DNA of 32,000 nucleotides from Wallemia ichthyophaga EXF-994 (GCF_000400465.1 NW_008806291.1:1-32000); one strand, 5' to 3'. Shown: positions 1-32,000, numbered from the stretch's first letter. The notes: a model not told the origin generated them from the letters alone. Numbers and translations: made by a program.

Positions 1-1150
1 TGTAATCAATGATGGCAACGGCGAAGGCGGAGGAGACGTAGAAGGTGGAAATGATATATGTGGACGGACTGAAACAGCCAAGAATTACTGGTTGAGATTT
101 TATGTTGAAAGACATAAACAGGTTCTTTCAGCTATCTATCTTTCGCGTATAATCAAATGCACCCCGTCAGTTGCTACAGTGCAAATCTTTTAGGTGTTGG
201 TACACGACACTCCAAGAATTTTCAAAGGACTCATGCCAACACTTATCGAAAGACTTGTCACAATTCTTACCAGTGATCGTTTAAAATGCCCGAAACTGCT
301 GCAAGGGCATTGAGACAAATTGGCAGAAAACAGAGTGAGAAGTCTTGCAAAATGTTACTCAAGTTTTACATTCATTCCTGAATGCAGCTTCCTCTCAACT
401 CAGAGGGTGTGTGTATTGCGTTCGCCGAATTCCTCAAGATTTGTCGAGAGGGAAAAGATTGAAAGTGATCGCAACATCATGAATGTCTCGTTGATGACAA
501 TTACAGAGTTAAAGGAGCAGCTGTTTGGTTAAGGTTGGATAGTTCGAGGCTTAGCTGTTCATAACTGGAGGAATTGTGTGGCATATCGCACAAATTCTCA
601 GCCTGAAGGTGTACCTCGGCTTATATGCAAAGATTTCTTTTACTTCCAATGAGCGTAAAGATGATGGATTGCATCAATACTGCTAGATCCTTGGACGAAG
701 AGAAAGAATTCAGCTTTGCCAGCAGCTATACACTCTTTCATCAAGTCATTCAAGAAATCATGGCTGTTTCTGTTGCATCTGACTACACTGTCAGTCCGAC
801 TGAAGACGTGAGTTCGTTTAGCGCTCTATCTCATGGTGGTTGTTTCTGCATGATGATTTCTTACTTATGTCAACACTGAAAATTCTTACACTGAAAAGTG
901 TTGGTGAAAAACCAAGACGGGTCGCTGACTAGAACACTGCCATGAGATAGCTCGTGTGCTTATGTAACAAGGCTAATACGCTACACAGGTCAAGGACATG
1001 CTCTTTGCGTATGATGTTGCTTATTTCGCTAGTATGCTGACAGACTCAGTTTAAGCATTTTGACTTTGAGTCGCACAAACGCGACTACTCGTTATATGTT
1101 TGATGCATGAATGCTTTACGGGGTACGCTGTACCAATTTAGAAGGGTTTT
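1..1150 (+). pseudogene. GCN1: Degenerate fragment of GCN1 (HEAT-repeat eIF2-alpha kinase activator), C-terminal HEAT region; 5' part lies outside the window
   Basis: Frame 2 reads VERHKQVLSAIYLSR...VQIF*VLVHDTPRIFKGLMPTLIERLVTILTS (TAG at 191-193). It shifts to frame 1 at ~292: ETAARALRQIGRK...HS*...EGVCIAFAEFLK...D*K*...CLVDDNYRVKGAAV. Later come TLKSVGEK and, across intron-like GT-AG units, VKDMLFALSIL. These are colinear with Gcn1 segments recalled from memory (VLAALYIVR, WKALVHNTPR, ETAAR, GVC, LVDDE..VR.AA, IRVVGER, IKAAILFAL). Multiple stops and a frameshift. The 3' boundary is approximate. Confidence 0.75.
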
Positions 1151-1823
1151 TAATAGTGAGGCTTGAGTGGTTATGGTCGTAAGTCTTTATCAGACTAAGG
1201 CGCTTCAATGGAGCGCATGTGTGCCTTTGTATTGCCCCTTTAACGGAGATGGAATGAGACGGTCGTATGCTCAATGACGTGCTCATCATAGCTAGTAACA
1301 GCTGAGATCTGGGTATTCTTAGAGACATTTTGTAGCGAATAGCTGTGTAAGGAGTTTGAAGTGGTGATGATCGTGACTGGTTCTATGTATCACTCTGCGC
1401 TAGTTCAGCCGAAAGTTGTGTGTCACAGGGAAAGATTTGATGTTTAAGAATACACTTTTAAACTACACTGAAATCAAAAATTTTAGGCGCATCCTGAACC
1501 ACCTCTCCGCCTTGATTATTTGATTTTAAATTGCACTCGATGATGCCAAATCCCCAATTTAGAGTTGAGCTATACCCCCTCGCTTTTTCTGCATGTATCC
1601 TTTTTGATAGATGCTTGATAGGGTTATACTGGCCTTAATTTTCCGCTAGGGTCATCATTGAGTTCAATGGACGTCACGCGTCGGAAACTCAATACGCGCC
1701 AATATGAGTTAATGTTCAAGATTTTTGTATGATTACAGCTTCTGTCAGCCTTTGATAATCGATGATATCGTTGAAGTGCGTCATCTCTTTCATATTCCCT
1801 CTATTGCATTTTCCGAAGTGACA

Positions 1824-2033
1824 TCAAATAGGTATATTAGCTGAACAGATGATTGACGGGTGCATTTGAAATGCTTGAAAGCCGATGAATAGAATGTCAT
1901 GGTAAAATCGTGTTTCTTGTATGTGCAAGATTTCGATGTGCATTTCTTTGAGTATTTGGAGTAATTTGAGCATGTATATTTCGACATAATATTCTTTTAC
2001 GTCAGCTGGCTTTTTGTATATTGACTCAGCTAG
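1824..2033 (-). other. Possible relic of an APE-type endonuclease (non-LTR retrotransposon-like)
   Basis: Stop-free minus-strand stretch containing LLQILKEMHIEILHIQETR, which resembles the 'D-I-x-x-(L/I)-Q-E-T' motif of APE endonucleases. No RT motifs were seen nearby. Confidence 0.2.
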
Positions 2034-5000
2034 TCATTAATTGCACTTACTTGATTTTCGAAGTTCAGGTAAAGCTTTGATCAAGTGAGCGGGGCGCAAA
2101 GTGACACCATGGTTTCAAGTCGGTTTCGATCTTTATAAACAGCACTCGAACATTTTGAAACTAAAAATTTGGATTCAATGTCTTGTCGAGCTCGCGGGCG
2201 ATTAGTGGAAGAAATAGAACACCGAGCGAGTAGGCACGATTGATAAAATATTGAAAATACAAGCAGGAAATAGTTGGATTATTTATAGTGTCTTTTGGAC
2301 AGTGATTTAGTAATAATTACAAGTGCGTGCTAGTGTGAGAATGGTGTTATCGGGAAGACAGCAAGACTTCCCATTTCGAAGACCTATTCTGATATATCTA
2401 TCCCCTTCAGAGCATCCCCTCCTACGTTCTTCAGCTAAGCCGAAAATTAGTAGTAGAGGAGAGATGTGAGTAGAGAAAATCTTATATTTTAAAAAAACTC
2501 AGCAGAGCTTATCGTTCCTTGATTTTCCAGCTTCACCAGCTGAATTTGAGATGACGCATTTTCGACGATAGCAGAAATTGCTTAGAGCTGATTTAAGGTT
2601 TTCATGCCATAGCTTTGGATTGTCAATATCATGAATTGTAATTCATCGCTCCTCTTTCCGCATTTGGTAGGTGCAGATCACCTCGACCAGCTCAATTACT
2701 AAAAGATGCGATGATTAGGCTGAGGTATGAATATATTAGTAAACTCTCCTAATTTTCTGGTTCAATTTAATATATTCAGAGATGTAATTTGATGCTATCT
2801 ATTAAATTTTTAAAATGTCATATTGTTTCAGATACTGAGACGAATTTCATCCAGACTACAGACAAAAATGTATATTAAAAATCCATAAATATCCCCCATA
2901 GAGCTCACTGATATGTATCATTGTGTTTCTTTTTCAATATCTCAAATATTTTTCAGCAAGATATGCCACTGTGAGTAGCTATGAATCTCAGACGCAAAAC
3001 AGCTGGAGGATGTAAGTAATAAAATAGTAGCAGATACGTCTGAGTATTTAAGCAGCATATCACTCTGAGAGCTATTTAGGTGAAAGTGTATCCCTCAATC
3101 AACTCACAGCATGTCTTTTACGCATGCTCTGTGATGAAGGCGCTTTCAAAGATTTGCAAGTGCAGAAGCTGGATCTACCAAGAATACACAAATTCAGCAT
3201 CTGTCAGCTGCGATTAATACATATCCCCTGATTGATCTTGTACCAGAACTGACCAGCGGCTAACGCGGCTAACACAATATTAGATTAGAAAAAGTAACTT
3301 AGCTTTTTTCTGATGGCCTCTTTAGCGTCAGTAGTAATCACAGAGGGATGCCGCTTCTCTAACATATCAAATACTTCATCAAACATTACAGCTATGATGT
3401 AGCTTATAAGAGAAGATGTGGTGTCACAATTTCTATAAATTACACTGATAGAATAAATAATATAAAAATACAACAAACATAACATAACATAACAAAACAA
3501 TCTATCTTATGATTTTACAGGTGATATCATTGCATAGCAGGAGCTAGCATTGCTGCGCACGAACTTAGCATATTTAGTTACATGTTTCTTCGCTAATTAT
3601 GAAGAATTGTATCTTTAGTTGAATCAGGGGATCACAACGGATCCAAATTAAGCTAAGATCTACGTATGAAGTGTGCAAATATTTCAGATTATCTGTCAGT
3701 GTTAATTTACTTAGAGCGGGCTCAATGTAATGTACTTGGCAGCCGACAGACGCCTACACTTTCTCGAGCAAGGCAGCTTTAATGCAGAGAAGCTGTTTAT
3801 CGTTTTATCATCTGTGAATAGCGCAACCTGTCACAAGTCACTTCACAACGTTTTCTCATGACCCGAATTTCATCTCTGATTCACGCCACCATAAGCTGTA
3901 TCAAACTATATTGAGATGATAACTCGAAAGGGGTGCTTACTGCTTTTGTGGATGTTCGAGCTTTATTAGACGTCAATCGGTCTCGACCTATGTTATATGG
4001 CAAACCAGCACTCACAAAGGCCACAAGATCCAAAGTCTGGAGCTGATCAATTTGTATAGTAAATATTTTCCTCGGTGATTATCTAGATGTCTCGCACATC
4101 ACCTCTGTAACCTTTAATGTTTGTTGCGTTTTGACAAGCAAGTTAGTCAGCTATAACGTAGCTATGAAGAGACCAGATTTTATTCCACAATCACTAAAGT
4201 CACACTAAATCATTTGTAATGCATTGTCTTTACAATGAGAGTGACTTGAATTGGTGTAATGAAGTGGTGCAGTGAATGGTCTGTGCTTGCTGTTAAACAT
4301 CGCGAAATATTAATAACAGTCCTTTCTTCCAATCATAATCGAATAGACGCGTTCCATGACAGTTTAGAGAACGCGTCAGACGCGCTCTTGAATCGTGGTC
4401 TTTCTTTGACTCATCGTATCTCTTAAATCAATAATACGGTATCGATACCATTATCAGAATGTCGCTCGCTTCTCGAAATGACATAGAAATCTCGCGGTTG
4501 TCGCTGCTGATGAAAGTGATGATCTTTTTGAAAGAAAGATGTTTCCTAAGACAATCAAAACAGCTACGAAAATACAAGCCACAAGTATATTTTCCATATC
4601 ATGTTTTTTATTTTGATACATTCACATTCGCTCAACCTCCTCGTCAAATTTTGTCCTGAGTTTTTCATTCATCTGCTATCTGTGACAGTGAGCATGTTTG
4701 GTAGAAAATTGGATGCATTTTTGCAATATAAAACCGTGAAGTAGTCAATATATCTTTCAGTTAATCCACTGAAGTTGAGATGACGAAATTTTAGTGATAT
4801 CAGAATCGAAACAATTTTGAGCTAAAACGAGGCAGCACCGGTAATCTGGGATGATTAAATAGCACATACAGCGTTCTCTCCGCTCCAATTTTTGTGTTAA
4901 GATCTTAAACGACGAGCTCGATTTCGAAGACATTGATTATTTGGATGAGAGATGAATACACTGGCAGATTTTCTCAGATTTTTATAGAGCGGAACAATTG

Positions 5001-5355
5001 AGATATTTGGTTGTTTGTGGCCTTCATCAGCTATAAAAATTTAATACTATCGATACAGGGCGTGAAATTCTTCATACTTATCCTATAACGTGCTCCAGAG
5101 CTATCTCGGATCGCAACTTACGAAAAGCTTACGATGCGCAATTGGAGTCTCAGGGATACTTGTCAAGTTTTTTGGAGATCATTAAAGTCGTAGAGAAGCC
5201 CATTGAGATGAGTTAGAGGATTGTCCAAGAATCCAACTCGGTGGCTATTGTATGTAATGCCATTATAGGGTTCTTTTTGGAATGCTCAAGATGTCATGAG
5301 GTTGATGCTTTTGCTAATTTCAAATTTTACAACAAATAATAATACATTGAATATT

Positions 5356-7599
5356 TCACACAAATTGACTACCATTAAACATAGTGCTCAGCAGCCCAGA
5401 CCAGTGGTCGCCTGAGGTGCTGTCCAGCGATGGCAAAATGCCGTCCAAATCTTCATCCCCGAAGAAGTTACTATCTAGGCTATCAACTTGCATCTGCTGC
5501 ATCATATCTGAGAAGTTTAGATCATTTTGGTAGATAGCCTCTTGTTCATAAATTTCGCTGCCATCTTGCACCTCAGGCACTGAAAAATGCTCACTTTTGA
5601 GTCCGCCCGTGTCACGCGACTGTAGAGTTTTAGCTTGTCATTTTTGCAGCACGAGACACCCACTAAGTCTGCCTGTGTGCGCATGAACGCTTTGTCCATA
5701 GGTAGGTCAGCGCTCCGTACCGTCTGCAAAAGTATATCGACTGCTCTCCCGCTAAGCATATCTTTTGACTCCCGCGCGCGTAGATTACTAATACCGATAT
5801 GAATATATTCGAGATCGTTGCTGTTAAATATGCCCTTTTTTCTTCCTTCGCAAAAGCTGATTATGAGTACGATTGTCGCCGAGAATGCCTGTACTTCTTA
5901 TCAGCTGTTTATGCTTTCTATACACCCTACATACACTCCAATTCGAAATATCGTATGGACATATCCCAAATTCGCTCGGTTTGTCGAGCAGCAGCTTCTT
6001 GTAGATAGAGATAATCGACCTAGCTGCATTGCCACAAATTACCAAGCTCGTAAGTCTGAAATTTGACTCCTCAGTGGATTGCGGGTTTGGTAGGAAGGTT
6101 TTGTAGACGAAAATTTGAGTGACAAAAAAGCCCAACTTTATATTACTCCTCAATTGAACAATTTCTTCATCTTCTTCTGAGTCGCCGCGTAGCTCAGTCG
6201 GCATATCATTCAGCCATTCATTCAGACGCGAATTGAGTGCGGCGATGTCTGAAAGACTCATTTTGAAGTCACCTTGAGTTGTATCTTTCTTGAGTCTGTA
6301 TATTGATTCGAGTATGCTTGCGAGGAGCTTGTACAGGTCAATCAGTTTGTTCATGTAAACGACACTTAACCTGCTTTTGTAGTCGTTCTCACCATATCCG
6401 CCAGCCGAGGGGCGGTCAACTTCAATAGACAAATCGGGCAACAGTTGATTTCTGCCCAGGGCAGCTGCGGCAGCAACATCAGCCAAAAATAGTGCCCATA
6501 TAGTTCTCCTGCGAACCTCTCGTTGGTGTGAGTCGTCGGTATATGAAAACCAATCACAGTGGAGTCCTATATCTTGCGCGTGCATGATGGTGTATGCGTG
6601 AATGATGAAGCTACTCTTGGGATAGACACTGGCTTTCAGGAATGTCTGGAGAAGGATGAGTGCTTGGATGTCCTCGATTGTTGCTACTGATACGGTGAAA
6701 TCTTTCATCTTCGTCTTGGCTATCTCGAAAAATGCGTGCCCGGCGAACAAGGGATCAGGGCGACCTGGGGGCAGCACGCGCTCGTCGTCTGCTTTCATGT
6801 ACTGGCTTCCAACTGCGCAAACCATCATCAAAAGGCTGCCAAACTCCCTCTCTAGTTTACGCGCAGGAATTTGGGCAACGAAGTGAGTTTGATCAAGAAT
6901 GGGTAATGACATATTCACTTTCCTGAAGTACATATTGACCAGCTCGTACATTAACTGCTCATTACCAAAATCTTCGTGGGTATAATCCGGTTTAGTAAAT
7001 TGAGGAAGTAGCTCCCTGTCCCAGTCTTCACGCCAATACGCTCGCCTCTTTCCGGAAAGGAGAGTGTCGGGTGTGGCACCCGTGTAAAGATTTACGCGCT
7101 CGACGAGCCCTCTAAGGGACGATTTGCCGTAGAATCGTCGATTAAAAGGGTGCCTAACGTCAGTCACCTTCCCAGGTTCACTTTCGGGCGCTAAAAACAT
7201 ACAGCCAATCTTGAGTGCCATTTCTTTGTCCAGTTTATCGTTGTCTGTGGGAGAAACAAAGTTCGGTTGGCGGGAGCTTGTGGAAGCTATAGGGCCATCG
7301 AATTTGCGCTTCTGCTGTGTTGAGTAGTCGCTGGACGGACTATCTTCTGCCGTGTACTCGGAAGACAGCTGGGCTAATATCGATTCGTAGCGCCGTACCT
7401 TGGCCTCAAGATCCCTTACGTAGTGCACTGAGTATCCTTTTTTCTCTGCTGGATTTTCGTAGGTGCAATCCTCGTTTCTGCAGTTGCTGCACGGAAGCGG
7501 ATAGCGCTGCGGTCCATCGCACCTAGCCTTCCTCTTCCGACAGCCATCGCAGGCCCTGAGTATCTTGGGCTTCTTGTCGGTGCTGATGTTGGTGTTCAT
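5356..7599 (-). CDS. Zn(II)2Cys6 fungal transcription factor with Fungal_trans middle homology region; exons 7599-5935, 5888-5664, 5619-5356 (~717 aa)
   Basis: N-terminal CDGCRKRKARC...CSNCRNEDC cluster. Middle region has LVNMYFRKVN..PILD and RRRTIWALF. A 46-nt intron (GTATGT..TACAG) and a 44-nt intron (GTGGGT..TACAG) join three track ORFs in frame to an acidic C-terminus. Confidence 0.93.
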
Positions 7600-7964
7600 G
7601 GGGTTGTTGGTGGTCCCAGTTCAAGGAATTATATGAGCGAGCTGAAAGTGGAAATCAATTCAAGCTGTGGATTAGTCGCATTGACAGACTTTGCCATAGA
7701 ATGGGTATTTCGTCATGTTGGTTTGGCTTGATAAGACTTAAATGAAATCAGGGAGAGCAGAAGCTTTTATGGGCTTTGTTCAAAGAGTTCAAAGTGCTTG
7801 CAAAAACGGGTTGTTCAAAAGCAGAGGAATTTCAGTCTTACAAGCAGCGCCCATCTTCTGATACCAGTGTATCGTTCTATCTTGGACTGCCATAGCAAAT
7901 CCTCTTCAAGTCTATCACGCATGTAGCAACTTGACCTTGAAATTTCGATTGGAATCTTGCCACG

Positions 7965-8012
7965 CTCGCTCGGAGTCGGCAGCTCGATTTCGCTCTTTAG
8001 TCTCCGAGCGAG
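7965..8012. promoter_or_regulatory. Perfect 11-bp inverted repeat (CTCGCTCGGAG / CTCCGAGCGAG, 26-nt spacer) containing CGG/CCG triplets in the shared promoter of the two TF genes
   Basis: Arms at 7965-7975 and 8002-8012 are exact reverse complements. The repeat ends 36 bp upstream of ATG 8049. Function is inferred only. Confidence 0.4.
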
Positions 8013-8048
8013 GCAGACACTCGATCACTTGGACGATGATCATCTCGA

Positions 8049-9971
8049 ATGGAACTTTATAAAAGGCGCAAAATCAGCAAACTGAGAGTATGCGATGCTT
8101 GCCGTCGACGTAAGCTGAAGTGTATGTGTCTTTTCAGATCTTGGAGCGCCAACTTACTCTACGCAGGCGATATCGAAACCCGATTGGAAAACAACTCCAA
8201 TTCGTGCAGCAGATGCGAGCAGAGCGCGGTGGATTGTCTGTTTGAAGAAGCCCCGGCAAAGGGGAAGAAGTACAAGGAGCTGTATTACGATTTGGCGGAG
8301 AAGCACGCGCATGTTCTCAGTCTCATGCGTAAGCTACATCCTGGGATCGACATTGACGGTCTTCAATCGACTGTAGACACGCTGTCGATTGACGGGGACC
8401 ATTTTGATCAACAAGCCGCGGAGGAGCAGGAGCACGAAGTAAAAGCATCCGAGGATTTTCTGCGATCTGCTCAAACTCACGACCCACGAGTGCTCGGGTC
8501 TGCAAGCGTGTTCAAACTCAGGTCTGTCGAACGAATACGGGCGATGGCGGTGGGAAGCAGCTCAACCAGCTTCGATATACATCAAAGATCGCAATACTGG
8601 TCCCCGGTAGCTTGGAAGATCGACGATCGTGATTTTGATCCACCCCAGGAACTTATAGATTCGTTAGTGGAGATATACTTTGAAAATACGGGTTGCCATA
8701 GACCGCTTTTGCACAAGCGAACATTTAAAGAGGGAAATATACAGGATATAGATCACCAGCGAATACTTTGGCTTGTATGCGCAATAGGCAGCAGATTGTC
8801 GGACGATACTTGCGTTCTCGACAGCTCAGAAGTAAAAGCGGATGGCACGCCTCATTCGTATCACAGTGCAGGCTGGCCGTTCTTCATGAAATACGTCTCT
8901 ATCGCTAAACCCATTGCGGCGCTGTCACCATCTCTAGCTGACTTGCAGCAATCGGCGCTGGCTGCTGTTTTTCTTCATTCCCTTCCCTCCCATTCCAGCT
9001 CGTGGACAATAGCAGCGCAAGGGCTGATAATGGCGAAAGATCTGGGTGCAAATTTCCACAGCACATCTACCGATCCCGTCAAGGACGAGCTGCGGCGTCG
9101 CGCATTTTGGAATCTATATCAAATCGAAAGTGAGATGGCAACCTATTTAGGAAGGGATTCAACGATAGATGAGCGAACGATTGGGATAGATCGGCCACGT
9201 GCGCTTCCAGATGAAAATGAACGTGATTTTTACGCATACAACGCCTTCTTGGATCTTATCATAATTGCTCGTAATGCGCTTGATTGGCTTTACGACGAGG
9301 AGCTGATACGTGAAGCACCAAATGATGCTATCAAGGCTCAACAGATGATAACAAATGTGACCGAGCTGGACAGCCGTTTGGACCAATGGATAATTACGCA
9401 GCCAGACTTTCTGCAATGGAATGAAGGGGAGGGGGATGAACCGAGTCGAGAGTGCACCCAGCGTTGCACCAATATGAGCCTCTTTCTGATGGTGCAGACG
9501 CTTATACATCGACCATTCCTCAACGCCTCAGGTCACTTACGCTCGTTGTCTATATCATCATCAGCCTTGTGCGGCAGCGCTGCGCAAAGTCTGGCACAAG
9601 TCGTCAGTGTTTTTAGGCAAATTGATCCACGCACCGACACAGTTGTCAGTTACGCGTTCATCTCGTGCGTCAGTGCGCTCGTAGTTCAGTGGACTAGCAA
9701 GGCGAAGGGTGCAGTCGTGTCAAATGAGCTCGATAAGGCTGTCGATACTCTCCACTCATATATTCGGTCTAGGGAGTCGAGATACTACGTTGCGGGGAGG
9801 CTATCGGATATTATTGCATGGCTGCGAGACGAGAACACCACGGCTGGCAGTATTGAGGAGTTGTTTAATACAGACATCGAAAGTTTGCTGAACAGCACCA
9901 TCTATAGTGCACACTTTTTCAACTCACTGCCTCCCCTAACTAGCCTGGAGGATAGCAATTTTATTGCTTAG
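8049..9971 (+). CDS. Zn(II)2Cys6 fungal transcription factor with Fungal_trans domain; one 45-nt intron at 8122-8166 (~625 aa)
   Basis: After removing GTATGT..CTTAC..CGCAG the cluster reads CDACRRRKLKC-DIETRLENNSNS-CSRCEQSAVDC. Downstream motifs PPQELIDSLVEIYFEN..PLLHKRTF and RRRAFWNLY. Confidence 0.93.
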   Translation: MELYKRRKISKLRVCDACRRRKLKCMCLFRSWSANLLYAGDIETRLENNSNSCSRCEQSAVDCLFEEAPAKGKKYKELYYDLAEKHAHVLSLMRKLHPGIDIDGLQSTVDTLSIDGDHFDQQAAEEQEHEVKASEDFLRSAQTHDPRVLGSASVFKLRSVERIRAMAVGSSSTSFDIHQRSQYWSPVAWKIDDRDFDPPQELIDSLVEIYFENTGCHRPLLHKRTFKEGNIQDIDHQRILWLVCAIGSRLSDDTCVLDSSEVKADGTPHSYHSAGWPFFMKYVSIAKPIAALSPSLADLQQSALAAVFLHSLPSHSSSWTIAAQGLIMAKDLGANFHSTSTDPVKDELRRRAFWNLYQIESEMATYLGRDSTIDERTIGIDRPRALPDENERDFYAYNAFLDLIIIARNALDWLYDEELIREAPNDAIKAQQMITNVTELDSRLDQWIITQPDFLQWNEGEGDEPSRECTQRCTNMSLFLMVQTLIHRPFLNASGHLRSLSISSSALCGSAAQSLAQVVSVFRQIDPRTDTVVSYAFISCVSALVVQWTSKAKGAVVSNELDKAVDTLHSYIRSRESRYYVAGRLSDIIAWLRDENTTAGSIEELFNTDIESLLNSTIYSAHFFNSLPPLTSLEDSNFIA

Positions 9972-10173
9972 TTTGTATTCGTAGATGCATCTAGTTTCGT
10001 ATGTTTAATAGATGAGATTGTATTTACGACCGAGTCTGTCTATCTTTCACGTGTTCAATTCATTAAAAACAAGTGGTAGTGTATAATCAAAAATTTCACA
10101 ATACAAGTTCAAATTGAAATGTAAGTGTAAGAAAATGACTAAAAGAAGCAAAAGATGCGCGCAGTGATCATAT

Positions 10174-11087
10174 CTAATAGCTAAGTGGAGCAGGTTTACC
10201 GCTGCAAGTCCAAGTCGCATCCCTAGCCTGAGGCTCGCCGATGTCCAAGTACGGTTCGAGGTCGAGGCAGTCAGCTACGGTAATGAGGTTGTAACCGCGC
10301 TGGATGAGCGATGGCACCACGTCTGGCATGACCGTGTATGGCGTTCCCTCGTAAGTCTCGTGGTTGAGTGTGAGGTGTGGCTGTGTGGGGTCAGTGAATG
10401 TGTCGTAGATGTTGATGCTTTCCGTAGTAGTTGCGCCTTGCGAGTCGAGCGAGTCTGCCATCCGTTGGTGTTAGTAGTGGTGAGCTTAGCGACACATTTT
10501 CACGCACCCTCGCTCCAGTTCACCACCGTCATGCCATGTTTCTGTTGTATGTAGTTGACAGCCCCTGATCGTTTCGTCTCAGCTGGCGCGCTAACACACT
10601 TGTCACTACTCACATGCTGGCGCACTGCCATATGGCGGTCTGAGGAAACGGGGACGCACACCGATAATCTTCCAGAGCGCTTCGTTGACGAGTTCTATCT
10701 GCTCATCAATCTCCGCTTCACTCAGCAGGTTGAGATCGCGGTGCTGGAGTTTGTATCAGCTGAGACATTCGTTAAATAAATCAAAACACCCAAACTCACG
10801 GACCAGGTGTGCGAACCAATTTGCATGCCACTGTTGAATGTGTTTCTAATCCTCTCCACGCTGTCTTGGTCGTAGATGCAGTTGTAGTTGTAGCCGTTGA
10901 GGAACATGGTCGCCTGGCTATCATTCTCAGTGAAGAGGTCGACTATATCGTACTCAGATCCGACGCTTCCATCGTCGAACGTAATGGCGAAGTCGTGGTA
11001 ACAGTTCTCGACTAGTCCGAGTGATTGGCGTGCGAGTGGTGTGGCAGTGCTGCCTGTGATTAGTGTTGCGATGAGTGCTGCGAGCAT
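10174..11087 (-). CDS. Secreted CE4 (NodB) polysaccharide/chitin deacetylase, 4 exons
   Basis: Hydrophobic signal peptide. Motifs TFDDG, HTWS|H (split by the intron starting at 10799), RPPYG, DSLDS and LNHE. C-terminus ...DATWTC. Three GT-AG introns restore the frame. Confidence 0.9.
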
Positions 11088-11273
11088 CTTAAATGTGTAA
11101 CGAATGTAGAAGTTAAGTAAATGAGTGTGTTAGTTGATTGTGATGGTTTGTTCTGAAAACGCTCCCTTCTATATTCTACCCTCGCCGTCAAACTAAATTA
11201 AATGTCACAAGGAATGTAAAATTTGACTCCGGAATGTGCAACGCTAAAAACATGAAAATCTTTATTCATTCAT

Positions 11274-13312
11274 TCAAAAATGTGTCAATGCATCAACTGC
11301 TATTATTCCGTCCGCGTCTAAGTAGGGATATCTCGATGTTTGTCAGATTTGTCTTAGAATGTAAAACACCCAACTCACCCCCATTTTACCAAAAATTCCA
11401 TCACGCCATGATTCAGCCTCTGTTTGGAAGCCCCTCGTAAAGGATCCTGCGTGCCGGTGTGCTTTGACTCGCCGACAAGGACGAAGGCCGTGCCGAGGAA
11501 GTGTTCTTTTTCTAACGCCAGCAGAAACTCTTCGAGCACCTCTACGCCTTCATTTGAATGCAAGCCGTGTAGATCGAGTACAGCCTCCATACGTTCATCG
11601 CCGCTAACGAGACCATCTCGCCCACTCATACCGAGCAATACACCGAGACTATTCCCGCAAGCCTTTCCTCTACTCCGTCTGCCAACTTCATCTCCTTCGT
11701 ATCCAGCTGTGCCAGCGCCTTGCACGAGCGCGTCTTGAATAGCCTTCCTCCTCTCCTTGACCAGCTTCGACGCGGCTTGGGCGTTCTCAACCGACATTTG
11801 TTCATTCATGGTCTGCGCCTCTTTCGAAAAGAGCTTAGCCGCACCACCGTCGCCTTTGCGGTAGGCGTCTGCGGCTTTCGAGAGGAGGGAGTTACGCGCA
11901 GTGCCGAGGGAGATGGATGTGTTGCGGTAGGTCATGTAGAGAGCGTTAAGGGTAGATCCCGTCGGCAGGGTGGGGAGGAGGGTTGGAGCGCGCAATTTGA
12001 TGCGCGGCGACGAGCGGGGTGTTTGAGAGGTAGAATTGAGGTTACTAGTGCGAGTGTTTTTCTTTCCACCATTCACACTTCCACTCCCACTCCCACTCAC
12101 CTTGCTCTTGTGCATCTGTGGCGGATTCACCTTGACTGCCGTCGACCAGCGTGGCGTGTATGGCTTGCGCTGCGCATTGTCTCGCGCGTTGTGTAGGTTA
12201 GGAAAGGCATCCTCGACAGACTGTACCTGCGCATGCTCCTCTCTCTCTTGTTGAGCGAGTATGTTCGCATTCGTCTCGAACATGCTCGTCAGCGTCGACT
12301 CTACATCCTGCACAGGCGGGAGCTGGTGAAGGAAATCACAGTTCTGCTTAATGCAGTTGCCTCTCAGCCAGAAACGACAAAGGGCGCGCTCAATGTCGTG
12401 CGAGAATCGACAGTCTGATCGCCTGCACTCGCCGGCAAGGTAGTAACGACATACCCTTCCGCCAGCGGGATTCTGATGACGTTGAGAAAGATTGTTGGGA
12501 GGTGCTTGGGATTGAGCGAGTGAACGCTTTTCTGATAGCTCATTAAGCGTGAGCTCAAAATCGAAGCTGTTTCCGGTGAGAGTTGATTCTAATTCGTCGA
12601 GAGAGACTCCGGAAGGAGCGAAAATGGACCAGAGAACGTCTAGAGGAGTCATACCGCTTCCTAAATCGAGAGTGGGGTCGTATTCGTCAGGTTGAGGGTG
12701 ATTTGCTTGGTTTTTCGAGTCTACGTTCAACTCGCTAGTACCGCCTGGTGGCTTAAACTCAGCAGCGCGTTTGTTGAGTGGACGGGGACTAGCCAAAGGA
12801 GAGCTAGGCTGACTACCGACAGCTGGAGGAAGAAAAGACTGCATCTGAGCATTGGACAATGATGGGGAGAGTACTAGCGGTGTAACTCTCCCGAAAGTCG
12901 GCGTTGTCGGTGCCTGCGTCGGTGTCCATGGACGGGAGGAAGGGCGCGATACAGGTCGAGAAGGAGTGCGCTTTTGAGTGAATGGTGCGCCTGTGAGGTC
13001 ATCCTTGTGTGCGTGCATAAGCTGCAGTATTTCCTCATCCGTAGGAGTTCTGCCAATCAAAGAGGCTAGATTTGATCGCAGCGAGATTTCCTTTTCCTCG
13101 AAATCCTTGTCTTCGTTGTCGAGGTGATTTATTAAGGTGTTTGTTATTCCTTCTGTATCGACGCTGGCATCCGCTAGCTTGGGCGTTGATGGCATTGAGG
13201 GCGTTGGGGATGCTGCAGATGCTACAGACGCTGTAGACGCTGCAGAGGCCACAGAGAATTTCTGCAGCGTCGACAAATAGCTCTTAGTGTGAAGATAAAT
13301 ATTAGTGGACAT
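11274..13312 (-). CDS. CCCH zinc-finger / DUF1771 / Smr-domain protein with PAM2-like and CUE-like segments; intron 11378-11332; N-terminus uncertain
   Basis: CRYYLAGECRRSDCRFSH and CRFWLRGNCIKQNCDFLH fingers, A..AY..GDG..AK..S (DUF1771-like), LDLHGLH (Smr) and LNKRAAEFKP (PAM2-like). The last exon reads GYPYLDADGIIAVDALTHF*. The ORF-track start at 13330 is TTG; the first ATG is at 13312. Confidence 0.88.
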
Positions 13313-13347
13313 GAGCGTTGGTAGATACAAGTCGATGATGTAAATTT

Positions 13348-14686
13348 CTAAAATAATTTTAAATTTCCAATTGGCTGGGATGCTGGTTGAGATACATCTG
13401 CATCACGACCCATTAGACTAGAGAATAGTTCACTAATCTGTGAATCTGGCCAGGCTTCTTTAGATGGTGGTATGGGTACCATGAAATTTTGCAGTTTGTC
13501 GTGGACATTGTATCTAATTCGGATAAGATGGGGTGTACACTGTTAAACGCATCTCACTTACTTGATCTTTCTCCCTTTCGTTGCCCTCGTATCGATATCC
13601 TTTTTTACTTTATTTTTGTTGGGTTTGAGTGGTTGCTCTGGGTTGGCTTCACCTGTTTTGCTTTCTATTATCTCCTTCAAGAGTGTTTGGTAAAAGTCAC
13701 CATCATCAAACACTTCAGCCTCAAATTGACCAGTTGTGGCGTTGTTTCCCCTTCTAACACCAACTCTACTTCTCAGTTTGGGTAATTCTCGCATAACATC
13801 CTCCACTTGCGACCAAGCATCTTTGCTCACTGCAGAGAAACCTTTAGTTGAAGCGAGAGATACTTTATTGGATGTTGTTTTGAGTGTGTCGATCAGGTGA
13901 GGCTCGTAGCTGTTTGCTAAATTAAAAGAATCTTGTGCAGCTTGTTGGGGATATTCTTTGATAGTAGAATCATTGGAAATAATAGTATCATCCAATCGCA
14001 CTCTTTTACGTGGTGGAATCGACGTATTTGAGTCATATTTGATAAATTTTTCACGTATACTAAACAAACTCTCAGTGAGCTCATTTAGGGAGGACAGAGT
14101 TGATTGAATATCATCTTCATTTCCGGTAACAAAGTCATTATCTTCATCTGCGCAAATGACATTAACTTGATTTACAGCTTTCTGTATACCAATACGCATT
14201 TCGAGTAGCTTATCGTATGCTTGTAATTGAGCAATAACAGCAAGACCACGCTGTTTATCGAGGTTTTGAGAGTATTGGAGGGATTCTTGGAGGGATTCTT
14301 GTGGGTCCTGGTGTTCCTGGGAGTCGTGAGCATCGTGAGCATCGTGAGCATCATGGGCGTTGTTATCCGAGCCAATGTTATCGTCATCTGAGTCTGGATT
14401 ATCATCATCGTCGTCGCTTTCAACGATACCAAAAGGCTGCGATTGCTGTTGCTGTTCATCCTCATCATCCTCATCACCCTCATCGGGTAAAGCACTCTTC
14501 GCAGTCATGAAGCTCTGATCAATGTCATCGTCGTCATCACTATCACTGTGATTACCAAAGATGTGATTTCTAGAAGATTTGTTGCCAGAGTATTTGATAT
14601 CATCTAGCTGTGGGTGGTTTCTAAGTGTAGATCCTTGTAAGCGTGTGCACTCCACTCGAAAACTAAGCAACTAACTTTAATGACAT
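13348..14686 (-). CDS. BFR2: Protein Bfr2 / AATF (90S pre-ribosome factor)
   Basis: LDDIKYSGNKSSR, YDKLLEMRIGIQKAV, FDDGDFYQTLLKEII and DIDTRATKGRKIK|YNVHDKLQNFMVP...ISELFSSLMG..LKLF* (intron 13561-13514). The start is inferred as ATG 14686 plus a 55-nt intron 14675-14621 (MSLK|NHPQ), because the track start at 14670 is TTG. Confidence 0.88.
14319..14354. repeat. 9-bp coding tandem repeat (TCGTGAGCA)n encoding HDA repeats in Bfr2
   Basis: Visible directly; translates as AHDAHDAHDAHD on the minus strand. Ends are approximate. Confidence 0.7.
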
Positions 14687-14709
14687 ATAAATTTATATCT
14701 ATCTCTTTA

Positions 14710-15786
14710 ATGATGACCGACGAGGATCAAGGGATTAAATTTGGCGTTGAAAGTGGGATTGCTGGGGAGACTAAGAATATTATAGAGGACACTTGGAATA
14801 TAATAGACGAAAATTCAGATATTCAAGGGAATCGAGAAAACACTTCAAATTCACCAAAAGAACCAGAAGGATTTGCTTTGATTGAAGATTGGGATGGTTC
14901 TTTGATATTTGGTCATATCGACGAAGACAGACATTTGAATGATCTAATGGTTGATATTGGCGGTGTAAATGAGGTGGTTGATGAGGATGATCGCGATGAC
15001 GACGAGGATGACGACGACGACGACGACGGCGACACCGCCCATACGCCCACTGGATACACCACGGATGAAGACATACCCAGTCTCCCTCAAGGTGTAGCTG
15101 CGATACAAGCAACTCAATTCACTCCAACACCCACACCTACACCTTCTAGCCCGATTAAAGAAGGACGTAAACCACAAATGGGTCATTTCCATAATCCCTT
15201 AATCGGCGATATCCATAGAGTGGCTAGAGAGGGCGTTCCCCTCGCTCGATTTACCAACACACACAACCAAACAAACGGTAATTCAATCATTATCGACCAT
15301 AAGCACAAGCCAGTGCCTTCTCCTTACTCAGATTTCTATTTGGTGGGCAATCAACGACGGTGTACGCGTGAGGACAGTGAAAGTGAATCGCCAGTGAGGA
15401 GTACAATCCCCCAGCAACCACTATCCCTAGATGATGTCATTGACACTTCAACGCTCAGTGATACGCCTTTAGAAATAGCAGATTCATCTGCGCATACTCA
15501 ACACACTCGCTGGGATAGAATTCCTATTGGTGCTTTCTCCATGTCCCAAAGTGATTTCAACGATAAAGGTGTAAATCCAACTCACCCGCACCTTATAGCG
15601 TCTGCGAGGAGCAGCAAATCAAACAGCCCGCACAACCCCCCAAAACATCGCAAATCTCGCCCTAAACAGCCCTCACCACTTGTGTTCCCTAGTGATGGCA
15701 GCGGTCAGGGCCACTACGCAACGCCACAATCAACGCGCAGGAAGGGCAAGAGTAGAGAGGCCACGATTAACCAATTAGACATATAG
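14710..15786 (+). CDS. Acidic/disordered protein, possibly Ifh1/Crf1-like transcription cofactor; start could be 14680, 14710 or 14713
   Basis: Single long ORF with a poly-Asp tract, [23 protein letters not shown] and [18 protein letters not shown] blocks. These are reminiscent of the CRF1/FHB region of Ifh1-family proteins. Family assignment is from memory and unverified. Confidence 0.6.
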
Positions 15787-15895
15787 ACTGTGTATGACTT
15801 GTACGAGTATATTTATTTTTTACGATTATTTTTTCAACTCGGCCTCAGCCAATCGCGGCTTCTCAATAACTACGAGCACACAAGCCACAAGCCAA

Positions 15896-16620
15896 ATGAT
15901 TACGAGGGGCGTAAACAGAGTAGCAAGTAATTTAAAATACAGCGGTGTTCTTAACCTCGGTGGCATTAGGGGATTCGCCACTCCACAGACAGGACCTCAC
16001 GTTGTAGCCTCCCAAGCACCAGGCAACAACACCAAAGCAGCGGCAGTGAAGCACCATGCTCAAAGACCTGGAAGTGCGCTGGATAAGGCCAGTGAGCTGT
16101 TTTTCTTTACGGAGATATTGAGGGGTATGTGGGTAGTAGCTGAGCAAGCGTTCAAGCCACCGTACACCATCATGTACCCATTCGAGAAGTCTCCTCTGTC
16201 GCCACGGTTCAGAGGCGAGCACGCTCTCAGACGCTATCCTACGGGTGAGGAGAGGTGTATTGCGTGTAAGCTGTGCGAGGCTATTTGCCCAGCTTCTGCA
16301 ATCACCATCGAGAGCGAGGCGAGAGACGACGGTGCGCGTAGAACGACGCGTTACGATATCGACATGACCAAGTGTATCTACTGTGGCTACTGTCAGGAGG
16401 TGTGTATTGCTGTTTTGGGTTTTTCCCCGTTTTTTTCACTCGCTGACACAACAATCTTCAGGCCTGCCCAGTCGACGCTATTGTCGAGACACAGAACGCA
16501 GAATACTCAACTGAAACCCGTGAAGAACTTCTCTACAACAAGGAGAAACTCCTCGCTAACGGTGACAGAGCGGAGGCTGAGATCGCTGCAAACATTGTCG
16601 CTGACCACCCATACCGCTGA
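15896..16620 (+). CDS. NDUFS8: NADH:ubiquinone oxidoreductase 23 kDa Fe-S subunit (TYKY/NDUFS8); intron 16400-16461
   Basis: Mitochondrial presequence-like N-terminus, [39 protein letters not shown] and CIYCGYCQE|ACPVDAIVE (two 4Fe-4S motifs), C-terminus [14 protein letters not shown]. Confidence 0.97.
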
Positions 16621-16708
16621 ATGAATCAAATAATACATGTACATATTCAAATCCATTTTCTCATTTTCACGTACCTGATTCTTGCATTGCCATTGCTCCC
16701 GAACCACC

Positions 16709-17471
16709 ATGGCACACGCACGCAACACGAGCACACACTCACACTCACATTCACACTCGCTTTCACACATTATGCGCGAGAACAGCCTCCCAGAAGAACC
16801 AATTGGTTTGGCAGCGGATAGGATTGATGTGGGTTGGCTGGCCACTAGAGGCGGCGCACGCTAACGCAGATTTAAACCCAGGAAGGAGCCGGCAACGCAC
16901 AGACACGCCCCGGAGACGATTTCAGACTCGCAGGCGCTTTCGATATCCCGCCCGTTTACGAGGAGCGCCATGGGAGGTCGCATAGCAGGGCTAACTCGGG
17001 GGCACACGCCGAGGGACACAGGAGAAGGAGCTGCAGCCATGGACATGCCCGCAGTCGTTCGAGGCATGCATATGAGCGCGATTTGGAGCGTGGACAGGAG
17101 GTACAGCAGCAGCAGGATCAGACACCGGAGCAGAACACACAAAACACTCAAAACACACAAAACACACAAAACACTCACTCCCACAATACCACACGCAACA
17201 CCCCCTCCACCCAGCAAACCACCAAACACCTCCCAGAACTCAGCTACCACCCCCACAAGGCTAGACCACAGATTCCCAATAGAGCTTCTAGCAACGAACG
17301 CCGGCGTAGCCAGCCTATAGGCCTGGGCTCGGACAGGATTAATGTGAGTGCTGTTGTGTGCTGTTGCTGCCCCACTCACTCACCACTCACCCACCACAGG
17401 AAGGCGGAGACGCGACGGACAACAAAGTCGCCGGCCATACGTATTCCTTCTCGACAGACGGGGGAAAATGA
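16709..17471 (+). CDS. Hypothetical 217-aa His/Arg/Gln-rich protein; exons 16709-16828, 16882-17343, 17400-17471
   Basis: Two phase-0 introns (GTGGGT..CTAAC..CCCAG, 53 nt; GTGAGT..CTCAC..CACAG, 56 nt) join fragments into one ORF with two copies of PIGLxxDRIx|EG. Not recognised as a known family. Confidence 0.7.
17131..17175 (+). repeat. 9-bp coding tandem repeat (CAAAACACW) x5 encoding QNT repeats
   Basis: cagaacaca caaaacact caaaacaca caaaacaca caaaacact. Confidence 0.85.
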
Positions 17472-17604
17472 GTTGTGACGTTTGAATCGTTTGAATCGTT
17501 TACCGTCTATTGTTTGTGTGCTCGACAGACGCCAGCAACTCAAGTGTAACAATAACACTAAAGAATCTATGTATTGTGCCCTATACTCCACTCTACACTC
17601 CCAC

Positions 17605-19326
17605 CTACTGCCTACGCCTGTAATGCAATCTCGAGCCTGGCTGGGGAAGGACGATCATGCTAGTGTAGTCCTGCGCAGGCACACCGCCCCTGCTTTCAAA
17701 CGTCAACTCCCTCACCAGCGTGGCGATGATAGTCGACAGCTGAACGTAAGCGAATTGTTCACCGATGCACCTGTGTCTCCCTGCGCCGAATGGCTGATAA
17801 GGCGAGCTAGTGCCTTTGGAGATAGCGCCGAAGCCGTAATCCACCGTCTCTCCTTTATCGTCTTTCTCCGCGAGCTCCTTCTCGCTACTATGAGTGGTCC
17901 ATCTCGAAGGGGAGAAAGCTTCTGCGTCGCTCCAAAGCAAAGGGTCGACAGCGCTAACGCCTGGGCACGCAACGACGTAGTGTCCTTGCGGTATGACATA
18001 AGCGTCCTGCTCCGATGGTGCACTAAGAGACGTAGGGACGGGGATATCAGTGCGCACCTTGCGCAAAATTGAGTGAATGGGCGGATGAAGTCGGAGTGTC
18101 TCGCGGATGACACTGTCGAGAATACTGCACGAGCGCAGTCCATCGAGCGTGAGAGGCGCGAGTGTACCATCGTCGCGACCAAACTGTCTTACTTGCTCGT
18201 CGTACACTGCCTCCACTACATCCGGTTGCGCACCTAGGTGGAAAAGAGCCCAGCTACTCGTCGCTGATGATGTGTGCTGACCCGCCATTAACAGCGCTAT
18301 CATTATATGCGCAATTTCCCGGTCATTCAATGCGCGTCCATCCTTATATGTGCATTCCATCAAAGAGGCTATCATATCGTGCTCATGGCTGCCGTCAGCA
18401 CGGCGACGACGTATAATGTCTCCATAGAAATCCGACATCTTCTGCTGGGCAACGTCGCGACGTCGATATGAGGGTAGTGGGAGATTCGGGAACATGAACT
18501 GGTGGGAGATAGGAATTAGATTAGCGACCGATAAGCCCTGTGTTGAAACTCACATTCAACGGCGTAAAGCCTCCGTCGAGGTCGTGGTACATATCGGCAA
18601 ACGACTTGTCGAGCCCATCGCGCACCTCTTTGCCCTGCAGAGTGCGACTGGCAGTGAGAATGGTAAGCTCAGACATGGCTTGAAAGCAATGGAAATCGCC
18701 AACGCGGTTTTCGCGTGATTGATACGCTTCGAAAGCCGCGTCGCGGTTAAGGAACTGCATGGTCTCGTCTGCGATCATCTCGACGTACATCTTGAGATTC
18801 TCAGCAGATAGACCTGATTTGACAAACTTCTTCTGCTCCATCAGGACGCTGTTTGGGACATCATACACGACGTCTTTTCCGAAGCTGAAGGCGTGAGGCG
18901 TGGCTGTGAGCTGGTGTTCGAGCAAAGCAAAACACTCACACCGGGGTCGTTAGGTGCGTGTACGCGTCCTCTGCGCTGACCTGGCTCAACTTGCCGTTGA
19001 GAATAAGGTCGTTGCCGCGCGGGCCGAGCGCAACAGTCATCCTGCGACCGAGGAGGATAAAGGTGAATACTGGGCCGTATTTGGCGCGGTTGGTGAACAT
19101 GAATTTGTAGGGATCCATCCCGTAGCTGATTGTACTGCCGATGAAGGGGACCATGTGGAAGACTAGGGGCGGGGAGTTGCGTGATTTGAATGGGGGCTTT
19201 GGCGGTTGTTAGTGGTTTGTAGTAAATAGGCCGATGCTTGCTCACCAGCTGGCTGAGTACATTGACAACTATCGCTAGCAGGACAAAAGCAATTCCACCC
19301 AATAAATACTGGGGCAGAGTGCTCAT
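17605..19326 (-). CDS. ERG11: Sterol 14-alpha-demethylase (CYP51), 4 exons
   Basis: N-terminal TM anchor, [24 protein letters not shown]|[29 protein letters not shown] (I-helix), ETLR (ExxR) and [16 protein letters not shown] (heme Cys). Confidence 0.97.
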
Positions 19327-19945
19327 GGAGGTGTATCCAGATATCAACGATTGAACACAGGGCATTTCAACTAATATCGTCGTCGTCGTTGGCTCAAACG
19401 GGCTAATGGCTGTAAGGGGCGAGAAGACATCAGGTCATTTTATAAAGTCGTCTGATATGAGCTATAGGGATATCATCGTGATGCTGCAAACGAGCTGGTT
19501 ATTTTGGTGCTACTTTTAGGTCTCTACGGATGGTATTTGTGTTGCAGGTTTGTTGACGGTGTATCTCCACAATGGAGGGAGATGGGAGCACGGGGATTGG
19601 TGTGTGGTATACTCCCCTTAGCACCAGCGCCCCCTCCAAATCTCAGCTACTTTTGAGCATTTCACCCAAATTCACCGCCAAGCCTGCTCCGTCGCCGATC
19701 AGTCATTGACGGGTGACAGAATATTAAAAGCGTGAGAATCCTTGTTTATCAATTACATCCATCATCTAATTGGGTTAAATTGAATTCATTTCGTAGGTGG
19801 CGCTGGCTGCGGCTGTGCCTGGGCTGTGTTTGTTTGTTGATCGCTGGCTGACACAGACGCAGGTTTTTCTCAGCACTCGTTTTTTCAACACTGTCAGTCA
19901 GCTCGGCTCAACTGCATCCGCTCACCCACTCCAACACAGCCCCAA

Positions 19946-20994
19946 ATGTTCAACACTCTTGCCATCGCTCTCGCCACAACAGCCACGGCTTGGCCACTCC
20001 TCTCCTCCAGACAGGACCAGGGATCAGCAGCTGTATTCAACTGCAGCCACGACTTTGCTTTGACGTACGATGATGGTCGTTGCTCTCTCTCTCTCTCTCT
20101 CTTGCTCTTCTCACTACCCAATCAGGCCCTTACATCTACGGTAACGAGCTCACCGATTACTTCTCTAATGCTGGTCATCTATACGTCAGTTGCTCTGCTT
20201 AAATTGTGAAATTTCTCATGAAAATTTTCACAGACGAGATTCATCAACGGAAACAACTGGAGATGCATCTACGACGAGGATATGGTACAGTCTATTCAGT
20301 ACTCGCACTCCAAGGGCCATCTCATCGGTTCACATGGCTGGTCTCATGCCTCTTTCAACGACATTACAAGAGAGCAACTCGACAGCGAGATTGAGCAGGT
20401 AGATGAAGCTCTCATGAAGATTATCGGCGTCACAACCAAATACGTCAGACCACCATACGGGAGTTGCGATGCGGGTGAATATTTTCAGTACCCCAACACA
20501 GACCCACGTTGCTAACAAACAAGACGCAGGCTGCGTGGATTACCTGCAGAACACCAAAGGAAAGACAGTCGTACAATGGTCTGATGACAGTGGTGTGTGG
20601 AGTGTAGGTGCTACATGGTGGACATACTAACACACATCCCTCAGGTGACTCAGCAGGTGCCAGTTCAGATCAGGTGATCAACTCGATCCAGAAATGGGCT
20701 AATGATGGTGCCCCTCATCTCGTTCTCGACCATGAAGTCCACCAATCTTCTGTGGGTGTGGGATTGTAGGAACGTGAAATGTCTAACAATATTCTACAGG
20801 TGGAAACAGTGGTTCCTGCTATAATGCCTTTCTTCGATGGTCGCGTGCTCACTACAGTGGCACAATGTATCGACGACGCCTCGTACCTTCAAACGGGCAG
20901 TTTGGGTGTCAGAGATGAGACATGGACTTGTTCCGATAAACCAACTATCAAGGCTACGCCGGGATCGAACCCAGATGCTAGTGGTGGTTATTAA
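19946..20994 (+). CDS. Secreted CE4 (NodB) polysaccharide/chitin deacetylase, 6 coding exons; paralog of 10174-11087
   Basis: Signal peptide, TYDDG|P, NGNNWRCIYD, HGWSH, RPPYG, DS|GDS, LDHE, TTVAQC and RDETWTC. Five GT-AG introns restore the frame. Confidence 0.9.
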
Positions 20995-21630
20995 AAGGGA
21001 GATGCTGCTTACTTGGACGAAAGTCAGACTGACTTCCGCAACTAACACATGACAATGGACATGAACACTTTCTTTTCATCTCTTTTATCAAACAATCACA
21101 CTAGTCATAGCTACTTGGTTATTGTACCTCGTTAATGGATTTGCTTGACTAACCCTTATTAGTCGGGTGTCTTGCCTTTTCTTGGCGTGTATATCGGATG
21201 TATATCGGTGTGTGTATTGGAGTTATGGTTTATTGTTCACGTGCCGTATCACAACTACCCGCTTTGAATGGACATAGTCAACATACGTCATTTTCATCCA
21301 GCTCAAACCTTGCAGTTGTAGCTGTAAGTGGACTTGAGTGGAGTTGAGTGGTATATACGCATCCCAAATTCACCAACTATTCCACCACGTAAACCTCGCA
21401 AACAACAAATAGAACTTCAACGGCCGATGTTCATTAGTCCACCAAGATCGGAACAAGCAGCAGCACATGTAAGAGGAATCCCCGACGCCATCTGAATTCT
21501 TTTAGCGCTATTAAAATTCACTTGACGAATTACATCGCTTCTTTCTCTGCTACCATCAACTTCAGTGCGTCTTCTTCTCGGCACGAGCGGTTAACGAGGA
21601 AGCGAGCAAAATTGACGAATTCACAATAGA

Positions 21631-23375
21631 ATGGCATCAATCAAACAAGCAACCGTTGCACAGCTCCGTGGTATGGCTCCTGCGTCCGTCATTCACGGCG
21701 GCGTCGACAGCGTCCAGCGTGCACTTGCGCAGCTCAAGTGGGTTGCAAGGAGTGTAGAGAGAAAATATACTCAATCTCACGCGCAAACAGCTCAAAGGAC
21801 ACGCCTATCGAGAAGTACATATATCTTTCGCAGCTCAGAGGCACTGCCAAGGATACTTTCTACCGGTAAGCCACCCCCACATCGCAAACAAACACAACTC
21901 ATAAATTAAAAACCCACATTAGCTTGCTGATTGATAACATAATCGATATTTGTCCATATGTTTATACCCCAACCGTAGGAGCAGCTTGTCAACTCTACTC
22001 AACTATATACCGCAAGCCAGACGCTCTCTACCTCAGCTACAACGATCGCGGAAACCTCGCTGAGATCATGTCTAACTGGCCACAGCACGGCATTCGAATC
22101 GCTGTTGTGAGCGACGGCAGTCGCATTCTCGGCCTTGGCGATCTCGGCATTGGTGGCTGCCAGATCGCCGTCGGCAAGCTTACCCTTTATGTCGGTGGTG
22201 CTGGTATCAAACCAGACAGCACTCTCCCCATCATTCTTGACATGGGTACTAACAATGAAACTCTCCTCAACGACCCCCTCTATCTCGGTCTCAGGATGAA
22301 GAGAGTTTATGACGACGCCTTTCTCGATGAATTTTACGCTGCCGTCAGAACTACCTTCCCAGATTGCCTCATTCAGTTTGAGGACTTTTCTTCAGAGTCT
22401 GCCTTCAAGTACTTGGACAGGTACAGGCACAAGGAGTCGCTCATTCAAGCTCCTTCTGCGCCATCTGGCCAGCTGCACACAGGAAAGTGCTTCAACGATG
22501 ACATCCAGGGTACCGGTGCTGTGATCCTTGCCGGCTTCATCAACGCCGTCAAGCTCGCTTCCGCGGCGTCTGGCCGACCAATCCTCGACCAACGCATTGT
22601 TTTCCTCGGTGCAGGCAGTGCTGGTGTGGGTGTCGCGATGCAGCTTGTTGAGTTTTTCACCAGGAATGGATTTACAGAGGAAGAAGCCAAGCAGAAGTTC
22701 TACTTAGTTGACAGCAAGGGGTTAGTGACTGACGACCGCGGCGACAACCTCCCAGCACACAAGCGTGCACTCTCCCGCAAAGCTGGTGGACCGCAATTCA
22801 AGACGCTAGAAGAGGTAGTCGAGCATGTTCGTCCGAGTGCCCTCATCGGTTTGTCGACAGTCGGCGGAGCATTTAGTGAGAAGATAGTGCGTATGATGGG
22901 TTCGTTCAAGGCTCGTCCAATCATTTTCCCTCTCTCGAACCCATCCCATCTGTCCGAGTGCACGTTTGAAGATGCGATCAAGTGGACGAACGGTAGAGTG
23001 ATTTTTGCCAGTGGCTCCCCATTCAAGGCCGTCGAACACGGTGGTAGTACGTATGAGAGCAACCAGGGTAATAACTTCCTCAGCTTCCCTGGTATCGGAT
23101 TGGGTTGTATCGTCGCTAAAGCTAACGAGGTGAACGATGATATGGTCTACGAATCGGCTCTCGCTCTCGCTGATTCTCTCGATGATAGTGAGATAAACAC
23201 CCTCCTCTATCCACGTCTTCATCGTATTAGAGATATCTCAGCTACTATAGCGGCAAGAGTCGCCAAGGCGGCCGTTAGGACTGGCGCAGCGGAGAATAGC
23301 AAGCTAGGCGGGATGGCTGATACAGACCTTCTCGCTTATATCAAATCTAAGCAGTATGATCCAACACCATGTTAG
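21631..23375 (+). CDS. Malic enzyme (malate dehydrogenase, decarboxylating), likely cytosolic and NADP-preferring; 3 exons
   Basis: VYTPTVG (catalytic Tyr), SDGSRILGLGDLG, AVGKL, QFEDF, FNDDIQGTG, GAGSAG, VDSKGL, IFPLSNP and NQGNN. Introns 21738-21790 and one ending at 21922. Confidence 0.95.
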
Positions 23376-23571
23376 TTTGGTTTTTTTCACTTTTTGTATC
23401 AGCTTTGTTTCACTCTATTCACATGTTTCACATTTTTCACCCCTATCACTCTCATAACTCTGATATAAAGACATTTATATGCGTAATTGACAATGTAATT
23501 GGATTGCAACGATTGTTGTTGTGGTTGATGGCGTTTAATAATAAATAGCATGAAAACCTTTACTACCTCCA

Positions 23572-25188
23572 CTACCTCATGGACAGAGTACTCTGAGAGC
23601 GCAGCTTGGTTGGGTTCTTGGGGATGGACGACGAGCTTGACTGTCCTCTGTAGTGTCTGATAGTGGGAGGGGGAGGGGGGCCGACGTTATCTCTCGACGG
23701 ACTCAGCAGGCTGTCTCTGGAGGGTGGTCTGAGGGTATGAGTGGATTGTGAGTGGTGTGAGTGGTTTGCGTAGCTTGCCGGGCTCGTAGCACCCATCCGC
23801 AAGCTATCCCTAGAAGGAGTCTTGCGTGGCCTGTCGCTGTATCTCATCTGCGCCCTAGCGTGTGCCTGCTGTATCTGCAGATGATTCGCAGTAGCTGATT
23901 TGCGACTGTCCGCACTGGACGGGGACGGCGACACACCCCCGTAATCCGATTTGGCCTTGTTCTTGCCGTGGCTAGGAGCGCTCTTCATGCTCTTCATACC
24001 TCCGCCAATATCACCCCCACCACCGCTCAGATAGTAGTCCTCGTCATGCACACTGTACCCACCAGCTTCAGACCCACCCGCCTGGGAATGCTCCTCGTCC
24101 CACTGCTGTCCAGCGAGGAATGCGGCGTGTTGGGCGACATAAGCCTGGAAAGACTGGCGCGCATTCATCATGGCTTGAAAGTGCATCTGGGCTGCTTGCG
24201 CGGCGTGTTGGTTGAGGTCACCGCTCGTGCTGCTCTGTGCGGAGGGCGGGGGCGTGGGGATTGCCATGTTCATGTTGGGCGGTGGGATCGGTGCTTGTCC
24301 TGTCTGGCCCATCGGCGGAAAGGGGAAGGACGCGGGGGGTATCTGAGACATTTGCATGGGTGATGCACTTGGCATAAACGGATTGAATAGCGATCCACCT
24401 GGTGCGCTGTGCATTGACACAGAGGGTGAAGGCGGTGGTGGTGGCCGTAGACCGTTTGATGGCGTCTGCCGCGATTGGGGAGAGTAGCTCGCATGTGACT
24501 GTCGTTGGTAGTTGGGCGAGAGGGAGGCGGGTGAAAGGGTGCTAGAGAGTGTGGAAGTGTGTTTACGGCTCGGCGGCGGCGGCTTGCGGTAGCTGAGCTG
24601 GTGTGAGCTGCCCTGGAGCTTGAGTGAGGGTGTTGATTTGTTCGGCTTGCTCGCTATCGACGTCGCTAAACTGACCTGCGACTTGGAACGCAGCTGCGAT
24701 AGCGGCAGCGTGTCGTCGCTGTCGTCGCTCGTATCGTCAGGAATCGTTGTAGCGGCGTGGCGGATAGTGGAACGCGACTGTCTGATGCGGTCGCGGAAGT
24801 TTGTCATGTCGCCACGGTCATCGTCGTCATCGTCTTCATCGGATGTGTGCCAGGCTGAGAGGTTTTGCTGCTTCGGCGGTGGTTTCCTGTGCGTTTTGAA
24901 GGCTGGGACTGGGGCTGGTGATTGGCGGCTTGGCTGGAAATGTGACGTTGTTTGCGTCGGCGTCTGCCTGCCTAGCAATTCGCTACTCGAACGGCGCTTG
25001 AAATCCTTGACAGACATTTTGGGCGACGAGGAGGAATCAGTGAGCGTGGGCTGTCCAATGGGGTGCTCTTTGAAGCTCTCGACGCTATTGTTGTTGCTGG
25101 GCTGCGACTGCCTCGGTTTCCTTGCGTCCTTCGCGCTTGCGTCTCTCTTGAACAACTTCCTCAATCCGTCTTTAAGTGCAATCCTCAT
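23572..25188 (-). CDS. Hypothetical Ser/Pro-rich, largely disordered protein (~538 aa)
   Basis: Long uninterrupted ORF with low-complexity composition, DDTLPLSQL and a helical AQMHFQAMMNARQSFQAYVAQHAAFLAGQQWDEE block. Start at ATG 25188 or 25245. Confidence 0.75.
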   Translation of the reverse strand: MRIALKDGLRKLFKRDASAKDARKPRQSQPSNNNSVESFKEHPIGQPTLTDSSSSPKMSVKDFKRRSSSELLGRQTPTQTTSHFQPSRQSPAPVPAFKTHRKPPPKQQNLSAWHTSDEDDDDDDRGDMTNFRDRIRQSRSTIRHAATTIPDDTSDDSDDTLPLSQLRSKSQVSLATSIASKPNKSTPSLKLQGSSHQLSYRKPPPPSRKHTSTLSSTLSPASLSPNYQRQSHASYSPQSRQTPSNGLRPPPPPSPSVSMHSAPGGSLFNPFMPSASPMQMSQIPPASFPFPPMGQTGQAPIPPPNMNMAIPTPPPSAQSSTSGDLNQHAAQAAQMHFQAMMNARQSFQAYVAQHAAFLAGQQWDEEHSQAGGSEAGGYSVHDEDYYLSGGGGDIGGGMKSMKSAPSHGKNKAKSDYGGVSPSPSSADSRKSATANHLQIQQAHARAQMRYSDRPRKTPSRDSLRMGATSPASYANHSHHSQSTHTLRPPSRDSLLSPSRDNVGPPPPPTIRHYRGQSSSSSIPKNPTKLRSQSTLSMR

Positions 25189-25237
25189 GGATGTCGTGCA
25201 TGAAGGGGTCAATATTAAATTTATTATCAATTTACAG

Positions 25238-27453
25238 TTATTCATCTGCCAAATCCTCTCTGAAAACCTTTAATTAGTTTATTTATACGTTTTTTACTTT
25301 TCCACTCACGCAAAATGCAAGTCGCTGTGTTGGCCTTTATCTGTAGACTTGACGGGGATTTTGCATTTCGGACACACATCTGTATCATTCTCCTCTTCGC
25401 TACTTGATATTGTTATAGTTTCTGTCGTCATCTCCTTTCCCTGCTTCTTTGTTGTTGCACTAGCACTAGCATTGGCACTGGCACTGGCGCTCGCAAGAAA
25501 CGCAGTCAGTCCCGTCTTCGGTTGGTCTTTCTTCTTCTTCTTCTGCGACGGCGCTGCTGCCGTGCTATCTGTCCGCTGCCGCTTTGCTTCTTTGTGTTTC
25601 ACCACCTTGTCTCGCCTTTCACCGCTTTCACCGCTATTGCCACTATTGCCGCTATTGCTTCCTAGAAACCCCGCAATGCCTCTCTGTCCCTGTGATATGT
25701 AGTGGCTTAATTAGCATACCACGTTACCTAACATCCACACTAGACTCACAGCTTCCACCGCCGCCAAACCAGAAAATGACAGCGCCAACTTATTCACCTC
25801 ATACCCCAACCTATGTTCATTGGGAATATCTTTCATCTCACTCGCTACAAACTCCCTCAGAAGCTTCTCTGCGTGTTTCTGAATCAACTCTGGTCCAAAT
25901 GCCGCGTTGTATGGGAAAGGTGATTGGTGAGAGCGGGATGGTTGGTAGAGTTGGTTAATAGAGAGAACAATACTCTTGGGCCACATTGTCCGTTTATCTT
26001 GTTCGCCTCTCATTTCTTTCAACCTCTGAGACAACTCGCTTGAGAGGATTTTAAACCAATGGCGGATCTCTCCGACAGTTTTGACGGTTGGGCGGAATGA
26101 CTTGGATGCGAGCATAGATTTGGTCATGACGCGTTGCGTAACCTGATCTGAATTAACACCGCGAATAGTGTTGTAAATCCAAATACTCTCTTCGCCGAAA
26201 TGTCGCTGCATCTCACTGAGTGGCACAGTAAGAAGGTCTGATACACTAGCTGCATCGTAATGTGCAGCAAGAGTTTCACCGAATTTACCACCGAGGCTGC
26301 GTATTTTCTGGAAACGCATCGGCGCAAGGAAGTTGTTCACGGCGGTTTGACGTAGGATGGTCTGTGCGTCTGGTTTCTTCCATGCTGAACATATCTTGGC
26401 TAGTATTTTGTTGTGCGAGATTCCAGCTGAACATGTGTAGCTCAGCTGCTCGTACATCGCTCGTCGCATCCCGGATACTGCCTCGGCACCGATCTGGAGT
26501 GCGACATCTGACCAGGATGGCTGTGTGTCTGTGTCGGTGTAACAGTGCTCTCGCTTGTCATCGTCCTCCTCCTCCCGCGTACTCACCAAATTACCCAAGC
26601 CAGCGAATGATATGATGGGAGGGTATGGTAGTGCGTCGTCGAGTGTCTTGTCTGGTGGGAGGTGAGCTATGAAGGGATATCTGGATGTAAATTGCGTTAG
26701 AGCGGGTGATTTGATGCTAGAAACACCAACCCACCTCTCTATAATCTTCCCTCGCACCATCTCAGTGAGATCAATGTACTGCTCGTCTATAGATGCCTTC
26801 TCAATCTCCGAGTTTGGGAAGTAGTCATGCATAAATTTGAGCACCTTGGAACCCTCTCTGCGGTAAGGATCGAGTGATACCTGTGTATGTTTGTGAGAAA
26901 AATCAAGTGAGACATAGAGTGAAGATTTTCACTAACTTTATGAGTAGCTTGAGTAGGGGGATCGTCCCAATAACCGGGTTCTTCAACGCCTTCTTTATAG
27001 GTGGCTACATGTACAGGGATTAGATTTGGACATTTCTTCTTGGCCTAGAAAAGTTAGATGACGTCATGTTGTAGATTGAGAGGTACCTCGAAAATATTCT
27101 CATGGCGGGATACACCGGCATTTCTGGCAGGATATGAGATGGCAATGAGGCCATTCCACTGTTGCACCACGATAGGAGCGTCGATAGGGAGGTTTAAGCG
27201 TTTCCGTTCGAACTGAGAGAGGGTGAGGAAGTGAGAGTGAGAGGAAGGAGGAAAGAAACCTGTGCGTAGGCTGAGGAGATTGAGTGAGCAATAGCACTCT
27301 CCTCCAAACAACCCACTCACCTGCATCTAAATCAGCATGGCAAATAACTCGCAGTGGATTTCTGGAAGCTTTGTGTTAAATGGATCCATAAGAAAGGAAA
27401 GAATAACACCTCGCGTCACTTGGGCAATTAGTGAGAATATTTCGATATGACAT
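25238..27453 (-). CDS. RAD30: Y-family DNA polymerase eta (Rad30), multi-exon, C-terminal UBZ finger
   Basis: Spliced N-terminus MSYRNILTNCPSDAR|NPLRVICHADLDA|AYAQ|FE, then IAISYPAR..GV.R, THK|VSLDPYRRE, EKASIDE (catalytic DE), CSAGISHNKILAK and KSMLASKSF. C-terminus CPKC..HSDLHFA|EDLADE* (last intron 25309-25260). Confidence 0.93.
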
Positions 27454-27506
27454 TGATTGCTGTTGAGATACGCGTCTCTTTATTCAAAACGAGAATGGCG
27501 ACGCGT
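27411..27506. promoter_or_regulatory. Cluster of MluI cell-cycle boxes (MCB) around the RAD30/POL1 bidirectional promoter
   Basis: ACGCGT at 27470-27475 (intergenic) and 27501-27506 (POL1 exon 1); TCGCGT (ACGCGA on the minus strand) at 27411-27416. Confidence 0.6.
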
Positions 27507-30500
27507 GATAAATTGAGGGAATTAAGGGAAGCTAGGGAAGGCGGTGGAAGGGCGAAGCAGTTTAAGGTGGATTATGGATTATTTCCGCCTATGTTTAAAC
27601 TTACAATCCCCAGATATCAGATAACGTAGACATTTACGATCAAGTTGACGAGGACGGATATAAATCAGTTTACAATGAAAGAATTAATAAACCAGATTTC
27701 ATTCAAGATGATGATGGCTTGGGTTATTTGGATAATGGTTTAGACGATTATGATTGGTCAACTCAGAACCCAGCCAGCGGCGACGACGACGACGTTAAAC
27801 CAAAGAGAAAGCCCCAGAATAAAAAGGTTAAACAGAAAGAAAGCCTCGGTGCCTTCTTTGCGCGATCTCAAACCACCAATCCTTCCCCTCAAATGTCTTC
27901 TTATCGTAAACAAGTCCCAGAAACTCAAGCTGATGATTTCATGTCCAACTTGTTATCTGGGTTAGATGATTCATCCACCTCAAACACTCTAAACCACCCC
28001 CCACGTCGTCAAGCTATCCCCAAATCTAACTTGTTCGCTAAACACAGATCTCATGATGAGAATCCAGGTTACAGCTCTCAATCAAACAACCCAGTCTCCT
28101 CTTCAGACCCTCCTTACTCTTCTGATCTCGATTTAGCCCCTCCTTCCTCCAATTCCACCCACTTACGCAGAAAATTTGATGAAAACGCTTCCATTTCATC
28201 TTCCCCTACTAAAAAACTACGTAATCATCCCCCTTCCAGTTCTGACAATGACTTTGACCCCTTTGAAGATAACTCGAGCGTGAAAAATGAGGTGAAAATT
28301 GAACCAGATGGTATAAACTCTTTGAATAGCGTTGATGACACTAAAAAACCCTCTATCGACATTCCCAACAACACCGCCCCCAAAGCCTGGCTCTCTGTTC
28401 TTGATAATATCGCTCCCTCTCCTCCACCCTCCCCAAAACCAGATGATCATGTCGACTTTAAAAGGGAAGGTTCCGCTACTGACAGCCCTCTCTACGACGA
28501 TGAAGGCTGTGTGCGCTTTTACTGGCTTGATTACATTGAAGACTTTGGTCGCGTCATTCTCTTCGGTAAGGCCTTTGACCCTGACGCAAACAAATGGCAG
28601 TCAACTTCCGTCTCTATAGAGGGCATCCAGCGCAATCTTTTCGTCACTCCACGACCTTTCAAACTCGACGATGACGGTAATCAGACTGATCAACCTGTCG
28701 AGCAAATGGACGTGCACAACGAAATGCAAGACATACGCAAAGCCAGTAAAATTAAATCTTGGGCTGCTAAGTTCGTAAAACGCAGCTACGCTTTCGAAGA
28801 AAAAGACATCCCCCATCAACAGTCTGACTGGCTCAAGGTTATCTATGGCTTCAACGAGCCTCATCTTCCGCTAGGTCTGTCTGGAAAGACATTTTCGCAT
28901 ATATTCGGCACAAACACCTCTCCATTTGAACTCTTTGTCGTTAAGAGACAGATCATGGGTCCATGCTGGCTCAAGTTGGAGGATGCCTACGTCACACAAA
29001 AGGGTACTACATGGTGCAAACACCAGTTCACTGTCACTGATCCAAAAACTGTCCAGCATTTCACTGAATCTGATGCTGAATCTCCCAAAGAACCCCCACC
29101 ACTCACCATAATGAGTTTGGCGACAAGAACTACTGTCAACCACACCGCCAATTGCAGAGAACTCGTCGCTGCTACGGCAAGAGTGTGGTCTGATATCAAT
29201 ATTGAAGATCCTACTCCACCTGAACAGCAGCCATCATCCTCCATCACTCTCGTACGTCCCATTGTCATGTATCCACCAGGTTTCGAGATGAAGGCTCGTC
29301 AGCAGAAACCAAAAATTGAGCCGATGCGTAACGAGAAGGCGGTGTTGAGCAATGTGCTCGCTTCTGTGCAGCGACATGACCCTGATGTCCTCGTCGGACA
29401 TGATTTAATGGAAGATAGTCTTGAGACGCTCTTGAACAGAATGCACGAAATGAAAATACCTAATTGGTCCAAAATGGGTAGAGTCAGGAGAGATAAATGG
29501 CCAAGAGCCAAGTTTGGACGCAACAAACTCATCACGAGTGGAAGATTGATCTGTGATTTGAGTTCAGATGCAGGAAAGGTGGGTTGAGTATGTATAAGTG
29601 GATTTTATCTCATTGCGCACCTATTGCACACTTTATAGGGCATGATCTCTTCGACTACTTGGTCCATGACTGAAATGGTTGGCACTCACCTGGGTACTCA
29701 GCGCGAGGATATCGACCCTGACGACACTTCCGCCTACCTTGATCGCTTCTCTCCTTCACCAGACCGCATGATACATTTCGTCAAACACTGCGAAGTCGAC
29801 GCCGTCTTCAATATGGCTCTCGCTGCTAAGGTCCAGATACTCCCTCTCACCCGCCAGCTCACCAATCTCGCCGGTAATAGCTGGGGCAGGACTCTTACTG
29901 GAGGTAGAGCCGAGCGTAACGAATTCATTCTCCTTCACGAGTTCCACAGACAAAAGACCATTTGTCCAGACAAACTCAGCAAGTTCGATAAGAAAGCTGC
30001 GCAGTTGGAAGCCGCTGCTGAGAATGGCGAAGACGAAGCACCTTCTAAAAAGAAAGGAGGTCGCAAGGATAAATTCAAGGGTGGTCTTGTTTTCGAACCT
30101 AAAAAGGGGCTGTGGGATAAGTATATCCTCGTGATGGATTTCAACTCGCTTTATCCATCTATTATACAGGAATACAACATCGACTTCACCACAGTGGAGC
30201 GCCCGGAAGATGATGGAGAAGACGAGGAGAAGATTCCAGAGGTTCCTCCACCGGGATCTGGTCAGGGTGTATTGCCGAAACTGATTGCAACGCTTGTCAA
30301 CCGTCGTAAACAAGTGAAGGGGTTGATGAAGGATAAGAATGCGACGACAGCCAAGTTGATGCAACTTGATATACGTCAGATGGCCCTCAAGCTCACGGCT
30401 AATTCTATGTATGGTTGTTTAGGTTTTGAAGGGTCCCGGTTCTATGCACGCCCTCTCGCCGCGCTGACAACTTTCAAGGGTCGTGAGATCCTCACACACA

Positions 30501-32000
30501 CGCGCGAGCTGGCTGAATCGATGCAGCTGGATGTGGGTATTGATTTTGGTTGGTGGATGTTGCTCACGATCTGCTAGGTCGTCTATGGTGACACGGACTC
30601 CGTCTTTATCAATTCGAACGCATACACGTACGATGATGCGCTCAAGGTGGCGAGCGAGTTCAAGAAGTACGTTAATGAGCGGTACAAGTTGCTCGAGATA
30701 GATCTCGATGGTGTTTTTAAACGGTTGTTGCTTCTGCAGAAGAAGAAGTACGCGGCAATCAAGATGGCAGATGGCGTCGAAACAACTGAGGTGAAGGGCT
30801 TGGATATGAAGCGTAGGGAGTACTCGCAGCTTTCAAAAAACACTTCGCAGTACGTCCTCGACCAGATACTCAGTGGGGAGTCTACGGAGGTTGTAGTGGA
30901 GCAAATACACGAGTACTTGGGTGTGGTGAGCGAGAGCATCCGTAGCGGCAAGGTGCCACTGGAGGAGTATATCATCAACAAGCGCTTAGGTAAGGACCCA
31001 GAGGCTTACCCCGACTCTAAGTCTCAGCCACATGTCCTCCTCGCTCTCCGCATCAAGAAACGCGGTGGTGCCGTGCGCAGTGGTGACGTCGTCAGCTACA
31101 TCTTCTGTCAGTCTCCAGATGGCTCCTCCAGCAAGACGGGCAAGGCGGAGAATGCTCACAGTATAGATGAAATCAGACGCGATGGAATGTCAGTGGATTA
31201 TGAATACTACCTCACTTCTCAAGTCCTACCACCTATCGAGCGTCTGTGCGATAATATCGAGGGCACAGACCGTGCGCGACTAGCGGAGTGTTTGGGTGGG
31301 TGGTGCGCATTATTTTATGGTCTATTAACAAACCAAACCTTATAGGACTCGACCCTGCTCGTTTCCAGACGCAAACGATGGGTGCAAGCAACGACAAGGA
31401 ATTCCACACCCTCGAATCGCAGATGTCCGATAAGGAGAGGTTCAGACATGCTGAGCGACTCGTGCTACGCTGCGTGGGTTGTGACGAGCAGAATGAGTTC
31501 GGCAGTCTCCTTGATGATGTGGGTTGAGTGTGTTGTTGTCTATACTAGCTTACATGACCTGCGCAGACTAAACACATGCAGACGCGCGGTATCGTCTGTC
31601 AAAATTGCAAGGGTGTGCTGCCTCTTGGAAGCGTCGCCACTCAGCTCGAGATAAAGCTTAGGCAGTGCATTGCGCGCTATTACGAAGCTACCCTGGTTTG
31701 TAATGATCAGGCTTGTGGTAATACCACTCGCATGATGGGCGTTTATGGTAAGCGGTGCCTTGCGCCTAATTGCCTCGGAAGTATGTCGTATGCGTATGAC
31801 GACCAGATGCTTTACAATCAACTTTTATACTTTGCGAGATTGTTCGACGCGGATAGGATCATGACGCAGGCTAAGACGGGTGGTAATTATGGTGCGTTTT
31901 CTAGATAGTGCAGTTAGCACATACACACACAATCACACTAACCCTTGTACAGATGAAATTCACCTCCTCTGCGAAAAAAATAAACCCACCTTCTTTACCC
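27495..32000 (+). CDS. POL1: DNA polymerase alpha catalytic subunit (B family), multi-exon, 3' end outside the window
   Basis: N-terminal DFIQDDDGLGYLDNG, FYWLDY..GRVILFGK, RQIMGPCWL, DPDVLVGH, LTRQLTNLAGNSW..TL.GGRAERNEFILLHEF, MDFNSLYPSII, KLTANSMYGCLG and YGDTDS, plus C-terminal Cys4 zinc motifs. The last visible exon continues to 32000. Confidence 0.98.

Follow-up and report, generated by a model that had tools for sequence, protein, structure and literature searches.

Conserved MCB boxes at the head-to-head start of the DNA polymerase alpha and eta genes in Wallemia: a possible shared promoter

In Wallemia ichthyophaga, the genes for DNA polymerase alpha (POL1) and DNA polymerase eta (RAD30) are transcribed away from each other from start codons that almost touch, and copies of the MCB hexamer ACGCGT lie at this junction. 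This raises the question whether one cell-cycle promoter serves both genes or whether RAD30 simply borders on a promoter that belongs to POL1. Here, "the window" denotes the whole stretch of DNA that was analysed (32,000 nucleotides).

POL1 and RAD30 on either side of a short spacer

We located the POL1 ATG at 27495-27497 on the plus strand and the RAD30 ATG at 27451-27453 on the minus strand (CAT on the plus strand), leaving 41 bp between them (27454-27494). The head-to-head spacing claimed in a first-pass annotation was thus borne out on re-reading the sequence, together with all of its coordinates, and its naming of the two genes agrees with the Pfam domains on both strands. The plus-strand ORFs encode DNA_pol_B_exo1 (PF03104) and DNA_pol_B (PF00136), with homologues named DNA polymerase alpha subunit A, and the W. 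mellicola orthologue carries DNA_pol_alpha_N and zf-DNA_Pol, as in a Pol alpha catalytic subunit. The minus-strand ORFs encode IMS (PF00817), POLH-Rev1_HhH (PF21704), IMS_C (PF11799) and zf_UBZ (PF18439), as in Pol eta, and the best named matches of the product are basidiomycete DNA polymerase eta proteins, with 67% identity to Pol eta of W. mellicola.

Both proposed start codons also held. The one of POL1 is the same as the annotated W. mellicola start. For RAD30, the N-terminus MSYRNIL..NPLRVICHADLDAAYAQFE fits basidiomycete Pol eta and is kept in four lineages, the exon 1 peptide aligns with the TYRH motif of basidiomycete Pol eta, and an in-frame TGA stands 11 codons 5' of the ATG. The 11-nt micro-exon of the spliced RAD30 model (Table 1) is conserved in W. 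mellicola and in two other relatives, L001 and L002. When the spliced RAD30 N-terminus was used as a protein query, the matches were all short and distant, with no Wallemia transcripts among them. In W. mellicola, the public Pol eta model is missing the first three exons, the micro-exon included.

A possible further tight divergent pair of ORFs is present in the window at 13558-14670 (minus strand) and 14680-15786 (plus strand), its spacing depending on where the minus-strand gene really starts.

Table 1. Features of the POL1-RAD30 junction, in coordinates of the window.
Feature	Position	Strand	Remarks
Spacer between RAD30 and POL1 start codons	27454..27494		41 bp; all the non-coding 5' sequence that either gene has
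POL1 exon 1, 24 codons, MATRDKLRELREAREGGGRAKQFK	27495..27566	+	start homologous to W. mellicola; peptide conserved in 45 fungal loci
POL1 intron 1, 47 nt, GT..AG	27567..27613	+	position identical in L001, W. mellicola and L002
POL1 remainder, DNA polymerase alpha catalytic subunit	27614..32000	+	Pfam and homologue names; continues past the window end
RAD30 exon 1, 44 nt, MSYRNILTNCPSDA(R)	27410..27453	-	MSYR/MSYK/MITYR at the equivalent place in four lineages
RAD30 exon 2, 41 nt, NPLRVICHADLDA	27321..27361	-	spliced model; alignment with basidiomycete Pol eta
RAD30 micro-exon 3, 11 nt (CCTACGCACAG), A-Y-A-Q	27260..27270	-	restores the invariant DAAYAQFE motif
RAD30, entire gene (DNA polymerase eta)	25238..27453	-	model of 9 exons, 602 aa; UBZ zinc finger near the C-terminus
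MCB1, perfect palindromic ACGCGT	27470..27475		16 nt from the RAD30 ATG, about 19-25 nt from the POL1 ATG
MCB2, perfect ACGCGT, POL1 codons 3-4 (Thr-Arg)	27501..27506		starts 6 nt 3' of the POL1 ATG
ACGCGA, one-mismatch MCB variant in RAD30 exon 1	27411..27416	-	tcgcgt on the plus strand; probably a chance match

The boxes in the window, in relatives and across fungi

The two perfect MCBs described at the junction are present and conserved across lineages, which places POL1 among the DNA-synthesis genes with at least one ACGCGT at the 5' end (the copies at 27470 and 27501 flank its ATG). The first-pass annotation had added the ACGCGA of RAD30 exon 1 as a variant element; this hexamer is indeed there, but L001 and W. 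mellicola have GATGCC and GATGCA, respectively, in its place, and we dropped it as a third element because it is not conserved.

Within the window, ACGCGT occurs 10 times against 6.0 ± 2.4 expected, a count that 5 of 100 shuffles reach, and five of the other copies fall within long ORFs. For a pair of copies within 150 bp of a site named in advance, the Poisson P is ~1e-3. The pairing alone proves little, however, because a second pair lies at 4347/4371, in a stretch poor in ORFs and without an identifiable gene. Evidence against chance from the window by itself is weak, and it is the comparison between species, not the window alone, that lifts the boxes above chance.

L001, W. mellicola and the AT-rich L002 also have the two genes head to head, with two ACGCGT at the POL1 start and start-codon gaps of 42, 39 and 113 bp, respectively. 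Apart from the MCB, the spacers of different species share 38-55% identity, the level of shuffled sequence, and MCB1 forms a conserved island: L001 (at 9785) and W. mellicola have it in the corresponding position, and L002 has it as a tandem duplicate. Across these four lineages, the motif is conserved beyond background in orthologous promoters. The ACG CGT of MCB2 is likewise found in L001 and W. mellicola. From codon usage, ACGCGT would be expected at only ~4% of Thr-Arg pairs, and 6-9 of 16 synonymous codons near MCB2 differ between species with ACG CGT itself retained. The earlier proposal of a cis-element inside a coding exon therefore stands, since the hexamer is kept in three species against both codon-usage expectation and synonymous turnover. 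L002 has ACA AGA at this place, a natural synonymous change that abolishes the exon box, and carries a second upstream box instead; having lost one box and gained the other, it indicates that box number is kept while position turns over. In 22 kb of L002, ACGCGT occurs nowhere but in these two copies at the POL1 start (P ~9e-5). Rfam and tRNA scans of the window gave no matches, so that no RNA gene accounts for the conservation.

The linkage of the two genes is conserved as well, the pair having been found in the window, L001, W. mellicola (L011-14, L098) and L002-7. It stayed together despite rearrangement of its flanks, and both genes were inverted jointly with respect to the deacetylase-p450 block, in lineages that are only 59% identical in POL1. 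L098 was considered as a fifth lineage and rejected as not independent because it is 92.6% identical to W. mellicola. POL1-RAD30 adjacency was not found in Atractiella, Tremella, Neolentinus, L008-10, L099 or 80 metagenome POL1 loci.

In 51 fungal POL1 loci, the 400 bp before exon 2 contain 65 ACGCGT against 3.0 expected. In the 150 bp 5' of the ATG there are 38 (0.95 expected) and between the ATG and exon 2 there are 27 (0.91 expected), an enrichment of ~20-40-fold at the POL1 start. Of 45 loci, 26 have a box within exon 1 or intron 1 of POL1, and none of these has RAD30 nearby outside the Wallemia group. The notion that the exon-1 box exists specifically to be shared with RAD30 has to be given up in light of this frequency in fungi whose POL1 lacks a RAD30 neighbour. 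To judge from these loci, boxes that straddle the POL1 start (upstream and in exon 1/intron 1) are an old arrangement of many fungi; those in exon 1 and intron 1 are overlooked by promoter-only motif scans.

How far RAD30 may share the POL1 promoter

The two ACGCGT are, on this comparative evidence, very probably functional MCBs of POL1. The reading that we prefer, with middling confidence, is an ordinary MBF/MCB G1/S promoter of POL1 that through compaction is also the sole 5' region of RAD30, with an input that may be shared. RAD30 would have come to lie head to head with POL1 in the very compact genome of the Wallemia lineage, and a POL1 promoter of 39-113 bp would now double as the only 5' flank of RAD30. 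An Mbp1/Swi6-type factor would bind the palindromic boxes in a single nucleosome-free region, on both sides of which initiation complexes would assemble. POL1 would be turned on at G1/S and stay on during replication stress, and RAD30, with a core promoter predicted to overlap the same 40 bp, would most likely get the same input. MBF binding, periodic expression and any effect on RAD30 are steps that we infer. Co-regulation of RAD30 with POL1 is plausible, since the box is palindromic and the pair has moved as a unit, and we see the case for it as evenly balanced.

At 16-25 nt from each ATG, the box is unusually near for an activator site, which counts against our preferred reading; transcription start sites would have to lie nearly atop the box, or transcripts would have to begin inside the partner gene. 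A conserved plus-strand uATG 46-49 nt 5' of the POL1 ATG is a weak hint at a short POL1 5'UTR rather than an overlapping one, and the antisense overlap of the POL1 and RAD30 5'UTRs that had been suggested is unsupported.

Alternatively, the boxes may serve POL1 only. RAD30 would then be a passive neighbour, placed there by rearrangement and compaction, with its own minimal core promoter and constitutive or damage-responsive expression, and the pair would persist just because overlapping promoters cannot be separated without harming one of the genes. We consider this a real possibility, though we lean away from it. Fungi that have no RAD30 beside POL1 generally carry MCBs at the POL1 start, in exon 1/intron 1 as well, and the one hexamer within RAD30 itself, the ACGCGA, is not conserved. 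RAD30 of Atractiella, Tremella and Neolentinus lies away from POL1 and has no perfect MCB upstream (the Atractiella promoter has one ACGCGA at -74), which argues that the boxes are those of POL1 and that RAD30 did not ancestrally require MBF control. In S. pombe, genes divergent from an MBF target often lack periodicity, and six Cdc10-bound genes that do not cycle are just such neighbours of true targets (PMC2726434), so that co-regulation of RAD30 cannot be assumed. A passive RAD30 is harder to reconcile with start codons 39-42 bp apart, between which its core promoter must overlap putatively MBF-bound DNA, with a palindromic box that has no orientation, and with a pair that survived inversion and flank turnover between such divergent lineages.

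It is improbable that ACGCGT is bound here by a non-MBF factor (another APSES-type or an unknown CGCG-binding protein) and confers control other than G1/S. The single Mbp1/Swi4-like gene of C. neoformans, MBS1, can be deleted with the cells remaining viable (PMC5137879), and basidiomycete wiring may thus differ from that of yeasts. However, ACGCGT serves as the core MBF/SBF site in fungi ranging from budding yeast to Magnaporthe (PMC4862756), the hexamer is enriched specifically at replication-gene promoters of a basidiomycete, C. neoformans, with POL1 in the set (PMC5137879), and the enrichment at POL1 extends across fungi. SBF/MBF is general in Dikarya (PMC4862756); from this generality and from C. 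neoformans Mbs1 (PMC5137879), Mbp1/Swi6-type partners may be expected in Wallemia. A literature search on Wallemia APSES proteins yielded nothing relevant. Chance, that is, two functionless CpG-rich hexamers near two start codons, would fit the window count, which is not clearly enriched, the second pair and the coding nature of one box, but is in effect refuted by boxes kept in four lineages amid a randomised background, by their exclusive occurrence at POL1 within the 22 kb of L002 and by the excess across fungi.

Known promoters of similar design and what sharing would mean

S. cerevisiae POL1 carries MluI boxes, and yeast POL1 MCBs lie roughly 100-200 bp upstream of the ATG. The yeast POL1/pol1 promoters (MBF: Mbp1-Swi6; Res1/2-Cdc10) have in common with the Wallemia locus the gene, the hexamer and at least two copies at the 5' end. 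In contrast to theirs, the Wallemia boxes are found 25 nt 5' and 6 nt 3' of the ATG, one of them is coding, and the upstream region measures 41 bp in all and is common to another gene; MBF control here would be a prediction from sequence. S. pombe pol1 is one of the strongly regulated DNA-replication genes in the Cdc18 cluster (PMC1157095).

On the RAD30 side, the nearest parallel is S. pombe rhp51+, a repair/damage-tolerance gene with a closely spaced MCB pair (9 bp apart), in which two MCBs are enough for G1/S and hydroxyurea induction (PMC4221157). The rationale would carry over to RAD30, as MBF targets remain on under replication stress. Whereas rhp51+ has a promoter to itself, with the boxes ~180-190 bp 5' of the ATG, Wallemia RAD30 would borrow the boxes of POL1. 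The layout of a head-to-head pair on a single short intergenic region is that of S. pombe hta1-htb1, with a divergent promoter to which both MBF (Cdc10) and Yox1 bind (PMC2726434). Histones, however, are partners of one complex with an ancient pairing, while the POL1-RAD30 pairing is lineage-specific, and its products are not known to form part of a single enzyme. The locus also resembles conserved bidirectional pairs of compact genomes, with start codons less than 1 kb apart (here 41 bp) and a linkage that outlasts flank rearrangement; it differs from the usual pairs in its extreme gap (39-42 bp) and in a regulatory element within the first coding exon.

If the promoter is indeed shared, it would be among the smallest natural two-way cell-cycle promoters, with two palindromic boxes in ~40 bp, one of them made of codons, and a clean natural case of compaction bringing a gene under its neighbour's control. 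In S. pombe, the protein level of Pol eta (Eso1) peaks in S phase (PMC4493104). On the lagging strand, Pol eta is reported to compete with the polymerases alpha and delta (PMC6411934). A bolder proposal, which we hold to be unlikely, is that the ancient exon-1/intron-1 MBF architecture has become a ~40-bp promoter that fires both ways in Wallemia and ties the dose of Pol eta to that of Pol alpha, over the cell cycle and under replication stress. If true, this would be the transcriptional counterpart of the competition reported between Pol eta and Pol alpha/delta on the lagging strand.

Structure of the divergent POL1-RAD30 pair

The first-pass annotation placed the start codons of RAD30 (DNA polymerase eta) and POL1 (DNA polymerase alpha catalytic subunit) head-to-head and 41 bp apart, with two MluI cell-cycle boxes (MCB, ACGCGT) and one ACGCGA nearby, all of which we confirmed on the sequence. 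Pfam searches identified family-B exonuclease and polymerase domains in the downstream + strand ORFs and IMS, the Pol eta/Rev1 HhH motif, IMS_C and a UBZ finger in the - strand ORFs. Proteins homologous to the two products are annotated as DNA polymerase alpha subunit A and DNA polymerase eta, respectively, and the closest named relative of the RAD30 product is Wallemia mellicola Pol eta (67% identity). The window's 47% G+C and short introns agree with the compact W. ichthyophaga genome (9.6 Mb, 45% G+C; PMC3849046). Rfam and tRNA scans found no RNA genes in the window.

Positions of features in the window
Feature	Position	Strand	Remark
POL1 ATG	27495	+	
POL1 exon 1	27495-27566	+	peptide MATRDKLRELREAREGGGRAKQFK
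POL1 intron 1	27567-27613	+	
POL1 exon 2	starts 27614	+	
MCB1, ACGCGT	27470-75		spacer
MCB2, ACGCGT	27501-06		POL1 codons 3-4
tcgcgt (ACGCGA on - strand)	27411-16		RAD30 exon 1
Upstream ATG	27447-27449	+	RAD30 codons 2-3
RAD30 ATG	27453	-	CAT 27451-53
RAD30 exon 1	27453-27410	-	
RAD30 exon 2	27361-27321	-	
RAD30 exon 3	27270-27260	-	11-nt micro-exon, A-Y-A-Q of invariant DAAYAQFE motif
RAD30 exon 4	27212-27087	-	five further exons follow; product 602 aa
RAD30 in-frame intron	26681-26734	-	54 nt
RAD30 final exon	25259-25238	-	22 nt; stop codon 25240-25238
Next ORF after RAD30	23572-25245	-	overlap 25238-25245
MCB/SCB-like cluster	4295-4390		CGCGAAA near 4301, ACGCGT 4347 and 4371, ACGCGC 4380

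Both start codons are well supported, because the annotated W. mellicola POL1 start is the homologue of that in the window, the RAD30 N-terminus and its exons are conserved, and an in-frame TGA lies 11 codons 5' of the RAD30 ATG. This N-terminus, which includes the micro-exon (MSYRNILTNCPSDARNPLRVICHADLDAAYAQFERKRL), aligns residue for residue to TYRHL..NPLRVIAHCDIDAAYAQFE of other basidiomycete Pol eta, and the three small exons, micro-exon included, are also present in W. mellicola and in the related loci L001 and L002 (four Wallemia-type lineages with the window). Exons 1-3 are missing from the public W. mellicola Pol eta model (P0037), whose first residues are intron-derived. Further downstream, one RAD30 intron is in frame and stop-free, so that a 377-aa ORF runs uninterrupted across it; retention would insert 18 aa. 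The next - strand ORF, whose first ATG overlaps the RAD30 stop, is Ser/Pro-rich, has no Pfam match and probably truly starts further in.

The 5'UTRs had also been suggested to overlap as antisense transcripts. In all three Wallemia-type species, RAD30 codons 2-3 supply a + strand ATG 46-49 nt 5' of the POL1 ATG. L001 and W. mellicola have it out of frame, at the head of a 19-20-codon uORF that crosses the POL1 start and has its TGA over POL1 codons 4-5. In the window this ATG shares the POL1 frame and would add 16 aa. Because of this upstream ATG, the data hint at a POL1 5'UTR of less than ~46 nt, begun inside the spacer, rather than at a long antisense overlap. The uATG-free stretch of RAD30 measures 141-180 nt in two species and 41 nt in W. 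mellicola.

Conservation of the box pair among relatives

The window holds ten ACGCGT sites versus 6.0 ± 2.4 expected, including a second pair in the 4295-4390 cluster, and by itself offers slight evidence that the motif pair is not due to chance. We take the loci of relatives, rather than the window alone, to decide this question. L001 (POL1 78% identical to the window) and W. mellicola (71%) share the order CAT, box, ATG and box in codons 3-4, with ATG gaps of 42 and 39 bp. The AT-rich L002 (59%; gap 113 bp) has two tandem upstream boxes and spells Thr-Arg as ACA AGA, and its 22 kb contain no further ACGCGT. Two boxes thus stand at the POL1 start in all four. Outside MCB1, spacer identity between species (38-55%) is at the level of shuffled sequence (41-45%). 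In POL1 exon 1, 6-9 of the 16 codons capable of synonymous change differ between species, yet ACG CGT, a spelling that codon usage predicts for only ~4% of Thr-Arg pairs, is kept in three. The ACGCGA of RAD30 exon 1, likewise put forward as a cis-element, is absent from L001 and W. mellicola and is not conserved.

Other motifs were noted as well. POL1 exon 1 contains an SCB/E2F-like CGCGAA, read as Arg-Glu, in L001 (9842-9847) and W. mellicola (codons 11-12), at the place where the window reads AGG GAA; in the fungal locus L009 this exon contains GCGCGAAA. Two ACGCGT sites that the window lacks occur in W. mellicola (locus L011, ~7930-7935 and 8212-8217): RAD30 intron 1 contains one, and the other spells Thr-Arg of GITRHENI in the counterpart of window exon 4. 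The stretch around the 4295-4390 cluster (1-5300) is AT-rich (37-42% G+C) and poor in ORFs, and no gene was identified there.

Ownership of the boxes across fungi

Metagenome contigs scanned with a POL1 alignment yielded 80 further fungal POL1 loci, partly inter-related; neither their flanks nor those of the fungal loci L008-10 contained a RAD30-like gene. Across 51 non-redundant fungal POL1 loci, the 400 bp before exon 2 hold 65 ACGCGT, where the remainder of each locus would predict 3.0. Where the POL1 start codon was modelled (45 loci), a box lies ≤300 bp upstream of the ATG in 26, between ATG and exon 2 in 26, and in both places in 15. The 150 bp upstream of the ATG contain 38 sites (0.95 expected), and exon 1/intron 1 contain 27 (0.91 expected; L019-L090). 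Downstream boxes occur in 6 of 12 N-terminal peptide clusters, at positions that vary between lineages; to our knowledge, an MCB downstream of the POL1 ATG has not been described. In the metagenome loci L019-L090, TCGCGA often adjoins ACGCGT in exon 1/intron 1.

RAD30 lies away from POL1 in Atractiella, Tremella and Neolentinus, with no perfect box ≤600 bp upstream, and follows Spt6 in the fungal locus L099. Because POL1 is enriched in boxes without a RAD30 neighbour and RAD30 in these three basidiomycetes has no perfect box, the boxes belong to POL1. On this comparison they are, coding-exon box included, an old property of POL1, and RAD30 beside POL1 is a novelty of the Wallemia group. Hence the earlier interpretation, a micro-promoter with partly exonic elements tying both polymerases to S phase, holds in part: perfect MCBs are conserved at POL1, one within a coding exon, but they are POL1's own and general without RAD30 as neighbour.

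A predicted G1/S switch and a putative shared promoter

Very probably, the boxes act as a G1/S switch of POL1. This prediction is based on ACGCGT being the MBF/SBF core site (PMC4862756), on its enrichment at replication-gene promoters, POL1 among them, in the basidiomycete C. neoformans (PMC5137879), and on S. pombe pol1 being one of the strongly regulated replication genes that make up the Cdc18 cluster (PMC1157095).

RAD30 has no other 5' flank in the Wallemia lineage than the 39-113 bp that it shares with POL1, and we consider it an even call whether this putative two-way promoter co-regulates RAD30. In S. pombe, MBF also occupies several non-periodic genes that are divergent neighbours of its targets (PMC2726434); this and the lack of an MCB at RAD30 in other basidiomycetes count against presuming sharing. 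In favour of sharing, the box is palindromic and the RAD30 core promoter would have to overlap it. The pair was also kept while flanking genes changed between lineages, and was inverted as a unit relative to a polysaccharide-deacetylase/P450 block (L002 7572-18549 versus W. mellicola L011 3115-17999); such retained linkage would likewise favour a shared promoter. For induction of the repair gene rhp51, two MCBs are sufficient (PMC4221157). The level of Pol eta protein in S. pombe is highest in S phase (PMC4493104), and on the lagging strand Pol eta competes with Pol alpha and Pol delta (PMC6411934). Shared control would make biological sense, as MBF targets remain on in replication stress. The element itself appears to be an MCB promoter that is at the same time an extremely short, conserved intergenic region between divergent genes.
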